Shown here: positions 1 through 64,000 of the stretch, one piece after another
Numbering within the stretch: the first letter of the stretch is position 1
Layout of the letters: every line of letters starts with the position of its first letter
Assembly (NCBI GenBank): GCA_015067675.1
Contig: SVMB01000001.1
Coordinates: 65,757-129,756, forward strand
Length of the DNA stretch: 64,000 nt
DNA from: Oscillospiraceae bacterium
Lineage (GTDB): Bacteria; Bacillota; Clostridia; Oscillospirales; QAMX01
Direction of reading: 5' to 3'
Notes under the pieces: generated by a model
Databases searched by the model: none
What the model was told of the DNA's origin: nothing
What the model saw: the letters and a program-made list of their open reading frames with translations, nothing else
Made by a program: the position numbers and the translations under genes

Positions 1-887
1 TTGTCACCGGAATCGCTGACAAAGACCGGCTTTGCCATGGCAGGCATCGCATCGATTGCCGCGTCGGGGATCAGCGCGGGAACGTCGAAGCGGAATTCCG
101 CAATATGCTCGCGCAGATAGGTGATCATGGCATCACCTGCAGCGTATACCTCGTCGTAATCGGAGGCGCAGGAGAGGATGACGCTGATGCCCACGTAGGG
201 AGCATCCACCCAGGGCTGGCCGTTGTAGAGAGACGCGGAGACCACACCGGGAAGTGCATCCGCCCGGGCCAGCATTTCCAGTACCGTGCGGTATGGCTCC
301 TTGGCGGTGGTGGCAACGTCAGCCAGCAGCGCCGGGAAGCGGAAGGCGATCATCTGCGTGGAGAGGTTTTCCTCCAGAATCCGGATGAGGGCCTTGGCGG
401 CACGGGTCTCCGTCTCGTCGTAGTCGGTGTGGGGAGCCGTGCGGTAGCCGGACATGGCATTGATGCCTGCCAGCAGCCCGTCGGAGACGTTGGAGTGAAA
501 ATCCGAGGCGACGCTGATGGGGATATCCTTGCCGATGACCTCGCGCAGACGGGCGACAAAGTATTCCTCACCCGAGCCGATGCCGTCAACAAACATCGCG
601 CCGTGGAAGTACATATACACACCGTCGGCGTCGGTGTGGGCGCGGGCAACATCCAGAAACTCTTCCAGCATCGACAGATAGTCCTCACGTTCCACCGGCC
701 CGGAGGGCAGCGCCACCGCATAGGGCATCGGGATGCAGGTGTAACCTGCCTCACGGAAAATCCCGGAGGCGAAGAGGCTCGAGAGAGCCTCCTCGCCGTA
801 GCGGATGGTAAAGTCGTCTCTTTTTGCCTTGTGAGAGGCAAAGGTATTGGATTCGCACTGGAAAGAGCCGATCAGTATCTTTTTCAT
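1..887 (-). CDS. M81-family (MlrC/microcystinase-C-like) metallopeptidase, N-terminal part; the C-terminus runs off the window start
   Basis: Own minus-strand translation from ATG 887-885: MKKILIGSFQCESNTFASHKAKRDDFTIRYGEEAL...VYMYFHGAMFVDGIGSGEEYFVARLREVIG...YRTAPHTDYDETE. The frame is open to position 1. It is absent from the ORF track because there is no stop in the window. Its start overlaps the stop of the upstream gene (TAATG). Confidence 0.7.
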   Translation of the reverse strand, partial: MKKILIGSFQCESNTFASHKAKRDDFTIRYGEEALSSLFASGIFREAGYTCIPMPYAVALPSGPVEREDYLSMLEEFLDVARAHTDADGVYMYFHGAMFVDGIGSGEEYFVARLREVIGKDIPISVASDFHSNVSDGLLAGINAMSGYRTAPHTDYDETETRAAKALIRILEENLSTQMIAFRFPALLADVATTAKEPYRTVLEMLARADALPGVVSASLYNGQPWVDAPYVGISVILSCASDYDEVYAAGDAMITYLREHIAEFRFDVPALIPDAAIDAMPAMAKPVFVSDSGD

Positions 888-2062
888 TACTTCAGGTCAG
901 CAGAGAAGTAGGCGTCCATCTTGGGAGACATGGGCTTGCAGCCGGTCTCGGTGATGATGTAGCCGGTCTCGATGCGGCCGCCGAAGAGTTCGGGATGACC
1001 GAAGAAGCTGACGTCGACCATGACAGCCATGCCGGGAACCAGCACGAAGTCGCCGTTGGGGCCGAAGAAGGGAGCCTCGGCTTCCATCAGGCCGATGGAA
1101 TGGGCGAAGGGGCAGACCAGATAGTCCTTCAGACCGTGCTTTTCGTAGTACAGACGGCCGGGAACGTCGATTTCCTTACCGGTCATGCCGGGCTTGAGCA
1201 TTTCCTTGGTCAGGCGCATGGTCTCACGCATATGGTTGAGCAGATCCTTCTGACGCTGGGTGAAAACGCCGTTGACGGGGATGGTATCGCCGAAGGTACC
1301 GGCATAGCCGTTGACGCGGGGAGCGATACCGATCATAACCAGTTCGCCGTCCTGCATGATGCGGTTGGTGGCGGTGGGAACGACGGCCTTGGCGCGTTCG
1401 CCGGAGCCGACGATGGTGGAGTAGGCAAAGGAGTTGGCGCCGCTCGCACGGCAGACAGCCTCACCGGCGGCGGCGACTTCGTATTCGTAGGCGCCGGGAC
1501 GGATGGCGGCGATCATCTTGTCGTAGGCCAGGTCGCAGAGGTTTGTTGCCTTGATAATCTGCTCACCTTCCCAGGCGGACTTGTAGGCGCGCAGGTCTTC
1601 GTAAGCGTCGGTGATGTCCACGAGCTCAACGCCTTCAAAACCCGCGGAGAAGTCGAGATAAACCTGATGGGGGATGGTGGTGGTGCCGACGACACCGATG
1701 CGCTTGAGGACGGTGCCCTCAGCTTTCAGCTCCTCATTGAGCTGCTTGAAGTCGATGATGGTGGCATTGGGATACTCTTCCTCGGGAACCATGAACACGG
1801 GGAAGCAGCGGACCTTGGTAACAGCAGAGTCCATCTGGGCAAAGGGCTCGGACTCGGGGCCGCCCAGCAGGATCGGCTCGCCCTCGACGGGAATGAGCAC
1901 GCTGCCCTTTTCAAACTGGCCGCACCAGCCGGTGACGTACCAGCCGTTGGCGACGTTGAGCTCGTCGAAGTAGATCAGAGCGGCGTCGAGATTGTTGGCA
2001 CGCAGGATCTGGCGGATATTGGCGATGCGCTTGTCGGATTCGGCACGATTGTAATAAGCCAT
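887..2062 (-). CDS. M24-family metallopeptidase (Xaa-Pro aminopeptidase/creatinase fold)
   Basis: 391-aa ORF with a creatinase-like N-domain and a pita-bread C-domain (...ANSFAYSTIVGSGERA..., ...HSIGLMEAEAPF..., ...GGRIETGYIITETG). An SD lies upstream of ATG 2062. Confidence 0.85.
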   Translation of the reverse strand: MAYYNRAESDKRIANIRQILRANNLDAALIYFDELNVANGWYVTGWCGQFEKGSVLIPVEGEPILLGGPESEPFAQMDSAVTKVRCFPVFMVPEEEYPNATIIDFKQLNEELKAEGTVLKRIGVVGTTTIPHQVYLDFSAGFEGVELVDITDAYEDLRAYKSAWEGEQIIKATNLCDLAYDKMIAAIRPGAYEYEVAAAGEAVCRASGANSFAYSTIVGSGERAKAVVPTATNRIMQDGELVMIGIAPRVNGYAGTFGDTIPVNGVFTQRQKDLLNHMRETMRLTKEMLKPGMTGKEIDVPGRLYYEKHGLKDYLVCPFAHSIGLMEAEAPFFGPNGDFVLVPGMAVMVDVSFFGHPELFGGRIETGYIITETGCKPMSPKMDAYFSADLK

Positions 2063-2147
2063 GGTATGTACTCCTTCTTCAATTAAATATGTGGGATCAC
2101 CCTGAAACGGGTGAATGGATACGCGAAGAAACGGGGAACGCGGTGTG

Positions 2148-3491
2148 TTAAGCTTCCAGCAGGAACAGGATCTTGCCGGGTTTGATCACGAAGGAATCGG
2201 AAATGCGGTGGTCGGTGCGGTCTTCCCAGCGGTTTTGGAGCTTCAGCTCGTAATCACGGTCGCTCAGATTGGACACGACCAGATATTTATGCTCGTTGAC
2301 GAACATGGAAGCGTATACATTGTCGGGGATGGGGGAGAGGATATCGGCGCAGTCGCGAAGCTCGATGTAGGCAAGGCTGTTTTCTTCCACCATCGGTCTG
2401 TACAGCGACAGATATCTGCTCCAGCGGGGATATTCCTCCACGTCATCGGGGATGGAGGACCACAGCGAGTAGACATACGGGCCGTTGGGATGGGCTTTCA
2501 TGTATTCACCGACGCGCTGATTGAATTTGAATTCCGACCCGTCGCGTCCGTAATAGACCATATCTTCCTCAACGCGTTTACCCATGAGAGGACGTCCGCA
2601 GGTGGTGAGCAGCGGGAACTGCAGAAAAGGGATGACGGATGCAAAGTAGTAATCCGGATCGGTAATGACCAGACGCTGCTTGTCCTGACAGGGAACGACA
2701 TACTCCTTGTAATCCTTGCCGACGCCGATGGTCAGCTCCTTCATGCATTCACCGATCCAGAGATAATCGTATATCCGGTCGATGCAGGGAGGGGCGTTGT
2801 TGTAGTCGCAGTGGAGCTTGTAGATGCCGCCGCGCTTTTTGACCTCGGTGTAGATCACGCCGAGGAAATCCTCGATCTCGGGGTCGTATGCGCCGATACC
2901 GGGTCTTTCGAGGGCACCTTTTACGGTGTAGCCGCTGTCCATTCCCCAGTCGTTGTAGATGCCGTCGAATCCGTATTTGTCCAGCACCGCGAAGGTGCGG
3001 GGAAGAACGTAATTGCGCCAGTGGGCACTGCCGGCAGAGCAGCGGCGGTAGTGGAAATGCATACCCACGCAGCTGCGCTGACTCTGGGTGAACTCCTCGC
3101 GGAAATCGGGGTCAAACTGGTGGAAGTAACCGGAGGAGATGTACGGGATGATTTTGATTCCGAAATAGTGGCACAGGTCAACAAAATGCCTGAGTCCCTC
3201 GGGATCAAAGGTCGAATACTTGTCAGCCCCCAGATGGCGAACGGAATCGTTCCATTCCTCGTGGATCTGGATGAGTTGGACGCCGTTTTCAGCCATGCTT
3301 TTGAGCAGGTTATAATCGTATTCGGTCGGCTCGATCCGATAGGGGGCAGGATAGTCACCGAGATTATAGATCGCCTGACCCGGGAGATAATCCCGTATAC
3401 GGTGACGGCGGTAATACTGTCTGTTTCCTGTCTCTGCTGAATTGATGTTGCGGATACGGGCCTGCTGTTGTTCAAGCGTCAGCGTTTTCAT
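2148..3491 (-). CDS. Hypothetical protein, possibly a TIM-barrel glycoside-hydrolase-like enzyme
   Basis: Long ORF with coding-like composition. I place the start at the internal ATG 3491 (MKTLTLEQQ...), preceded by GAAAGGAG. Motifs such as FGIKIIPYISSGYF and FDGIYNDWG resemble glycosidase-like TIM barrels; the function is uncertain. Confidence 0.7.
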   Translation of the reverse strand: MKTLTLEQQQARIRNINSAETGNRQYYRRHRIRDYLPGQAIYNLGDYPAPYRIEPTEYDYNLLKSMAENGVQLIQIHEEWNDSVRHLGADKYSTFDPEGLRHFVDLCHYFGIKIIPYISSGYFHQFDPDFREEFTQSQRSCVGMHFHYRRCSAGSAHWRNYVLPRTFAVLDKYGFDGIYNDWGMDSGYTVKGALERPGIGAYDPEIEDFLGVIYTEVKKRGGIYKLHCDYNNAPPCIDRIYDYLWIGECMKELTIGVGKDYKEYVVPCQDKQRLVITDPDYYFASVIPFLQFPLLTTCGRPLMGKRVEEDMVYYGRDGSEFKFNQRVGEYMKAHPNGPYVYSLWSSIPDDVEEYPRWSRYLSLYRPMVEENSLAYIELRDCADILSPIPDNVYASMFVNEHKYLVVSNLSDRDYELKLQNRWEDRTDHRISDSFVIKPGKILFLLEA

Positions 3492-3592
3492 ACCGATCTC
3501 CTTTCGGAACAGGGATGGAATTGTGAAGAAAAGACGGAAATGCCTGTGCCGCAATCAGGGGATGGGGCTGCGGACAAGTTCCCACAGTCCTG

Positions 3593-3621
3593 ATTATACG
3601 CACCTTGCAGCACGGCGGCAA
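3593..3621 (-). promoter_or_regulatory. Putative sigma-A promoter of the 2148-3491 gene
   Basis: Minus strand reads TTGCCG-17 nt-TATAAT. A 10-bp-periodic direct repeat of TGTATCTG (3631-3638, 3641-3648) sits just upstream, in the divergent region shared with the AraC gene. Confidence 0.35.
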
Positions 3622-3724
3622 TGGCTGAACTGTATCTGTTTGTATCTGAATTATACATTCTTAATTTTTTGCAGTTGACTTTTCGGGTATTAGCGGCTAC
3701 CATAAAAGCGGGGAGGGATGAAGT

Positions 3725-4615
3725 ATGCGCATTTACTGGTCAAGCTGCCATTTTGTCAATCAGACCGGATTCCTGATCAAGCAGTACAGCGTCAACTGTC
3801 CTACCTATGCACATACCCACGATTTTGCCGAGCTGGTCTATGTCATCCGCGGTCAGGGAAGTCATACCATCGGGGATGCGGAGTATTCGATGGTGCCGGG
3901 CAGCTTTTTCGTGGTCAGGCCCGGGCAGACCCACGGACTGATCTTTGACGAACGGGCGGAATACTATAACATTTTCCTCACGGAGAGCTTCCTGCGGGAT
4001 TTCCGGCTGGATCTGGAGGATATCCCGACGGCGTGGGATCTGCTGTGCCGGGACTGGCCGGCGCCGGTGGTGTATCTGGATGCGGAAAGTGCGGAAACCG
4101 TGGAATGGCTCTGCACACGTATGAACAGCGAATCAGGCTCGCGCAAGCATCGCTCACAGGAGCTGATTTATACCCTTTTTCAGGCAATGCTGCTGGAAGT
4201 GCAGCGCGCAAAGGATGAAAGCCTGGATGCGGCGCGGCTTCATCAGCCGCACATCGCCCTGCCCAAGGTACTTGACTACATCAACGCCCATTTTACCGAG
4301 CCCATCCAGCTCAAAGCGCTCTCGGAAAAGTACAATTACAATCCCGCCTATTTCGGCAGACTCTTCCGCAAACGCTTCGGCGTGACCTTTGATGAATATC
4401 TGCGCAGAAAGCGCATCGAATACGCCCGGGAGCTGCTGGAAAACACGGATTATTCCGTGGAAACCATCATGCATACGGTGGGCTATACCAACAAAAACAA
4501 TTTCTACCGCTTTTTCACCGAGGAATGCGGCTGTACGCCCGGCGAATACCGCAGTGTGCAGAGCTCAAACGATGATACGCTGGCACTCAGCGATACGGCG
4601 GGAGATGCGCCGTGA
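3725..4615 (+). CDS. AraC-family transcriptional regulator (cupin sensor plus C-terminal HTH)
   Basis: 296 aa. N-terminal cupin-like segment (HTHDFAELVYVIRGQGSH) and a C-terminal AraC HTH (YNPAYFGRLFRKRFGVTFDEYLRRKRIEYARELL...GYTNKNNFYRFF). Confidence 0.9.
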   Translation: MRIYWSSCHFVNQTGFLIKQYSVNCPTYAHTHDFAELVYVIRGQGSHTIGDAEYSMVPGSFFVVRPGQTHGLIFDERAEYYNIFLTESFLRDFRLDLEDIPTAWDLLCRDWPAPVVYLDAESAETVEWLCTRMNSESGSRKHRSQELIYTLFQAMLLEVQRAKDESLDAARLHQPHIALPKVLDYINAHFTEPIQLKALSEKYNYNPAYFGRLFRKRFGVTFDEYLRRKRIEYARELLENTDYSVETIMHTVGYTNKNNFYRFFTEECGCTPGEYRSVQSSNDDTLALSDTAGDAP

Positions 4616-4626
4616 CAGAAACGGAA

Positions 4627-4668
4627 AAGAGGCAGTGTCCAGTACCGGGACACTGCCTCTTGTGGTTT
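4627..4668. terminator. Hairpin terminator between convergent genes
   Basis: AAGAGGCAGTGTCC-loop-GGGACACTGCCTCTT, a 14-bp stem followed by GTGGTTT. It lies between the AraC stop and the stop of the minus-strand MBL gene. Confidence 0.6.
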
Positions 4669-4670
4669 GA

Positions 4671-5465
4671 TCAGATTTCGCCTGCTTCCATGGCACGGCG
4701 CATGCCGCCGAATACATGGGAGCCAACCTTGGGAAGACCGGTGGTCTCATTGTAGAGCGCGGAGAGGGCTGCGTTGTCAAGCTCGGGATGAGCGGCGATG
4801 AAGCCGCGGATGTGATGGAGCGCCGCAGCGCAGAGGTAGGTGTAGCGTGCAACGTCGGCGGATGTGCAGGCACGGTTGCCGCAGGGATAGTAATCGTGGG
4901 AGGCATAGATGGCAGCGGGGGTCAGGGCGCGGATGCGCTCCAGTGCCGCCAGATGCTCCATGGGCAGACCGATATTGGCGCCCCAGTTGCCGGAGCCGTA
5001 GATGCCGAATACCTGCAGACCGTCGCCGGTGAGCAGGGTTCCGGTACGGGTATCCAGCAGGCCGACCGCATCGGCGGTGTGGCCGGGAATCTCGACCACG
5101 CGCAGAACGTCCAGCAGCATATCACCATCGGCGGGGGAGAACAGGGACTTCCCGGTGAACTTCTCTTTCAGTCCCTCGTTGGGCGTAACGATGCAGGTGT
5201 CGGGACGCAGCTCCATGAAGCGCTCAAGGCCGCCTACATGATCCCGGTGCGCATGGGAGATAAAGACGTATTTGAGTTCCTCTGCCGTGACGCCCAGCTC
5301 ATCAAGCGCGGGGATGAGATAATTGTCGGCATCCTCGGGGTATGTGGCGGTGTCAAAGAGGAGAGCGCCTGCGGGGGTTCTGACAACGAACACGGTGGTG
5401 AAGATATCCAGAAACGGAACGACGACCCGGTGAATATCCGGGGTAATGGCGGTAATATCGAGCAT
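4671..5465 (-). CDS. MBL-fold metallo-hydrolase
   Basis: 264 aa with the HxHxDH motif (SHAHRDHVGG) and downstream His/Asp ligand positions. Confidence 0.85.
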   Translation of the reverse strand: MLDITAITPDIHRVVVPFLDIFTTVFVVRTPAGALLFDTATYPEDADNYLIPALDELGVTAEELKYVFISHAHRDHVGGLERFMELRPDTCIVTPNEGLKEKFTGKSLFSPADGDMLLDVLRVVEIPGHTADAVGLLDTRTGTLLTGDGLQVFGIYGSGNWGANIGLPMEHLAALERIRALTPAAIYASHDYYPCGNRACTSADVARYTYLCAAALHHIRGFIAAHPELDNAALSALYNETTGLPKVGSHVFGGMRRAMEAGEI

Positions 5466-5594
5466 AAAAGCCTCTTTTCCGGGTGAGAGCCCCTGTTGAT
5501 GACTTTATTGTAGCACTGCGGCGCGGCGGTGTCAAGTGCGGGGGATTATCCTGAGCTGCAGGAGACGCAGCATGCAGAAAAGGCTGGTTTCATC

Positions 5595-5624
5595 TTTACA
5601 ATAACCCCGGTTATCCGTTATACT
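5595..5624 (+). promoter_or_regulatory. Putative sigma-A promoter of the GH31 gene
   Basis: TTTACA-18 nt-TATACT. The spacer contains the palindrome ATAACC-CC-GGTTAT. Confidence 0.4.
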
Positions 5625-5664
5625 GGTAGAAAGCCAAAACCAATCAAGTCAAGGAGAATCTGTT

Positions 5665-7215
5665 ATGCAGTACAAATTTACCATGCTCCCCGGCGAATAC
5701 TGGTGGGGCGGCTCATCCATCGACGGCGGACTGAATCCCTTTACTGCCGCGAGCGATTTTGAGGCGGAATTTCGTGTGGAAGCCCGCAATCAGACCATGC
5801 CCATGTTCATTTCCAGCCTCGGCCGCTGCATCTGGTCGGAGGAACCCTTCGCCGTCAGGATCCAAAACGGCGAATTTATCATGGAAGGCGAGGACATCAC
5901 CCTTGAGACCGTCGGTACAGACCTTCCCACTGCCTACCGTGCTGCGCAGGCGCTGCATTTCCCGCCGCAGGGTGATGAGCTTCCCGAGGAGTTTTTCTCA
6001 AAGCCCCAGTATAACACCTGGATGCAGTTTACCTATGAGCCCACTCAGGAGGGCGTGCTCAAATACGCCCACGATATCATCGATAACGGCTTTGCTCCCG
6101 GTATTCTCATCATCGACGAGGGCTGGCAGCTGGAATACGGCTCCTGGGAGTTTGATCCGGTGAAGTTCCCCAATCCCCGTGCCATGGCCGATGAGCTGCA
6201 TGAAATGGGCTTTATCCTGATGGTCTGGGTCACGCCATCCGTACGCCCCGACGGCATCCGCTTCGTCAAGAAGTTCTATCAGTGGTTCAATCCCGAGCAC
6301 TATAACGAAATGTTCCTGCGCAACGAGGCAGGAAAGATCGTTCTTTCCCGCTGGTGGAACGGCTACAGCGCAAGCTTTGACCTGACCAAGGAATGCGATG
6401 CGGCGGTGCTGGATGCCCAGCTCACCGCACTCATGCGGGACTGCGGCGTGGACGGCTTCAAGCTCGACGGCGGCCGCCTTGCCCACTGGACCAACATGGA
6501 AGCCCTCAACGGACCCGTGGATACCTCCCATACCCCGGCTCAGCGCAATATCGCCTGGAATGACTTCGGTACCCGCTACCGCTTCCATGAGTATAAGGAT
6601 ACCTTCAAGGGCGGCGGCAAGCGTGTCATCCAGCGCATGGCCGACCGCAATCACAGTTGGGACCGCGACGGACTCAATACCCTGATTCCCAACGCCATCG
6701 TGCAGGGTCTGCTGGGTCATCCCTTCATCTGCCCGGACATGATTGGCGGCGGTTCCTGGATCCATCGTGATCTGAAGCGTCCGATTGATCAGGAGCTGTT
6801 CGTGCGTATGGCGCAGTGCTCGGCGCTGTTCCCGATGATGCAGTTTTCATGGGCTCCGTGGGAAGCGGTGGACGACGAGCATCTGGGCTATATCCGCGAG
6901 GCGCACGATCTGCACATCCGCTTTGCCGATACGACCATGGCTCTGGTGCGTGACGCGTATCGTACCGGCGAGCCGATTCTCAGAAGCCTTGCCTATAACT
7001 ATCCCGGCTGCGACTACGAAGAGGTCAAGGATCAGTTTATGCTCGGTGAGAATATCCTGGTGGCGCCCGTCATCGTCAAAGGCGAGACCGTAAAAATGGT
7101 TCATCTGCCCGAGGGAACCTGGGTGGATGCAAACGGACAGGAATTTGCAGGCGGTCAGACGCTTGCCTATCCCGCCGGAATCAACGTCCTGCCGTGGTTT
7201 ACGAAAAAGAAATAA
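5665..7215 (+). CDS. Glycoside hydrolase family 31 (alpha-glucosidase/alpha-xylosidase-like)
   Basis: 516 aa. GH31-like catalytic-region motifs (GILIIDEGWQ, GVDGFKLDGG, MVWVTP). SD AAGGAG upstream. Confidence 0.8.
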   Translation: MQYKFTMLPGEYWWGGSSIDGGLNPFTAASDFEAEFRVEARNQTMPMFISSLGRCIWSEEPFAVRIQNGEFIMEGEDITLETVGTDLPTAYRAAQALHFPPQGDELPEEFFSKPQYNTWMQFTYEPTQEGVLKYAHDIIDNGFAPGILIIDEGWQLEYGSWEFDPVKFPNPRAMADELHEMGFILMVWVTPSVRPDGIRFVKKFYQWFNPEHYNEMFLRNEAGKIVLSRWWNGYSASFDLTKECDAAVLDAQLTALMRDCGVDGFKLDGGRLAHWTNMEALNGPVDTSHTPAQRNIAWNDFGTRYRFHEYKDTFKGGGKRVIQRMADRNHSWDRDGLNTLIPNAIVQGLLGHPFICPDMIGGGSWIHRDLKRPIDQELFVRMAQCSALFPMMQFSWAPWEAVDDEHLGYIREAHDLHIRFADTTMALVRDAYRTGEPILRSLAYNYPGCDYEEVKDQFMLGENILVAPVIVKGETVKMVHLPEGTWVDANGQEFAGGQTLAYPAGINVLPWFTKKK

Positions 7216-7228
7216 GCGTAAGATAAAT

Positions 7229-7269
7229 CGAGGCCGGACAGTGAATCAACTGCCCGGCCTCGGTGTTTG
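7229..7269. terminator. Hairpin terminator between convergent genes
   Basis: CGAGGCCGGACAG-loop-CTGCCCGGCCTCG, a 13-bp stem with 1 mismatch, followed by GTGTTT. Confidence 0.55.
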
Positions 7270-7280
7270 ATCAAATTGCG

Positions 7281-7949
7281 TCAGTCTCCGGCAAGCCAGG
7301 AAAGCCCGCGCACGATCCGTCCGGGAATGTCCTGAAAATGCCCGCCGGATTCACGGCGGAAGGTGGTATGTGCCCCCAGCGCGTCAAAGCGCGCCTTCGT
7401 CGCGGCAGTGCAGACTTCTACCCGGGCCATGCGTTCGTATTTTGTCTGGGCTTCCCGGTCGCCGAGGGAAAAATAAAGCTTTTCCGGTACGCGAAGCGGT
7501 GTGTGCGTCTGCTGGTAATCCTCAAATCCGTCGAACCAGAGAGAACCTGAGAGAGAAGCGGCTATATCGAAGAGGTCGGCTTTGTAGAGCGCGTATACCG
7601 CAAACAGCCCCGCCAGGGAATAACCGGCAATGCCGCGCCGGAGCGGTGGAGCTGGGAGTCGGGACTCCACTTCCGGGACGATGCGGGTACAGAGTGTATG
7701 AAGATAGGCGTCGGCCCCGCCGGTGAATGCTTTCCCCTTGGGCATGACCTTGGGAGCCGGCCACGGGGTCAGATCGTGGTTCCAGTCAACCTCCACGGCT
7801 GCGATGATCAGCGGCATATCGAGGGATTTGAGCACAGCCTCTGCCTCATCCACGGCAAAGTGCATATAAATCAGCGGCGCAGCTTCTCCGTGGGAAGCGT
7901 CCAGTATCGTAATCCTGCGTCCGTCCAGGGAAAAGTCGGTTGTTGTCAC
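7281..7949 (-). CDS. Alpha/beta hydrolase, putative esterase family
   Basis: GxSxG nucleophile elbow (GYSLAG) in an esterase-like fold. The start is moved to in-frame GTG 7949 (VTTTDFSL...), preceded by AGGAGGAA. The N-terminal extension of the track ORF (to 8081) lacks an SD. Confidence 0.75.
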   Translation of the reverse strand: MTTTDFSLDGRRITILDASHGEAAPLIYMHFAVDEAEAVLKSLDMPLIIAAVEVDWNHDLTPWPAPKVMPKGKAFTGGADAYLHTLCTRIVPEVESRLPAPPLRRGIAGYSLAGLFAVYALYKADLFDIAASLSGSLWFDGFEDYQQTHTPLRVPEKLYFSLGDREAQTKYERMARVEVCTAATKARFDALGAHTTFRRESGGHFQDIPGRIVRGLSWLAGD

Positions 7950-8116
7950 GGAAGATTCCTCCTGCCGATCGTTTTCGGTACAGAAAAGAGTATACACCAG
8001 AGTTCCCGGAAAGTAAAGCGCCCGTCGGGACTTGCCAAACGGGCGCTGATCGGGTATACTGATTAAGGAATGAGAAAACAACCGGGCTTATATGCCCTTT
8101 GATGGAGGAAAACAGT

Positions 8117-8887
8117 ATGGTCATCGTGACTCTCGGAACCAGCCACGGCAACCCCACCTGGTGCCGTTATAATTCGTCCACGCTCTTTGAATGCGGCAGC
8201 GGAACCTATATGATCGATGCCGGTGCGCCCTGCGATGCGCAGATGATCCGTGCCGGACGTCATCCCCGCCACCTCAAGGCGGTCTTTCTGACCCATTGCC
8301 ACACCGACCATATGGGCGGCCTGCCGATTCTGCTCAAGTACATCCTCAAGTATGCCGACAAGTATCCGGGCGAAATCCCGCATTGTAAGGTGTTCCTGCC
8401 CGATGAGGGTATCTGGGAGGCCATGGTGGGCTTTATGAAGGTGATGACCGTCGCAGCGGAGCGTATCGACCGGTATCTGGAACCCCATGTGGTCAAGCCG
8501 GGGCTGAACTACGAGGATGAAAACATCTACGTCGAGGCCATTCCCACCGCCCATGTTGCCAGTGTGGGCCGCAAAAGCTTTGCCTATCTTCTGACCGAGA
8601 AAGAAACCGGCAAGACCGTGCTCTATTCCGGTGATCTCAAGGCCGATTTCTCCGACTTCCCCACCTACGCCACCGAAACGCCGGTGGACCTTGCCTTCTG
8701 CGAGTGCACCCACTATCGTCCCGAGAAGAGCCTTGATCTGCTGTCCCGCTGCAAGTTCGGCAGGCTTATTTTCAACCATGTCTACGACTCCTGGCATGGC
8801 GAAGGCGCGGGTGAACTGCTGGCGCAGACCAAGGATCTGCCCTATCCCATTCAGATTGCCCATGATCTGGAGGAGTTCTGGCTGTAA
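8117..8887 (+). CDS. MBL-fold metallo-hydrolase (RNase Z/ElaC-like subgroup)
   Basis: HCHTDHMGG motif. Start at ATG 8117 (MVIVTLGTSHG), 8 nt after GGAGGAA. Confidence 0.85.
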   Translation: MVIVTLGTSHGNPTWCRYNSSTLFECGSGTYMIDAGAPCDAQMIRAGRHPRHLKAVFLTHCHTDHMGGLPILLKYILKYADKYPGEIPHCKVFLPDEGIWEAMVGFMKVMTVAAERIDRYLEPHVVKPGLNYEDENIYVEAIPTAHVASVGRKSFAYLLTEKETGKTVLYSGDLKADFSDFPTYATETPVDLAFCECTHYRPEKSLDLLSRCKFGRLIFNHVYDSWHGEGAGELLAQTKDLPYPIQIAHDLEEFWL

Positions 8888-8893
8888 GCGTTC

Positions 8894-9664
8894 TTAAAGC
8901 TGCCGTTTCATACGTGCCAGGGCGGATTTCTCCACCCGGGAAACCTGCGCCTGGGAGATGCCGATTTCGGAAGAGACCTCCATCTGGGTGCGGCCTTCGT
9001 AGAAGCGCAGCCGGAGAATGTGCCGCTCCCGCTCGGAGAGCGTGCCGATGGCATCCTGCAGAGCGATCTGCTCAAGCCAGGCTTCGTCCGTGTTGTGATC
9101 GTCGCGTACCTGATCCATCACGCATACGGAATCCGCACCGTCGGAGTAGAGCGGCTCAAACAGTGAAACCGGGTCGGCGATGGCGTCGAGGGCGAATACC
9201 ACGTCTTCCCGCTGCATGCCCATGAGCCGGGCAAGCTCATCGATGGTGGGTTCACGCTGCTCATCCCGGATGAACTGTTCCTTTGCCTGCAGCGCCTTGT
9301 AGGCGGTGTCGCGCAGGGAGCGGCTGACGCGAATGGGGGAGTTGTCCCGCAGGTACCGGCGTACCTCTCCGATGATCATGGGGACGGCGTAGGTGGAAAA
9401 GCGCAGCTGCAGGCTGGTATCAAAGTTGTCGATGGCCTTCAAAAGACCGATGCAGCCCACCTGAAACAGATCGTCCGGCAGTTCACCGCGTCCGGTGAAG
9501 CGCTGGATGACACTGAGCACCAGCCGGAGATTTCCCTGTACCAGCGCATCCCGGGCTGTCAGGTCGCCGTCCTTGCAGCGATAGAGCAGTGCGTAGGTTT
9601 CCTCGTTTGTCAGAAGCGGCAGACGGGATGTATTGACCCCGCATATTTCAACTTTGTAATGCAA
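8894..9664 (-). CDS. sigG: Sporulation sigma factor SigG
   Basis: KVEICGVNTSRLPLL..., GNLRLVLSVIQRF, DLFQVGCIGLLKAIDNFD, FSTYAVPMIIGEVRRYLRDNSPIRVSRSL and GISQAQVSRVEKSAL are near-identical to B. subtilis SigG blocks. TTG start with GGGAGGG upstream. Confidence 0.9.
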   Translation of the reverse strand: MHYKVEICGVNTSRLPLLTNEETYALLYRCKDGDLTARDALVQGNLRLVLSVIQRFTGRGELPDDLFQVGCIGLLKAIDNFDTSLQLRFSTYAVPMIIGEVRRYLRDNSPIRVSRSLRDTAYKALQAKEQFIRDEQREPTIDELARLMGMQREDVVFALDAIADPVSLFEPLYSDGADSVCVMDQVRDDHNTDEAWLEQIALQDAIGTLSERERHILRLRFYEGRTQMEVSSEIGISQAQVSRVEKSALARMKRQL

Positions 9665-9700
9665 GTAATTCCCTCCCGCAGGTCATACTTTCTTTGAATC

Positions 9701-9731
9701 AAGTATAACCTGTGCGGCTTTGCGCTATGCA
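9701..9731 (-). promoter_or_regulatory. Putative forespore (sigma-F/G type) promoter of sigG
   Basis: Minus strand reads GTGCATA-15 nt-GGTTATACTT, which fits the sigma-F-type pattern GCATA-N15-GGnnAnAnT. It lies about 30 nt upstream of the sigG SD. Confidence 0.4.
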
Positions 9732-9878
9732 CGCAGGAGCTTGCGGGAAAGATTGGAATGCCGGAATCCGGGCAGGAGGATCCATCACAAGGGCACGATG
9801 TGCAAAGATAAAGCTAAAAAAGGGCGGGAGTTGGCTTCAGTTCCACTCCGTAAGCATTCGTGATCGTGAATAACGCAG

Positions 9879-9921
9879 CATGCCTGACCGGGTAAGTCAT
9901 CTTCCGGTCAGGCATGTTTTT
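9879..9921 (+). terminator. Strong hairpin plus T5 tract in the sigE-sigG spacer, with the T-tract on the plus strand
   Basis: CATGCCTGACCGG-12 nt-CCGGTCAGGCATG, a perfect 13-bp stem followed by TTTTT on the plus strand only. It lies 60 nt downstream of the minus-strand sigE stop. Confidence 0.5.
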
Positions 9922-9981
9922 GAATATACGTATCACAGCTTGCGCAAAAGCGGACAATCGTGTTATAATACCAACAGAACG

Positions 9982-10695
9982 TCAGCGGTAGTTTGCCATG
10001 ATCTCGCGCTTGAGTCGGAGCAGAATCCGTTTTTCAAGCCGGGATATGTAGGATTGGGAGATGCCGAGCTGTTCGGCGACCTCCTTCTGGGTACGATCCT
10101 GCTGCCCGTCGAGACCGTAACGCATGGCGATGATGGTGTGCTCACGGTTGGAGAGACCTGTGAGCGCCTGCCTGAGCAATGTGCGGTCCACCGCATCCTC
10201 CACCGGACGGCTGACCTCGTCGGGCTCGGTGCCGAGGATGTCGGAGAGCAGGAGCTCATTGCCGTCTGAATCGCCGCCCAGCGGCTCGTCGATGCTGACC
10301 TCGCAGCGCTTACCGGAGGTCTTGCGCAGAAACATGAGGATTTCGTTTTCGATGCAGCGGGAGGCATAGGTGGCAAGCTTGATCTTGCGCTCGGGCTTGT
10401 AGGTGTTGACACTCTTGATCAGGCCGATGGAGCCGATGGAGATCAGATCCTCCAGTCCCACGCCGGTGTTTTCAAATTTCCGGGCGATGTAGATAACCAG
10501 CCGCAGATTACGCTCGATGAGCGTGCGCCGCACGTCGGCATCCTCAATGCTGTGCTCGGAGAGCAGCCGCAGCTCTTCCTCCGCCGTCAGCGGCGAGGGA
10601 AGCGCCTCGTGACCGCCGATGTAGTAGCTCGTGGGCGTCAGCAGCGCCGCTGCCAGCCGCCGCAGAAGCTGCCCAAAACCTGTCAATGCATTCAT
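9982..10695 (-). CDS. sigE: Sporulation sigma factor SigE (pro-sigma-E)
   Basis: [18 protein letters not shown] (pro-sequence junction), [71 protein letters not shown]. Start at ATG 10695 after AGGAGGAA. The 337-aa track ORF is an artefactual extension. Confidence 0.9.
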
Positions 10696-11582
10696 GATAG
10701 TTCCTCCTGTTGGGCGCGGTTTGCGCTGATGATGGCCTGATAGCTGTCCGATTCCGAAAGCGGCTGTGCCGTCAGGGCAAGAAGCATGGGAACGGGTCTT
10801 TCGTCGATGCATACCGCACAGCCTGAGTAGGTGAGTATCAGCCCGCGCCCCTGCACGGTACGGCAGGGTAGGAGCCCGAAGCCTGCGCTGAGCCCCGCAT
10901 CGCCGAGAGCGGTCAGGGTTTTCGTGGGCTCGGTACCTGCGCAATCGATGATGGAACGGATTGCGGGGGAAAAGAGCGCGCGTACGGCAGGCCATGATAC
11001 AATCGCCGCCTCACGTCCGGTGAGCAGATCACGCAGGCTGTGACCGGAGTCACGCAGAGCGGTGAGTGTGCAGTACCCGCTGCCGCAGCGGATGGTGAGC
11101 GGTACCGTGAGGGATTCGTCTGCCGTGAGAGAAAAGGCTGACAGCAGCCCCGACAAAAGATACAGCGACAGCGCAGACAGGATAAAGACCATCGCCGGAA
11201 TGTTTATGTATCCCACACCGTTTTGCATCTGCAGTCCGGAATTATGGTCCGGCGCGTACTGCAGGAAAGCGGTCATCAGCCCTGCGTACAGACAGGACAG
11301 TCCCCAGAACAGTGCGCACAGGATGCCGAGACGATGAAGGCTTTCGCAGCGAAAGGCGATCATGCACAAAAGCACGGCGCCTGCGGCTCTCATGAGCGGT
11401 ACAAACCACCCGGGAAGCGTCAGGAAGAAGCACAGGCAGGCAAAGAGCCCGCCGACGCATGCCGCCGCGGCAAGCCGGGTATGTTTGACCGGACAGCGTG
11501 CGATGTAGGCCGATGAGCGCAGCAGCAGCCAGTCAACACTTGCGTTGAGTAAAAACAGCACATCCAGATAGACCGTTGCCAT
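10692..11582 (-). CDS. spoIIGA: Sigma-E processing aspartic peptidase SpoIIGA
   Basis: 296 aa. Five N-terminal TM segments ([17 protein letters not shown]...) and a C-terminal domain with a DSG-type motif ([11 protein letters not shown]). It overlaps the sigE start by 4 nt (ATGA). Confidence 0.85.
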
Positions 11583-11622
11583 TGAGGTTTCCCCTTTGAC
11601 CGGGTGTTGTCGTGATAAGATG

Positions 11623-11655
11623 AGGATACCACGGGCGGGGTAAAAAGCTTGTCAA
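11623..11655 (-). promoter_or_regulatory. Putative spoIIG-type promoter with an over-long spacer
   Basis: Minus strand reads TTGACA-21 nt-TATCCT, about 35 nt upstream of the spoIIGA ATG. 0A-box-like heptamers are present: TTTGACA overlapping the -35 element, and TGTCGGA at 11682-11688. Confidence 0.3.
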
Positions 11656-11702
11656 AGCCGGCGGTGAGAGTTTGATAACCGTCCGACAGGAAAGGAACGC
11701 AT

Positions 11703-12527
11703 ATGAGCGTGTTTGTATGTCCCGTGTGCGGGAAGAAACTGCAAAATGAAGAAAAACGATACTTCTGCGAAAATAACCACAGCTTTGACCGGGCATCGGC
11801 GGGCTATGTCAATCTTCTGCTGCCCCGCCACGGCGGCAATCACGGTGACGATAAGCTGATGGTGCGCGCACGGCGCGATTTCCTGGACAGAGGATATTAT
11901 GAACCGCTGCGGGAGGCTGTCTGCCGCACGCTGGAAGAAAAGCTTCCTGACGGTGCGCTGGTATTTGATGCCGGCTGCGGAGAAGGCTATTATACGGCGA
12001 AGATGGCGCAGACGATGGCAGAAAAAAACGGCGTGGTTTTCGGCGCAGATATCTCCAAGGAAGCGCTGCGTATTGCCCATAAGCGGGAATCGTCGATGGA
12101 GCTGGCGGTGGCAAGCCTTTATCATCTGCCGCTGGCGGATGAAAGCGTGGATGCTTTGACGCTGATCTTTTCACCGCTTTGCACGGAGGAGTTCCTGCGG
12201 GTTTTAAAGCCCGGCGGACTCTTTGTCATGGCAATTCCCCTCAGAGAGCATCTTTACGGCCTCAAGGCGGCGGTTTATGACAATCCCTATGAAAATGAGG
12301 TCAAGGATACGGCGATTGAGGGCTTTGAGCTGCTGGGTATGGAGGAAATCCGCCGCACGCTGCGGCTTGAGTCGACCGACGATATCCTCAATCTCTTTTC
12401 CATGACGCCCTATTACTACAAAACCTCGGCGGCAGATCAGGAAAAACTGAAAAACCTGCAGTCTCTTGAGACGGAAATTGCCTTTGGCCTGCTGGTTTAC
12501 CGCAAAAGCGGCACGGACCGGCAGTAA
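11703..12527 (+). CDS. rlmA: 23S rRNA (guanine-N1)-methyltransferase RlmA-like, SAM-dependent
   Basis: N-terminal Zn-finger CPVCGKKL...YFCENNHSFD, then GYVNLLLP...DDKLMVRARRDFLDRGYYEPLREAV, which closely parallels E. coli RlmA. SAM motif VFDAGCGEGYY. Confidence 0.8.
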   Translation: MSVFVCPVCGKKLQNEEKRYFCENNHSFDRASAGYVNLLLPRHGGNHGDDKLMVRARRDFLDRGYYEPLREAVCRTLEEKLPDGALVFDAGCGEGYYTAKMAQTMAEKNGVVFGADISKEALRIAHKRESSMELAVASLYHLPLADESVDALTLIFSPLCTEEFLRVLKPGGLFVMAIPLREHLYGLKAAVYDNPYENEVKDTAIEGFELLGMEEIRRTLRLESTDDILNLFSMTPYYYKTSAADQEKLKNLQSLETEIAFGLLVYRKSGTDRQ

Positions 12528-12559
12528 ACGGCGTAATTGCCGAAAAATGTCATATGTAC

Positions 12560-12588
12560 TTGCAAAGTGCATCGAAAAATGATATACT
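12560..12588 (+). promoter_or_regulatory. Putative sigma-A promoter of upp
   Basis: TTGCAA-17 nt-TATACT, 43 nt upstream of the upp ATG. SD GAGGAAGG follows. Confidence 0.55.
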
Positions 12589-12630
12589 GCCAATGGCATC
12601 AATGCTAAAGAGGAAGGTAAGGTAAGATAA

Positions 12631-13260
12631 ATGAGTAATGTAACCGTTATGAACCATCCGCTGATCAGCCATAAGATCAGCATTATCCGTGACATTAACA
12701 CCGGTTGTAAGGAATTCCGCGAGCTCATCGAAGAGATCGCCATGCTCATGGGCTACGAGGCCCTGCGTGATCTGCCTGTGGAAGATGTGCAGATCGAGAC
12801 GCCCATTACCACCACCACCTGCCAGATGCTGGCCGGTAAGAAGCTGGCCATCGTGCCGATCCTGCGTGCAGGTCTGGGCATGGTCAACGGCCTGCTGGCG
12901 CTGGTTCCCTCTGCCAAGGTTGGCCACATCGGTCTCTACCGTGACCACGAGACCCTGGAGCCCCACGAGTATTACTGCAAGCTGCCCGACGATATCGAAA
13001 ACCGTCAGGTCATCCTGCTGGATCCCATGCTTGCCACCGGCGGTTCTGCCAGTGCTGCCATCAATTTCATCAAGCAGCGCGGCTGCAACCACATCAAGCT
13101 CATGAACATCATCGCTGCTCCCGAAGGCGTCGAGCGTATCCAGAAGGATCATCCCGATGTGCCTGTGTTCATCGGCTGCCTGGATGAGAAGCTCAACGAG
13201 AACGGCTACATCGTTCCCGGTCTGGGCGATGCCGGCGACCGTATCTTCGGCACCAAGTAA
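12631..13260 (+). CDS. upp: Uracil phosphoribosyltransferase
   Basis: 209 aa. [22 protein letters not shown], the PRPP loop [13 protein letters not shown] and [17 protein letters not shown] are classic Upp motifs. Confidence 0.95.
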
Positions 13261-13274
13261 TAGCGTATAAAAAG

Positions 13275-13310
13275 AGGGCCTGTTGCAGAATAACCGCAAC
13301 GGGCCCTTTG
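13275..13310. terminator. Bidirectional hairpin terminator
   Basis: AGGGCCTGTTGC-9 nt-GCAACGGGCCCT, a 12-bp stem with 1 G-U pair. It is flanked by an A-run upstream and TTT downstream, between convergent upp and the SLH gene. Confidence 0.6.
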
Positions 13311-13337
13311 GATGTTATCAAGTTTTGGATCGGCAAA

Positions 13338-14651
13338 TCACCCGATGGTTTTGTCCGCACCGGTCATGCCCTGCAGGACATTGGTGCTGCCGTAATCGGA
13401 AAAGGCGTATTCCACCTCATAGGAAACTTCCATGGGAAGATCCCGCCACAGCCAGGTGTCCTGATAGCTGACCGTGACCGAGAGGATGCGGGCAGTATCC
13501 GGATCGACGACGATGGTGTAATCATAGAAGTAGTCGCAGGATGCGCTGCCGGTCATATCATTGATGAGCTGGCCGAGACTTGAAAAGCCTGAGATGACCA
13601 CATTGCCGTTTTTGTCACGGACGGCTTCGGCAGACGAACACAGCGACGGCGTGGGCGTGAAGAGATGGGCAGGGATGTCGTGATGAAGCTCAACGGCAGA
13701 GTGGGGGAGGATGGTGAGAACCGTCCAGGCCCCCTCATCTTCACTGCGGCAGACGGCGTCACCGTCGGCATAGACGCGGATATGCTGTGAAGCGATGCGC
13801 AGACCGCGGATCGTCTCCTGGGCAACATCAAAGGAACTGCGGTTTTTGCGGTTATCACGGCGATAAACCGTGGTACGCTCTGTGGTTTCGGCGACACCGC
13901 TGATCGTATGGGAATAAACGGCCGACTGGGTCAGGGTATAGTTCTTCTCGGCCCGAAGCGCGTTGAGCGCATCCGTCAGGGTGTTGTAAATCAGGTTATC
14001 CCCGCAGATGATGTCGGCGGTAACGCCGGTGTAGGAGGCGCGGATATCCCCGACGACGGTCTGAACGTAGGGAAGTGTATTTCCCTTGGGACACAGACGC
14101 AGCATCCGGTAGGCCGCATAGCAGGCGGCTGCACGGTTATACTCGCTGGACAGCAGCCATTCATACTCGGCTTCATCATACAGGCCGATGGTTTTGGCAA
14201 ACTGCAGCGCATCGGTGTAGGCAAAGTCGCCGGATGATTCCCGGTACCCCAGCGTACGCAGCAGCATCACCGTGAAATCACGGGCCGTGAGGGGATTGTC
14301 GGAACCGAATCGATCGGCGCTGATTCCCTTGACCGCACCTTCCGAACAGAGATAATTGACCGCAGGTGCCGCCCATACGGGAACGTCCGTAAACGGCGAT
14401 GCGGACGCCTGAGTGGCAATTGCTTCGGCACCGCACAGACGCACCAGCAGGACCGCAGCCTCGGCACGGGTCAAAGCTTTGTCAAGTCCCAGATCATGAC
14501 CGTCCCCCTGCAGAAAGCCGCAGGTGACCATGCACTCGATGGCGTCTGCACGCCGCGCATCCGTATCGGCTTTTGCATCTGCCGCAGCAGCGCCGCAGCA
14601 GAGAAATGCTGCCGTGAGCAGCAGAATCAGTAATGTTCGAAGCGTTTTCAT
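13338..14651 (-). CDS. Secreted/cell-wall-associated protein with SLH-like repeats
   Basis: Signal peptide MKTLRTLLILLLTAAFLCCGAAAA. The start is moved to ATG 14651. SLH-type repeat: FTDVPVWAAPAVNYLCSEGAVKGISADRFGSDNPLTARDFTVMLLRTLGY. Confidence 0.75.
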   Translation of the reverse strand: MKTLRTLLILLLTAAFLCCGAAAADAKADTDARRADAIECMVTCGFLQGDGHDLGLDKALTRAEAAVLLVRLCGAEAIATQASASPFTDVPVWAAPAVNYLCSEGAVKGISADRFGSDNPLTARDFTVMLLRTLGYRESSGDFAYTDALQFAKTIGLYDEAEYEWLLSSEYNRAAACYAAYRMLRLCPKGNTLPYVQTVVGDIRASYTGVTADIICGDNLIYNTLTDALNALRAEKNYTLTQSAVYSHTISGVAETTERTTVYRRDNRKNRSSFDVAQETIRGLRIASQHIRVYADGDAVCRSEDEGAWTVLTILPHSAVELHHDIPAHLFTPTPSLCSSAEAVRDKNGNVVISGFSSLGQLINDMTGSASCDYFYDYTIVVDPDTARILSVTVSYQDTWLWRDLPMEVSYEVEYAFSDYGSTNVLQGMTGADKTIG

Positions 14652-14745
14652 AGAATACCCTTTCGTATGCAATCGAAGATATCTATAGAGTACCACGAAA
14701 CCGCCCGACGGTCAAGTGGTGCGTTACACGCAAGGAGAATGACAC

Positions 14746-15732
14746 ATGCGCACCTATCAGATCGGAGACAACGACGCCGGTCAGCGCCTTGACAGCTTTC
14801 TGTCAAAGGCGCTGCCGCATATGCCGCAGTCCCTGTTTCATAAGCTCATCCGCCAGAAACGCATCAAGCTCAACGGGAAACGTACCGAGCCTTCCGCCAG
14901 ACTCAATACCGGTGATACGGTCAATATCTATGTCTATGAGGAAAACCTTGCCCCGCCGCCGGAGACTGAAAAGGCCGAGCGGTGGAGAAGTGTGGAGCCG
15001 AGGGTGAGCGTGGTCTATGAGGATGAGCATATTCTGCTTGCCGATAAGGTACCGGGGCTTCTGGTGCATCCGGATGAGGACGGCGGCTCAGAGCCGACGC
15101 TCATCGACCATATCCAGGCCTACCTTTATAAAAAAGGCGAGTGGGATCCGGAAAAAGAGAACAGCTTTGCGCCCGCCCTCTGCAACCGCATCGACCGCAA
15201 TACCGGCGGTATCGTGGTGGCTGCCAAGACTGCCGCAGCGCTGCGGATTCTCAATGAAAAAATCCGGGATCATGAGCTGGAAAAAACCTACCTGTGCGTG
15301 ATTCACGGCAGGATGGAGAAGAACTCGGGACGGCTGACGGATTATATCCGCCGCGATCTGGATGAAAAGCGGGTGTATGTGGATAAAAAGCCCTCTCCGG
15401 GTGCCCGCACGGCGATTTTGGAGTACAAAACGCTGGCGGTGAAGGATGAGCTGTCGCTGATGCAGTGCAGACTCATCACCGGACGAACTCATCAGATCCG
15501 TGCGCAGTTTGCATCAGCCGGTCATCCGCTGCTGGGCGACGGCAAATACGGTACCAACGCGCAGAATAAGGCCTACGGCGCAAAATATCAGGCACTTTAT
15601 GCATGCAGACTTGCATTTAAATTCAAGTCCGACGCAGGACCTCTTGCCTATCTCAACGGCAGGCATTTTGCAGTGAAGAACGTACCCTTTGCAGCCGAAT
15701 TTGGCGTGGACCCAAGCGCCTGGAATCGATAA
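14746..15732 (+). CDS. RluA-family 23S rRNA pseudouridine synthase with an S4 domain
   Basis: An S4-like N-terminus (RLDSFLSKALP...KLIRQKRIKLNG) followed by HRIDRNTGG-type (NRIDRNTGGIVV) and GRTHQIR catalytic motifs. Confidence 0.9.
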   Translation: MRTYQIGDNDAGQRLDSFLSKALPHMPQSLFHKLIRQKRIKLNGKRTEPSARLNTGDTVNIYVYEENLAPPPETEKAERWRSVEPRVSVVYEDEHILLADKVPGLLVHPDEDGGSEPTLIDHIQAYLYKKGEWDPEKENSFAPALCNRIDRNTGGIVVAAKTAAALRILNEKIRDHELEKTYLCVIHGRMEKNSGRLTDYIRRDLDEKRVYVDKKPSPGARTAILEYKTLAVKDELSLMQCRLITGRTHQIRAQFASAGHPLLGDGKYGTNAQNKAYGAKYQALYACRLAFKFKSDAGPLAYLNGRHFAVKNVPFAAEFGVDPSAWNR

Positions 15733-15839
15733 AACGGGACGGATATGGGCGGATTCGGGTGAAAATGTGCGTAAACGGGAGCTGAACCTGCCTTCAATTG
15801 TGTTCATTCACGGAAATTCGGGGAAATTCGGAAATATGC

Positions 15840-15868
15840 TTGACATTTTGCGGTATTAAGGGTATGAT
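15840..15868 (+). promoter_or_regulatory. Putative sigma-A promoter of the pot operon
   Basis: TTGACA-17 nt-TATGAT, giving a ~110-nt leader. A tandem 10-bp direct repeat of GGAAATTCG sits immediately upstream at 15812-15835. Confidence 0.55.
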
Positions 15869-15978
15869 GTAGCTGGGATGGTGCATGATAACGAGGAATG
15901 TTGATGCAGCCGTCCTGATTGTATGTTGCGGGAAATCTCCCTGCCTTACACTTGCATATCAGTTGGGGGGTACGATAC

Positions 15979-17031
15979 ATGTCCAAAGAGCTCATAAGGC
16001 TCAAAGATATTGTTATGACCATCGGAGACAACGAGGTTCTCAAGAAGATGAATCTCTACATCCGGGACAGAGAATTTCTGACAATGCTTGGGCCGAGCGG
16101 CTGTGGTAAAACCACGACATTAAGAATCATCGGAGGCTTTGCAACGCCTACAGCGGGACAGCTCCTGTTTGAGGACCGGGACATCACAAAGGTTCCGCCG
16201 CATAAGCGTCCGATCAATACCGTCTTTCAGAAGTACGCACTTTTCACCCACCTCAACGTTTATGAAAACGTTGCGTTTGGTCTGCGGCTGAAGAAAGTAC
16301 AGGAGAACGAAGTCAAAAAGCGCGTCGGCGAAATGCTGGAAATGGTCAACCTCGGCAACTACGGCGAACGTACCGTGAGCTCCCTGTCCGGCGGTGAGCA
16401 GCAGCGCGTGGCCATTGCCCGTGCGCTGGTCAACCATCCCCGCATTCTGCTTCTGGACGAGCCTCTGGGCGCTCTTGACCTGAAGCTGCGCAAGGAAATG
16501 CAGCTGGAGCTGAAGAAGATTCAGCAGCATCTGGGTATCACCTTCATCTATGTTACCCACGATCAGGAAGAAGCGCTGACCATGTCCGACACCGTTGTCG
16601 TCATGAATAAGGGCCGCATCCAGCAGATTGGTACGCCGATCGATATCTATAACGAACCCAAGAACGCGTTTGTCGCCGACTTCATCGGCGAGTCCAATAT
16701 CATCCCCGCCGTCATGGAAAAGGACTATTACGTCCGCTTTGCCGACCGCGGCTTTGAATGTCTGGACGCCGGCTTTGCACCCAATGAGGATGTGGAAGTC
16801 GTCGTGCGTCCCGAGGACATCAAGGTTGTGGATGAGCAGAAGGGTCAGCTGCGCGGCGTCGTGGAGTCCACGATCTTCAAGGGTGTCCATTATGAAATGG
16901 TCATCCGTGCCAATGGTTTTGCCTGGCTTGTCCAGTCCACCAAGGCAGAAGAAGTCGGGCAGGAAGTTTCCCTTCTCATCACACCCAACGACATTCATGT
17001 CATGCGAAAGGGTGTGGCGGAGCATGAATAA
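15979..17031 (+). CDS. potA: Spermidine/putrescine ABC transporter ATP-binding protein
   Basis: Walker A GPSGCGKTT, signature LSGGEQQRVAIARAL, Walker B ILLLDEPLGALD, and a C-terminal TOBE-like regulatory domain. Start at ATG 15979 after GGGGGG. Confidence 0.9.
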   Translation: MSKELIRLKDIVMTIGDNEVLKKMNLYIRDREFLTMLGPSGCGKTTTLRIIGGFATPTAGQLLFEDRDITKVPPHKRPINTVFQKYALFTHLNVYENVAFGLRLKKVQENEVKKRVGEMLEMVNLGNYGERTVSSLSGGEQQRVAIARALVNHPRILLLDEPLGALDLKLRKEMQLELKKIQQHLGITFIYVTHDQEEALTMSDTVVVMNKGRIQQIGTPIDIYNEPKNAFVADFIGESNIIPAVMEKDYYVRFADRGFECLDAGFAPNEDVEVVVRPEDIKVVDEQKGQLRGVVESTIFKGVHYEMVIRANGFAWLVQSTKAEEVGQEVSLLITPNDIHVMRKGVAEHE

Positions 17032-17866
17032 CAAAAAGAGCCAGTGGCTGGCACTTCCTTACGCAGTCTACGCCGTCATCTTCATCGCGGCGCCGCTGCT
17101 GCTCATCGTGCTCTACAGCTTCTGTACCGATCCCCAGAACGGTATCGATTTTACCATGGAGAACTTCGTCAGGTTCTTCGATTTCGCAAATCCCATGTAC
17201 ATGCAGGTGCTCTGGCGCTCGATTTATCTGGCCATCATCAGTACCATTATCTGCCTGCTTTTGGGCTATCCCATGGCGTATATACTCTCCCAGCTCTCGC
17301 CACGCGTGCGCGGTGTGGTCTCGGTTCTGTTCATCCTGCCCATGTGGATGAACTTCCTGCTGAGAACCTATTCCTGGATGTCTCTGCTTGAAAAAACCGG
17401 TCTTATCAACCGGCTGCTCGAGGCGCTGAGCCTGCCTTCTCTGGATATCATGTATACCCAGTGGGCCGTTGTGCTGGGTAACGTCTATAACTTCCTGCCG
17501 TTTATGATTCTGCCCATCTATAACGTCCTCATCAAGATCGATAAGAGCGTTGTGGAAGCCGCACAGGATCTGGGCGCACCGCCTTACCGGGTATTTACCC
17601 GCGTCATCTTCCCCTTGAGCCTTGGCGGCGTGGCCTCCGGCATCACTATGACCTTCATGCCCGCCGTTACCACCTTCGTTATCTCCAAGCTCCTCGGCGG
17701 CGGTCAGAATACCCTCATCGGTGACCTGATTGAAAAGCAGTTCAAGGTCACCGGCAACTGGGGCTTCGGTTCAGCCATGAGCGTGATCATTATGGTGCTC
17801 ATTCTCATCGCCATGAACATCACCCCCGGTGATAAGGAAGAAAGTGCGGGAGGGACTTTGCTATGA
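17024..17866 (+). CDS. potB: Spermidine/putrescine ABC transporter permease
   Basis: Start at ATG 17024 (MNNKKSQWLALPY...), overlapping the potA stop. Six TM segments and the EAA loop (VEAAQDLGAPPYRVFTRVIFPLS). Confidence 0.85.
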   Translation: MNNKKSQWLALPYAVYAVIFIAAPLLLIVLYSFCTDPQNGIDFTMENFVRFFDFANPMYMQVLWRSIYLAIISTIICLLLGYPMAYILSQLSPRVRGVVSVLFILPMWMNFLLRTYSWMSLLEKTGLINRLLEALSLPSLDIMYTQWAVVLGNVYNFLPFMILPIYNVLIKIDKSVVEAAQDLGAPPYRVFTRVIFPLSLGGVASGITMTFMPAVTTFVISKLLGGGQNTLIGDLIEKQFKVTGNWGFGSAMSVIIMVLILIAMNITPGDKEESAGGTLL

Positions 17867-18687
17867 AATTGTGGAAACGTCTCTCTTACGCTTACAGCGT
17901 ACTGATTTTCCTGTTTTTGTACGCGCCGATCGTTGTGATGATCGTCTACTCCTTCAATGCGGAGAAGTCCCGCGCCAAGTGGGGCGGCTTCACACTGAAG
18001 TGGTATCGCGAGCTGTTTTCAAACTCCGATATCATGGAGGCGCTGATCACCACGCTGACCATTGCCCTGCTGTCCAGTATCATCGCACTGATCATCGGCA
18101 CAGCGGCGGCGGTCGGTATCGCAAATCTGCGCAAAGGTCCCCGCAAGTGGCTGATGAATATTACCTACCTGCCCATGCTCAACGCGGATATCGTCACCGG
18201 TGTCTCGCTGCTGCTGATCTTCTCTCTGATGGGGATTGAACTGGGCTACGTTTCGCTGCTGCTTGCCCACGTGACGTTTAATATCCCGTATGTAATTCTG
18301 TCGATCATGCCAAAGCTTCGTCAGCTGGATCCCCATCTGTATGAAGCGGCACAGGATCTGGGAGCTCCGCCTGTACTGGCGTTCTTTAAAGTGGTGCTGC
18401 CGGAGATCAGCCCCGGTATCGTGACAGGCTTCCTGCTTGCCTTCACGATGAGTATCGACGACTTTGTGATCTCCTTCTTCACCACGGGTTCGGGCGTTTC
18501 GACGCTGGCTATCGAGATTTACTCCATGGCCCGCCGCGGCATCAAGCCTGAAATCAACGCGCTGTCCGCGATCATGTTCCTGGTGGTTCTTGCGCTGCTG
18601 CTGGTTATCAATCTGCGCGGCGGCAAGGATAAAAAGGGCGCGGAGAACCGTCCGGTTTCGGTACGTGCCAGATCGTCTGCCCGCTGA
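17863..18687 (+). CDS. potC: Spermidine/putrescine ABC transporter permease
   Basis: 274 aa with the EAA loop (YEAAQDLGAPPVLAFFKVVLPEISPG). 4-nt overlap with potB. Confidence 0.85.
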   Translation: MKLWKRLSYAYSVLIFLFLYAPIVVMIVYSFNAEKSRAKWGGFTLKWYRELFSNSDIMEALITTLTIALLSSIIALIIGTAAAVGIANLRKGPRKWLMNITYLPMLNADIVTGVSLLLIFSLMGIELGYVSLLLAHVTFNIPYVILSIMPKLRQLDPHLYEAAQDLGAPPVLAFFKVVLPEISPGIVTGFLLAFTMSIDDFVISFFTTGSGVSTLAIEIYSMARRGIKPEINALSAIMFLVVLALLLVINLRGGKDKKGAENRPVSVRARSSAR

Positions 18688-18740
18688 GCAGCTCTGAACG
18701 GGGGATTTAACCCCGTATTGTAATCCAAAAAGAAAGGTTT

Positions 18741-19799
18741 GTGATGTTAGGGTTGAAAAAGCTTGTTTCGTTTGCACTTGTGTGTGTGATGGTGATGACT
18801 CTGGTACTGTCCGGCTGCGGCGGTAACTCCGATGTGACGACGTTGTACGTCTATAACTGGGGTGACTATATCGCGGAAGATGTACTGGATATGTTTACCG
18901 AAGAAACGGGCATCAAGGTGGTCTATGACACCTATGAGCAGAATGAGGATATGTACACCAAGATCACTTCCGGCGGTTCTTCCAAGATCGACGTGATCTT
19001 CCCCTCTGAGTATATCATCGAGAAGATGATCAATGAGGATCTGCTGGCAGAGATCAACTACGATAACGTGCCCAACATGGCGCTCATCGACGATAAGTAT
19101 AAGGATCAGTCCTATGATCCCGGCAACAAGTACTCCGTTCCCTATATGTGGGGTACGCTGGGTATCGTTTATGATGCCACCCGTGTGTCCGAGCCCATCG
19201 ACAGCTGGGAAGACCTGTGGGATCCCCAGTATAAGGGCGAAATCCTGATGTGGGACTCCATGCGTGACTCCATGGGCCTGTCTCTCAAGCTTCTGGGCTA
19301 TTCGATGAACTCTACCAATATGGATGAGCTCACCGCCGCCCGTGACAAGCTCATGGAGCAGAAGCCTCTGGTTCTCAACTACGCCGGTGACCAGATGAAG
19401 GACAACATGATTGCGGGTGAGGCCATCATGGCTGTTATGTACTCCGGTGATGCCATCACTGTTATGGATTCCAATGAGAATCTGGACTATGTGGTGCCCA
19501 AGGAAGGCTCCAACATCTGGTTTGACAGTATGTGTATCCTCAAGTCCAGCACCAACAAGGAAGCTGCGGAACAGTTCATCAACTTCATGTGCCGCACCGA
19601 TATTGCGGAGATGAACCGTGCCTACATCAACTATTCCACGCCTCAGCGCGAGGTTTATGAGAACCTCCCCGATGAAATCCGGAACGATCAGCGTCAGTAT
19701 CCCGATGACAGCATCTTTGAGCTGTGCGAGGTCTACGAGGATCTGGGCGAGTTTACCGATACCTACGCCGAGTTCTGGTTCCAGGTTATTGCCTCCTGA
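18741..19799 (+). CDS. potD: Spermidine/putrescine-binding lipoprotein
   Basis: Lipobox LVLSGCGG. PotD-like blocks: LYVYNWGDYI, DVIFPSEY, SVPYMWGT, NIWFDSMCI. Confidence 0.85.
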   Translation: MMLGLKKLVSFALVCVMVMTLVLSGCGGNSDVTTLYVYNWGDYIAEDVLDMFTEETGIKVVYDTYEQNEDMYTKITSGGSSKIDVIFPSEYIIEKMINEDLLAEINYDNVPNMALIDDKYKDQSYDPGNKYSVPYMWGTLGIVYDATRVSEPIDSWEDLWDPQYKGEILMWDSMRDSMGLSLKLLGYSMNSTNMDELTAARDKLMEQKPLVLNYAGDQMKDNMIAGEAIMAVMYSGDAITVMDSNENLDYVVPKEGSNIWFDSMCILKSSTNKEAAEQFINFMCRTDIAEMNRAYINYSTPQREVYENLPDEIRNDQRQYPDDSIFELCEVYEDLGEFTDTYAEFWFQVIAS

Positions 19800-19822
19800 G
19801 TGAATAGACAAAAATGAATGAT

Positions 19823-19867
19823 AAACAGGACGTATTGTAGCAGGAAATACGTCCTGTTTGCTTTTTT
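19823..19867 (+). terminator. Intrinsic terminator of the pot operon
   Basis: AAACAGGACGTATT-loop-AATACGTCCTGTTT, a perfect 14-bp stem, followed by GCTTTTTT. Confidence 0.8.
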
Positions 19868-19981
19868 GTACGAAGAGTTCGCAGAAGCGGCATGGAAAAG
19901 CTGTTGACACTGACAGAAAATTCTGGTTTAATATAGGTAGTGTGTGTCTGCCCGACGGGCTAATTTAAAGGAGGAATTGAT

Positions 19982-20857
19982 ATGAGAAAGTGTATGATCT
20001 CCGGCTTTGCCGATGAGGCGAGCAAGGATTTTCTGACGCAGGTTGAAACTGTGAAGAAGCTGGGCATGGAGTATCTGTGCCTGCGTGCTCTTGATGGCCG
20101 CTCCATCGCCGACTATACCGAGGCTGAGGCCGTCAATTACATCAAGCCCAAGCTCGATGAGTATGGCCTGAAGGTTTCGTCCATCGGTTCTCCCATCGGT
20201 AAGGTGCCGGTCAATGATGAGGAAGCCTTTGAAAAGCAGCTGGTGCAGCTGGAAGAGCTGTGTAAGATCGCAAACGTCGTGGGCGCCAGGTACATCCGTC
20301 TCTTCAGCTTCTATATGCCCAAGGATGAGGATCCCGCGCCCTATTTTGATACCGTCGTCGCCAAGATGCGCCGCTTTGTCGAGATCTGCGACCGCTACGG
20401 CGTCATTGCCATGCATGAAAACGAAAAGGGTATCTACGGCGATACCGGCGCACGCTGCCTGGAGCTGTATAAGGCTTTCGAAGGCACCACCATGGCGGCT
20501 GCCTATGACTTTGCAAACTACGTCCAGTGTGACGAGGATCCTGTTGAGTGCTATGAGCTCGTGAAGGATTATATCGCCTACGTGCACGTCAAGGATGCCC
20601 GTAAGTCTGACCACCGCAACGTGCTCTGCGCCACCGGTGACGGCCAGATCCCGAAGATCCTTGCCGACCTCAAGGCTCGCGGCTACGACGGCTTCCTGAC
20701 CATGGAGCCCCATCTGCGTACCTTTGAGAGCCTGAAGAACCTGGAAGCCACCGTCGCCGAGACTCTGGTTCAGGATGCCTACGAAGACGGCGTGTCCGCC
20801 TACACTGCCCAGTATAATGCCCTGTGCGCGGTGCTCGACAGCATCGGCGTCAACTGA
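19982..20857 (+). CDS. Sugar phosphate isomerase/epimerase (xylose-isomerase-like TIM barrel)
   Basis: 291 aa with an AP-endonuclease-2/xylose-isomerase-like pattern (IRLFSFY, AMHENEKG, HVKDA, FLTMEPH). SD AAAGGAGG upstream. Confidence 0.85.
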   Translation: MRKCMISGFADEASKDFLTQVETVKKLGMEYLCLRALDGRSIADYTEAEAVNYIKPKLDEYGLKVSSIGSPIGKVPVNDEEAFEKQLVQLEELCKIANVVGARYIRLFSFYMPKDEDPAPYFDTVVAKMRRFVEICDRYGVIAMHENEKGIYGDTGARCLELYKAFEGTTMAAAYDFANYVQCDEDPVECYELVKDYIAYVHVKDARKSDHRNVLCATGDGQIPKILADLKARGYDGFLTMEPHLRTFESLKNLEATVAETLVQDAYEDGVSAYTAQYNALCAVLDSIGVN

Positions 20858-20876
20858 TAAGAAGGAGAGTATCACC

Positions 20877-22361
20877 ATGGCTGATCGTCATCAGTTCCAG
20901 ACCGTAACGCCCGAAAGCGTCGGCGTGCCTTCTGCGGCCGTCGAGCGCTTCCTCAAGCGCCTGACCGAAACCAAACGCTTCCCCATGCACAGCGTGCTGC
21001 TGCTGCGTGACGGCAAAATCTTCTCCGAAACCTACTGGAAGCCCTTCAACGCCGAGCGCAAGCATCGTATGTACTCTGTTTCCAAGAGCTTTACCTCCGC
21101 TGCCATCGGTATGCTCATCGGCGACGGTAAGATTGCTCTGAATGACCCCATCGTCAAGTATTTCCCCGACATGGCTACCGAGCCCGTCAACCGTTACATG
21201 GCTGATACCACCATCCGCGACCTGCTGATGATGAGCACCTGTAACTACCGCAATGCCTATTCCTTTGAGACCACCGACTGGGCCCGCGACTTTATCGCGT
21301 TCCCCTCCGATCACTGGGGCGGTCATGTGTTCTCTTACGATACCGCTGCCACCACTACGCTGGACGTGCTCATCAAGCGCGTGTCCGGCATGGAGTTGTG
21401 CGACTTCCTGCGTGACCGTCTGTTCCGTCCTGCCGGTATGAGCGAGGATATCTGGTGTGTCCAGACGCCCTGCGGTCATGATTGGGGCGGCTCCGGTATC
21501 CAGGCTACTCCCCGTGACCTGGCGAAGTTTGCCGTGGTCTGCGCCAACGGCGGATCCTATAACGGCCAGCAGCTCATCCCCGAGGATTACATCCGCGCCG
21601 CTACCTCCTGGCAGATCGACAACACCGTGCGCAATTCCACCATGTGCGAACAGCAGGGCTACGGTTACCAGTTCTGGCAGGCGCCCCATAACGGCTGGGC
21701 CATGCTGGGCATGGGCAGCCAGAACGCGCTGGTGTTCCCCGAGCAGCGTCTGATTGTCATCACCACCGCCGATACCCAGGGCTACAGCACCGCCATCGAG
21801 GATATCTACGATGCGATCTTTGATGAGCTGTTCCCGTATCTTGAGAAGTATGATTCCCTGCCTGAAAATGAGGCGGGTTATAAGGAGCTGCTGGCGTACT
21901 CCGAGACCAAGGATATGCCTCTGCTCGTGGGCGAAGCCCACTCCGATATCGAGTCTGCCGTTACCGGCAAGACTTATAAGCTCTCCGAGAACGTGATGGG
22001 CATCGAGAGCGTGAAGTTTGACTTCGAGGGCGAGCAGGTCAAGCTCACCTGGGTCAATGAAAACGGCGTTCAGGAGCTCAACTACGGCCTGTGCTGCTAT
22101 GTTGAGGATACCTTCCCCGAAACCCATTACGAAGCCAGAAAGATCGGCACCCCCGAAAATCGCGGCCTTGAGTGCCACAGCACCGCTGCCTGGGTTGAGC
22201 CTGCTTCTATTCGCCTGACCTGCTATGCCACCGACGTCTGCATGGGTAATCTCCATATGCAGTTCACCTTCGACGGCGATACGGTCACGCTGCTGTGCAC
22301 CAAGAATGCCGAGAATTTCTTCCATAAGTATATCGGCTTTGCTTCCGGTACCTGCGCATAA
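20877..22361 (+). CDS. Beta-lactamase-fold serine hydrolase with a ~150-aa C-terminal beta-rich domain, paralog 1 (most divergent)
   Basis: Start at ATG 20877 after AAGGAGAG. SxxK nucleophile motif in MYSVSKSFTSAAIG, FSYDTAAT (Tyr motif), CGHDWGGSG. No signal peptide. Confidence 0.85.
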   Translation: MADRHQFQTVTPESVGVPSAAVERFLKRLTETKRFPMHSVLLLRDGKIFSETYWKPFNAERKHRMYSVSKSFTSAAIGMLIGDGKIALNDPIVKYFPDMATEPVNRYMADTTIRDLLMMSTCNYRNAYSFETTDWARDFIAFPSDHWGGHVFSYDTAATTTLDVLIKRVSGMELCDFLRDRLFRPAGMSEDIWCVQTPCGHDWGGSGIQATPRDLAKFAVVCANGGSYNGQQLIPEDYIRAATSWQIDNTVRNSTMCEQQGYGYQFWQAPHNGWAMLGMGSQNALVFPEQRLIVITTADTQGYSTAIEDIYDAIFDELFPYLEKYDSLPENEAGYKELLAYSETKDMPLLVGEAHSDIESAVTGKTYKLSENVMGIESVKFDFEGEQVKLTWVNENGVQELNYGLCCYVEDTFPETHYEARKIGTPENRGLECHSTAAWVEPASIRLTCYATDVCMGNLHMQFTFDGDTVTLLCTKNAENFFHKYIGFASGTCA

Positions 22362-22377
22362 GTAGGGAGGACGCTGC

Positions 22378-23883
22378 ATGAGTCGTTTTGAACTGCCGGT
22401 CTCGACGCCGGAAAGCGTTGGCATCCCGTCGGCGGCGATTCAGAGATTCCTGAACCGTCTGGAAGAGAAACGTCTCCCGATGCACAGTGTTCTGATGCAG
22501 CGCGGCGGCAAAATGGTCTTTGAAAACTACTGGAAGCCCTTTGATAAGGATCGTAAGCACCGCATGTACTCCACCAGCAAGAGTTTTACCTCTGCTGCCA
22601 TCGGTATTCTGGCCGGTGAGGGAAAAATCAGCCTTGATGATCCGATGATCAAGTTTTTCCCCGATAAGGTGCCGGAAAATGTGCATCCCTGGATTGCCGA
22701 AACAACCATCCGTCATATGCTGAAGATGACCATGCCCACCAACGGTACCTCCTATAAGTGGTATGATCCGGATTGGGCCGATTCCGTCTTCAACGATAAA
22801 CCTACCCATCGCCCCGGTCAGATTTTCTCCTATAACACCAGTGCGCCCGACATGATGTGCAATATCATCAAGCGTGTCACCGGTCAGGATCTGACCGAGT
22901 ACCTCAGAGACCGCTTCTTTGAGCCTGCGGGCATGAATACCGATATCTGGTGCATTCAGTCTCCCTGCGGCCATGATTGGGGCGGCTCCGGCGTCATGTG
23001 TACGCCCCGCGACCTGATGAAGTTCGCGCTGGTGTTCCTCAATGAAGGTAAGCTCAACGGCAAGCAGATCGTGCCTGCCGATTATGCCCGCGACGCGGTT
23101 TCCAAGCTCGTTGACAACAGCTTCCGGGCCACCAATCCCGAAAAGGCTTTCGGCTACGGCTACCAGTTCTGGCGTCATCGCCACGGCTGGTTTACCTCCG
23201 GCATGGGCAGCCAGCTTGCCATCGCCTTCCCGGAGCAGGATTTCATCTGCGTCACCACCGCCGATACCCAGGGCTATCCCTCCGCTGCGCTCAAAATCAT
23301 TGAGTCGCTCAGCCTGGAGATTCTGCCGTACCTTGAGGCAGGTTCCTCTCTGCCGGAAGATCCCGCGGCCCATCAGGCGCTGCTGGACGCCGTGTCTGAC
23401 CGGGAAATCCTCTGCTGCAAGGGTGAAAAAGAGTCCCCGCTTGCAGCCATGGTCTCCGGCAAGACCTATAAGATGTACGATAATACCATGAATATCTCCT
23501 GGATGCGCTTTACCTTTGAAGGGGATGAAGGCGTCTGGGAATATGAAAACGATACCGGCGTTCACGCCATCCGCTTTGGCTTCGGCCATCAGGTCAGCGG
23601 GGAATTCCCGGATTGTATGGTCAGTAAGGGTAATCCCGAACGCCATTATTTCGGCAAAACCATCGGTACGCCGCCCGATCACGGCTACGATATCTGTACC
23701 AGCGCCGGTTGGGTGGGGGATAAGGGCCTGCTTGTCTGGTGCCATGTAATTGACGACTATTTCGGCTCCCTCAGACTCAACTTCGCATTCGAGGAAAACC
23801 GCGTGACGCTTCTTTCCGTGAAGTGCGCCGAATGGTTCTTCAATGAATACAGCGACGGCTTTGCTTCCGGCATTGCCGAGTAA
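22378..23883 (+). CDS. Beta-lactamase-fold serine hydrolase, paralog 2
   Basis: 501 aa. MYSTSKSFTSAAIG, FSYNTSAP, CGHDWGGSG. Same domain order as its neighbours. No signal peptide. Confidence 0.85.
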   Translation: MSRFELPVSTPESVGIPSAAIQRFLNRLEEKRLPMHSVLMQRGGKMVFENYWKPFDKDRKHRMYSTSKSFTSAAIGILAGEGKISLDDPMIKFFPDKVPENVHPWIAETTIRHMLKMTMPTNGTSYKWYDPDWADSVFNDKPTHRPGQIFSYNTSAPDMMCNIIKRVTGQDLTEYLRDRFFEPAGMNTDIWCIQSPCGHDWGGSGVMCTPRDLMKFALVFLNEGKLNGKQIVPADYARDAVSKLVDNSFRATNPEKAFGYGYQFWRHRHGWFTSGMGSQLAIAFPEQDFICVTTADTQGYPSAALKIIESLSLEILPYLEAGSSLPEDPAAHQALLDAVSDREILCCKGEKESPLAAMVSGKTYKMYDNTMNISWMRFTFEGDEGVWEYENDTGVHAIRFGFGHQVSGEFPDCMVSKGNPERHYFGKTIGTPPDHGYDICTSAGWVGDKGLLVWCHVIDDYFGSLRLNFAFEENRVTLLSVKCAEWFFNEYSDGFASGIAE

Positions 23884-23894
23884 GGAGACAGCAT

Positions 23895-25382
23895 ATGAGT
23901 CGTTATGAATTGCCTGTATGCACGCCCGAAAGTGTGGGCATTCCCTCGTCGGCGGTTCAGAGATTTCTTGAAAAGCTGGAAGAAAAGCGCCTGCCCATGC
24001 ACAGCGTGCTGATGCAGCGGCACGGAAAGATGCTTTTTGAGACTTACTGGAAGCCCTACGATCAGGATCGCAAGCACCGCATGTATTCCACCAGCAAGAG
24101 CTTTGTTTCCACAGCCATCGGTATGCTGGCAGGAGAGGGTAAGCTTTCGCTGGATGATAAGGCTGTCAGCTTTTTCCCGGAGTATATCACCGAGGACCTG
24201 AGTCCCTATACCGCCGAAACCACCGTGCGTGATCTGCTGATGATGGCACAGCCCTTTGCCAGGGATGCCTATGCCTATTCCGATCAGGACCCTGACTGGA
24301 CTCTGCGCTTCTTCCAGACGAAGGCGGATCACAAGCCCGGCAAGCTTTTCCTGTATAATACCCTCTCGACTGTTATGCTCTGCATGATCGTCAAGCGTGT
24401 CTCCGGTGAGGAATTCACCGATTATCTGCGGACGCGTTTCTTTGAGCCCGCCGGCATGAACACCGACATCTGGACCATCAAGTCCCCCTGTGGTCATGAC
24501 TGGGGCGGCTCAGCCCTGCACTGCACCTCCCGCGATCTGATGAAGTTTGCGATGGTGTACATGGGCGAGGGCTTCTTCAACGGCAAGCAGATTGTGCCTG
24601 CCGGGTATGCCCGTGATGCGGTATCACCTCTCATCGATAACTCCATGACCGCTTCCAATCACACGGAGGAGTGGGGATACGGCTATAAGTTCTGGCGCCA
24701 TCAGTACGGCTGGTCCTGCCGCGGTATGGGCAGCCAGCTGGCCATCGCTTTCCCGGCGTATGACTTTATCCTCGTCACCACCGCCGATACCCAGGCACTC
24801 TCCGGCGGCGACCGGATCATTTTCGAGTCGGCCTATGAAGAGCTGCTGCCGTATCTGCAGAAAGACGCCGCTCTGCCCGAGGATGCGGAAGCTGCTGCAG
24901 CACTGCAGGCTTATACCGGGAAAGTCTGCCGCGAGCTCATCTGCACTGAGGGTGAAAAAACCTCATCCTTTGCCGATGCCGTCAATGGCAGAACCTACCG
25001 GATGGATGAAAATAAAATGCAGCTGAAGTGGATGCGTTTCCGCTTTGAAGGCGACGAAGGTGTCTGGGAGTATGAAAATGCCACCGGCGTTCACGCTATT
25101 CGCTTCGGCCTCGGCCATCAGGTGGAGGGTGTATTCCCCGAAACCCATTATTACGGCAAAAAGATCGGCGAACCTCTGGGACGGGGTTATGAAATCCATA
25201 CCAGCGCCGGTTGGATCAGAGATGATAATCTGAAGCTGACCGTTTATGCCACAGATTACTTTATCGGAACCCTGCGCATCAATTTTGCCTTCGATGGCGA
25301 TACCGTTACGGCCTACGCCACCAAGAACGCGGAGTGGTTCTTCCAGGAATATCAGGGCTTTGCCACAGGCACAGCCCAATAA
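23895..25382 (+). CDS. Beta-lactamase-fold serine hydrolase, paralog 3
   Basis: 495 aa. MYSTSKSFVSTAIG, FLYNTLST, CGHDWGGSA. SD AAGGAGA upstream. Confidence 0.85.
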   Translation: MSRYELPVCTPESVGIPSSAVQRFLEKLEEKRLPMHSVLMQRHGKMLFETYWKPYDQDRKHRMYSTSKSFVSTAIGMLAGEGKLSLDDKAVSFFPEYITEDLSPYTAETTVRDLLMMAQPFARDAYAYSDQDPDWTLRFFQTKADHKPGKLFLYNTLSTVMLCMIVKRVSGEEFTDYLRTRFFEPAGMNTDIWTIKSPCGHDWGGSALHCTSRDLMKFAMVYMGEGFFNGKQIVPAGYARDAVSPLIDNSMTASNHTEEWGYGYKFWRHQYGWSCRGMGSQLAIAFPAYDFILVTTADTQALSGGDRIIFESAYEELLPYLQKDAALPEDAEAAAALQAYTGKVCRELICTEGEKTSSFADAVNGRTYRMDENKMQLKWMRFRFEGDEGVWEYENATGVHAIRFGLGHQVEGVFPETHYYGKKIGEPLGRGYEIHTSAGWIRDDNLKLTVYATDYFIGTLRINFAFDGDTVTAYATKNAEWFFQEYQGFATGTAQ

Positions 25383-25394
25383 GGAGATAATTAC

Positions 25395-26882
25395 ATGAGT
25401 CGTTATGAATTGCCCGTTGCAACTCCCGAAAGTGTGGGCATTCCGTCGGCTGCGATTCAGAAATTTCTGAACAGGCTCGAGGAAAAGCGCCTGCCCATGC
25501 ACAGCATTCTGATGCTGCGCCATGGCAAACTCGTTTTTGAAACCTATTGGAAGCCCTTTGATAAGGATCGCAAGCACCGCATGTATTCCACCAGCAAGAG
25601 CTTTGTCTCCGCTGCGATTGGTATCCTTGCCGGTGAGGGTAAGATCAGCCTGGACGACACCGTCGCCAGCTTCTTCCCCGATCTTGCGCCCAAGAATATG
25701 CATCCCTACGTTGCCTGCGCCACCATCCGCGATATGCTCATGATGGCAACCCCCTTCCTTTACGGTCACTGCACCTATAGCGATCAGTGCCAGGATTGGG
25801 CCAAGTCCTTCTTCGATGCCGAGCCCTCCCATCTGCCCGGCAAGATCTTTTCCTACGATACCACCGCCACCGTCATGCTCAGCATCATCATCAAGCGTGT
25901 CACCGGCGTGGAGTTCACCGAGTACCTGCGTGACCGTTTCTTCGAGCCCGCCGGTATGAACACCGATATCTGGTGTGTCGAGACTCCCTGCGGCCATGAG
26001 TGGGGCGGCTCCGGCGTGGAATGCACCCCCCGCGACCTGATGAAGTTTGCACTGGTGTTCTTAAACGGCGGTAAGCTCAACGGTAAGCAGATTGTCCCCG
26101 AGGATTATGCCCGCGCTGCCGTTTCCCGCCAGATCGACAACAGCTTCACTGCCGGCTCCGCCGAGCATACCTTTGGCTACGGCTACCAGTTCTGGCGTCA
26201 TCGCTACGGCTGGTCCTGCCGCGGTATGGGCAGCCAGTTGGCCATTGCCTTCCCGGATCAGGACTTCATCTGCATCACTACCGGCGATACCCAGGCGGTT
26301 CCCGCCGGCTGCGGCAACATCTATGATGCCCTGTATGCCGAGATTCTGCCTTGCCTGAACGAAAACGAGAGCCTACCCGAGGATCCCGCAGGCCATCAGG
26401 CGCTGCTGGATGCCACTGCCGATCAGGAACTGCTCTGCTGCGTCGGCAAGCATGAGTCTCCTCTGGCTGGTATTGTCTCTGGTAAGACCTATCGCATGGA
26501 TCCCAATGGCAAAAAGCCTCTCAAGTGGGTCCGCTTCAACTTCGAGGGCGATGAAGGCACGATGGAATACGAAAACGAAACCGGCGTTCATGCCATCCGT
26601 TTCGGCTTCGGCCATCAGGTCAAGGGCGTGTTCCCCGAGACGCATTACTACGGCAAGCGCATCGGTACTCCCGCAGGCCGTGGCTATGAGTGCCATGCCA
26701 GCGCCGGCTGGGTAGGCGAGCAGGGGCTGCTCATCTACATCTACGCCACCGATGACTATCTGGGAACGATCAAGATGAACTTTGCATTCGTGGATGACCG
26801 CATCACTCTGCAGTCCTTCACCAACGCTGAGTGGTTCTTCAGAGAGTATAACGATATCATCTGCGCCGGTGTTGCCGAATAA
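25395..26882 (+). CDS. Beta-lactamase-fold serine hydrolase, paralog 4
   Basis: 495 aa. MYSTSKSFVSAAIG, FSYDTTAT, CGHEWGGSG. SD AAGGAGA upstream. Confidence 0.85.
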   Translation: MSRYELPVATPESVGIPSAAIQKFLNRLEEKRLPMHSILMLRHGKLVFETYWKPFDKDRKHRMYSTSKSFVSAAIGILAGEGKISLDDTVASFFPDLAPKNMHPYVACATIRDMLMMATPFLYGHCTYSDQCQDWAKSFFDAEPSHLPGKIFSYDTTATVMLSIIIKRVTGVEFTEYLRDRFFEPAGMNTDIWCVETPCGHEWGGSGVECTPRDLMKFALVFLNGGKLNGKQIVPEDYARAAVSRQIDNSFTAGSAEHTFGYGYQFWRHRYGWSCRGMGSQLAIAFPDQDFICITTGDTQAVPAGCGNIYDALYAEILPCLNENESLPEDPAGHQALLDATADQELLCCVGKHESPLAGIVSGKTYRMDPNGKKPLKWVRFNFEGDEGTMEYENETGVHAIRFGFGHQVKGVFPETHYYGKRIGTPAGRGYECHASAGWVGEQGLLIYIYATDDYLGTIKMNFAFVDDRITLQSFTNAEWFFREYNDIICAGVAE

Positions 26883-26902
26883 TCGCAATTTGACATGAAA
26901 AA

Positions 26903-26933
26903 AGAGAGGGAGTCACGGGACTTCCTCTCTTTT
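26903..26933. terminator. Bidirectional hairpin terminator
   Basis: AGAGAGGGAGTC-ACGG-GACTTCCTCTCT, flanked by AAAAA upstream and TTT downstream, between convergent genes. Confidence 0.6.
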
Positions 26934-26950
26934 GACGCTATTGAGTGTTT

Positions 26951-28093
26951 TTAGACGGGCCTTCCCTTGGAGATAACGCGGGAGACGTTGAAATTGTCGT
27001 CTGCGATGACGATATCGGCATCGGCGCCTTCCATCAGCGCACCGATTTTGCCGCAGAGTCCCAGCATCTTCGCCGGAACCTCGGAGGCCATGCGCCAGAC
27101 GATCTCAGTAGGCAGACCGCTGTGCCGCTTCATATTGAAGCAGGCCTTGTCCATGGTCAGCTTGCTGCCGGAAAGACCGCCGCTTTCGGTGAATTTCACA
27201 TCCACCTCGTCGGGATCGTGGGGCAGGAAGGAGAATCTGCCGTCGGGACGGGCAATGGGATGCTCGATCATCGCGGTTGCGTCGGTGACGATGAGAACCT
27301 TCTGCCAGCCCTTGCAGCGCAGGCAGAGACGGATGTACTCGGGCTTTACGTGACGGCCGTCGTTGTCGGGGATGATCTCGGCGTAGACATCATCGTCCAG
27401 ATCGACAAACTCGTCCAGTCCGATCGTGCGCACACCGCCGCGATGGGTATAATCGCCGGAGGCGCAGTAGTGATGCGTGGCAGTGCGCAGACCGTAGCGT
27501 TTGAGCATTGCATACTGCTCACGGCTGCTGCTGCCGTGGCCGGTGGCCAGAATGATGCCGCGTTCCCGGATGAGCGCGAGGATCGGCTCGGCATTTTCGG
27601 CATCGGGGGAGACCATAATCATGCGCAGCGCGTCGCCGCAGGCGTCCAGCAGATCGGTGGCGTTTTCAATGGTGGGGTCGGTGAAGAACTGCGCCTTTGC
27701 CCCGAAATTGGGATTCTTGAAGGGGCCTTCGGAGAAGATGCCGAGGATGGAGGGATACTCCTTCATGGCTTCACGGATGCGGTGCGCCTGAACAAGACGT
27801 TCTGCACGCTCGGTACCGTAACTCAGGGTTGCCAGAACCGAGGTGGAGCCGTGACGCAGATGTTCGGTGGCATAGACCGCCGGATCCACGCCGCAGCGGA
27901 TGTTGGAGGCGTGACAGTGCACGTCGATAAAGCCGGGGCCGACATTGAGTCCGCCCGCGTCAATCACCTGCGCACCTTCCGGGATTGCGCGGGGGTGACC
28001 TGCGTAGAGGATACGTCCGTTATCCGTTAAAACCATGCCGTCGCTGAGCACGCGATCCGGCAGTATGAGCGTTGCATTGGTGATTGCAAGCAT
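26951..28093 (-). CDS. NagA-family amidohydrolase (N-acetylglucosamine-6-phosphate deacetylase-like, divergent)
   Basis: Start at ATG 28093 after AGGAGGA. GFIDVHCHA metal motif, SEGPF (NagA EGPF block), ATGHGSS, ATHHY, and DADIVIAD near the C-terminus. Confidence 0.8.
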   Translation of the reverse strand: MLAITNATLILPDRVLSDGMVLTDNGRILYAGHPRAIPEGAQVIDAGGLNVGPGFIDVHCHASNIRCGVDPAVYATEHLRHGSTSVLATLSYGTERAERLVQAHRIREAMKEYPSILGIFSEGPFKNPNFGAKAQFFTDPTIENATDLLDACGDALRMIMVSPDAENAEPILALIRERGIILATGHGSSSREQYAMLKRYGLRTATHHYCASGDYTHRGGVRTIGLDEFVDLDDDVYAEIIPDNDGRHVKPEYIRLCLRCKGWQKVLIVTDATAMIEHPIARPDGRFSFLPHDPDEVDVKFTESGGLSGSKLTMDKACFNMKRHSGLPTEIVWRMASEVPAKMLGLCGKIGALMEGADADIVIADDNFNVSRVISKGRPV

Positions 28094-28177
28094 AGGGGAG
28101 TCCTCCTCGTTGTTTGTGTCAATACCTTTATTATAAGCTTGTTTTGTGAATGATGTCAATGAAAAGGAGCGGTTGCC

Positions 28178-28999
28178 ATGAAATTATTTGAAACCATGCC
28201 GGACGGCACCAAAGTGCGTCTGGCGGCATATCTGCATGAAGATGAGACCGTTCGCCCGACAATGCTGGTGTGCCCCGGCGGCGGTTATACCGCTCACGCG
28301 GCACATGAGGGGGAGCCGGTGGCGATGCACTGGTACGCTCTGGGCTATCAGGTGTTTATCCTCTACTATACCATCGGCGAAACCGACTCGGTGTCTCTGG
28401 CTCTCAGAGAAATTGCCCGCACAATGGCGCACATTCGCGCCAATGCCGGAGAATGGCACGTGGATGCGGAGAAAATCGCCGTGATCGGCTTCTCGGCAGG
28501 CGCTCATCTGTGCGCAAATCTTTCTGTTCATGCCCATGACACAGCATTTCTTGCTGAAACCGGCCTTGAAAGTGAACAGATTGCCCCCAATACCTGCCTG
28601 CTGATTTATCCGGCGCTGGATATGCGTTTGCTCATGGAACATGCCCGGGAGGATCGGCGTCCCACGTGGAAGCGGGTCATGCTGGGCGTGGAAAACGACG
28701 GCGTGCCGACCGATGAGGACTATCTGCGGGCAAGCCCCAATCTGCACGTGACCGAAAATGTGCCGCCGACGTTCCTGAGTCATTCTTACAGCGATCAGAC
28801 GGTCAGTGTTCTGCATTCTGTCAACTACGCACAGCGGCTTGCCGAATGCGGCGTTCCGTTTGAGATGCATATCAGCGAAGACGGCTGGCACGGCTATGCC
28901 ATGTGTCTGTATCACGGTACGGATCGTCCCGGACGCGATGCCTGTGCCCAGTGGATTCCCGCAGCGGAGCGCTGGCTGCGCAAGCGATTCGGTATGTGA
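28178..28999 (+). CDS. Alpha/beta hydrolase (acetyl-esterase/lipase-like)
   Basis: Oxyanion-type LVCPGGGY, nucleophile elbow GFSAGAH, and a C-terminal His region (DGWHGY). Confidence 0.85.
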   Translation: MKLFETMPDGTKVRLAAYLHEDETVRPTMLVCPGGGYTAHAAHEGEPVAMHWYALGYQVFILYYTIGETDSVSLALREIARTMAHIRANAGEWHVDAEKIAVIGFSAGAHLCANLSVHAHDTAFLAETGLESEQIAPNTCLLIYPALDMRLLMEHAREDRRPTWKRVMLGVENDGVPTDEDYLRASPNLHVTENVPPTFLSHSYSDQTVSVLHSVNYAQRLAECGVPFEMHISEDGWHGYAMCLYHGTDRPGRDACAQWIPAAERWLRKRFGM

Positions 29000-29115
29000 T
29001 GCGGTTTTGCCGCTTTGCGGCGCAAATTTGATACATTACATGGGTTCATTCACTGTTTGACTGTAAAAACGTGCTTTTTAAGGCCGGAAACCGGCTGACC
29101 GGCGTGAATTTCCCC

Positions 29116-29144
29116 TTGTAATTTCCGAAGGAACATGGTAAAAT
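29116..29144 (+). promoter_or_regulatory. Putative sigma-A promoter
   Basis: TTGTAA-17 nt-TAAAAT, about 40 nt upstream of the SD (AAAGGAG) of the 29183 gene. Confidence 0.45.
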
Positions 29145-29182
29145 AAGAATACCTATTATTACCCACAAAGGAGTTGTCTTAC

Positions 29183-30739
29183 ATGCAAAAGTTGAATCAG
29201 GCCCTGCTGTCCGACAAGAGCTTCTGGGAGGGCAAGGGTGCCCAGCTTCCCAAGTATGACCGCACCGCTCTGCCGGTGACCGCCATCTGCTTCTCCATGG
29301 GCCGCATGGGCTTCGGCCACTTCGCCGATATCATGCAGGATCTGCTGGATTCCGGTAATGCTGCCGGTACCATCGCCGGTGTCGAGACCTTCTCCCGCGG
29401 CTATTATGAGAGCCTCCAGGCTTCCGACATGCTCGTTACCCAGATCATCTACGGCAACGAGAAGGGCGCGGCGCTGCCCAAGATCCAGGGCGCCATCACC
29501 CGTGCGCTGTTCCTGGAAGAGACCACCGAGAGCGAAGACTGGCAGGAGCTGCTGGCCTACGCCCGTGATCCCAAGGTCCAGTTTGCCACCATCAATGCCC
29601 CCGAGATCGTCTACGGTATGACCTACTCCGGCGGCGAGTTCGCCACTCCCACCGCTCCCAAGGTCATCGCCGACATGGAGAACGGCACCTACACTTCCGA
29701 CCCCGGTAAGTGGACCCGTTTCGCCCTCGAGCGCTTCAACGCCGGTCTGAAGTTTGCCTTTGTTTCCTGCACCAACTTCTCCAAGAACGGCTTCTTCACC
29801 GGTGCCGTCCTGCGCACCATGGCTCGTGCCTGGGAAGAGAAGGGCTTTGCTCCCAAGGGCTTCCTGGCTTATCTGAGCGATCCTGCCCAGGTTGGCTTCC
29901 CCAACACCATGGTCGACCGTATCGCCGTTTCTCCCGACGACGCCGTCAAGGCCCGTATGGAAGAACTGGATGTGGATTCCGCCGTCATCGTCACCGAAGA
30001 GAACCGTTACTGGGCCATCGAAGATGTGTTCCCCGGCGGCCGTCCTGCCTTTGACAAGGCTCCCGGCGTGTTCATGTGCCCCAACTTCGCCGACGTCAAG
30101 AAGTACGAGGACATGAAGCTGCGTATCCTCAACATGAGCCATACCACCATCGCCAGCCTCGGCGTGCTGCTGGGCTGCCGCGGCGCCTACGGTGTCTATC
30201 GCGGCATGCAGGAGCCCAAGATCGTGGAGATCATCACCAAGATCACCGAGCTCGTCCAGTCCATCATCGAGAAGCCCGCCAGCATCGACGTGGGTGACTT
30301 CATCGCCGATACCTTCAAGCGTCTCAACAACCCCAACATCCCCGACGATCCCATGCGTATCGCCCTCAACGTCTCCACCAAGATCGTGCCCCGTCTGATG
30401 GACACCTACTGGGAAGGCCTTGAGAAGGGCGTCTGCCCCTGCAAGCTCAGCGTGATCCTCAAGCCCGTTGCCGGTTTCCTGCGCTACTGCGCCGGTATCG
30501 ACGACGCCGGTGTCGAGTATACCCTCGAGGATGACCCGATCAAGGATACCCTCATCGCCTGCGGCAAGGCTGCCCGTGAAGGCGTCGATGTCAAGACCGC
30601 TTTTGCTCCCATCCTGACCAATGCCCAGGTTATGGGTAAGGATCTGACCACCGAGCCCAAGGTCTACGACGAGCTGTGCGCTCTGGCCACCGCTATGTTC
30701 GAAGGCAACGGTGCTGTCCGCAAGGTTATCGAAGGCTAA
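29183..30739 (+). CDS. Mannitol-dehydrogenase-family oxidoreductase (fructuronate/tagaturonate/mannitol reductase-like)
   Basis: Start at ATG 29183 (MQKLNQ...). Family blocks: SMGRMGFGHF (dinucleotide loop), NTMVDRIAV, NRYWAIED, KLRILNMSHTTIA. Confidence 0.8.
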   Translation: MQKLNQALLSDKSFWEGKGAQLPKYDRTALPVTAICFSMGRMGFGHFADIMQDLLDSGNAAGTIAGVETFSRGYYESLQASDMLVTQIIYGNEKGAALPKIQGAITRALFLEETTESEDWQELLAYARDPKVQFATINAPEIVYGMTYSGGEFATPTAPKVIADMENGTYTSDPGKWTRFALERFNAGLKFAFVSCTNFSKNGFFTGAVLRTMARAWEEKGFAPKGFLAYLSDPAQVGFPNTMVDRIAVSPDDAVKARMEELDVDSAVIVTEENRYWAIEDVFPGGRPAFDKAPGVFMCPNFADVKKYEDMKLRILNMSHTTIASLGVLLGCRGAYGVYRGMQEPKIVEIITKITELVQSIIEKPASIDVGDFIADTFKRLNNPNIPDDPMRIALNVSTKIVPRLMDTYWEGLEKGVCPCKLSVILKPVAGFLRYCAGIDDAGVEYTLEDDPIKDTLIACGKAAREGVDVKTAFAPILTNAQVMGKDLTTEPKVYDELCALATAMFEGNGAVRKVIEG

Positions 30740-30765
30740 GCGTTAAAAAACCATAGAAAACCATC

Positions 30766-30799
30766 AACGCCGTCCCGGTTTTAATCGGGACGGCGTTTT
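30766..30799. terminator. Hairpin terminator between convergent genes
   Basis: AACGCCGTCCCG-8 nt-CGGGACGGCGTT, a perfect 12-bp stem followed by TTC. Confidence 0.65.
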
Positions 30800-30802
30800 C
30801 TG

Positions 30803-31576
30803 TCAGTTTGGATGACGGCGGCAGGTGTTGAGAGAATCCCAGACTTCGGCGATGGTATCAAAGCAGAGAGCGGCATCGCAGACGATGACATCTGCCTGTC
30901 CAAGCTTTCCGTGCCAGACGGCGCCGGCGGACTCCAGCAGCTCACGGTATCTGGTATACCCGGCGGCAGGATGGCCGCAGTTGCGCACGGTACGCAGGGT
31001 TTCGTTTCCTTCATAGTCGATGGCGGTGACGGGGTAGGGCTTGCTCAGAGCATCGGGATTCATGTACTCGTCGATGGAGTGGAAGAAAGTGTTTTTGTCG
31101 AAGTCCACGCCGATGAGCAGGATTTTTGCATGATGGGTTTTGAGCTTGCGGTAGCTGCCGGATTCCGGCATGGGAGAACAGGCACGGGCATCGTCGCGGA
31201 TGTATTCCTCCGCATTTTTGCCGAAGGCTACAACCGAATGCGCCGGATGCAGGGAGCGCATGATGGTGCGGTCTCCACGGTCGTAGGCGGCGTTTGCCAT
31301 TTCCATGGCAATGCGCGGTACGATACCGATGCAGGGGATGGTGCGGCGCACATCAAAGACCGGCACCTGGCGGACGTTTGAGTAGGTGTGAGCGGGGATG
31401 AGAAGCAGACCGTCCGGTACACAGGCGCGCAGAGCGTCGATGACTACCTCGGCACCGGTCTTTTCGGATGTGTCGATTTCGCCGAGGGCTTTGAGGGAAA
31501 TATGAATTGTGATCGTGTCATCGGGAAGCACGCCGAGGGCACGGATCTGTTGGATCAGTTCGGATTCGGTAATCAT
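30803..31576 (-). CDS. AAC(3)-family (Antibiotic_NAT) N-acetyltransferase
   Basis: Start at ATG 31576 (MITESELIQQIRALGV...). Blocks IHISLKALGEI, GAEVVIDAL, GLLLIPAHTY and SPMPESGSY match the aminoglycoside 3-N-acetyltransferase fold pattern. Confidence 0.8.
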   Translation of the reverse strand: MITESELIQQIRALGVLPDDTITIHISLKALGEIDTSEKTGAEVVIDALRACVPDGLLLIPAHTYSNVRQVPVFDVRRTIPCIGIVPRIAMEMANAAYDRGDRTIMRSLHPAHSVVAFGKNAEEYIRDDARACSPMPESGSYRKLKTHHAKILLIGVDFDKNTFFHSIDEYMNPDALSKPYPVTAIDYEGNETLRTVRNCGHPAAGYTRYRELLESAGAVWHGKLGQADVIVCDAALCFDTIAEVWDSLNTCRRHPN

Positions 31577-31580
31577 GAAA

Positions 31581-31618
31581 TGCACCTCCTGTACGGAGTA
31601 TACCATACAGGAGGTGCA
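31581..31618 (-). promoter_or_regulatory. SD-sequestering hairpin in front of the AAC(3)-like gene
   Basis: Minus-strand RNA reads UGCACCUCCUGUA-12 nt-UACAGGAGGUGCA, a perfect 13-bp stem. The 3' arm contains the SD AGGAGGUG, 6 nt before the AUG. Confidence 0.55.
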
Positions 31619-31691
31619 TTCGCAATGGTTAACTGACGGTATCCGGAGAAAAGGGGAATCAGGATAGGTGTGAAATGCAGGGGTTGCCGGA

Positions 31692-32783
31692 TCACTCCCA
31701 CAGGAGTCTTGTCGTGCTCTTCACGCAGATGCCGTCCTCGCGGGCAGCAAACGCCGACAGGTTTTCCTCACCGTGGTTGATGATCTCCCGCTCGGTGCGC
31801 TCCGTTCCGTCATCGGCGAGATACCGGGTTTCCAGCAGCAGATACGCCGTATCTGCACCGGGAACCAGCTCCTCCGGCAGCGTGCCGGGGGCATATTCCC
31901 TGGCAGAAAGGACCTGATTGTCAGCGCTCATCTCGGTGATCTGATAGGAGAGGGGCGGCTCCATGAGCGCGACATGTATGGTGATCTCACACTTGCGGAC
32001 GGTGCGCTCACCGTTTACGGTCTGCACGCTCTCGCCGTTGATTGTCTGCGTGTAGAGGCTCCCGGTGGCCATGGAATTGGCCCAGGAATAGCCGGAGCCG
32101 GTGGTGACATAGACGGAACCGTCGGCTGCCTGACAGACGGGATTGAAGTAGACGGTGCAGGTATCGTCGGGATCGATGCGTACCGGCGCGCCGGGGATAT
32201 CTTCAGCTGCAGTGCTCTCCGGGGACGTATCGCCCTGGGAAACGGTGACGTAAAGCGTTCCCTCGAGCGTGCGCTCGAGCTTGCGTTCCTCACCGTCGTC
32301 GATCTGGTGGAGCGCCGTCTTGCCGTCGGTCACTCCGTCATCAGTGATGGAGGTGAAATACGAGCCTTCGCCGTCTTCGACATATGCCGTGAAGAAGGAG
32401 ATGCCGTCTACGCCGGGGAATACGTACTCATGGGTGGTGACGGTCTCGCCGTCGTCGTTTGTAAGGGTTTTCTCCCGCAGCTCGGCGTACAAACGGCCTG
32501 CGTAGGGGGAGTTCATCCCCGAAAAGGTCAGATCATCCGGGTCAAACGTGGGGTTTTCATACTTTCCGGCGATGATATCGTCGATGTTGTCCTCAAGCCA
32601 TGCGTCGTGATCGTATAAGTCCAGATGCTCCCGGGTAAGCAGATAACCCACCACCAGATCACCGCTTTTTGAACGGATCTGTGTTTCATCAAAGGCGGGA
32701 TTTGCCAGCGGCAGGGCAAAACCGAGGCAGAATGCGCCGATCAGCACAATCGCGCAGATAATAGCAATGCTTCTAGTCTTCAT
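31692..32783 (-). CDS. Hypothetical membrane-anchored extracytoplasmic protein
   Basis: 363 aa with one N-terminal TM (IAIICAIVLIGAFCLGFALPL) and an acidic, beta-rich ectodomain. No motif recognised. It overlaps the upstream HTH gene by 11 nt. Confidence 0.7.
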   Translation of the reverse strand: MKTRSIAIICAIVLIGAFCLGFALPLANPAFDETQIRSKSGDLVVGYLLTREHLDLYDHDAWLEDNIDDIIAGKYENPTFDPDDLTFSGMNSPYAGRLYAELREKTLTNDDGETVTTHEYVFPGVDGISFFTAYVEDGEGSYFTSITDDGVTDGKTALHQIDDGEERKLERTLEGTLYVTVSQGDTSPESTAAEDIPGAPVRIDPDDTCTVYFNPVCQAADGSVYVTTGSGYSWANSMATGSLYTQTINGESVQTVNGERTVRKCEITIHVALMEPPLSYQITEMSADNQVLSAREYAPGTLPEELVPGADTAYLLLETRYLADDGTERTEREIINHGEENLSAFAAREDGICVKSTTRLLWE

Positions 32784-33000
32784 CTTCGTCCTCCAGATGA
32801 CCGTCGAATTTCAAAATGTCTCCCACGTCGCAGTTTAAGTAGTAGCAGATGCGGTTGATCGTGCCGAAGCGGATGCCGCGCGCCTTGCCCGAACGCAGGA
32901 TGGAGAGATTGGCCTCCGTGATGCCCACCAGCGCGCACAGCTCCTTGGAGGTCATGCCGCGGCTTTTGAGCACCTCTTCCAGATGTACTTCGATTGCCAT
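32773..33000 (-). CDS. XRE-family (YozG-like) small HTH transcriptional regulator
   Basis: 75 aa. LKSRGMTSKELCALVGITEANLSILRSGKARGIRFGTINRICYYLNCDVGDIL is the typical short Cro/C1 HTH of DUF2975-associated regulators. Confidence 0.85.
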   Translation of the reverse strand: MAIEVHLEEVLKSRGMTSKELCALVGITEANLSILRSGKARGIRFGTINRICYYLNCDVGDILKFDGHLEDEDED

Positions 33001-33009
33001 GGGATCACC

Positions 33010-34017
33010 TCAGATGAACAGGTCGTTCTCATCCGAGAGACGACGGTTTTCCGTGATCAGCCGGGCGACGATGAACACGGCAGCGGTGAAGGCAAGACCC
33101 ATTACCGGCAGCTCAAGGCGGGTCTGCAGATCGCTGAGATAGGGAGAGAGGAGGAGCTGCAGGAGATTGAGGCCCGCGGTCAGGCAGGTGGTCAGGATGA
33201 GGTTATTTTTGCACAGCGCGATCAGCTGGGCAAGCTTTGCATCGATCAGGTCGGACTTGCCGCGCACCGATTTCTGCTGTGCCAAGTCCTCGATGAATGC
33301 CGCAGCCTCGGCTTCGTCACTGACGGCACCTTCTTTGACCGCCAGCGCGTCGAGCACATCAACCGCGACCAGTGCGATTGCTCCGTTGAGGATATTGGGC
33401 ACCGCCGCCGCAACGGCACGCAGGATCGCCATCGGCAGATCCGCAGGAAGCGCGGCTGCCTCCTTGCCGTGCACGATGGTCAGGAACAGGGTGATCATCA
33501 CCGCCGTGCCGAAGAGCAGGCATATGACATAGAGAATCACCCGCAGACAGTCAAATATCTGCTTTCTTCCACCGCTTGTAAGCAGACGCAGCAGGTAAAA
33601 TACCAGCCACACCACGGCAAACGACCAGACCGTGCCGCCGAGGACGGCGTGCAGCACCGGCTGCATTTCGGGATCGTATACCGGCAGGGCGTTGGCAAGC
33701 AGTGCCGGGTTTGCCATACACCAGACAGCCGCCGGGATCAGTGCTGCCAGTACGCACAGCACGATGCTCTCGCGCCGCCAGGGCTTTGCAAAGCCCCGGC
33801 GCATCACCGGAATCAGGGGGATGAGCGTGAGTGCCGCCGTCAGCAGCCAGGCAAATGCACTGCCGGGAGTACCCAGTGTACCCAGCCGTGCCAGCGGCTC
33901 AAAGGGAAATGCCGTCACCGCAGTCACAATGCCAAGCCCCATGTCCTGCGAAATATACAGGAGGCTGAGCAGCACTGCGGCAAGTGCCAGCAAAAACAGA
34001 TTGCGGTTGAATTTCAT
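33010..34017 (-). CDS. Multi-pass membrane protein (DUF2975-like partner of the HTH regulator)
   Basis: About 8 predicted TM segments. Start placed at ATG 34017 (MKFNRNLFLL...), 6 nt after GAGGTG. Its position directly upstream of a YozG-like HTH matches a common Firmicute pairing. Confidence 0.7.
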   Translation of the reverse strand: MKFNRNLFLLALAAVLLSLLYISQDMGLGIVTAVTAFPFEPLARLGTLGTPGSAFAWLLTAALTLIPLIPVMRRGFAKPWRRESIVLCVLAALIPAAVWCMANPALLANALPVYDPEMQPVLHAVLGGTVWSFAVVWLVFYLLRLLTSGGRKQIFDCLRVILYVICLLFGTAVMITLFLTIVHGKEAAALPADLPMAILRAVAAAVPNILNGAIALVAVDVLDALAVKEGAVSDEAEAAAFIEDLAQQKSVRGKSDLIDAKLAQLIALCKNNLILTTCLTAGLNLLQLLLSPYLSDLQTRLELPVMGLAFTAAVFIVARLITENRRLSDENDLFI

Positions 34018-34030
34018 GGACGCCACCTCA

Positions 34031-34093
34031 AATTATTGTTTTTCGATAATCTGTGTTTTGATGATATCACATGAATTATTGTTTGTCAATAAT
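34031..34093 (-). promoter_or_regulatory. Promoter with two copies of a 20-nt dyad operator
   Basis: Minus strand reads TTGACA (34089-34084)-17 nt-TATCAT (34066-34061). Dyad AATTATTGTTTGTCAATAAT (34074-34093) overlaps the -35 element. A second copy, AATTATTGTTTTTCGATAAT (34031-34050), sits just upstream of the SD. Confidence 0.45.
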
Positions 34094-34219
34094 TTTTTTT
34101 CGGGGGATTATCCTGTACACAGATCATTTACAAAAATACCTCTTGACAAATCTGGTCTATGGTTATAGACTAAATACAGGTTGGTAACTACCGACCAAAA
34201 TGCACAGGAGGATATTGCC

Positions 34220-34579
34220 ATGGAAGAGCTCAAGCTCTGTGAAAGCGACTATCGATTTATGAATGTGATCTGGGATCACGAACCTCTGGGCTCGGGGGAA
34301 CTTGTGAGCCTGTGCTCGGAGATCCTCGGCTGGAAGAAGTCCACCACGTATACGACGCTGAAGAAAATGTGCGAGAAAGGGTTTGCCGAGAACCGCGATA
34401 CGGTTGTGCGGGCGCTGATTCCCAGAGAGCGGGTGCGGGCGTACGAGAGCGAGCGCATCGTCGAGCGCGCCTTTGCAGGTTCCCTGCCGGGGTTTCTCGC
34501 GGCATTCCTGGGCGGTAAGACCATCTCTGACGAAGAGGCGGCGGAGCTCAAACGCCTCATCGACGAGCATCGCCGGTAA
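34220..34579 (+). CDS. BlaI/MecI/CopY-family transcriptional repressor
   Basis: Start at ATG 34220 after AGGAGGA. Winged-helix block ESDYRFMNVIWDHEPLGSGELVSLC...WKKSTTYTTLKKMCEKGF. It lies directly upstream of an M56 sensor-protease gene. Confidence 0.9.
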   Translation: MEELKLCESDYRFMNVIWDHEPLGSGELVSLCSEILGWKKSTTYTTLKKMCEKGFAENRDTVVRALIPRERVRAYESERIVERAFAGSLPGFLAAFLGGKTISDEEAAELKRLIDEHRR

Positions 34580-34591
34580 AGGAGGTTATTC

Positions 34592-36811
34592 ATGGAAAGC
34601 GTATTCCTGCAGATACTGAACATGAGCATCACCGGCTCCTACGTGATTCTTGCCGTGCTGCTCATCCGCCTGCTGCTGCGCCGGGCACCGCGCAGATTCA
34701 ACTTCCTTTTGTGGGCGGTTCCCGCATTCCGCCTGATCTGCCCGGTCAGTTTTGAATCCTTTTTCTCGCTCTTTTCCCTTCCGGGCTTTGATATGACCCG
34801 CGCCCAGAGCGTGACACCCACCCGGATGGCGTACATCCCTGAGAATATCGGCATGATGGCAAAGCCCGAGATCACCGTGGGCATTCCCGCCGCCAATGCC
34901 TTTATTTCAAGCTCTCTCCCGGCGGCAACACCCATGTACAGCGCCAATCCCATGCAGATCTGGACAGCCGTCGGCTCCATTTTGTGGCTCGCAGGCGTTG
35001 TAGTCCTGCTTCTCTGGGCGATTGTGAGCGTATTGGTTCTGCGGCATCGCATGAAAAAGGCTACGCGGCAGGAAAAAGGCGTCTGGGCTTGCGAAAACGT
35101 CCGCTCTCCCTTTATTCTGGGTATCTTTCGTCCACGGATTTACATTCCCTACGGCCTGTCGGAGGATGCGCTGCATTACGTGCTTGCCCACGAACGCTGC
35201 CACATCCGTCGGCTTGACCACATCATACGCCCGGTGAGCTTTCTTGTCCTGACGCTGCACTGGTTCAATCCCCTCGTCTGGCTTGGCTACATCCTGATGG
35301 GGCGGGATATGGAAATGAGCTGCGATGAGCGGGTTCTGGCCATGGAAGAGGATGTCCGCGCAGACTACAGCCGGACGCTGCTCACCCTTGCCGCCAGCCG
35401 CCGCTTTCTCACCCTCAATCCCCTGGCCTTCGGGGAAACCGGCGTACGGCAGCGCATCAGGAACATCCTCAGCTGGAAGAAACCCGCGGTCTGGATCACG
35501 GTGACAGCAGTTGTGGTGTGCCTGGTTGTGATATTTGCCTGTGCTGCCAATCCCCAGCAGCGCATCGACCGGGAAAAGCTCCGGCTCGGCGCGTGGGAGA
35601 CCGGTCTCATCCTCTCGGAAGAGGCCGTGGACGCCCTCACAGAGCTCATCAACTCCCACCGGCGCACGCCGTACCGGGATACCGGTATCGACGACATCAC
35701 GGACGGGAGTGAGACGAAAATTGTGCTCTACGGAACGGCGGGCGATGTGTACACCGTCGAGTACCGCTACACCAGCGGCTTTTCCTTTGATCCGCGCCAC
35801 TTCGGCGAGGACGATTACCGGACGCTCCTGCACTACAAGAATAATGACCTCGGCATAAAGAAATGCTGGACGATGGAGTTCGACTTTGATGAGAAGTTCA
35901 TCGACTGGCTCAAAACCCACACGCACTATGGAAGCATCCCTGCGGAGGATACACCTCCGTCTGCGGGAGATTTTTACTCGTCATATGTCCCATACGCCTG
36001 CCTGTATATGAATTCTCTGAGCTCCTTTGCACCCTTCGGTGGAGACTCGGGCTACCGATACTATTGGATAGATGACAGCTTCGTTATCGAGCCGCGCAAC
36101 CGTTTTTATGCCGCCGAGGTGATCCCGGCGGAACGCAATGAATGGCAGGAGTTTCCCTACACCGACGAGGAATGGAACGCGCTGTTTGAGCCTGCGATGG
36201 GCAGCATTCTTGCCGATATCAACAGCCGCTGCGACCAAATTTATTATCATCCTTTGAACGGTACACATTTCCTCATGGACGTAATCCACCCTGACGACCA
36301 TCAGCTCTGGCTGGTGGAAATGAAAGAAAATCCCCAGATGGGACGCTATATCTGGAGCATCTACAGCCTTGCCTCCGAATACGCCATGGGGCGTGCAAGC
36401 TGGAACTATCAGCCGTATTACAGTTCAAAGCCCAACGAGTTCCGCTTCGTCTTTGAAAAGAACATTTCCGATCTCTCGCTTTTTACAGACGGCGGCAAGG
36501 CACGCTTTGAAACCACCGCCGACGGTCAGACGATCCTTTACTGGTCACCTATTGCCGCCGACAGTGTGGCAAATCCCCTGTTTGCGCAGGCCGGTATCAT
36601 CCGTTTCTCTTATACGGATGAAAAGGGCAGATTGGGCAATGGCACAATCTACATCGACTGTACAAAAAGCTCCGGCTACGACAAATCCACCTATCCCATC
36701 TCCTATTACACCGCCACCATCGTCGGCACCAACCTCCATCTCAAACAGGATAAAGAATACGGCGGTGGTATCATCACCGATCCCCCATGGAACACCAGCG
36801 ATCCGTCGTAA
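34592..36811 (+). CDS. BlaR1/MecR1-like M56 peptidase sensor with a non-PBP extracellular domain
   Basis: 739 aa. N-terminal TM segments, HExxH zinc motif (LAHERCHIRRLDH), a further TM, then a ~430-aa C-terminal domain with no SxxK/KTG penicillin-binding motifs. Confidence 0.85.
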   Translation: MESVFLQILNMSITGSYVILAVLLIRLLLRRAPRRFNFLLWAVPAFRLICPVSFESFFSLFSLPGFDMTRAQSVTPTRMAYIPENIGMMAKPEITVGIPAANAFISSSLPAATPMYSANPMQIWTAVGSILWLAGVVVLLLWAIVSVLVLRHRMKKATRQEKGVWACENVRSPFILGIFRPRIYIPYGLSEDALHYVLAHERCHIRRLDHIIRPVSFLVLTLHWFNPLVWLGYILMGRDMEMSCDERVLAMEEDVRADYSRTLLTLAASRRFLTLNPLAFGETGVRQRIRNILSWKKPAVWITVTAVVVCLVVIFACAANPQQRIDREKLRLGAWETGLILSEEAVDALTELINSHRRTPYRDTGIDDITDGSETKIVLYGTAGDVYTVEYRYTSGFSFDPRHFGEDDYRTLLHYKNNDLGIKKCWTMEFDFDEKFIDWLKTHTHYGSIPAEDTPPSAGDFYSSYVPYACLYMNSLSSFAPFGGDSGYRYYWIDDSFVIEPRNRFYAAEVIPAERNEWQEFPYTDEEWNALFEPAMGSILADINSRCDQIYYHPLNGTHFLMDVIHPDDHQLWLVEMKENPQMGRYIWSIYSLASEYAMGRASWNYQPYYSSKPNEFRFVFEKNISDLSLFTDGGKARFETTADGQTILYWSPIAADSVANPLFAQAGIIRFSYTDEKGRLGNGTIYIDCTKSSGYDKSTYPISYYTATIVGTNLHLKQDKEYGGGIITDPPWNTSDPS

Positions 36812-36821
36812 AATACAGGAA

Positions 36822-36854
36822 AACAGCCCCGTGACCTGGCGTCACGGGGCTGTT
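36822..36854. terminator. Bidirectional hairpin terminator
   Basis: AACAGCCCCGTGAC-5 nt-GTCACGGGGCTGTT, a perfect 14-bp stem between convergent genes. Confidence 0.7.
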
Positions 36855-36871
36855 GGCTGCTATGAGTAAAC

Positions 36872-37621
36872 TTACTCGCCGATCTCGATGAGAGCGGTGT
36901 GGGGACGATGGTCGGCGGCGACGATGGCGGGGATCTCGGCCTCGAGAACCTTCACATCGCGGCTGACAAAGACGTAGTCGATCTTGCGGTCGGGGGCGTC
37001 GGAGGGGAAGCTGAGCTGGGGCTCGGTGAAGCAGACGGCGGTATCCTGCAGACGCTCGTAGACGGGGGCGAGGATCTCACTCTCGGGCAGGAGGTTCAGA
37101 TCGCCCATGAATACGCAGGGCTTTTCCTGGGTCTCGAGCTCATGACAGAGGGTGGCCACGGCGTTGCGGGCCTCGGCTTTGGCAAGACCGAAGTGGCAGC
37201 CGTAAACGGTCAGGCCGCCGGCGACATCAAACTCTGCCTTGATCAGGCAGCGGGTTTCGTAGTAGGCGTCCTCATCCTTCACCGGCGGATCGGGGATCAG
37301 GATGCGCTCGGCGCGGATGATGGGGAACTTGGACAGGATTGCGTTGCCGTAGGGGCCGTGACCGGGGAAGCGGATGGCGTGACCGAAGTAGCAGTGATAG
37401 CCCAGCTTTGCCGCGATCTGCTCGGCTTCGTCAAAATACAGCGGATCCTCACCGCGGCCGCGCACTTCGTTGAGGCCGACGATGTCGGGATCGCACTTGC
37501 GGATGGCATCGGCCATCAGGTCGATGTCAATGCAGTCATATTTCTCGTCCTTGGGGAGGCTCTTGTACTTGAGGTAGTTCAAGCCGTGCTGCATGTTGAA
37601 GGTCATAACTTTCAGTTTCAT
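36872..37621 (-). CDS. Endonuclease/exonuclease/phosphatase (EEP) family protein
   Basis: Start at ATG 37621 (MKLKVMTFNMQHG). EEP blocks: IVGLNEV, GNAILS, GDLNLLP, SDAPDRKIDYVFVS, SDH-type C-terminus (AADHRPH). Confidence 0.85.
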   Translation of the reverse strand: MKLKVMTFNMQHGLNYLKYKSLPKDEKYDCIDIDLMADAIRKCDPDIVGLNEVRGRGEDPLYFDEAEQIAAKLGYHCYFGHAIRFPGHGPYGNAILSKFPIIRAERILIPDPPVKDEDAYYETRCLIKAEFDVAGGLTVYGCHFGLAKAEARNAVATLCHELETQEKPCVFMGDLNLLPESEILAPVYERLQDTAVCFTEPQLSFPSDAPDRKIDYVFVSRDVKVLEAEIPAIVAADHRPHTALIEIGE

Positions 37622-37724
37622 GCTTGCATTCATCCTTTCAAGTCCAGATTGTCCGTACACGGAGGCTTTACGTTCATTGTAACACACAAGATACCTGTTT
37701 GCAACAGAAAATACACAATGCCTG

Positions 37725-37753
37725 TTGACAAACAGATGATATCGTTATATAAT
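37725..37753 (+). promoter_or_regulatory. Consensus sigma-A promoter of the padR operon with overlapping inverted repeats
   Basis: TTGACA-17 nt-TATAAT, a perfect consensus. The inverted repeat ATGATATCGT (37736-37745) / ACGATATCAT (37762-37771) brackets the -10 element. Confidence 0.6.
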
Positions 37754-37800
37754 ATCATTACACGATATCATGAAACGATATTGGAAAGGGGCTGAGTACC

Positions 37801-38106
37801 GTGCCGAAGAAAGCGATGGAGATCCTCACGGAGTCCATGTTTTACGTGCTCATGGCTTTTGCACAGGGGCCGATGTGCGGCATTGACGTAGCGGATTTCG
37901 TGGAGCGGCGCTCCGGCGGCCGAGTGGTGCTGGGGCCGGCTACTTTATATACAATCCTTGGCAAATTTGAAAAGGAAAAGTACATCCGTGAAACCGAAGT
38001 CGAGGGCCGTAAACGTACCTATGCCATCACGGAGAAGGGGAAAGACGCCTACGAGGACGAAATACGTCGTCTGCGCCGGTGTCTGGAGGATGCAAAGCCC
38101 GTCTGA
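37801..38106 (+). CDS. PadR-family transcriptional regulator
   Basis: 101 aa, GTG start. ILTESMFYVLMAF...GPATLYTILGKFEKEKYIRE...GRKRTYAITEKG is the PadR winged-helix signature. Confidence 0.9.
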   Translation: MPKKAMEILTESMFYVLMAFAQGPMCGIDVADFVERRSGGRVVLGPATLYTILGKFEKEKYIRETEVEGRKRTYAITEKGKDAYEDEIRRLRRCLEDAKPV

Positions 38107-38149
38107 GCGGGTGAAAAAGGTACAGAAAAACGATCAAGGAGGATCTGCC

Positions 38150-39406
38150 ATGTCTGAGCAAACACGTGACCCCCGCCATGTCTGGCGGATAGTACCCTGC
38201 CTGCCCTACGATGTTGAGGGAATGGAAAGCTGGCTGACCGATCAGTCGGAGCGGGGACTGCATCTGAGCCGCGACGGATTCTTTGCAGGCTTTGCGATTT
38301 TTGAAAAAGGGGTGCCCCATCGCTGGATCTACCGGTATGAGGCTCTGCAGAAAGCGGCGGGAGTGCTGGATACCTCCGTGGATATCCCGGACGCGGAAGC
38401 ACTGGAGATCAGTGAGGAATACGGCTGGAAATTTGTGGTGCGTCGGGGCGATTTCTACATCTACCGTACCGACCGCACCGATACCCGGGAGCTCAATACC
38501 GATCCGGATGTGCACGCGCTGGCGCTCAAGGCTGTGGAAAAGCGGCTGCGCTCCACGTTTCACACGACCTTCTTCTGGGTGGTGATCTATCCGCTGCTCG
38601 GTCATCTGGACGGCGACGGCATTCTGCGTCCGGTGATCACGCTGGGCACGGGCTTTTGTCTGGCAGGAGCTGCGCTGTCAGTCTGGATTCTGATCGATCT
38701 CATCGTCAGGATCGTGCATCTGAGCAAGCTGCGCAAGCGGCTCAAAGTGGAGGGATATCTGGATCACCGCAAGAACTGGCAGAAGAGCGCATTGCGCAAC
38801 CATGTCCTGCGCATTTCGCAGATCGTGCTGATTATCGTCTGGTTCTGCATACTCCTGTCCAGGTTTGGCAGCGCGATTATGGAAGAGATGAAGGTGACGC
38901 TGACCGATTACGACAAGGAGCCGCCCTTTGCCACCTTTGCGGATATCTGCCCGGCAGGAGAGTACGAGGAAGATCCGATGTTCGAGCCAAACTACATCAT
39001 CGAGTGGTCCGACTGGCTCTCGCACTACAATGCCGAGTGGTTCGAATGTGCGAAGATGACGCTGCCGGACGGCAGCTTTGTCAATGGTACGCTCTATATC
39101 GACTATCATGAAACCCGGGCGCCGTTTCTGGCGCGGGGACTTGCCCGGGAGTATCACTTTAAGGATAAGATCGATGAATTTAACTGGAAAAACCACTGGA
39201 TAGAGGATGATTATCAGGAACTCCCGCTGCCGGATGATCTGGGAGTGGATTACGCCATTGCCTACATGGACTGGCTGCACTTCCCGACGGTGATTCTGGT
39301 GGAGGAAGGAAGAATCATCAAAGTGCGGATTCATTTCTATCAGCAAAGCAATGCGCTGCCGATGGAAGAATGGGTGCGGGTCTTTGCAGACAGCCTTCAA
39401 AGATGA
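38150..39406 (+). CDS. DUF2812-like membrane protein (typical PadR partner)
   Basis: Start at ATG 38150 after AAGGAGGA. N-terminal block VEGMESWLTDQSERGLHL, followed by TM segments and a C-terminal domain. Confidence 0.65.
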   Translation: MSEQTRDPRHVWRIVPCLPYDVEGMESWLTDQSERGLHLSRDGFFAGFAIFEKGVPHRWIYRYEALQKAAGVLDTSVDIPDAEALEISEEYGWKFVVRRGDFYIYRTDRTDTRELNTDPDVHALALKAVEKRLRSTFHTTFFWVVIYPLLGHLDGDGILRPVITLGTGFCLAGAALSVWILIDLIVRIVHLSKLRKRLKVEGYLDHRKNWQKSALRNHVLRISQIVLIIVWFCILLSRFGSAIMEEMKVTLTDYDKEPPFATFADICPAGEYEEDPMFEPNYIIEWSDWLSHYNAEWFECAKMTLPDGSFVNGTLYIDYHETRAPFLARGLAREYHFKDKIDEFNWKNHWIEDDYQELPLPDDLGVDYAIAYMDWLHFPTVILVEEGRIIKVRIHFYQQSNALPMEEWVRVFADSLQR

Positions 39407-39416
39407 CCAATACCGC

Positions 39417-39453
39417 AAAACCGGGTATCTGCCGGATGGCAGTACCCGGTTTT
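39417..39453 (+). terminator. Intrinsic terminator
   Basis: AAAACCGGGTATCTGCC-GGAT-GGCAGTACCCGGTTTT. Confidence 0.7.
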
Positions 39454-39456
39454 CTC

Positions 39457-39485
39457 TTGACAAGCAGAGATATTTTGCGTACAAT
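39457..39485 (+). promoter_or_regulatory. Putative sigma-A promoter of the oxidoreductase/TIM-barrel operon
   Basis: TTGACA-17 nt-TACAAT. Confidence 0.6.
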
Positions 39486-39539
39486 GACAGTATACGGTGT
39501 TAACACACCTGATACTGACTGAATGGATGGTGTACAACT

Positions 39540-40484
39540 ATGAAATTTGCCATGTGCGGCGTCTGGCATGTCCACGCCCCCGGTTATCTGAACACTGCCC
39601 TGAAATATGCCGAATGCGTCGGTGTTTTCGAACGCGATGAGGCCCGCCGGAAGGATTTTTGTGAAAAAAACAATCTGCCGGAGTTTGCAAGCCTTGATGA
39701 GCTGCTTGCAAGCGACGCCGATTCCGTGATCGTGTGCTCCGCTTCCTGCGACCACGCGGAGGATATGGTGAAGCTGGCAAAGGCCGGCAAGAACATCTTC
39801 ACCGAGAAGGTGCTCGCCCTCACCACCGAAGAATGCCTCGCCATCGAGGAAGCCGTGAAGGCTGCGGGCGTTCGCTTCGTGATCTCCCTGCCCCATAAGT
39901 ATGCTGCCGGTCCCCGTACCGTCCGCGCCATCGTTGATTCCGGCGAACTGGGCAAGCTCAACTATGTGCGCCTGCGCAACTGCCATAACGGCTCCACCGG
40001 CGACTGGCTGCCCGATCATTTCTATGACCTGCGTGAGTGCGGCGGCGGCGCGATGATCGACCTGGGCGCCCACGGTATGTATATCGCCGACTGGTTCCTG
40101 GGTCTGCCCGTGGGTTATGCTTCCGCCTTTACCCTTGCCAATGATAATCCCCGCAACGCCGACCGCGTTGAGGATAACGCCATCACCATCATGCAGTACG
40201 CAAACGGCGCCATTGCCGTCAACGAGACCGGCTTTGTCTCCGTCGGCAGCCCGATGGCGCTGGAAGTGGGCGGCGACCGGGGTTTCGTGCGCTGGGATGA
40301 CCGCGGCGTCGTGAAGAGCACCTGGGATACCGAGCGCAAACCTGTTGCGGTTGAACTGCTGGAGGCCGCTCCCTCTCCGCTGGAGCAGTTCATGTCCGGC
40401 GAGATCCTGCCCGGCTGCGGCATGGAGGAAGCCAAGCACCTGACCGCCATGATGGAAGGCGCTTATGCCGCGCAGATCAAGTAG
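39540..40484 (+). CDS. Gfo/Idh/MocA-family NAD(P)-dependent oxidoreductase
   Basis: 314 aa with an N-terminal Rossmann region and an EKV-type motif (IFTEKVLA). C-terminal alpha/beta domain. Confidence 0.85.
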   Translation: MKFAMCGVWHVHAPGYLNTALKYAECVGVFERDEARRKDFCEKNNLPEFASLDELLASDADSVIVCSASCDHAEDMVKLAKAGKNIFTEKVLALTTEECLAIEEAVKAAGVRFVISLPHKYAAGPRTVRAIVDSGELGKLNYVRLRNCHNGSTGDWLPDHFYDLRECGGGAMIDLGAHGMYIADWFLGLPVGYASAFTLANDNPRNADRVEDNAITIMQYANGAIAVNETGFVSVGSPMALEVGGDRGFVRWDDRGVVKSTWDTERKPVAVELLEAAPSPLEQFMSGEILPGCGMEEAKHLTAMMEGAYAAQIK

Positions 40485-40494
40485 GGGTCAGACT

Positions 40495-41280
40495 ATGATG
40501 AAGCTTGGGTTCTGTACAGCCTTTTCAAACCTTGATCTGCTTGAAAAAGCGGGCATCGATAACCTCGAGACCACGGTTTATGAAATTATGCAGTGGTCGG
40601 ATGAACAGGTGCGGGAAAACATGAAGAAGCTGGGTTCTTCTTCCGTGCGTTTTGAGTCCTGCAACTGTCTCATCGGCGGTTTTTCCCTGTACGAGGATCA
40701 TGACTGGTCAAAGACCGACGCGTATTTTGCGCGTGTGCTGCCCAGACTTGCCGAGGTCGGCATGAAGAAGCTGGTATTCGGCAGCGGCGGCTACCGCCGG
40801 GTTCCCGAAGGCATGGAGATGGAGGCTGCCCGCGAGCGGATTCTTGAGTTCCTGACCCGGCTGTCGGAGAAGATGAAGCCTTACGGCATGACGGCTGTTA
40901 TTGAGCCGCTGTTTCAGAAGGGCTGCAATATCATCAACACCTCCGCAGAAGGCGCGGAGTATGTCCGTGAGCTTGGCCTTCCCAATATCCGGCTGCTGAT
41001 CGATTACCGCCACTTTATATACGAGGGCGAGCATCTGACGGCGATTGAAAACTATGAGGGCATTCTGACCCATACCCACATCGCCCATCCCGTCACATTT
41101 GCAACGCCTGCACGCTGGGACTGTATCGACTACGTCGGGTGGTTCCGGGCTCTGGATAAGATCGGTTATCAGGGAGCAGTGGTTGCGGAGTCAAGCGTTT
41201 TCGGTGATCTGCTCACGGAACTCGAGGAGTTCAGAATCACCATGGAAGAAGCTTATGCCGCGGCTGTCGGCAAGAGATAG
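40495..41280 (+). CDS. Xylose-isomerase-like TIM-barrel protein, paralog A
   Basis: 261 aa. MKLGFCTAF..., LVFGSGGYRR, VIEPL, THTHIAHP. Paralogous to the next gene. Confidence 0.8.
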   Translation: MMKLGFCTAFSNLDLLEKAGIDNLETTVYEIMQWSDEQVRENMKKLGSSSVRFESCNCLIGGFSLYEDHDWSKTDAYFARVLPRLAEVGMKKLVFGSGGYRRVPEGMEMEAARERILEFLTRLSEKMKPYGMTAVIEPLFQKGCNIINTSAEGAEYVRELGLPNIRLLIDYRHFIYEGEHLTAIENYEGILTHTHIAHPVTFATPARWDCIDYVGWFRALDKIGYQGAVVAESSVFGDLLTELEEFRITMEEAYAAAVGKR

Positions 41281-41302
41281 AAACAATTGGAGGAAACAGA
41301 GA

Positions 41303-42079
41303 ATGAAACTGGGTTTCTGTACGAGCATTGATAATCTGGAACTGGTCGAAAAGGCCGGTATTGATTACATGGAAAGCAGCGTCGGCGCAGTCGCAGGCTG
41401 GACCGACGAGGAGACGAAGGAAAACCTGAAGAAGCTGGCCAACTCTCCGGTCAAATTTGAGTCCTGTAACAGCCTCATCGGCGGCTTCTCGCTGTATGAA
41501 GATGCTGACTGGTCCAAGACCGACGCGTATTTTGCCCGCGTGCTGCCCAGACTTGCCGAGGTCGGCATGAAGACGCTGGTATTCGGCAGCGGCGGCTACC
41601 GCAGAATCATCGACGGCGTGACCCCGGAAGCGGCGCACGAGCGCATCCTGCAGTTCCTTGATCGCCTTTCCGGCAAGATCAAGCCCTACGGTATCACCAT
41701 CGTCATCGAGCCCCTCAATACCAATGAGTGCAACATCTTGACCTCATCCAAGGAGGCCGAGGGCTATGTGCGTGAGCTGAACCTGCCCAACATCCAGCTG
41801 CTGGTGGACTACTACCACTTCCTGCTGGAGTCCGAGCGTCTGACCGTGATCGACGACTATAAGGGCATCCTCAAGCACACCCATATCGCCAATCCCGTCA
41901 AGCGTTTCACCCCCGCGCCCTTCGACGGTGTGGACTATGTGGGCTGGTTCAGAGCGCTGAAAAAGATCGGCTACGACGGTCTGATTGTGGCCGAACCCAG
42001 ACGTCCCGACGATCTGTTTGCCGCGATGCAGGGCTACAAGGCTGCCATGGATATGGCGATGGCCGAAGCCGGTGTCTGA
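41303..42079 (+). CDS. Xylose-isomerase-like TIM-barrel protein, paralog B
   Basis: Start at ATG 41303 after GGAGGAAA. MKLGFCTSI..., LVFGSGGYRR, VIEPL, KHTHIANP. Confidence 0.8.
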   Translation: MKLGFCTSIDNLELVEKAGIDYMESSVGAVAGWTDEETKENLKKLANSPVKFESCNSLIGGFSLYEDADWSKTDAYFARVLPRLAEVGMKTLVFGSGGYRRIIDGVTPEAAHERILQFLDRLSGKIKPYGITIVIEPLNTNECNILTSSKEAEGYVRELNLPNIQLLVDYYHFLLESERLTVIDDYKGILKHTHIANPVKRFTPAPFDGVDYVGWFRALKKIGYDGLIVAEPRRPDDLFAAMQGYKAAMDMAMAEAGV

Positions 42080-42099
42080 TACGATCTCATAAAGGTTTC

Positions 42100-42134
42100 A
42101 AAGTGCCGATGCAGTTCATGCATCGGCACTTTTT
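42100..42134 (+). terminator. Intrinsic terminator
   Basis: AAGTGCCGATGCA-GTTC-TGCATCGGCACTT followed by TTTT. Confidence 0.8.
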
Positions 42135-42239
42135 GTACACCCCGCACAAAGACGACGCCTCCCGGACGCTGAAAAAGGACTTGTGTTTCGCCGCAGAATT
42201 TGGTACAATATAAGGTAAATTCGATAGAGGCATGGTATC

Positions 42240-44306
42240 ATGAGAGAAAAACGTTGGATCATTGGAAGCTATAACCGGGAGGAAGCAGCGGAAATGGCCC
42301 GCAGCTCAGGACTTTCTGAGTTGTTGTGCGCAGTGCTTTCCTCAAGAGGCGTGCACACCGCCCGTGAAGCTGTGCGTTTTCTGGAAACATCCGTGGATAA
42401 GCTCGGTTCCCCCTACGGGCTCAAAGGCATGGATGACGCGGTATTTGTTATCCGCGAAGCCGTGGCAAAAGGGGATAAGATCGCCGTATACGGTGACTAT
42501 GACGTGGACGGCGTGACCGCAACCTGTATTCTCGTGCGCTATCTGCGCGAAATCGGCGCGGACTGTACATACTATATTCCCGACCGTCTGACCGAAGGTT
42601 ACGGCATGAACAGCGACGCGCTGGACCGGCTCTATGAGCAGGGCGTGCGCCTGCTCATCAGCGTGGACACCGGCATTACGGCGGTGGAAGAGATTGCCCA
42701 TATCCGTGCACGGGGCATGCGTGTGGTGGTGACCGATCACCATGAGTGTAAGGACGAAATTCCCGTGGCGGAAGCCGTGGTCAATCCCAAGCAGCCGGAC
42801 TGTCCCTATCCGTTCAAGGAACTGGCAGGCGTGGGCGTTGCCTTCAAGCTGCTGTGCGCACTGCTGGAGGATCCCCACGAGGCGCTGGATCGGGCGGCGG
42901 AACTGGTGGCACTGGGAACCGTGGCCGACGTGATGCCGCTGCGTGAGGAAAACCGCGCGATCGTCAATTACGGCCTGCGGCGCTTTGCGACCACTGCTAA
43001 CGTGGGACTTCGCGTGCTCTGCCGGGAGGCAGGACTCATCGGCGAGGATAAAAAGCCGGTGGCAGCACAGTCTTTGAGCTATATTCTGGCCCCGCGCATC
43101 AACGCTGCCGGCCGGTTCGGCATGGCTGAGCGGGCCGTGGAGCTGTTTTTGACCCAGGATCCCGACGAAGCATTGTCTATTGTCCGGCAGCTGGCCGAAA
43201 AGAACAAGGAACGCCAGGGAACCGAGAGCAATATCATGAAGGAGGCCCTGACGCAGTTTGAAACCGACTGTGATCCGGGTTCTGACCGCGCCATTGTGCT
43301 GTGGAACAAGGGCTGGCATCACGGCATCATCGGTATCGTGGCCTCCAAGCTGGTGGATCGCTTCTCGCGGCCCGTGATTCTGCTCAGCGTGGATGAAACC
43401 GGCGCCAAGGGCTCCGGCCGCAGCATCCGGGGCTTCAATCTCTTTGAGGCCTTGCAGAATCTGCCGGTACAGCCCCGTCAGTTCGGCGGTCATGAACTGG
43501 CAGCGGGTCTCACCGTCGAGGTTGACGATCTGGAACGCTTCCGCGACGCCATGCGCAGCTACGCTGCGGCGCATCTGCGGGAGGAGGACTGCGTACCCTG
43601 CGTGGAAGTGGACTGCGAGATTGAACCGTCGCTTCTGACACTGAACGCCGTGGAAAGCCTGCATATGCTTGAGCCCTGCGGCATGGGCAACCGTTCGCCG
43701 CTGTTTGTACTGCGCGATATGGTGCTCTCCGGCGTTGCCTCCATCGGCAACGACAGGCATACCCGACTGACGGCGGAAGGCCGCGGCTGCACACTGGGCG
43801 GCGTGTTCTTCGGACAGAATGCCGCCGCCATGGGACTGGATGCCGGTGACGGGGTGGATATCGTGTTCTCCGCCGAAGTCAACTCCTTCCGCGGCAAACA
43901 GGTGCAGATGATCGTGCGGGATATCCGCCTGTCGGAGCGTGAAAAAGCGCTTGACCGGGTCAGCCGCACGCTGTATGACCGTTTCTGCGCCGGTGAGCGG
44001 CTGGATGAGGCCGAAAAGCAGGAATTGCTGCCCCAGCGCACGCAGCTTGTGGCTATCTGGCGGTATTTTGTGGGACATTGCCGTGACGGCGTTCTGTGCG
44101 CGTCTCCCGAAACCTTGTATCGCCGCATTCGCCATGAGGCAGGCTGCGGCCTGAATCTGGGCAGACTCCTGACGGCTCTGAGCGTGTTTGAGGAGCTGGG
44201 ACTCATCGAATCCGAAAAGACTGCCGACGGCCTGCGGCTGAATGTGCATGTGGGAGCGCCGAAGGTGGATCTTGCCGCATCAAGTGTACTCAGACGTCTT
44301 GCCTGA
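42240..44306 (+). CDS. recJ: Single-stranded-DNA-specific exonuclease RecJ
   Basis: 688 aa. DHH motifs (IAVYGDYDVDGVTA, ISVDTG, VVVTDHH), DHHA1 (GGHELAAG) and a C-terminal OB-like region. Confidence 0.95.
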   Translation: MREKRWIIGSYNREEAAEMARSSGLSELLCAVLSSRGVHTAREAVRFLETSVDKLGSPYGLKGMDDAVFVIREAVAKGDKIAVYGDYDVDGVTATCILVRYLREIGADCTYYIPDRLTEGYGMNSDALDRLYEQGVRLLISVDTGITAVEEIAHIRARGMRVVVTDHHECKDEIPVAEAVVNPKQPDCPYPFKELAGVGVAFKLLCALLEDPHEALDRAAELVALGTVADVMPLREENRAIVNYGLRRFATTANVGLRVLCREAGLIGEDKKPVAAQSLSYILAPRINAAGRFGMAERAVELFLTQDPDEALSIVRQLAEKNKERQGTESNIMKEALTQFETDCDPGSDRAIVLWNKGWHHGIIGIVASKLVDRFSRPVILLSVDETGAKGSGRSIRGFNLFEALQNLPVQPRQFGGHELAAGLTVEVDDLERFRDAMRSYAAAHLREEDCVPCVEVDCEIEPSLLTLNAVESLHMLEPCGMGNRSPLFVLRDMVLSGVASIGNDRHTRLTAEGRGCTLGGVFFGQNAAAMGLDAGDGVDIVFSAEVNSFRGKQVQMIVRDIRLSEREKALDRVSRTLYDRFCAGERLDEAEKQELLPQRTQLVAIWRYFVGHCRDGVLCASPETLYRRIRHEAGCGLNLGRLLTALSVFEELGLIESEKTADGLRLNVHVGAPKVDLAASSVLRRLA

Positions 44307-44353
44307 TCGGGCGGCGTTTTCAATAATCGGCTGAACTGGAATTTTCCGAGGGG

Positions 44354-46498
44354 GTGTGTGTTGTGGAGCACACGATTGAACGAATTATAAAGAAGGCCGG
44401 ATGCCCTGCCGAAGCGGCGGAGAATATCCGCCGTGCTTATATCATGGCCCGTGACGCACACGATGGACAAAAGCGTAAAAACGGAGAACCGTTTATCATC
44501 CATCCGCTGGCGGTGGCGGAGATGCTGGCCGAAATGGGCATGGATCCGGAATCCATCATGGCCGGCCTCATGCACGACGTCATCGAGGATACCTCGGTCA
44601 GCTACGATGAAATGAAGGCGCAGTTTGGCACGGCTGTTGCAAATCTTGTTGACGGCGTCACAAAACTGACCCGTATGCCCCATTCCACCTACGAAGAAGA
44701 GGAAAACGAGAACCTGCGCAAGCTCTTCATGGCCATGGCGCGGGATATTCGCGTCATCATCATCAAGCTCAACGACCGTCTTCACAATCTGCGTACGCTC
44801 CAGTATGTCACCGAGCGCAAGCAGAAGGAAAAGGCGTTGGAAACCATGCTCATTTACGCGCCGATTGCCCATCGTCTGGGCATGAACAACGTCAAAAGCG
44901 AGCTTGAGGATATCAGCCTGCGCTATCTTGACCCGGTTGCCTATCAGGAGATTTCCAACTATCTGGAGAACAGTGCCGAAGAGCGCTCGGCATTTCTCAA
45001 TATCATCATCAAGCGCATCGAGGACCGCTTGACCGTCGAAAACATCAAAGGCGAGGTGCAGGGCCGCGTCAAGCACTTCTACGGTATCTACCGTAAGGTG
45101 TACATGCAGAATAAGGATATTTCCAGCGTCTTTGACATCTACGCTGTGCGCATCATCGTGGATTCGCTGGCCGACTGCTATAACGCGCTGGGTATTGTGC
45201 ATGATCTGTTCAAGCCCATGCCCGGCAGATTCAAGGATTATATCTCCACCCCCAAGCCCAATCTCTACCAGTCTCTTCACTCCACCGTCATCGGCCGCGA
45301 GGGTAAACCCTTCGAAGTGCAGATCCGTACCCGGGATATGCACAACACCGCCGAATACGGTGTCGCGGCGCACTGGAAGTATAAGCACGGTGTGAGCCGT
45401 CAGTCCGACGAAAGCAAATACGCCTGGGTTCGCCAGCTTCTGGAGAATCAGCAGGATTCCGACCCCGAGGACTTCATCAATTCCCTGCGAACTGAGCTGT
45501 TCAACGACGAAGTTTACGTCTTTACGCCCAAAGGCGACGTTATCAACCTCCCTGCGGGTGCCACGCCCATCGACTTTGCCTACGCCATTCACTCTGCCGT
45601 CGGCAACCGCATGACCGGCGCCAAGGTCAACGGCCGTATTGTCCAGCTTGACCATGCACTGTCCAACGGCGATATCGTCGAGGTATTGACCTCCGGCGCC
45701 TCCAAGGGTCCCAGCCGTGACTGGCTGAAGGTCGTCAAGACCAATGAAGCCCGCAATAAGATCCGCATGTGGTTTAAAAAGGAGCGGCGTGAGGAGAATA
45801 TCGAGCAGGGCAAGGCAGCTCTGGAAGCCGAGCTCAAGCGTACCATGCTCATGCAGGCCTTCGCCGATCCCACCATTCAGGCAACCATCTGTACCCGCCT
45901 GAGCTTCCACTCGGTGGATGATCTGTATGCCGCCATCGGCTACGGCGCACTGCCCGTGCGCAAGGTCATGACCCGCGTCACCGAGCTTGCCCCCAAGCCT
46001 GAAAAGAACGTCACGCCTGTGACCAAGGTTATCAAGACCAAACCCTCCAACGGCGTCATCGTGGAAGGCGTGGATAACTGCCTGGTCAAGTTCGCCCGCT
46101 GCTGTACGCCGATTCCGGGTGATGAGATCATCGGCTTTATCACCAAAGGCTTCGGCGTCTCCGTGCACCGGGCTGACTGCCCCAATGTGCAGGCGCTGAT
46201 GACCGCGGAAAACGAAGGCCGTGTCATGCGGGTGTCCTGGGTGGAGTCCGGCAAGGAATCCTACCAGACGATGCTGCATATCCGCGGCAAGAACCGCCGT
46301 GCGCTGCTGGCTGACGTGACGATGGCGCTGTCGGATATGCGTATTGATCTGACCGGTCTGACGGCAAGAGAGCTCGATGACGGCGGCGCGGAGATCAATG
46401 CCATGGTCATGCTGCATGATGCCGAACAGTTGGGCCAGGTGGCGCTGAGACTGAAAAATATTCCGGGCGTTTCCGAGGTGGAACGCACCATCAGATAA
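44354..46498 (+). CDS. relA: Bifunctional (p)ppGpp synthetase/hydrolase (RelA/SpoT homolog)
   Basis: 714 aa. HD hydrolase (HPLAVAEML...HDVIEDT), synthetase block (YRSLHT-type: YQSLHSTVIG...EVQIRT), TGS (VFTPKGDVINLP) and a C-terminal ACT domain. Confidence 0.95.
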   Translation: MCVVEHTIERIIKKAGCPAEAAENIRRAYIMARDAHDGQKRKNGEPFIIHPLAVAEMLAEMGMDPESIMAGLMHDVIEDTSVSYDEMKAQFGTAVANLVDGVTKLTRMPHSTYEEEENENLRKLFMAMARDIRVIIIKLNDRLHNLRTLQYVTERKQKEKALETMLIYAPIAHRLGMNNVKSELEDISLRYLDPVAYQEISNYLENSAEERSAFLNIIIKRIEDRLTVENIKGEVQGRVKHFYGIYRKVYMQNKDISSVFDIYAVRIIVDSLADCYNALGIVHDLFKPMPGRFKDYISTPKPNLYQSLHSTVIGREGKPFEVQIRTRDMHNTAEYGVAAHWKYKHGVSRQSDESKYAWVRQLLENQQDSDPEDFINSLRTELFNDEVYVFTPKGDVINLPAGATPIDFAYAIHSAVGNRMTGAKVNGRIVQLDHALSNGDIVEVLTSGASKGPSRDWLKVVKTNEARNKIRMWFKKERREENIEQGKAALEAELKRTMLMQAFADPTIQATICTRLSFHSVDDLYAAIGYGALPVRKVMTRVTELAPKPEKNVTPVTKVIKTKPSNGVIVEGVDNCLVKFARCCTPIPGDEIIGFITKGFGVSVHRADCPNVQALMTAENEGRVMRVSWVESGKESYQTMLHIRGKNRRALLADVTMALSDMRIDLTGLTARELDDGGAEINAMVMLHDAEQLGQVALRLKNIPGVSEVERTIR

Positions 46499-46514
46499 AA
46501 GGACGGACAAGAAC

Positions 46515-46976
46515 ATGAGAGCGATCCTGCAGCGTGTGAGCAGAGCAAGCGTCACCATCGACGGAGCCGTGCACGGCGAAATCGAAAAGGGTTTTCTGAT
46601 CCTGCTGGGCGTGCATGAGACCGATACCACCGCGGAGGCCGATGTGCTCATTGATAAATGTGCCGGTCTGCGCGTGTTTGAGGATGAAGACGAGAAGATG
46701 AACCTGAGCCTTGCCGACGTGGGCGGCGCAGTGCTTGCCGTGTCCAATTTTACCCTGTACGGCGACTGCCGCCGGGGAAAACGCCCGAGCTTTTCCGCTG
46801 CTGCGCGTCCCGAAACAGCCAATCCGCTCTATGAATACTTCGTTGAGGGCATCCGCGCCAAAGGTATCCGGGTGGAAACCGGCGTGTTCGGTGCGGACAT
46901 GAAGGTGGAGCTGCTCAACGACGGCCCGGTGACGATTTTCCTTGACACCGATGAGCTTGCCCGTCCCAGGAGGTAA
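46515..46976 (+). CDS. dtd: D-aminoacyl-tRNA deacylase
   Basis: MRAILQRVSRASVTIDG...GFLILLGV...SNFTLYGD...GKRPSF...GVFGADMKVELLNDGPVTI are canonical Dtd blocks. Confidence 0.95.
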   Translation: MRAILQRVSRASVTIDGAVHGEIEKGFLILLGVHETDTTAEADVLIDKCAGLRVFEDEDEKMNLSLADVGGAVLAVSNFTLYGDCRRGKRPSFSAAARPETANPLYEYFVEGIRAKGIRVETGVFGADMKVELLNDGPVTIFLDTDELARPRR

Positions 46977-46981
46977 AACGC

Positions 46982-47626
46982 ATGAAGATCATCCAACTTT
47001 GCGTGGGTATGGTGGAGGCAAACTGCCTGATCGGCTATGACGAAAAGTCCCTGGAGGGCTTTGTGGTCGATCCCGGCGGGGAACCTGAACGGATTCTTCG
47101 TGAGATTGAGGAAAGAAAGCTGACCATTACGCATATACTGTGTACGCATGGTCATTTCGATCATATCATGGCCGCAGCCCGTGTCTGTGAGGCAACGGGC
47201 GCAAAGGTCTGCGTGCATACCTATGATGCGCCGAAGCTCACCAGTGCGGAGGAGAACCTCTATTCGCGCTTTACCGGTACCGACGAGGGTTTTACGCCGG
47301 TGCAGCCGGACATCCTGCTGCAGGATGGTGACGAGCTCACCGCAGCGGGGGTAACCTGGGAAGTGCTGCATACGCCCGGACATACCGCAGGATGCGTTTG
47401 CTTTGACTCCGGTGAGATTCTTCTCTCCGGTGATACCGTATTTGCCAATTCCTGCGGCCGCGTGGATTTCCCCGACGGCGACAGAAACGAAATGATGCGT
47501 TCGCTGCAGATGATCGCGGAGCTGGATGGTGAGCGGATGGTCTATTCCGGTCACGGTGAGGCGGCGCTGCTGTCCGATATCCGCCGGTATAACCCCTTCG
47601 TGCGACAGGCGGTGGCTCTGGGATGA
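46982..47626 (+). CDS. MBL-fold metallo-hydrolase (glyoxalase-II-like)
   Basis: HILCTHGHFDH motif and HTPGHTAG. 214 aa. Confidence 0.85.
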   Translation: MKIIQLCVGMVEANCLIGYDEKSLEGFVVDPGGEPERILREIEERKLTITHILCTHGHFDHIMAAARVCEATGAKVCVHTYDAPKLTSAEENLYSRFTGTDEGFTPVQPDILLQDGDELTAAGVTWEVLHTPGHTAGCVCFDSGEILLSGDTVFANSCGRVDFPDGDRNEMMRSLQMIAELDGERMVYSGHGEAALLSDIRRYNPFVRQAVALG

Positions 47627-49134
47627 AGCTTGAACTCACAGGTTCCGAAAGCCGGTATGCCCTCGAACAGCTTGCCATCACTCTCTTTCCCGGTGAGAGC
47701 CATTCCTGGGTTGAGGGAGAAGAAAATGGTACGCTGCACATTACCGTGCGCCGTACAGATGCCCGCATCAGCGCGGTGGCGCAGCTTTCCCGCGCACAGG
47801 GCAGTGCCCGGGGTACGGCCTTCTGCAATTGCAGCCGGGATGTGGCGCCGGAGCGATACGGTGCGCTGGAGAAGCAGACCCTGCGCCGTGCATTTTACCG
47901 CGCGGCGGTGCAGCTTCTGCCGGCGGCTCCTGTTTGGGGTGCACTCTCCGGTGTGCGTCCGGCAAAGCTTGGACGTCTGCTCATCGCCGAGACCGGCAGC
48001 CCTGCCCGGGCAGTGAAAAAGCTGATGGAGTCTGACTTTGTCAGACGGGATAAAGCTTTGCTTGCCGTAAGCTGCGCCGAAGAGGCGCTTTCCGTCATGG
48101 ACGGCCGCGACGAATGTGACGTGGACGTTTATATCGGTGTCCCGTTTTGTCCTACCCGCTGCAGTTACTGTTCCTTTGTGTCGGCGGCGGTCGGCAAGCA
48201 GAAGAAGCTCATCGCACCCTATGCAGAGGCGCTCGTGAAGGAGATTCGCCACGGCGCGGCTCTTCTGCGGGAGTGCGGTCTGCGGGTGCGTACGCTGTAC
48301 ATGGGCGGCGGCACGCCGACCACCCTGGAGGCGCCGCAGCTGGATGCGGTGCTGACGGCTGCATGGGAGCTTCCCATCGTGGAGGGCGCGGAGATTACCG
48401 TCGAGGCCGGCCGTCCCGATACCATCACGAGTGAAAAGCTGGCGGTGCTGCGTAAACATAAGGTGCGCCGCATCAGCATCAATCCCCAGACCATGGATGA
48501 CCGGGTGCTGGAGGTCATCGGCCGCCGTCATACCGCTCAGGATATTGCCGATGCCATGGCTCTTGCGCGGAAACTGGGGTTTGAGGAGATCAATATGGAT
48601 CTCATCGCAGGCCTTCCCACCGATACGGCGGCAGGATTTGCTCAGACGCTTGACAAAGTCATCGCGCTGGGTCCTGAAAATATCACCGTTCATACCCTCG
48701 CGCGCAAGCGCGGAGCCGACCTGGGGCAGAGCTCTGAAAGTGTGCTGCCCACTGAAGTGCTGGAAGAAATGCTGGCTCATGCGGAAACCGTACTCACCGG
48801 GGCAGGCTATGCGCCCTATTATCTCTATCGGCAGAAGTACATCGGCGGCAGCTTTGAAAACATCGGCTGGACAAAGCCCGGCAAGCGCTGCGATTATAAC
48901 ATCGCCATGATGGAGGAAATCGGCACCGTCGTCGCTTTCGGCGCGGGCTCCGTGACCAAGCTCGTGCGCGGCGGCGAGATCAGGCGGATTCAGAATCCGA
49001 AGTATGCCCAGGAGTATCTGAGCAATCTGGAACAGTTGTTGGAAAAGAAGGCGGAAGTCGTCGCCTTCTACGGACTGCGCGGAAAGGATACTCAAAATGG
49101 AGAAACGTTCAGTCAACACCAAAACCTACCGTAA
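47623..49134 (+). CDS. HemZ/HemN-like oxygen-independent coproporphyrinogen-oxidase-family radical SAM protein
   Basis: CPTRCSYCSF (CxxxCxxC), GGGTPT, and a HemN-type C-terminal domain. The ~500-aa size and long N-terminal extension are typical of HemZ-like proteins. ATGA overlap with the upstream gene. Confidence 0.8.
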   Translation: MKLELTGSESRYALEQLAITLFPGESHSWVEGEENGTLHITVRRTDARISAVAQLSRAQGSARGTAFCNCSRDVAPERYGALEKQTLRRAFYRAAVQLLPAAPVWGALSGVRPAKLGRLLIAETGSPARAVKKLMESDFVRRDKALLAVSCAEEALSVMDGRDECDVDVYIGVPFCPTRCSYCSFVSAAVGKQKKLIAPYAEALVKEIRHGAALLRECGLRVRTLYMGGGTPTTLEAPQLDAVLTAAWELPIVEGAEITVEAGRPDTITSEKLAVLRKHKVRRISINPQTMDDRVLEVIGRRHTAQDIADAMALARKLGFEEINMDLIAGLPTDTAAGFAQTLDKVIALGPENITVHTLARKRGADLGQSSESVLPTEVLEEMLAHAETVLTGAGYAPYYLYRQKYIGGSFENIGWTKPGKRCDYNIAMMEEIGTVVAFGAGSVTKLVRGGEIRRIQNPKYAQEYLSNLEQLLEKKAEVVAFYGLRGKDTQNGETFSQHQNLP

Positions 49135-50032
49135 TTATGTAAACCTGCAGTACATCAACGACCGTGCTCTGCGCGATCCCCGCGCCTTTGTGGAGGAGAG
49201 CGAAGCAGTGTATGCCGAGGAGCTGCGCGATACGGCGCTTGCCATTGCTGCGGCGCCGTCGAAGATTGTACTGCTCTCGGGGCCGTCCAGTTCCGGCAAG
49301 ACCACCACAGCCAAGCGGCTGCGCGGAGAGCTTTCAAAGCTTGGGATCCGTGCTCATCATGTGGAGATGGACAATTATTTCCTCGATACCGACCGCAACG
49401 ATCCCACCATCGACCTGGAAAGCCCGGAACGCATGGATATGACGCTTCTGCATGCCCATCTGGAAGCGTTGGATCGGGGAGATGAGGTGCCGGTTCCGCA
49501 TTTTGACTTTACAACCGGCCGCCGCTCCGGAAAAACCGAGCCGCTGCGGCTGATGAAGGATGAAATTGCGATTTTTGAGGGGATTCACGCCCTCAACGAT
49601 GCCCTTTATGACAAAACAAGCGCCCATGCACCGGTGGGCGTGTATCTGAGTGCTCGTATGCGTGTCGTGGAGGATGACCGGGTGATCGTGGAGCCGGAAT
49701 GGACGAGATTTGTGCGCAGGGCGCTGCGGGACGCAAGCTTTCGCGGCACGGACATTGCCGGGACAATGGGCCTCTGGCCCAATGTCCGCCGGGGAGAGGT
49801 GCGCTATATCATGCCCTTCAAACATCGCGCGGAGCTCATGATCGATACATCGCTTGACTATGAGCTTTGTGTGCTGGCACCGAGGATGCTGGCACGCCGC
49901 GCAGAGCTCGATTTGGATTTGCTCAGTGCCCAGGGGATGGGGGCTCTGCCGTCTGTTCTGGAAAGGTTTTTGCCCCTTGACGAACAATTTGTGCCGCAGG
50001 AGTCTCTGCTGCGCGAATTTATCGGCAAATGA
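49097..50032 (+). CDS. Uridine-kinase/PRK-family P-loop nucleoside kinase-like protein
   Basis: P-loop LLSGPSSSGKTT. 311 aa. Its start overlaps the end of the hemZ-like gene by 38 nt, so the start is not certain. Confidence 0.7.
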   Translation: MEKRSVNTKTYRNYVNLQYINDRALRDPRAFVEESEAVYAEELRDTALAIAAAPSKIVLLSGPSSSGKTTTAKRLRGELSKLGIRAHHVEMDNYFLDTDRNDPTIDLESPERMDMTLLHAHLEALDRGDEVPVPHFDFTTGRRSGKTEPLRLMKDEIAIFEGIHALNDALYDKTSAHAPVGVYLSARMRVVEDDRVIVEPEWTRFVRRALRDASFRGTDIAGTMGLWPNVRRGEVRYIMPFKHRAELMIDTSLDYELCVLAPRMLARRAELDLDLLSAQGMGALPSVLERFLPLDEQFVPQESLLREFIGK

Positions 50033-50055
50033 TCGGACTTATTTACGAATATGAC

Positions 50056-50084
50056 TTGATTTTACCCAAACGCTGGGATATAAT
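50056..50084 (+). promoter_or_regulatory. Putative sigma-A promoter
   Basis: TTGATT-17 nt-TATAAT, upstream of the Cys-rich protein gene. Confidence 0.55.
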
Positions 50085-50137
50085 AAAGATGAACTGTAGT
50101 CAATTTGTTTTGCATTAAGAGAAAAGGAGTTGTGTGT

Positions 50138-50668
50138 ATGGATCCCAAGGTTCGTGAGATTCTGTCCAAAGCTCGTGTTTCTGCCGTGAATTACGGCAAG
50201 GCCGCCGGTAAGTATGCCGGTAATGTTGTGGAACAGGCCAAGATCAATCTGCAGATTTTCGATCTGAACACCGAGATCGAGGTTGCTTATAAGGAAATCG
50301 GCAAGCTGGTTTACGCCGTGCATGCCGGTGAAGAGGTCTGCAACGAAGCCGTTCAGGCTCAGATCGAGAAAATCGATTCCAAGACTGCCCAGATTGCCGA
50401 GCTGCGTGCCCGTCTTTCCGGCATTAAGGAAGAGAAGGTCAATGTCGCCGAAGAAATCTGCGTCTGTGACGACGTTGAGAGCTGCGTCGAGCCTGCTACC
50501 CCTGAGTGCGAAGAGAAGAACGGCTGCTGCTGCGACGGCGAAGCCGAGGAAGTAAAGCCCGAAGAGTGCTGCTGCGCCGAGGCTCCCGCCGAGGATGCTC
50601 CCTGCTGCTGCGGCGAAGAGGAAAAGCCCGCTGAGAAATGCTGCTGCAGCGATGCTCCCAACGCCTGA
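50138..50668 (+). CDS. Coiled-coil protein with an acidic C-terminal tail carrying four CCC triplets
   Basis: Start at ATG 50138 after AAAAGGAG. Tail: ...ICVCDDVESCVEPATPECEEKNGCCCDGEAEEVKPEECCCAEAPAEDAPCCCGEEEKPAEKCCCSDAPNA. Confidence 0.7.
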   Translation: MDPKVREILSKARVSAVNYGKAAGKYAGNVVEQAKINLQIFDLNTEIEVAYKEIGKLVYAVHAGEEVCNEAVQAQIEKIDSKTAQIAELRARLSGIKEEKVNVAEEICVCDDVESCVEPATPECEEKNGCCCDGEAEEVKPEECCCAEAPAEDAPCCCGEEEKPAEKCCCSDAPNA

Positions 50669-50729
50669 TAAAACTAAAGAAAAGAGCTGGATGCGGGGGA
50701 TGGACACATCTCCCGCATGTTTTACTGTT

Positions 50730-52034
50730 ATGAATACTTTTGATTGTCTGTTTGCCGATGTGACCCTGCTCAGCCCTGAGCGCACATCTCCTCTGGAACA
50801 CGCCTGGATCGGCGTCAAAGACGGAAAAATCACCTATGTGGGTACTGCCGAACCCGAAGGACAGGCAGCCCGTGTGGTGCGCGGCGAGCATCTTGTGGTG
50901 ATTCCGGGCCTGATCAATGCCCATTCCCATATTGCAATGACGGCGCTGCGCGGCTACGCTGACGACGTGCCGCTGCAGGAGTGGCTGTTTGACCACATCT
51001 TCCCCGCCGAAGGCCGTCTGGATGCCGAAGGCGTGGCGCTTGCCGCCCGACTGGGCATGATGGAGTCTCTGGCCTGCGGCGTGACGGGACTTTGCGATAT
51101 GTACTTCTGCTCCGACGTGGTCTGTGATGAAGCGGTGCGTACCGGTATGCGCGTGATGGTTTCCAACGCCGCGACCCGCTTTGCCGAGGGACCGCTGCCG
51201 GAATCAGACCGGACACTGACCGAGTTTTACCGTATCCTCGAGCGGTATCCCGACCATCCCATGGTACGTACCGTTTCCGGTATCCATGCGGTCTATACCT
51301 CCAATCCCGAGACCCGTGCGCAGATGCTGGAACTGGCCCAAAAGTATGATATGCCGATCCTTCTGCACCTCTCCGAGACCGCAAAGGAGAACGCCGACTG
51401 CCAGGAGCAGCACGGCATGTCCCCCACGGAACTGCTCAACCGCGAAGGTATCCTCGACGTTCCGGTGATTGCAGCGCATTGTGTCCATCTGTCGGAGCGC
51501 GACCGGGAGATTCTGCATGAGAAGGGTGTCGTCTGCGTCCATAACCCGGTGAGCAACTGTAAGCTCGCCTCCGGTATCGCCAATATCCCGGCGATGCAGG
51601 ACGCCGGTCTTACCATTGCGCTAGGTACCGACGGCGTTGCCTCCAACAATAACCATGATCTGTTTGAAGAGATGAAGCTGATGGCTCTGCTGGGTAAGGT
51701 GGTGTCGATGGAGGCCTCAAGCGTGTCGGCACACGATGCCTTCCGCGCCGCAACCATGGGAGGCGCGGCCGCCATGGGACGTGCCGACAGCGCGGGTCAG
51801 ATCCGTGTTGGTTTTGATGCTGATATCGCGGTGCTGGACTTTGGCCGCGAGCATCTGCAGCCCATGCATAACGTGCTGTCCAATCTGGTATATGCTGCCT
51901 CCGGTCACGACGTGGTGCTGACCATGAACGCAGGCCGTATCGTCTACGATCACGGTGAGTTCCCGGGGCTTGATCCAAAGCAGACTGCAGATGAGCTGCG
52001 CGCCTATGTCAAGAAACGCATCATGCAGGCATAA
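50730..52034 (+). CDS. Amidohydrolase, MtaD-like 5-methylthioadenosine/S-adenosylhomocysteine deaminase
   Basis: PGLINAHSHIAMT (HxH), LHLSET, AAHCVHL, HNPVSNCKLASG, GTDGVASNN. Start at ATG 50730 is tentative because there is no clear SD. Confidence 0.8.
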   Translation: MNTFDCLFADVTLLSPERTSPLEHAWIGVKDGKITYVGTAEPEGQAARVVRGEHLVVIPGLINAHSHIAMTALRGYADDVPLQEWLFDHIFPAEGRLDAEGVALAARLGMMESLACGVTGLCDMYFCSDVVCDEAVRTGMRVMVSNAATRFAEGPLPESDRTLTEFYRILERYPDHPMVRTVSGIHAVYTSNPETRAQMLELAQKYDMPILLHLSETAKENADCQEQHGMSPTELLNREGILDVPVIAAHCVHLSERDREILHEKGVVCVHNPVSNCKLASGIANIPAMQDAGLTIALGTDGVASNNNHDLFEEMKLMALLGKVVSMEASSVSAHDAFRAATMGGAAAMGRADSAGQIRVGFDADIAVLDFGREHLQPMHNVLSNLVYAASGHDVVLTMNAGRIVYDHGEFPGLDPKQTADELRAYVKKRIMQA

Positions 52035-52069
52035 ACTGATTGCAGGATTGCCTGGAAGGAGACAGAACT

Positions 52070-53659
52070 TTGAGTAAGATTCAGAAGCAAAGCTTTATCG
52101 AAGGCGCACTGATCATGGCTATTGCCAATCTGGTCGTCAAGATCATCGGCGCATTCTTCAAAATCCCGCTGGCCAATCTCCTGGGAGACGAAGCCTCGGG
52201 TATGTTCACTGTGGCCTATAATTTCTACTCAGCCCTCGTGGTGGTCTCCACCGCCGGACTTCCGGTTGCCGTGTCGCGTATGGTTGCCGAGGCCAATTCC
52301 CGCGGACGGGGCAGGGAAGTGGAACGCATTCTGAAGGTTGCGTTCCGGGTATTCATCCTGATTGGTGCCGTGTCGATGGTAATCATGTTCCTCGGTGCCA
52401 AACCCTTCGTCAACTGGCAGAAAACCCCCAGTGCCTACTATGCGGTGCTGGCGATTTCCCCCGCCGTGTTCTTCGTTGCGCTGATGTCGGTGTACCGCGG
52501 CTTCTATCAGGGCCTGTCGAACATGGTTCCCACTGCGATCTCGCAGCTCATCGAAGCGCTGTGCAAGCTCTTCCTTGGCCTGGGACTGGCGTGGTTTGCG
52601 CTGAAGAACGGCTACGGCCTGGAAATGGCCGCGGCAGGCGCGATCCTCGGCGTGACCATCGGTACGGTGCTGGGCTCTGCCTATGTGGTGCTGCGTCACC
52701 GCAGAGCAAAGGAGACCATGAGCCTGTCCGACTTTGATCCGACGACCCGTAAGGATTCTGAGCTTGTGCGCTCGCTGATCATGATCGCGATCCCGATTCT
52801 CCTGGGCAGCGCGGTTCTCTCCCTGACCAACTTCCTGGACATGACGCTTGTCTACCGCCGCCTTTCCGATATCGGCTTTGCCGAGTCCAAGGCCAATGCC
52901 CTCTACGGCAACTACAGCCTCAAGGCGCTGAGCATCATGACCATGCCCCAGACTCTCATCGTCGGCGTGACCACCAGCCTGATCCCGGCGATCGCTGCTG
53001 CCTGTGCAGCTAAGGATTATGATAAGGCCCGCCGCAACACCGAGTCTGCCTATCGCCTGACCAGCATGATGGCCTTTCCCTGTGCCGCCGGTATGATCAC
53101 CATGGCCTGGCCGGTTATCAATCTGCTCTTCTCCGAAGGCGTGGATACCGCGGCACCGCTTCTCAGAACCCTCGGCGTGGCATTCCTGTTTGTATCCCTG
53201 GCCAGCATGAGTACGGCCGTGCTGCAGGCAGCAGGCCGTGAACGCCTGCCGGTGATTTCCACCGTTGCCGGCGGTATCGTCAAGCTTGTGACCAACTACA
53301 TCCTCATCGGCATTCCGTCCATCAACATTGCCGGTGCTCCCATCGGCACCACCATGTGCTATGCAACGATTGCGATCTTCAACATCGTCTTTGTCTATAC
53401 CAAAACCGAGATCGGACCGAAGCAGTGGTACGTGATCTGGAAGCCGCTGGTGTCTGCGGTGGTCATGGGTATTGTGGCGACGCTTCTGTGGCCGGTGGTC
53501 AGCGGCGTGTTGGGTGCAAAGCTTGGTGCGCTGGTGGTTATCTGCCTGTGCGTGGTTGTGTACTTTGCAATGATGCTGATCGTGAAGGGCTTCTATAAGG
53601 ACGATATCCTGATGCTGCCCAAGGGCGCAAAGATTGCCCGTGTTCTGCGGCTGAAATAA
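52070..53659 (+). CDS. MOP-superfamily polysaccharide/lipid II flippase (SpoVB/YabM-like)
   Basis: About 14 TM segments, with the N-terminal block GALIMAIANLVVKIIGAFFKIPLANLLGDEASGMF. TTG 52070, 8 nt after GGAAGGAG, is preferred over the track start at 52040. Its position upstream of mazG matches B. subtilis yabM. Confidence 0.8.
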   Translation: MSKIQKQSFIEGALIMAIANLVVKIIGAFFKIPLANLLGDEASGMFTVAYNFYSALVVVSTAGLPVAVSRMVAEANSRGRGREVERILKVAFRVFILIGAVSMVIMFLGAKPFVNWQKTPSAYYAVLAISPAVFFVALMSVYRGFYQGLSNMVPTAISQLIEALCKLFLGLGLAWFALKNGYGLEMAAAGAILGVTIGTVLGSAYVVLRHRRAKETMSLSDFDPTTRKDSELVRSLIMIAIPILLGSAVLSLTNFLDMTLVYRRLSDIGFAESKANALYGNYSLKALSIMTMPQTLIVGVTTSLIPAIAAACAAKDYDKARRNTESAYRLTSMMAFPCAAGMITMAWPVINLLFSEGVDTAAPLLRTLGVAFLFVSLASMSTAVLQAAGRERLPVISTVAGGIVKLVTNYILIGIPSINIAGAPIGTTMCYATIAIFNIVFVYTKTEIGPKQWYVIWKPLVSAVVMGIVATLLWPVVSGVLGAKLGALVVICLCVVVYFAMMLIVKGFYKDDILMLPKGAKIARVLRLK

Positions 53660-53732
53660 TGCATCGGATTGAAAAAATATTTGAAAAAATACCAAACAAA
53701 TTTGAAATAGTACTTGCGGAGATAAGGGAAAT

Positions 53733-54431
53733 ATGGTAAATTATCAACAGAAGGATTTCTATCGCGTGTATGATCTGGTGGAGCTGGTGGCAGCTCTGCG
53801 CAGTGAGGGCGGCTGCCCCTGGGATCGTGAACAGACCCATGAGAGCATTCGCCGCAACTTCATCGAAGAAGTGTACGAGGCTATCGAGGCCATTGACCTT
53901 GGTGATACCGATCTTCTCAAGGAAGAACTGGGCGATGTGCTGCTGCAGGTGGTGTTCCACGCTCTGATGGAGCAGGAAAAGGGCACCTTCAATATCGACG
54001 ATGTGGCCGACGGCGTGTGCAAGAAGCTTGTTCTGCGCCATCCCCATGTGTTCGGCGACGTGCAGGTCAGCGGTACAGGTGACGTGCTGCGCAACTGGGA
54101 TGAGATCAAGAAGAAGGAAAAGCATCAGAAGACCGTGGGCGATACGCTGGAGAGCGTGGCGCACAGTCTGCCGTCGCTGATTCGTGCCGAGAAGGTGCTT
54201 CATAAGGCTGCCAAAGCTGGATACGGTAAAATCGATGCTGCTCAGGCCGCCGACGCTGCCAAAGCCGCTCTTGCCGATGCTGAGAAGGCGCCTACCGAGG
54301 AATCCATCGGCACACTGCTGGCTGCAGTGGTGAAGATGGCGGAGGTTGCCGATATCGACCCCGAAGGTGCGCTGGAAAAGTATACCGATACCTTTATCGC
54401 CGACGTCCGTGCAAAGGACGAAGCAAAATAA
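53733..54431 (+). CDS. mazG: MazG nucleoside triphosphate pyrophosphohydrolase
   Basis: CPWDREQTHESIRRNFIEEVYEAIEAID...EELGDVLLQVVFH is the MazG EExxE/D signature. Confidence 0.9.
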   Translation: MVNYQQKDFYRVYDLVELVAALRSEGGCPWDREQTHESIRRNFIEEVYEAIEAIDLGDTDLLKEELGDVLLQVVFHALMEQEKGTFNIDDVADGVCKKLVLRHPHVFGDVQVSGTGDVLRNWDEIKKKEKHQKTVGDTLESVAHSLPSLIRAEKVLHKAAKAGYGKIDAAQAADAAKAALADAEKAPTEESIGTLLAAVVKMAEVADIDPEGALEKYTDTFIADVRAKDEAK

Positions 54432-54451
54432 GCAGTATTTTTGAGGAAACT

Positions 54452-54691
54452 ATGAGACTTGATAAATATTTGAAGGTGTCCCGCCTGATTAAGCGCCGTA
54501 CGGTTGCCAAGACCGCTGCCGATAACGAGCGTGTGCTCGTCAACGGTAAGGAGGCAAAGCCTGCCTATCAGGTCAAGGTGGGGGATATCATCGAAATCGC
54601 TTTCGGACAGAGAACGCTCAAGGTCGAGGTTGTGGACGTGGCGGAGCATGCCAATAAGGCGGATGCATCGGCACTCTACCGCGAAATCTGA
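54452..54691 (+). CDS. S4-domain RNA-binding protein (YabO/Hsp15-like)
   Basis: MRLDKYLKVSRLIKRRTVAKTAADNERVLVNGKEAKPAYQVKVGDII. 79 aa, with yabO-like synteny. Confidence 0.85.
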   Translation: MRLDKYLKVSRLIKRRTVAKTAADNERVLVNGKEAKPAYQVKVGDIIEIAFGQRTLKVEVVDVAEHANKADASALYREI

Positions 54692-54761
54692 GCATAGATT
54701 GGCAGGAAGCGGCATATAGATGTCTCAAAGGGCATGTTCGCCCGATCAAGGAGGCATCGGT

Positions 54762-55043
54762 ATGGTACAGAATGAAATGCGTCCGGAAAGACCGCACAGT
54801 CTGGTGCTGGAAGAGCGCGGGCTGCTCAGGCTTACGGGCGTCAACGAAGTCGAACGCTTTGACGAGGAGGAAATCCTCATCAGCACGGTCAAGGGAAGGC
54901 TTGCCGTGCGCGGCCAGGGCCTGCGGGTCGTGTCGCTGCGTACGGAAAGCGGAGAGCTGATCGTGGAAGGAACCGTAGATGGCTGTGTCTACCTGGGCAT
55001 TGACAGCGCACGCGGCAGTGTCTGGGCGCGTCTCTTTGGCTGA
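54762..55043 (+). CDS. yabP: Sporulation protein YabP
   Basis: Start at ATG 54762 after AAGGAGG. HSLVLEERGLLRLTGVNEVERFDEEEILISTVKGRLAVRGQGL matches the YabP/YqfC family pattern. Confidence 0.85.
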   Translation: MVQNEMRPERPHSLVLEERGLLRLTGVNEVERFDEEEILISTVKGRLAVRGQGLRVVSLRTESGELIVEGTVDGCVYLGIDSARGSVWARLFG

Positions 55044-55047
55044 CAGG

Positions 55048-55332
55048 ATGAAAGTGATCATTTCAGAGCAGCTTTTGCGGTTTGTAAGCTGCATTGGGTT
55101 CGGCGTCGCGGCAGCGCTGCTGTATCGGATACGTGCGTGGTTTACCCGCGGGCGGGTACGCTTTGTACTGGATGCGCTGCTGGATCTGGGATACTGGATT
55201 GTGGTGATCCCGGGCTTTATCGCAATGATTCTGACGGTCTGTCAGGGAGAGCTGCGGCTGTATCACCTGTGCGGGATCGGCTGCGGTGTAGTGCTGACTG
55301 CCTGTTTTCACAGAACTGAGGCTTATAAATGA
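55048..55332 (+). CDS. yabQ: Spore cortex biosynthesis protein YabQ
   Basis: 94-aa membrane protein (LLRFVSCIGFGVAAALLY..., WIVVIPGFIAMILTV). The call rests mainly on its position between yabP and the divIC-like gene. Confidence 0.7.
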   Translation: MKVIISEQLLRFVSCIGFGVAAALLYRIRAWFTRGRVRFVLDALLDLGYWIVVIPGFIAMILTVCQGELRLYHLCGIGCGVVLTACFHRTEAYK

Positions 55333-55610
55333 AGACTAATACCATTACATGGATTCTCCGGCTTCTGCTGCTGACCTTTGTGGGCTACGGCATCTTCAAT
55401 GTTATCTCGCTCAATGTCCGGATTGCGGACAAAGAGGTGCAGAAGGCAGCCCTGGAGGCGCAGATCAATACGCAGACGCTGGAAAACCAGGAAATCCAGG
55501 AAAATCTGGAAGGTGAGTTTACCGAGGAGGAGATCGCGGAGATTGCCCGCGATAAACTCGGCTATTCGCTGCCCGGTGAGCGCATTTTCGTGGACATTAC
55601 GGGCAAATAG
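55329..55610 (+). CDS. Septum formation initiator family protein (DivIC/FtsB-like)
   Basis: One TM, a coiled coil (EVQKAALEAQINTQTLENQEIQENL) and the C-terminal IARDKLGYSLPGERIF block. Confidence 0.8.
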   Translation: MKTNTITWILRLLLLTFVGYGIFNVISLNVRIADKEVQKAALEAQINTQTLENQEIQENLEGEFTEEEIAEIARDKLGYSLPGERIFVDITGK

Positions 55611-55657
55611 GCCCTTTGGAAGATCCCAAAATACTAGAGGAGGTCATACGGCTGGAT

Positions 55658-56158
55658 ATGGAATACAGCGTAGGCGACGTTTTGGACGGAAAGGTGACCG
55701 GTATCACCAAATTTGGCGCTTTTGTGAGCATTGGAGAGGGCAGATCCGGACTTGTACATATTTCGGAGATTGCCAATACCTTTGTGCGCGAGGTGCGCGA
55801 GCACCTGACGGAGGGACAGGAGGTTCGGGTCAAGATCATCGGCATCGATGAGGCGGGCCGTATCAACCTGTCTATTAAGAAAGCGCTTCCGCCTCCCGAA
55901 ACGGCTCAGAACGCTCCCCGGACGTATGCGCCCCGTGAGAATACCGAGCGCCGCGGCCCTGCGGAATACACGCCCAGGCCTCAGTCTGCGCGTTCCGGCG
56001 GCCCTAGAGAGTTTAATGGTGCTGCCTATACCCAGTCGGGTGACGCCGATTTTGAGGATAAGCTCAAGAACTTCATGCAGGATTCCAATTCCCGCATGGC
56101 AGACCTGAAGCTTTCCGACCGCAAGGGAAGCTCCCGCCGCGGCCGTCAGCGCGGCTGA
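55658..56158 (+). CDS. S1 RNA-binding domain protein (YabR-like) with an Arg/Pro-rich tail
   Basis: VGDVLDGKVTGITKFGAFVSIGEGRSGLVHISEIANTFV...GQEVRVKIIGIDEAGRINLSIK. The start is uncertain: ATG 55658 lies 14 nt after AGGAGG, and the track start is TTG 55616. Confidence 0.75.
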   Translation: MEYSVGDVLDGKVTGITKFGAFVSIGEGRSGLVHISEIANTFVREVREHLTEGQEVRVKIIGIDEAGRINLSIKKALPPPETAQNAPRTYAPRENTERRGPAEYTPRPQSARSGGPREFNGAAYTQSGDADFEDKLKNFMQDSNSRMADLKLSDRKGSSRRGRQRG

Positions 56159-56171
56159 TAAATTTATCATC

Positions 56172-56276
56172 AAAAAAAGAGACGCCCGGGGGAGAAATCT
56201 CCCGGGCGTCTTGAGTAAAGGGAATTGGGGATAAAAGATATGAACGGCTGCGCAGGACGCCGAAGCGTTCCTGCAG
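56172..56276 (-). ncRNA. Candidate small RNA (orphan transcription unit)
   Basis: Reading the minus strand: an extended -10 element TGcTATACT (56290-56282); a 5' hairpin GCAGGAACGC-UUCG-GCGUCCUGC (56274-56252); a ~40-nt unpaired region containing AUCCCCAAUUCCCUUU; then the terminator GACGCCCGGGAG-AUUU-CUCCCCCGGGCGUC followed by U7 (56178-56172). There is no ATG in this strand. Confidence 0.4.
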
Positions 56277-56372
56277 GTATGAGTATAGCATACACAACGC
56301 GCATAATGCGTCGAAGCCTGATGCCCAAAACAAACTCTTCAAAAAACGGATGGCACAAACAGCAAAAAACCA

Positions 56373-56401
56373 TTGCATAAGAGCCGGGTTTCTGTTAAAC
56401 T
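56373..56401 (+). promoter_or_regulatory. Putative sigma-A promoter of the GNAT gene
   Basis: TTGCAT-17 nt-TAAACT, 40 nt upstream of ATG 56441. Confidence 0.35.
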
Positions 56402-56440
56402 AAACAGAGTACACAGGATCGTCGGAAAGGATGAAGTGAC

Positions 56441-57610
56441 ATGGCAGCTGAACTTGTCCACCTCACGTCTGCGGATTACGAAGACGCGATGGATTTTATG
56501 GATCTGGTATTCTCACAGGCGCACAGACCCCATGACTTTGCAGATCTCATGCCCACGGCCTGTCGTCCGGAAGAGGAATATATGCGCCGCAATCTTGCCA
56601 TCAAGCGCGACGGTAAGATCCGGGCTCTGGTGCTCTGCTCTCCCTGCGAGGTCAGCGTTGCCGGCAATACCCTGAAGATGGCCGGAATCGGCAATGTGTC
56701 TACCCATAAGCGTGAGGGCGGTCAGGGCCTGATGAAGCAGCTGATGCATCAGGCGATTGCCGAAATGCAGGAAGACGGTATTGATTTTTCGGGGCTGGGC
56801 GGTCAGCGTCAGCGCTATCAGTACTACGGCTACGACCGCTGCGGCATGAAATATGCCTATTCCCTGACAGCACGCAATCTCAAGCATATCAATTATCCCG
56901 TGCCGGACTGGCATTTTGAACCCATTACGGCGGAGTCGGATGCATGGCTTGCGACGGCGAAGGCGCTTTATGAGCAGCAGCCGCTGCACTGCAGCCGCGG
57001 CGACGGAACTCTCGACGCGGTTTACCGCTACCTGACCTGCTGGAACATCGTTCCCTATGCCTGCCTCGATGCGGAGGGGAAGATGGTGGGATACATCTGC
57101 GTGACGGCGGACGGCACCTCCTGCTCCGAACTGATTGCCGACACCCCGGCGCACACGGTGGACATGCTGGTTGCCTGGACTGCGCTGAAAGGCGTCAGCC
57201 AGATATCGCTGGGGATTCATCCCTGGCAGACCGAGATCTGCAGACGTCTGGATCTCATCTGCGATAATATCTCGCTGCATCCCGATCACCAGTACCGCAT
57301 CTTTAACTGGGATCGGGTCGTGAAAGCCTTTATGGATCTGAAGGCTACTTACGTTTCGCTCATGGACGGCGAGCTGGTGCTTGAGATTGCGGAGTGGGGG
57401 AGACTCGCCATTGCGGTGAAGGACGGCAGGGCAAGCTGTGAAAAGACGGAACGTGCCGCCGATCTCAGCCTCACGGCGTTTGAGGCCAATCGCCTGGTCT
57501 TTGGCCCGAAGCCTGCCTATTATACCGCCGATCTCCCGGCAGAGAAAAATGCCATGATTACCAACTGGTTCCCGCTGCCGCTGAGCTGGTGGCATCAGGA
57601 CTGCGTATAA
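56441..57610 (+). CDS. Eis-like GNAT N-acetyltransferase (GNAT plus SCP2-like C-terminal domain)
   Basis: 389 aa. Acetyl-CoA loop region HKREGGQGLMKQLMHQAI. The overall length and domain order are typical of Eis/MbtK-like three-domain GNATs. Confidence 0.75.
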   Translation: MAAELVHLTSADYEDAMDFMDLVFSQAHRPHDFADLMPTACRPEEEYMRRNLAIKRDGKIRALVLCSPCEVSVAGNTLKMAGIGNVSTHKREGGQGLMKQLMHQAIAEMQEDGIDFSGLGGQRQRYQYYGYDRCGMKYAYSLTARNLKHINYPVPDWHFEPITAESDAWLATAKALYEQQPLHCSRGDGTLDAVYRYLTCWNIVPYACLDAEGKMVGYICVTADGTSCSELIADTPAHTVDMLVAWTALKGVSQISLGIHPWQTEICRRLDLICDNISLHPDHQYRIFNWDRVVKAFMDLKATYVSLMDGELVLEIAEWGRLAIAVKDGRASCEKTERAADLSLTAFEANRLVFGPKPAYYTADLPAEKNAMITNWFPLPLSWWHQDCV

Positions 57611-57623
57611 GGAAGGTACAAAT

Positions 57624-58130
57624 ATGAGTAAGTTTACCGAAATCACTCCTGCCGACATCACAGCCAATCCTTTTTCCATGATCGGCGATCAGTGGATGCT
57701 TATCACTGCCGAAAAGGAAGGCCGCGTCAATGCCATGACCGCCTCCTGGGGCGGCGTGGGCGTGCTGTGGGGAAAGAAGGTTGCCTATATTTTCATCCGT
57801 CCCCAGCGTTTCACCAAGGAATTTGTGGATGCGTCCGCGACGCTGTCTCTGTGCTTCATGCCGGAGTCTCAGCGGGCCAATCTCAAATATTTCGGCTCCG
57901 TTTCAGGTCGTGACGAAGATAAGGTTTCTAAAACCGGCCTGACGGTGTGCCATGACGGCGGGACGCCTTATTTTGGCGAGTCCGACTGCGTCATGATCTG
58001 CCGCAAGCTCTACAGCCAGACCCTGGATCCGGCCGGCTTTGTCGATCAGAGCATCGATGCCGCCTGCTACGGCGCAAAAGACTATCACGAGGTTTACGTC
58101 TGCGAGATCGAAAAGGTCTTGAAGGCCTAA
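57624..58130 (+). CDS. Flavin reductase-like FMN-binding split-barrel protein
   Basis: 168 aa. NAMTASWGGVGVLWGKKVAYIFIRPQRFT is the characteristic block. Confidence 0.85.
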   Translation: MSKFTEITPADITANPFSMIGDQWMLITAEKEGRVNAMTASWGGVGVLWGKKVAYIFIRPQRFTKEFVDASATLSLCFMPESQRANLKYFGSVSGRDEDKVSKTGLTVCHDGGTPYFGESDCVMICRKLYSQTLDPAGFVDQSIDAACYGAKDYHEVYVCEIEKVLKA

Positions 58131-58166
58131 TCTGCATACAATCTGAATTGTTTGGAGGATTTAATT

Positions 58167-59252
58167 ATGAGTAAGACTGTTCGTCTGGGCATCATCGGCT
58201 GCGGCGGTATCGGTACCGGCAAGCATCTGCCCGCCCTGTCCAAGGTGGAAGGCGTTGAGATCGTCGCGTTCTGCGATATCATCGTCGAACGTGCCGAAGA
58301 GGCCGCCAAGAAGTTCGGTACCCCCGACGCCAAGGTTTACGAGGACTACAAGGAGCTCCTCAAGGACGACTCTATCGAAGTCGTCCACGTCTGTACCCCC
58401 AACCGCTCCCATTCCTTCATCTCCATCGATGCGATGGAGGCCGGCAAGCACGTCATGTGCGAGAAGCCCATGGCCAAGACTTACGCCGAAGCCAAGGCTA
58501 TGCTCGAGGCTTCCAAGCGTACCGGCAAGAAGCTGACCATCGGCTATCAGAACCGCTATCGTCCCGACTCCCAGCACCTCAAGTGCGCCGCAGACCGCGG
58601 TGATCTGGGTGAGGTCTACTACGCCAAGGCGACCGCTATCCGCCGCCGCGCGGTGCCCACCTGGGGCGTGTTCCTCAACGAGTATGAGCAGGGCGGCGGT
58701 CCCCTCATCGATATCGGCACCCACGCGCTGGACCTGACCCTGTGGGAGATGAACAACTACGAGCCCGCCTACGTCGTCGGTACCACCTACCGCAAGCTGG
58801 CTGACCAGACCAACCAGGGCAATGCCTGGGGCAACTGGGACCCCGAGAAGTTCACCGTCGAAGATTCCGCTTTCGGCTTCATCGTCATGAAGAACGGCGC
58901 GACCATCATGCTGGAGTCCTCCTGGGCGCTCAACTACGCCGATCCCCGCGAAGCGGTCTGCACCCTCTGCGGCACAAAGGGCGGCGCTGACATGAACGAC
59001 GGCCTGCGTTTCAACTCCATCGACTTCAACCGTCAGGTCATGACCGTGCCGGATCTGAAGGCCGGCGGTGCGCAGTTCTTCGAAGGCAAGACTGCCGGTA
59101 CCCCTGCCGAAATCGAGGCCCAGCAGTGGATTGATGCCGTGCGCAACGACACCACTCCCTGCGTCCTGCCCGAGCAGGCGCTGTGCGTCACCCGCATCCT
59201 TGAGGCGATTTACGAGTCCGCCAAGACCGGCAAGCCCGTGTATTTCGATTAA
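58167..59252 (+). CDS. Gfo/Idh/MocA-family oxidoreductase
   Basis: Start at ATG 58167 after GGAGGA. VRLGIIGCGGIG Rossmann loop, the HVMCEKPMA (EKP) motif and a C-terminal dimerisation domain. Confidence 0.9.
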   Translation: MSKTVRLGIIGCGGIGTGKHLPALSKVEGVEIVAFCDIIVERAEEAAKKFGTPDAKVYEDYKELLKDDSIEVVHVCTPNRSHSFISIDAMEAGKHVMCEKPMAKTYAEAKAMLEASKRTGKKLTIGYQNRYRPDSQHLKCAADRGDLGEVYYAKATAIRRRAVPTWGVFLNEYEQGGGPLIDIGTHALDLTLWEMNNYEPAYVVGTTYRKLADQTNQGNAWGNWDPEKFTVEDSAFGFIVMKNGATIMLESSWALNYADPREAVCTLCGTKGGADMNDGLRFNSIDFNRQVMTVPDLKAGGAQFFEGKTAGTPAEIEAQQWIDAVRNDTTPCVLPEQALCVTRILEAIYESAKTGKPVYFD

Positions 59253-59264
59253 GTTAACATAACC

Positions 59265-60317
59265 ATGTTTGACATCATGGAAGCCACCCGTCCGATCTGG
59301 ACGGGAGATACCGTGTATGAGGAAAGCTTCATGCCGGTTGGCGAGCGTACTGTGGGTATGCTCTATCCCATGGACGAGATCATCCGCGTGACCGATGCCT
59401 GCCGCAGTGTCACCTTCCGTGAGGGGGAGGATTACCTCCTGCGGGACGGAAAGCTCCTGATCCCGGAGGGTTCGGCGATTGCCGTCATGCCTGAGTGTGA
59501 GTATCATCCGATGGAGAATATCCCGGAGCTCACTTCCGGACGCGGCTTTGCCCATAAGGACGGCGGATTCCTGCGCTTTGCCGAGGGCGGCGTGTTTCAT
59601 CAGATGCAGTACGTGATCACGTATCGCCATCACGGCGTGTGGGCTGGCCCGGCGGCGCCGTGTGACCCGGCAAAGCTGCCGCGTATCCGGTGCTTACTGC
59701 GTGAGGGAGAGCCGTTTCGGCTGGGCTACCTCGGTGACAGCATCTGCGCAGGCGCAAATGCCAGTGCACGATCCAATTTACCGCCATATACACCTATCTG
59801 GCCTGATATGGTTCACCGGCGTCTGGAACAGCTCTCAGGCTGTGATATTGCCTGTTCCAACTGTGCCGTGGGTGGTAAGCAGTCCTGCTGGGGTGTGGAG
59901 AATACCACGGAATTCTTCCGGGATTTCGTGCCGGATCTCTTTGTGATTGCATTTGGCATGAACGACGGGACTCGCGGCGTGGAACCGGGCATTGTCCGGG
60001 ACAATTACCGGGATATGGCAGAGCAGATCCGGGCAATTAACCCCAAATGCGAGTTTGTGTTTGTGTCTACGATGCTTCCCAATCCCTTGGCACCGCTTTT
60101 TTCAAAGACTCAAGCAGATCAGGAGCCGCTGCTGCGTGAACTGGCCGATGAGTACGGGGATCACGCGGCGCTGGCTCCCATGACGGCATTTCATCAGCAT
60201 CTGCTCACCAAAAAGCACTTCTATGACATGACCGGCAACAACGTTAACCATCCCAATGACTTTTTGATCCGTGTTTACGCACAAGTGGTGCTCAGCACGA
60301 TCATCGGTACTTTATAA
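59265..60317 (+). CDS. SGNH/GDSL-family hydrolase with an N-terminal beta-rich domain
   Basis: Block I YLGDSICAG, block III FGMNDG, and the NHPND-type C-terminal block (VNHPNDF). Confidence 0.8.
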   Translation: MFDIMEATRPIWTGDTVYEESFMPVGERTVGMLYPMDEIIRVTDACRSVTFREGEDYLLRDGKLLIPEGSAIAVMPECEYHPMENIPELTSGRGFAHKDGGFLRFAEGGVFHQMQYVITYRHHGVWAGPAAPCDPAKLPRIRCLLREGEPFRLGYLGDSICAGANASARSNLPPYTPIWPDMVHRRLEQLSGCDIACSNCAVGGKQSCWGVENTTEFFRDFVPDLFVIAFGMNDGTRGVEPGIVRDNYRDMAEQIRAINPKCEFVFVSTMLPNPLAPLFSKTQADQEPLLRELADEYGDHAALAPMTAFHQHLLTKKHFYDMTGNNVNHPNDFLIRVYAQVVLSTIIGTL

Positions 60318-60340
60318 AACCTGAAAGGAGAACAAATACC

Positions 60341-61306
60341 ATGAAACTGGGCGTTATGACTCCCGTCCTGTACGATATGGACTTTGCCTCCGCCGTTCGT
60401 TACCTGCACTCTCTGGGTGTGCAGACGGTGGAAGTGGGCGCCGGCGGCTGCCCCGGGAAGACCCATCTGGATCCCGACAAGCTCCTGGGCGACGATGCTG
60501 CCATCCAGGCCATCATCGACGTTCTCAAGGAGAACGACATGACCATCTGCGCGCTGTCCTGCCATGACAACGCCGTGCATCCCAACAAGGAATATGCCGC
60601 GCGCTCCCATGCGGACTTTGAAAAGACCGTGCTGCTGGCCGAGAAGCTGGGCGTAACCACCGTCATCACCTTCTCCGGCTGCCCCGGTGACAGCGAAAAC
60701 TCCCTGTATCCCAACTGGGTCACCTGCGCCTGGCCCCCGGATTATCTGACCATCCTTGACTACCAGTGGAACGAGGTTCTCATTCCTTACTGGAAGAAGG
60801 CTGCCGCTTTTGCCGAAGCCCATGGCATCAAGAAGATCGCCCTGGAGCTGCATCCCGGCTTCTGCTGCTACAATCCCGAGACGCTGCTGCGTCTGCGTGA
60901 GGCCGTTGGCCCCATCATCGGCGCAAACCTCGACCCGTCTCATCTCTTCTGGCAGGGAATTGATATTCCCACCGCCATCCGCAAGCTGGGCCCCGCCATC
61001 CATCACTTCCATGCCAAGGATACCAAGATCGATCCCGCCAATGCTTCCGCAGACGGCGTGCTGGATACCAAGCACTACGATCAGGAGCTCAAGCGTTCCT
61101 GGATCTTCCGTACCGTGGGCTACGGCCACGATGCGCAAACCTGGAAGGACATCATCTCCAACCTCCGTATGGTCGGTTACGACGGCCCCATCTCCATTGA
61201 GCATGAAGATAGCCTCATGAGCCCCAGAGAGGGTCTTTGCAAGGCCATCGAGTTCCTCAAGGAAGTCCTGATCTTCGAGAGCAAGGGCGAAATGTGGTGG
61301 GCATAA
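60341..61306 (+). CDS. Sugar phosphate isomerase/epimerase (xylose-isomerase-like TIM barrel)
   Basis: 321 aa. ALELHPG, HFHAKD, ISIEHED metal-ligand blocks. Confidence 0.85.
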   Translation: MKLGVMTPVLYDMDFASAVRYLHSLGVQTVEVGAGGCPGKTHLDPDKLLGDDAAIQAIIDVLKENDMTICALSCHDNAVHPNKEYAARSHADFEKTVLLAEKLGVTTVITFSGCPGDSENSLYPNWVTCAWPPDYLTILDYQWNEVLIPYWKKAAAFAEAHGIKKIALELHPGFCCYNPETLLRLREAVGPIIGANLDPSHLFWQGIDIPTAIRKLGPAIHHFHAKDTKIDPANASADGVLDTKHYDQELKRSWIFRTVGYGHDAQTWKDIISNLRMVGYDGPISIEHEDSLMSPREGLCKAIEFLKEVLIFESKGEMWWA

Positions 61307-61310
61307 TGTT

Positions 61311-61441
61311 CCATGACAACTATGTTGTCATGGAGTGAAATTGCGCAGGCTTTGCCTGCGCAGTGAAATCCATCCGAAGGATGGGTGAAATCGGAGCTTT
61401 GCTCCGGTGAGATTTACCGCACATTGCGGCAAGTGATAAAT
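61311..61441 (+). repeat. Array of five triloop hairpins separated by conserved GTGAAAT-type linkers
   Basis: H1 61311-61333 (10 bp, loop TAT), linker aGTGAAAT. H2 61342-61362 (9 bp, loop TTT), linker GTGAAAT. H3 61370-61384 (6 bp, loop GAA), linker GTGAAAT. H4 61392-61406 (6 bp, loop TTT), linker GTGAGAT. H5 61414-61432 (7 of 8 bp, loop CAT), linker GTGATAAAT. The SD AGGAG of the next gene follows. Confidence 0.6.
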
Positions 61442-61459
61442 AGGATAGGAGTTACGAAT

Positions 61460-62230
61460 ATGAAGAAAGTTTCTCTGCAGATGTATTCCATCCGTGAGCT
61501 GATGGCCAAGGACGTGGCCTCCACCCTGATGGAAACCGCCAAGGCCGGTTATACCGGTGTTGAATTTGCCGGTTTCTTTAACCATACCGCCGAGGAGATC
61601 AAGTCTTATCTGGACGCTGCCGGTCTTGTCTGCTCCGGTACCCATACCGGTCTGCCCGCTCTGCAGCCCGATACCATCGGCGAGACCATCGAGTATCATC
61701 ATAAGATCGGTGCCTCCAACCTCGTTGTTCCCGGTATCCCCGGTGAGATGTACGGCAGCTACGATGCCGCCTGCAAGACCGGTGCCCTGCTCAACGACAT
61801 CGGTGCCCAGCTGAAGGCTGAGGGCATCACCCTTGGTTATCATAACCATCACCGTGAGTTCCAGGTCTTCAACGGCCAGTATGCCCTTGACCTGATGTAC
61901 GGCAACGCCGATCCTGAGAACCTGAAGGTTGAGCTGGACTGCTACTGGGCCCATGTCGCCGGTGTCGACGTGGTCGAGTATGTCCGCAAGTACGGCAAGC
62001 GCAACTTCCTGCTGCACATGAAGGACCGCAAGCCCAACGACGCCGATAAGATCGCCCAGGGCATCTACGAGTGCACCGAGGTTGGTTCCGGTGTTGTGGA
62101 CTTCAAGTCCGTCATCGCCCTTGCCAAGGAATTTGGTACCCAGTGGTACGTCGTCGAGCAGGAGAGCTTTGATATGCCCATGCTCGAGAGCATTGCCAAG
62201 AGCGCCAAGTGGCTCAATGAAAACACCTGA
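61460..62230 (+). CDS. Sugar phosphate isomerase/epimerase (xylose-isomerase-like TIM barrel)
   Basis: Start at ATG 61460 after TAGGAG (MKKVSLQMYSIRE...). GYHNHHREF, LLHMKD, YVVEQE blocks. Confidence 0.85.
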   Translation: MKKVSLQMYSIRELMAKDVASTLMETAKAGYTGVEFAGFFNHTAEEIKSYLDAAGLVCSGTHTGLPALQPDTIGETIEYHHKIGASNLVVPGIPGEMYGSYDAACKTGALLNDIGAQLKAEGITLGYHNHHREFQVFNGQYALDLMYGNADPENLKVELDCYWAHVAGVDVVEYVRKYGKRNFLLHMKDRKPNDADKIAQGIYECTEVGSGVVDFKSVIALAKEFGTQWYVVEQESFDMPMLESIAKSAKWLNENT

Positions 62231-62281
62231 TTAGCCTGACAGAAGGGTACGCCGTAATGGCGGATGTTCATAAAACAGCTG

Positions 62282-62312
62282 CAGTCCCGGTTGCTCTGCC
62301 GGGACTGTTTTT
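62282..62312 (+). terminator. Intrinsic terminator
   Basis: CAGTCCCGG-8 nt-CCGGGACTG followed by TTTTT. Confidence 0.7.
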
Positions 62313-62504
62313 ATATATTTGACAACGATGCGATGGAATAGAAGAACCCGTTGGATCAACTGAAAGCCTCGACACGCCGGGATGGATTTGTCTGAATGGA
62401 AACGCAAAAGCCTTGCTGTCAGACAAGCCTGACAGCATCCTGCATACAATGACAGGCACGCGCGCTACATTTGCGGTATAATACCTACGAAGGGGATGAA
62501 TTTC

Positions 62505-63986
62505 ATGCAATGGCTTCACAGTATCAATAAGGCAATCGAATATATCGAAGAAAATCTGTGCGAAAACATCACGGTTGAAGATGTGGCTGCCCATGTGTAT
62601 TCTTCCTATTCCAATTTTGCACGCATCTTCTATCTGGTCACCGGCGTGACGCTGAGCGAATATATGCGCAATCGCCGTCTCAGCATGGCTGGGCGCGAAC
62701 TGCTGACGACCGATACAAAGGTCATCGATGTTGCGCTCAAATATCAATATGATACGCCGGAAAGCTTCTCAAAGGCCTTTTCCCGCTTCCATGGAATCGC
62801 ACCGTCTGAAGTGAAGAAAGGCAAAAGTGTGCTGGAATTCTTCCATCCCTTCACAATCAGCATTTCAGTGCAGGGAGGTTACAGCATGGCCAAGAAACTG
62901 ATTGATGAATTCCATTGGCGCGGAAACGTTTTGCGCAAGGACGAAAACATGAACGATCAGGAGCGGTATGACGAACTCATCAGCTGGGCGCGCAAGGCGC
63001 GAGGCAAGAACCCCAACGTATTCGACAAACTGACCGAGTGGCTGCTGGATGATATGGAATGGAGCGAGGAGCAGCTCGCTCAGAACCGACAAATCCTGAT
63101 GCAGGGCATTCTGGCTCGCTTCAAGGAACAGAACGCACAGCTGCGCATGAGTCTCCTTGAACTCCGCTCCACCGGTCTGGTAAACGAGGCGGTATTCAAG
63201 GCGCTTGATCGGTTCGACGAAGAGCTGTCCGGCGTTTCCATCGATCCAAACCTGAAGGACGTCGTGTCTCTCGTATTCAGCGATTTCTCCGTCATGCTGG
63301 ACAGAAAAATCAGAGAGGTAATCGCCGGCGACAAATCCGGTCCTGCAGGCGTGGATACCATCAGCTTCTATGGCTACATCAACTGCCTGAAGGACTGCGA
63401 TGCGCAGGTTCAGTGGTCGCTGTTCATGCCGGATACGGTCAAACGGCAGCAGAACGGCTTCATGGTGGAGAGTTTCGAATATATCAAGGCGCCAGCCATG
63501 CGCTTCATCGGCCGTGAAGGCGCAGACCTTGAGAATATCGAAAACCGCAGGAAGCTCTTTGCGGTACTGGACGGTATGAGCGGTTTCGCTTCCGACATTA
63601 AGACCGATATCCTGTTTCTGCACCATCACGGTCAGTGCGTGGACGTCGCCCCTTGGCACATGCTCTGGGGGCGCTTCATGCAGCCAAATACGCCCGTCCC
63701 AGAAGGGTTTGAGTACATTGATCTCGTTACCGAGAACGACGGCGGAACCGGCGTACCCTATCTGTCTCAGTACGCTTATACTTCCTTCACCGGCGATACA
63801 GAAGCCATGCACCGCGAGGAGGGCTACGACGTACACGGCATGTATGACATAACCCGTAACATCATCCTCGGGCAGGGCGTGATGATCCCCTATCCCCACA
63901 AATACTGGACTGCCGAGGTGTTCCTGAACGGCTGCGAAAAACCGGGTTCGGCATACATGTTCAGTGTTGATCTGGATGTACATTGA
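62505..63986 (+). CDS. AraC-family transcriptional regulator with a large C-terminal effector-binding region
   Basis: N-terminal HTH (INKAIEYIEENLCENITVEDVAAHVYSSYSNFARIFYLVTGVTLSEYMRNRRL...YDTPESFSKAFSRFHG), then about 380 aa of unknown sensor domain. ATG 62505 is preferred over 62496 on SD spacing. Confidence 0.8.
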   Translation: MQWLHSINKAIEYIEENLCENITVEDVAAHVYSSYSNFARIFYLVTGVTLSEYMRNRRLSMAGRELLTTDTKVIDVALKYQYDTPESFSKAFSRFHGIAPSEVKKGKSVLEFFHPFTISISVQGGYSMAKKLIDEFHWRGNVLRKDENMNDQERYDELISWARKARGKNPNVFDKLTEWLLDDMEWSEEQLAQNRQILMQGILARFKEQNAQLRMSLLELRSTGLVNEAVFKALDRFDEELSGVSIDPNLKDVVSLVFSDFSVMLDRKIREVIAGDKSGPAGVDTISFYGYINCLKDCDAQVQWSLFMPDTVKRQQNGFMVESFEYIKAPAMRFIGREGADLENIENRRKLFAVLDGMSGFASDIKTDILFLHHHGQCVDVAPWHMLWGRFMQPNTPVPEGFEYIDLVTENDGGTGVPYLSQYAYTSFTGDTEAMHREEGYDVHGMYDITRNIILGQGVMIPYPHKYWTAEVFLNGCEKPGSAYMFSVDLDVH

Positions 63987-64000
63987 CTTCATTCAAAATA

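Follow-up and report, generated by a model that had tools for sequence, protein, structure and literature searches.

The minus strand behind a yabR-like S1-domain protein gene of an Oscillospiraceae bacterium very probably carries the gene for a conserved non-coding RNA, as judged from its sequence and from that of its relatives. The gene lies in the window, which is the whole 64,000-nucleotide (nt) stretch of DNA that was analyzed, and its predicted product is a small RNA (sRNA) that makes up a new family of a known kind, with members in many sampled families of one clostridial order. An invariant single-stranded block, covarying hairpins, a promoter of its own, and a terminator are together the signature of a trans-acting sRNA. 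The best explanation as a whole, namely an sRNA gene whose product acts in trans against ribosome-binding sites (RBSs) and is regulated by Spo0A, is judged to be reasonably probable.

Parts of the locus

The S1 gene is the last in a mazG-yabO-yabP-yabQ-divIC-yabR cluster. Past its TGA stop, the plus strand reads 13 nt, A7 (56172-56178), a g, and then a stem-loop at 56180-56211 (AGACGCCCGGGGGAGAAATCTCCCGGGCGTCT); beyond the stem it continues as TGAGTAAAGGG, without a U tract. Read on the minus strand, the stem leads into CUUUUUUU (U7), and since the U tract is found on this strand only, the hairpin is an intrinsic terminator in the minus orientation. Its helix consists of 11 GC-rich pairs and 2 inner pairs, and a simple consensus terminator scan missed it because the loop and the bulge exceed the limits of the scan. 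The parts of the locus are the following, with the basis for each given in parentheses.

Minus strand, 56290 to 56172: predicted sRNA gene, with an extended -10, a 5' hairpin, an unpaired C-rich stretch, and a terminator
Minus strand, 56309 to 56315: Spo0A-box-like heptamer, TTCGACG on the sRNA strand and CGTCGAA on the plus strand (sequence; comparison with the relative L005)
Minus strand, 56282 to 56290, read 56290 to 56282: extended -10 element TGcTATACT (sequence; kept in L005)
Minus strand, 56251 to 56275: 5' hairpin of 10 bp with one bulged A and a UUCG loop at 56264-56261 (RNAfold)
Minus strand, 56212 to 56250, with the conserved core at 56244-56220: unpaired seed region CAGCCGUUCAUAUCUUUUAUCCCCAAUUCCCUUUACUCA, 39 nt (RNAfold, MFE and centroid)
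Minus strand, 56172 to 56211: intrinsic terminator, with the stem-loop at 56211-56180 and U7 at 56178-56172 (sequence, RNAfold, covariation)
Plus strand, 55658 to 56158: YabR-like S1-domain protein gene, 166 aa, the convergent neighbor (ORF list; Pfam S1 matches on homologues)

The original prediction had described this arrangement in outline: a hairpin past the S1 gene with its U tract on the minus strand only, an extended -10 element about 100 nt upstream on that strand, and between them a UUCG hairpin and some 40 unpaired nt. All of this is borne out. RNAfold of 56168-56282 on the minus strand gives the 5' hairpin (56275-56251), an unpaired stretch (56250-56212), and the terminator, with a fold energy of -40.5 kcal/mol (z = -5.25), and none of 200 dinucleotide shuffles was as stable. 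The 39 unpaired nt contain CAUAUCUUUUAUCCCCAAUUCCC, and the seed region holds both a CAU (anti-AUG) and the motifs CCCC and CCC (anti-SD). Transcription is predicted to start at about 56274-56278, and the predicted RNA would be about 105 nt long.

No good -35 lies at 17 nt from the -10 in the window promoter. An 11-nt palindrome (CGCATAATGCG, 56300-56310) is located between the Spo0A-box-like heptamer and the -10; it is not conserved in L005 and could be an operator or a chance match.

Open reading frames (ORFs) are present on both strands. The minus-strand unit has no ATG, as had been stated, and the two long minus-strand ORFs that overlap it, 56373 to 56170 (67 aa) and 56378 to 56073 (101 aa), are not conserved. 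The plus-strand ORF that had been pointed out does exist; it runs from an ATG at 56240 to a stop at 56380, begins MNGC..., and has an SD-like GGGG 8-9 nt before its ATG. The sRNA terminator hairpin begins 21 nt past the S1 stop codon, and in the window genome it is probably also the sole stop for transcription of the S1 gene.

Conservation and spread through the order

The window genome is a 73%-complete metagenome-assembled genome and represents the sole species of its genus among the genomes compared. A BLASTN search with the 301-nt intergenic region gave no match in 40 relatives, and a metagenome scan with a 23-mer gave none. The S1 protein was then used as an anchor, and the contigs of its closest homologues were compared. 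The family came to light because a shorter query and synteny were used, the 301-nt query alone being blind to it.

The two nearest comparisons are another strain of the same species (L004, GCA_017532755.1), which is nearly identical at the locus, and an ENA metagenome scaffold (L005), whose S1 protein is 72-74% identical to that of the window. In L005 the unit is kept past the S1 gene though the next gene differs, being thioredoxin-reductase-like in place of the GNAT gene of the window. The S1 gene there has a complete plus-strand terminator of its own (GAGCCGTtGCAG...CTGCcACGGCTCTTTTG), which is followed by an A-run and the second hairpin. The minus strand of L005 keeps TGgTATACTCATACC in the -10 region although the DNA upstream has diverged. 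Its 5' hairpin has a wholly different sequence with the pairing kept (CUGUGGGGAAGG-UACU(C)-CCUUCUCCgCACAG), and one of the pairs is a G-U on the minus strand that would be an A-C mismatch on the plus strand. A single base has changed in the 39-nt unpaired stretch, while bases of the terminator stem have changed with retention of pairing.

Separate S1 terminators ahead of the unit are found not only in L005 but also in L006, L007, L050, and L053-L059. The hairpin is thus not simply the end of the S1 operon, which had been one way in which the original prediction could fail.

A shorter DNA query against 35 genomes of the window's family matched each of the three genomes of genus g13 over 22 identical nt, with a -10 box before the match, a terminator after it, and the S1 gene convergent. 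An exact 18-mer scan of species-representative genomes returned three true matches, all in g13, the other 29 being chance matches inside genes. Within the family, the unit is convergent with S1 in 14 of the 28 evaluable loci, representing eight genera (g1, g3, g4, g5, g8, g10, g13, and g14), and in those 14 it is always on the strand opposite S1.

The pattern of change was studied in an alignment of 30 sequences (A4). The block YUCAUAUC(U)UUUAUCCC(C)(AC)AAYCC, whose core spans about 25 nt, hardly varies in 28 of the 30 homologues. Because it accommodates one indel of 1 nt and another of 2 nt, neither strand can be coding, and the original view that the product would be non-coding is in keeping with this, as it is with the poor conservation of the ORFs. 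The ORF on the opposite strand that starts at the conserved ATG is anywhere from 4 to about 50 codons long and in differing frames: 46 codons in the window, 14 in L005, and 4-5 in g3 and f30. In one relative (L144:1975-2184, minus strand), the public gene call is a 69-aa ORF laid over the sRNA locus. Some records probably list members of the family wrongly as hypothetical proteins.

The hairpins on either side of the block behave differently from it. In the terminator helix, 92.8% of cells are paired among the 30 homologues, compared to 59% in column shuffles and 36-49% with slid partners; double-sided changes occur in all ten pairs, and none of 500 shuffles was as good. The 5' hairpin varies by lineage in length and sequence and is nearly always present, with compensatory changes in five of its nine pairs among six sequences (five from f30 and one from f25). 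Near-consensus promoters of the form TTGACA/TTTACA-17-TGnTATNAT, scoring at least 10.5 of 13.5, are found on the sRNA strand in 21 of the 30 loci, and in the homologues the promoters precede the seed by 21-72 nt. Every homologue carries its U tract on the opposite strand to S1.

The conservation of the unit and of its CCCC/CCC motifs had been proposed as a check, and both sequence and structure prove to be conserved in relatives. With the -10, the start region, and the orientation of the terminator all kept, the comparison argues for an independent minus-strand transcription unit, as predicted; and since the unpaired stretch stays nearly invariant while the hairpins change with their pairing kept, the C-rich motifs would be the working part of the RNA, again as first proposed. 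A variation is seen in f25 (L092-L094, L101) and in the g3 loci L050, L053, and L065, where the 5' end of the RNA (GAUGA.../GUGAG...) is able to pair with the YUCAU at the start of the seed. There, the seed may be partly hidden for as long as the hairpin stays closed.

The family can be delimited by the conserved block with a Rho-independent terminator behind it on that strand, both of which the window has; by a sigma-A promoter of its own, located 20-75 nt upstream, and a 5' hairpin ahead of the seed, which the window and its homologues share; and by a predicted transcription into a discrete RNA of about 70-130 nt. Two covariance models were used to follow it. The first, R1, covers the seed and the terminator and was built from seven sequences with the window left out; the window scores 28.3 bits with it (E 7.5e-6). 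With the second, R2, the score is 53.8 bits (E 6.5e-10), the window being included in the R2 alignment.

Among 151 genomes sampled from the order, R1 found full-length copies in six families, f1, f2, f7, f15, f25, and f30. They occur in 7/7 genomes of f25, 6/7 of f30, 4/7 of f7, and 4/7 of f15, and the unit is therefore also present in at least five families other than that of the window. There is one copy of the gene per genome. The S1 gene is convergent within about 130 nt in 10 of 21 loci inspected. Contexts away from S1 are seen in f15 and among the small f25 genomes, and the gene thus stands on its own and is no mere adjunct of yabR.

Relatives that carry the family have NCBI names such as Oscillospiraceae, Pseudoflavonifractor, and Evtepia. 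A diverged variant (UUCAUUCCAUUCUCCCGCGCACACCCC followed by a terminator) is found at the equivalent place in loci with S1 proteins named Pseudoflavonifractor sp. or "uncultured Eubacteriales." In 150 genomes from other orders of the class, R2 found nothing convincing; one class-level match of 29 bits (L138) was rejected, as it is without the CCCC motif.

Proposed mode of action and known RNA families

The seed is the exact complement of 5'-GGGGAUAAAGAUAUGA-3', that is, of a G-rich SD, an A-rich spacer, and an AUG; with the optional base included, the complement is 5'-GGGGAUAAA(A)GAUAUGA-3'. In the proposed mechanism, a sigma-A promoter would give rise to a stand-alone RNA of about 105 nt composed of a variable 5' hairpin, a single-stranded seed, and a variable Rho-independent terminator. 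This RNA would pair in trans with the SD and the start codon of target mRNAs, and ribosome binding would be blocked. Hfq, which is encoded in the window genome, may help the pairing. The csRNAs and the C-rich sRNAs of the RsaE/RoxS type are thought to work in this way, by blocking ribosome binding at the SD and the start codon. The complementarity of the seed to SD and AUG, together with the csRNA-like design, points to occlusion of translation-initiation regions (TIRs) in trans, and by analogy we lean toward anti-RBS base pairing as the way in which the RNA acts.

The searches for targets were crude, and their failure is counted as weak evidence. In the window's own genome, 73% complete, a k-mer and RNAduplex scan and a fuzzy search for the ideal TIR found no near-perfect complementary site. 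In five other genomes (15-mer, two mismatches) and in the 151 genomes (G-U allowed), only the sRNA gene itself matched perfectly, and the remaining TIR matches were not orthologous, with no recurring orthologous target. Recurring GGGGTGARGRTATGR sites were rejected as targets since they are generic RBSs of unrelated genes (ClpB-, MnmA-, BirA-, and TrkH-like), and so were the S1 gene and spo0A, whose TIRs are not convincingly complementary. In a reduced RNAduplex run, the seed bound the predicted TIRs of its own genome no better than shuffled seeds did. In a g3 genome that carries the sRNA (L117, G046:C4:90676-90690), the seed could form 16 uninterrupted pairs with the TIR of a Gfo/Idh/MocA-type oxidoreductase gene (GGGGATAAAGATATGG) of the same genome; this single anecdotal candidate has no counterpart at orthologues elsewhere.

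The RNA does not belong to a family in Rfam. With Rfam 15 at gathering thresholds, there was no match at the locus's place in the 64-kb window or anywhere else in it, nor in eight relatives, and at E <= 0.1 there was none in eight more relatives. Sub-threshold matches at the locus (CC3552, His_leader, VrrA, and Clostridiales-2) were rejected, three of them having alignments driven mainly by the terminator hairpin; the Clostridiales-2 match is on the plus strand, with 18 bits against a threshold of 58.6. A search of the literature found no description of the RNA and no riboregulator described for the order.

The original prediction had likened the unit to RsaE/RoxS and had suggested an Rfam search that included the RsaE family. 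Membership in that family (RF01820) was rejected: RsaE has no gathering-level match in the window, is absent even at E <= 10 in 55900-56700, and has no match in 16 homologous loci. The likeness is one of design. Several C-rich motifs are exposed (AUCCCCAAUUCCCUU) inside the 39-nt unpaired stretch in both the MFE and the centroid structure, and the RsaE/RoxS RNAs of Bacillales also have unpaired CCCC and CCC motifs able to pair with a G-rich SD, are about 100 nt long, end in a terminator hairpin, and are conserved over a large taxon. The C-rich motifs of RsaE are found in hairpin loops and linkers, whereas here a single long linker carries both motifs and the anti-AUG. RsaE is known only from Bacillales, where ResD/SrrA and Rex control it, and RsaE/RoxS pairs with the SD regions of central-metabolism mRNAs.

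A closer parallel in architecture can be drawn with the csRNAs of Streptococcus (CcnA-E), in which two stem-loops flank an unpaired, highly conserved region with an anti-SD and a CAU anti-start (PMC3091779). Here, too, the RNA is about 100 nt long, the unpaired anti-SD and CAU between two stem-loops are the most conserved part, the CAU sits 9-10 nt 5' of the CCCC, and the seed is complementary to GGGGAUAAAAGAUAUGA. Both have one strong promoter under a response regulator, which in the present case is putative and depends on the Spo0A reading, and both are presumed to block translation-initiation regions. They differ in sequence, without covariance-model similarity (no csRNA match at E <= 10), and in their hosts, which are Lactobacillales for the csRNAs and Clostridia for the RNA described here. 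The anti-SD is CCUCC in csRNAs and CCCC/CCC here. The csRNAs are five paralogues in pneumococcus, and their promoters carry the CiaR repeat TTTAAG; the present gene has one copy per genome and a putative Spo0A box instead. Membership in the csRNA family was rejected, as the 120 nt upstream lack a TTTAAG repeat and Rfam has no match.

Other sRNAs invite comparison at the level of regulation or of motif. SpoY and SpoX of Clostridioides difficile and SR1-kinA of B. subtilis are tied to sporulation initiation in Firmicutes (PMC10267692, PMC8501984). They would belong to the same regulatory layer as the present RNA if the reading of the Spo0A box is right. They have no sequence relation to it, and they act on spo0A or kinA mRNA, whereas here Spo0A would act upstream of the RNA and not as its target. 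The 6C RNA of Actinobacteria is likewise a widely conserved sRNA, whose C-rich unpaired motifs bind several mRNAs (PMC6486639); these motifs are located in two hairpin loops, the phylum is a different one, and there is no Rfam match.

Because no target was found, a role in protein binding was retained as a rival to anti-RBS pairing. The invariant stretch would then be a binding or decoy site for a protein, for example the adjacent YabR, and the RNA would either titrate it or have it as a chaperone. In favor are the unusual constancy of the roughly 25-nt core among families that share only 40-55% identity in their S1 proteins, the frequent linkage of the RNA with yabR, and the failure of the seed to outdo shuffles against TIRs. 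However, the linkage is lost in f15 and f25, the crude target searches say little by failing, and the seed has the textbook anti-SD and anti-AUG of the csRNAs (PMC3091779), which together leave this explanation improbable. A cis-antisense or convergent device for the yabR operon is more doubtful still. Under it, the RNA would pair or collide with S1 read-through and set the 3' end or the stability of the mRNA. The sRNA would find its full complement in such read-through, many genera have kept the convergent arrangement, and the S1 gene of the window is without a terminator of its own, the hairpin 21 nt past its stop having no U tract on the plus side. Yet many relatives have a complete S1 terminator before that of the sRNA, the gene is also found away from S1, and selection acts on the single-stranded internal block and not on the overlap.

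It is very unlikely that there is no sRNA at all and that the locus consists of a bidirectional S1-operon terminator, a chance -10, and/or a gene for a small protein (56240-56380 on the plus strand, or 56373-56170 on the minus strand, 67 aa). The promoter and the start region are conserved, and near-consensus in relatives; separate S1 terminators exist, with the U tract opposite S1 in every homologue. The 46-codon plus-strand ORF, translation of which would have told against the original prediction, shrinks to 14 codons in L005 and 4-5 in g3 and f30 and is in other frames elsewhere, and the indels in the conserved block exclude coding. The SD-like GGGG before the ATG at 56240, the open frames on both strands, and the gene caller's 69-aa ORF over the equivalent region in L144 are the points in favor of a protein.

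Possible control by Spo0A and the meaning of the family

With a trans-acting sRNA as the preferred reading, its time of action can be considered. The consensus of the 0A box, TGTCGAA, is conserved in Clostridia and recognized by clostridial Spo0A, and its positions G2, C4, and G5 are contacted (PMC3485338). TTCGACA is its reverse complement. In a direct target of Spo0A, the box would be expected within about 100 bp of the promoter. The candidate box of the window, CGTCGAA, matches in six of seven positions and keeps G2, C4, and G5; it is separated from the -10 hexamer downstream by 22 nt, as is the perfect TTCGACA of L005. Nearly all family members have TTCGACA or a 6/7 variant upstream of the promoter, and TTCGACA is found there in two families, that of the window and f7. 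The strict TTCGACA, in the orientation of the sRNA and within 95 nt, was found in 5 of 10 genus-level lineages (L005, g3, g4, g14, and f7-g20), with about 0.016 strict boxes expected per 95-nt search; the binomial P is about 2.5e-7, with related lineages treated as independent, which overstates their independence.

Two layouts are seen. In g3, g4, and f7, the box is 20 nt upstream of a good -35, and in the window, L005, and L049, it is exactly 22 nt upstream of the -10, with no normal -35 there. Families f30, f25, and f15 for the most part do without the boxes, which are thus not a feature of the RNA family as a whole.

The window also includes spoIIGA (about 10722-11576, minus strand), whose promoter region (11600-11700) reads TTGACA-21-TATCCT, with TGTCGGA about 20 nt further upstream. 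The spoIIG promoter of B. subtilis is the classic Spo0A-activated promoter and has a 22-bp spacer. The 21-nt spacer of the window's spoIIGA promoter is comparable to the layout of the sRNA gene, with its 22 nt between box and -10, and supports the Spo0A reading. The window genome has spo0A, as do 140 of the 151 genomes of the order, and the presence of Spo0A was set aside as a correlate, being nearly universal in the order and hence uninformative. In genome G000 (contig C149), a perfect TGTCGAA directly abuts the ATG of spo0A (GGAGGATATGTCGAAATG), which suggests that spo0A is autoregulated within its 5' UTR.

If the boxes are used as proposed, Spo0A~P would switch the sRNA on at the onset of sporulation. 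Control by Spo0A in the window's own lineage is a plausible reading of the promoter sequences that falls a little short of probable. A broader and speculative proposal, which we consider rather unlikely as it stands, is that the order-wide sRNA is the post-transcriptional arm of sporulation initiation in Oscillospiraceae-type gut Clostridia, induced by Spo0A~P, shutting vegetative RBSs, and perhaps having YabR as a chaperone. Were it true, proteins of the YabR type would gain a defined partner, and the order would gain its first conserved riboregulator.

The order includes many abundant commensals of the gut and the rumen. An sRNA that is kept as a single copy in at least six families of such bacteria, with its 25-nt seed almost unchanged, would probably have a central role in their regulation. 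The alignment A4 and the models R1 and R2 allow the RNA to be annotated in thousands of metagenome-assembled genomes and to be searched for in existing metatranscriptomes. The Spo0A boxes and the adjoining cluster of sporulation and division genes provide a testable idea of when the RNA may act, and the link with yabR provides another on the role of the S1-domain protein YabR.

Follow-up and report, generated by a model that had tools for sequence, protein, structure and literature searches.

The stretch analyzed here (64,000 nt, referred to as the window) carries a sugar-metabolism operon encoding, in this order, a flavin reductase, a GFO/IDH/MocA oxidoreductase, a GDSL hydrolase and two TIM-barrel proteins, both of which are xylose-isomerase-like members of Pfam family PF01261. 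The two TIM-barrel genes are separated by an intercistronic gap of 153 nt, from the TAA stop codon at 61304-61306 to the ATG at 61460. Direct reading of the sequence places within this gap, at 61310-61441, an array of five short hairpins with 3-nt loops and GTGAAAT-type linkers. The features of the locus are the following:

60341..61306, + strand: upstream cistron, xylose-isomerase-like TIM-barrel protein of 321 aa (list of open reading frames; PF01261, E 5e-34; stop codon TAA 61304-61306)
61310..61334, + strand: hairpin 1, CCATGACAAC-TAT-GTTGTCATGG at 61311-61333 plus the T61310-A61334 pair, 11-bp stem (sequence, perfect-hairpin scan)
61335..61341, + strand: linker 1, GTGAAAT, whose GT/AT ends lengthen the adjoining stems and whose GAA is single-stranded (sequence, predicted fold)
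61342..61362, + strand: hairpin 2, TGCGCAGGC-TTT-GCCTGCGCA, 9-bp stem (sequence, perfect-hairpin scan)
61363..61369, + strand: linker 2, GTGAAAT (sequence)
61370..61384, + strand: hairpin 3, CCATCC-GAA-GGATGG, 6-bp stem (sequence, perfect-hairpin scan)
61385..61391, + strand: linker 3, GTGAAAT (sequence)
61392..61406, + strand: hairpin 4, CGGAGC-TTT-GCTCCG, 6-bp stem (sequence, perfect-hairpin scan)
61407..61413, + strand: linker 4, variant GTGAGAT (sequence)
61414..61432, + strand: hairpin 5, TTACCGCA-CAT-TGCGGCAA, 8-bp stem with one A x C mismatch (sequence, predicted fold)
61433..61441, + strand: terminal degenerate linker, GTGATAAAT (sequence)
61361..61444, + strand: alignment to the full Gut-1 model, covering units 3-5 and their linkers (cmscan)
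61447..61451, + strand: SD AGGAG of the downstream cistron, 8 nt 5' of its ATG (sequence; unpaired with the array in the predicted fold)
61460..62230, + strand: downstream cistron, xylose-isomerase-like TIM-barrel protein of 256 aa (PF01261, E 2.7e-19; orthologues found)
62281..62318, + strand: intrinsic-terminator-like hairpin and T-tract at the end of the operon (terminator scan)

The sequence confirms the original prediction of five triloop hairpins with GTGAAAT-type linkers filling a 153-nt gap between two TIM-barrel genes; its five stems and 3-nt loops stand as described, and the A x C mismatch of hairpin 5, which it did not mention, has to be added. The stems of hairpins 1-5 measure 11, 9, 6, 6 and 8 bp, the units are 15-25 nt long and no stem sequence is common to any two of them. 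The stems are thus as mutually unrelated as had been claimed, and they are also unlike those found at other loci. Three of the linkers are exact copies of GTGAAAT and two are variants (GTGAGAT and GTGATAAAT). Hairpin 1 begins 3 nt past the upstream stop codon, and the end of the array lies 18 nt from the next start codon and 5-14 nt from its SD.

When folded as RNA, the + strand adopts the five hairpins read from the sequence and no others (-68 kcal/mol, z = -6.7; none of 200 shuffled sequences as stable), and the - strand is equally regular (z = -8.9; again none of 200 shuffles as stable). The individual hairpins 1-5 have dG values of -16.1, -18.3, -9.2, -10.6 and -6.5 kcal/mol, respectively. 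In the predicted fold the AU and GU ends of the linkers lengthen the stems and only the GAA between them remains unpaired (P 0.94-0.99). The SD of the downstream gene is likewise unpaired with the array, which speaks against the suggestion that the array might serve as a translational gate; the other two roles suggested, a multi-site protein platform and a processing/stability module, may still apply. No promoter-like or terminator-like site was found at 61307-61459, and the array lacks the G+C-rich hairpin followed by a U-tract that characterizes an intrinsic terminator; its description as a structured element that is not a terminator is therefore upheld. Since there is no internal promoter or terminator and the operon terminator lies at 62281-62318, the array, which is positioned inside a single transcription unit, should belong to the polycistronic mRNA.

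The arrangement is unique within the window. A scan of the whole 64 kb for adjacent perfect hairpins (stem of at least 6 bp, loop of 3-6 nt) retrieved none elsewhere, neither the hairpin scan nor Rfam disclosed a second copy of the array in the window, and the 7-mer GTGAAAT is not enriched there (7 observed vs 7.7 expected, 3 of the 7 within the array). An exact look-up of the downstream protein led to five independent metagenome contigs on which the gap is 100% identical, so that an assembly artefact is excluded; the same exact-protein look-up matched no record for the upstream protein. The window derives from an uncultured Clostridia MAG, whose RelA is 100% identical to a protein of an NCBI MAG, 71% to one of 'Eubacteriales bacterium' and about 56% to that of Pseudoflavonifractor.

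The original prediction recognized no known class in this array. This has to be revised: cmscan in E-value mode matches it to the Rfam family Gut-1 (RF01706) with 47.8 bits over model positions 1-77 of 77 (E 8e-9 local, 2.6e-6 over the whole 64-kb window), which is the sole Rfam match with E < 0.05; no other family, including riboswitches, T-box, RAT, ANTAR and leaders, reaches that level in the window. The Gut-1 consensus is hairpin-GUGAAAU-hairpin-GUGAAAU-hairpin with A-U and U.G closing pairs, and units 1-2 of the window array are extra copies that fall outside this three-hairpin model. At the default gathering cut-off the Rfam scan of the window gives no match, as the 47.8 bits of the array are 2.2 bits short of the threshold of 50 bits and a default scan consequently misses it. 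The shortfall is attributable to hairpin 5, which is mismatched and 9 nt longer than the model, and to the degeneracy of the last two linkers. The gathering cut-off is operational and not a biological defining feature of the family. As to features of that kind, the window has five tandem hairpins, where at least three are expected, with GUGAAAU and the AU...GU stem closure; stems vary across the family while pairing is kept (134 distinct units in 56 non-redundant arrays); and loci retrieved by the architecture of the window are genuine members, 10 of the 14 examined scoring 58-85 bits. The known orphan family gains in this array a new member that scores below threshold, is unusually long and lies between two cistrons; as an instance of Gut-1 it is ordinary.

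Gut-1 was described in 2010 from human gut environmental sequences only, with 43 representatives, as certainly RNA and probably not cis-regulatory; it was listed among the non-coding RNAs and not among the cis-regulatory elements, and typed as sRNA (Weinberg et al., 2010, Genome Biol 11:R31). The seed alignment of these authors already contains variants with GUGAUAU linkers and downstream inverted arrays. In the literature collection searched, nothing on Gut-1/RF01706 later than that paper was found, and searches for GTGAAAT hairpin repeats returned unrelated papers only. The window array shares with the family the tandem short hairpins, the GUGAAAU joints, the AU...GU extension of the stems and the GAA between helices, as well as an origin in uncultured gut Clostridia-type organisms. 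It differs from the model in having five hairpins instead of three and in lying inside an operon between cistrons, whereas Rfam assigns the family the type 'Gene; sRNA'. A copy that belongs to an operon and has neither promoter nor terminator of its own is not a stand-alone sRNA gene, a mismatch that questions the typing of Gut-1 and not the membership of the array. The family is also broader than the human-gut-only description of 2010, as it is found here in named MAGs of several Clostridia families, Akkermansia MAGs and phage-like contigs.

The distribution of the family was explored with two patterns. The first, GTGAAAT-N13-27-GTGAAAT-N13-27-GTGAAAT, was searched in public metagenome contigs and matched mostly ordinary tandem repeats; about 15 loci showed exact linkers separated by perfect palindromes of unrelated sequence, and of these loci 14 were tested against the Gut-1 model with the scores given above. 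The second, GTGAAAT-TGCGC-N3-13-GCGCA-GTGAAAT, corresponds to a hairpin of the type of window hairpin 2 between linkers and was searched in one genome per species. It retrieved 30 loci in named MAGs: seven in Christensenellaceae bacterium Phil1, eight in Ca. Faecivivens stercoravium, three in Akkermansia sp. MAGs and the remainder in Ca. Scatosoma, Oscillospiraceae, Ruminococcus sp. and Eubacteriales MAGs. Rfam reports 23 Gut-1 matches above the gathering threshold, distributed over 19 of the 30 loci (one 8-kb locus has five of the matches), and several phage-like contigs of IMG/VR also bear Gut-1 arrays. The search for stem-linker units in relatives that had been proposed along with the original prediction thus recovers dozens of such arrays from public collections. 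The array is one copy of a dispersed multi-copy family, an outcome that the same prediction had named, like a significant Rfam match to an established family, as counting against its own reading (any effect on expression aside).

In Phil1 the copies lie downstream of unrelated genes and have a common layout, namely stop codon, first hairpin, a mosaic of 3-5 hairpin types (CCTGC, TGCGC, ATTGC, ATGGC, CCGCC) and a conserved tail, after which an intrinsic terminator usually comes, with hypervariable loops and units that are present or absent from copy to copy. More generally, the arrays of the named MAGs sit between the stop codon and the terminator of the gene. As the units vary in number and length, a MAFFT core alignment was mis-registered, and a custom covariance model was dropped in favor of a unit detector and Rfam. 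Applied to the fetched loci, the detector yielded the 56 non-redundant arrays and 134 distinct units mentioned above, with 2-6 hairpins per array and stems of 4-9 bp (4-11 bp in the family as a whole). The loop has 3 nt in 72 units and 4 nt in 49, and its composition is polar (UUC 22, UGC 14, UUU 10, UUAC 9). Watson-Crick pairs account for 758 of 776 positions, so many unrelated stems remain complementary, and the 18 mismatches, too few for a choice between RNA-level and DNA-level selection, include 1 T.G vs 6 A.C/C.A, with no enrichment of G.T. In 22 of the 56 arrays the first linker is preceded, at a distance of at most 80 nt, by the stop codon of a long sense ORF, and that of a convergent antisense ORF lies at most 80 nt downstream in only 4 of 56, which makes the very start of the 3'UTR, on the coding strand, the usual site of an array. 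An array may have either orientation, and convergent (+)/(-) composites are frequent. When some 2 Mb of fetched loci were searched for the hairpin types of the window itself, these turned up only in the orthologous locus L006. Taken as a whole, Gut-1 is a modular, multi-copy dispersed repeat of uncultured gut Clostridia, a few Akkermansia MAGs and phage-like contigs.

Locus L006 allows the history of the array to be followed in place. This relative has the same operon, a downstream protein 81% identical to that of the window and a four-unit array in the equivalent gap. From linker 1 to linker 3 all stem and linker positions are identical between the two (49/49), against 72-74% identity at the 4-fold degenerate sites of the flanking genes, and 6 of 8 loop positions have changed. 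The units differ in their fates: an unrelated hairpin takes the place of unit 1 in L006; unit 2 has an identical stem and a different loop; unit 3 has the same stem and a loop, TTC, that is the exact reverse complement of the GAA of the window; unit 4 with its linker (22 nt) is cleanly absent; and the mismatch of unit 5 is not the same in the two species. The claim that structure and linkers are kept is borne out by these 49 identical positions, beside which the loops vary, and the freedom of the stem sequence by the 758 of 776 paired positions among the unrelated stems of the family. An origin by local tandem duplication and compensatory drift, the other possibility that had been raised, is not sustained, as whole units are gained, lost or swapped among relatives. 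The proposed comparison of orthologous gaps gave a divided answer: the periodic organization is retained by L006, and among orthologues at 64-68% identity the gaps measure 20-74 nt and contain no GTGAAAT, at most one unrelated hairpin and no array. The absence from distant orthologues indicates that regulation of these genes by the array cannot be ancestral, and both comparisons together identify it as a lineage-specific arrival whose stems and linkers have since been maintained (or homogenized) while it was remodelled unit by unit. Conservation of stems and linkers at this locus exceeds the neutral rate and argues for selection on the resident copy.

The immediate surroundings of the composite arrays were also inspected. 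A gene of the PF05635/TIGR02436 family, which is annotated as '23S rRNA intervening-sequence protein' and resembles the Avd of DGR systems (PMC10053308), lies directly beside composite Gut-1 arrays at 8 of 8 loci where tblastn or the viral scan found PF05635. Another 20 loci were fetched through two close PF05635 homologues, and a composite array was adjacent in 10 of the 10 inspected (the other 10 were left unread); many of the inspected loci may be orthologous to one another. The order of the module is tmRNA or tRNA-Pro, terminator, Gut-1(+), Gut-1(-), promoter and the four-helix-bundle gene. An identical four-helix-bundle module is found behind two different tmRNA genes, and at one locus only a 17-nt remnant of the tmRNA 3' end is present. 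Downstream of the tRNA-Pro version come MazG and a serine recombinase together with cargo that varies, an arrangement that places the module at the edge of integrative elements. No PF05635 gene occurs in the 64-kb window.

With moderate confidence, we favor the view that the array is a repeat of REP/BIME type, transcribed as part of the operon, whose hairpins, if active at all, work passively as a barrier or insulator. The array would be transcribed together with the operon, as its position suggests, and would fold into five independent hairpins. It would be a largely selfish palindromic repeat that spreads or persists for its own reasons, like the enterobacterial REP/BIME elements, and the row of transcribed hairpins may passively block 3'->5' exonucleases and insulate one cistron from the other. 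A passive barrier of this kind would sense no signal; it would shift the balance between the upstream and the downstream segment, in stability or in expression. The factor that spreads or binds the repeat most likely recognizes it by the invariant linker. Precedents are the REPs and REPINs, extragenic and dispersed palindromes whose ssDNA or mRNA folds into hairpins (PMC3116915), and in mRNA decay the stem-loops of REPs behave as stable structures (PMC2777011). The occurrence of Gut-1 arrays in both orientations and as convergent pairs indicates that RNA polarity is not strictly required. The strong conservation of stems and linkers in situ could mean that the array does something more specific than form a passive barrier. 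Liang, Rudd and Deutscher reportedly observed in 2015 that E. coli REPs close to stop codons cause ribosome stalling, and, by analogy, stop-proximal stalling is a possibility for hairpin 1.

Other explanations are compatible with part of these data. It is unlikely, although worth serious consideration, that the array is a DNA-level element with no role as RNA, whose hairpins or cruciforms would be extruded in single-stranded or supercoiled DNA and whose intercistronic copy would be inert cargo; under the same unlikely reading a recombinase, an HUH-type transposase or a replication factor would recognize the palindromes and the GTGAAAT 7-mer. The near-perfect Watson-Crick stems, with their 18 mismatches and no wobble enrichment, are unlike typical selected RNA helices and fit such a DNA-level palindrome. 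The two orientations and convergent composites, the flip of the loop from GAA to TTC between orthologues (typical of hairpin-mediated template switching), the indels of whole units at the 7-bp microhomology of the linkers and the proximity of composite arrays to tRNA/tmRNA integration sites and serine-recombinase islands point the same way, and the REPIN/RAYT system provides a precedent (PMC3116915). The strong bias toward the sense strand just after stop codons (22 vs 4), the preference of the loops for UUC/UGC/UUU over their complements and the stem/linker conservation above the neutral rate at this site tell against it; moreover, no transposase or recombinase consistently adjoins the arrays and a non-systematic look revealed no gene of HUH/RAYT type. 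That palindromes clustered here by chance, or that a local tandem duplication diverged through compensatory mutation, has the regular spacing as its one argument; both ideas are so improbable that they were rejected, given the fold z-scores of -6.7 and -8.9, the Rfam E-value of 2.6e-6, the uniqueness of the arrangement in the window, identical architecture at dozens of unrelated loci and units of 15-25 nt whose stems have no sequence in common.

Two further proposals, each of which we hold to be doubtful, involve a protein partner. According to one, the array is a multi-site platform in which each hairpin with its single-stranded GAA/GUGAAAU is a candidate site for an RNA-binding protein that would control the stability or translation of the flanking cistrons. 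An invariant 7-mer between otherwise free hairpins, the full exposure of the GAA in the predicted fold and the polar, U-rich loops favor such a platform, and a gene of small nucleic-acid-binding type (Avd-like PF05635) adjoins composite arrays (28 loci fetched; 8/8 and 10/10 of those inspected). Against this, the SD is not occluded, the 64-kb window has no PF05635 gene and the arrays follow unrelated genes, so that any regulation would be generic and not specific to the TIM-barrel genes. The other proposal takes the PF05635 protein as a possible Gut-1 partner, a lead only. Gut-1 arrays would then be REPIN-like self-propagating repeats rather than sRNAs, and the Avd-like PF05635/TIGR02436 protein would bind the hairpin-GUGAAAU unit as RNA or ssDNA; we put no more trust in this version than in the platform. 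The 'master' copy would be the convergent Gut-1(+)/(-) composite directly 5' of the four-helix-bundle gene at integration sites adjacent to tRNA or tmRNA, and solo arrays, that of the window included, would be dispersed offspring of such modules. If true, this partnership would provide a first function for two orphan families. A free-standing small non-coding RNA gene agrees with the Rfam type 'Gene; sRNA' and with the listing of the family by Weinberg et al. (2010) as non-coding and not cis-regulatory, and yet it is very improbable. The window array begins 3 nt past a stop codon and ends 18 nt before a start codon with no promoter- or terminator-like site of its own, the arrays of named MAGs lie between a stop codon and the terminator of the gene, the stop codons found are predominantly those of upstream sense ORFs (22 vs 4) and an array may have anywhere between 2 and 6 hairpins.

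The window array should be annotated as a Gut-1-type repeat and not as a new riboregulator. Rfam has listed Gut-1 since 2010, without an assigned function, as a 'human-gut-only sRNA', a typing that appears to be mistaken. The evidence points to a modular hairpin-array repeat of 2-6 units with a fixed 7-nt linker that has many copies in gut Clostridia MAGs and is placed usually behind stop codons, sometimes within operons and often as convergent pairs near an Avd-like gene at tRNA/tmRNA sites. If this is confirmed, Gut-1 would be re-typed as a Gram-positive analogue of REP/BIME elements, with testable partners and testable effects on mRNA decay and operon stoichiometry. The window copy also illustrates how arrays that are longer or degenerate escape detection at the Rfam threshold.

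Among known systems, the REP/BIME/REPIN elements are comparable in being short extragenic palindromes that are multi-copy, dispersed and transcribed in 3'UTRs and intercistronic gaps, that occur as single copies, tandem arrays and inverted pairs, and that have a conserved short motif beside the hairpin. The repetitive, extragenic, palindromic and multi-copy character of REP holds for Gut-1 across the family, and the genome of the window has one copy in 64 kb. REP/BIME elements belong to the Proteobacteria, a different phylum, and have known RNA-level side effects on mRNA decay. Their stems are conserved, at about 35 nt per family, whereas those of Gut-1 are free, only the 7-nt linker being fixed, and the Gut-1 hairpins are much shorter. 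REP/REPIN elements are associated with RAYT/IS200-like transposases, and none was found for the Gut-1 arrays in a non-systematic look; the only recurrent neighbor of the arrays is the PF05635 four-helix-bundle gene.

CRISPR arrays also alternate a constant short sequence with variable 'spacers' and vary in unit number among close relatives. Their constant part measures 23-50 nt, in contrast to the 7 nt of Gut-1 arrays, and their spacers are non-palindromic, whereas the variable parts of Gut-1 are perfect palindromes of 11-25 nt in 2-6 units. No cas genes or leader were seen, and a CRISPR array was rejected in view of the 7-nt repeat and the palindromic 'spacers' of 15-23 nt. An attC site, an intrinsic terminator and a tandem duplication were rejected on anatomy. 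The neisserial intergenic mosaic elements (NIMEs, variable modules flanked by dRS3 repeats) and the pneumococcal BOX elements are likewise modular mosaics between genes, with interchangeable variable modules that are set apart by a short constant sequence and differ in number from locus to locus. The constant unit of these repeats is about 20 bp or more, their modules of 50-150 bp are not individually palindromic, and their taxa and sequences are unrelated to Gut-1. Finally, intercistronic stem-loops set differential mRNA stability in the Rhodobacter puf operon, in E. coli malE-malF (a REP) and in Clostridium cellulosome operons; like the array they have no U-tract, and they are expected to protect the upstream segment from 3' exonucleases. 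Such stem-loops are locus-specific single or double hairpins, whereas Gut-1 is a genome-wide repeat with a fixed linker.

A gene of the PF05635/TIGR02436 four-helix-bundle family (Avd-like, "23S rRNA IVS protein") directly adjoins a Gut-1(+)/(-) composite, a convergent pair of Gut-1 arrays, in the following loci fetched from public sequence collections (each in its own coordinates):

L292-L311, e.g., L292 2240-2848 and L302 2156-2848
L044 654-1216
L112 12828-13292
L128 1878-2361
L266 4-700
L291 1050-1854
L157 1-800

In L292-L311, L044, and L291, which make up the majority of the loci, the composite lies on the same strand as the PF05635 gene and immediately 5' of it; in L157 inverted arrays bracket the gene. 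This module of composite and gene usually follows closely on the terminator of a tmRNA or tRNA-Pro gene; two different tmRNA genes precede an identical module, and at one locus the module is preceded by a 17-nt remnant of a tmRNA 3' end. In gut metagenomes the PF05635 protein subfamily is hugely abundant (7982 proteins, E <= 1e-15).

Other arrays occur in a variety of hosts and settings. The 4.5-kb phage-like contig L243 (IMG/VR, JGI sample 3300031555, the source also of L001) carries an array in nearly every intergenic gap between 100 and 4487, where sense GTGAAAT or GTGATAT arrays immediately follow stop codons and antisense ATATCAC arrays are found immediately 5' of the next start codon. 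Genuine arrays (L144 4850-5350, L160 4300-4600, and L162 5500-5800) are also present on contigs that binning assigned to Akkermansia sp. and that have a GC of 0.58-0.60; these arrays represent either cross-phylum spread or mis-binning. Their loops are longer, and L144 holds two tandem copies of four hairpins each, with a Gut-1 score of 51.1 bits.

Paired stem change is seen between the apparently orthologous arrays of three MAG species, L142/L143 (about 3950-4027) and L155 (3018-3093). The middle hairpin, TCGCCC...GGGCGA in L142/L143, is TTGCC...GGCAA in L155, a difference of C-G to T-A plus the loss of one pair. This exemplifies compensatory change in situ.

In the window, a mechanical ORF list starts the gene downstream of the array at an in-frame GTG within linker 3 (61385-62230, 281 aa). 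This extension is rejected as an artefact because of the SD and ATG at 61447-61462 and of all orthologues (256 aa). In more distant orthologues of the same two TIM-barrel genes, the gap holds one unrelated hairpin (L018 2940-3000; L017 1804-1877), that of L018 having an 11-bp stem, ACGCGCCCGGG-TTATGAT-CCCGGGCGCGT. These cases suggest that an intercistronic hairpin may be tolerated or favoured at this junction independently of Gut-1.

Two further window hairpins, both perfect with a 14-bp stem and a 5-nt loop, are probably terminators:

36822-36854, just 3' of a BlaR1-like gene (34592-36811)
42100-42132, between an ORF whose end lies just before it, at 42079, and recJ (42240)

A run of adjacent ORFs of about 500 aa each occupies one strand at 20775-26882, and both ORFs tested (20775-22361 and 23895-25382) belong to the PF00144 beta-lactamase family. 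L012 and L016, which are distant orthologues, also have a gene of the beta-lactamase family ahead of the operon.

The (+) array of composite elements has AAATAAATCC(C)-loop-(G)GGATTT at its start and GGATTTATTT at its end, as in the following:

L149 330-1020, three such composites in tandem, all within 700 nt
L146 2270-2450
L128 2281-2470
L112 12700-12905, minus strand
L291 1050-1500

These ends could pair in a long-range helix of 10 bp that would enclose the entire (+) array and compete with the local first hairpin. The window copy ends in GTGATAAAT and is without GTTGYGG, a conserved 3' end motif that takes the place of the linker after the last hairpin in many arrays, including L028 2757-2790, L141 1175-1200, L142 4040-4060, L059 at about 6580 (minus strand) and the Weinberg seed sequences.
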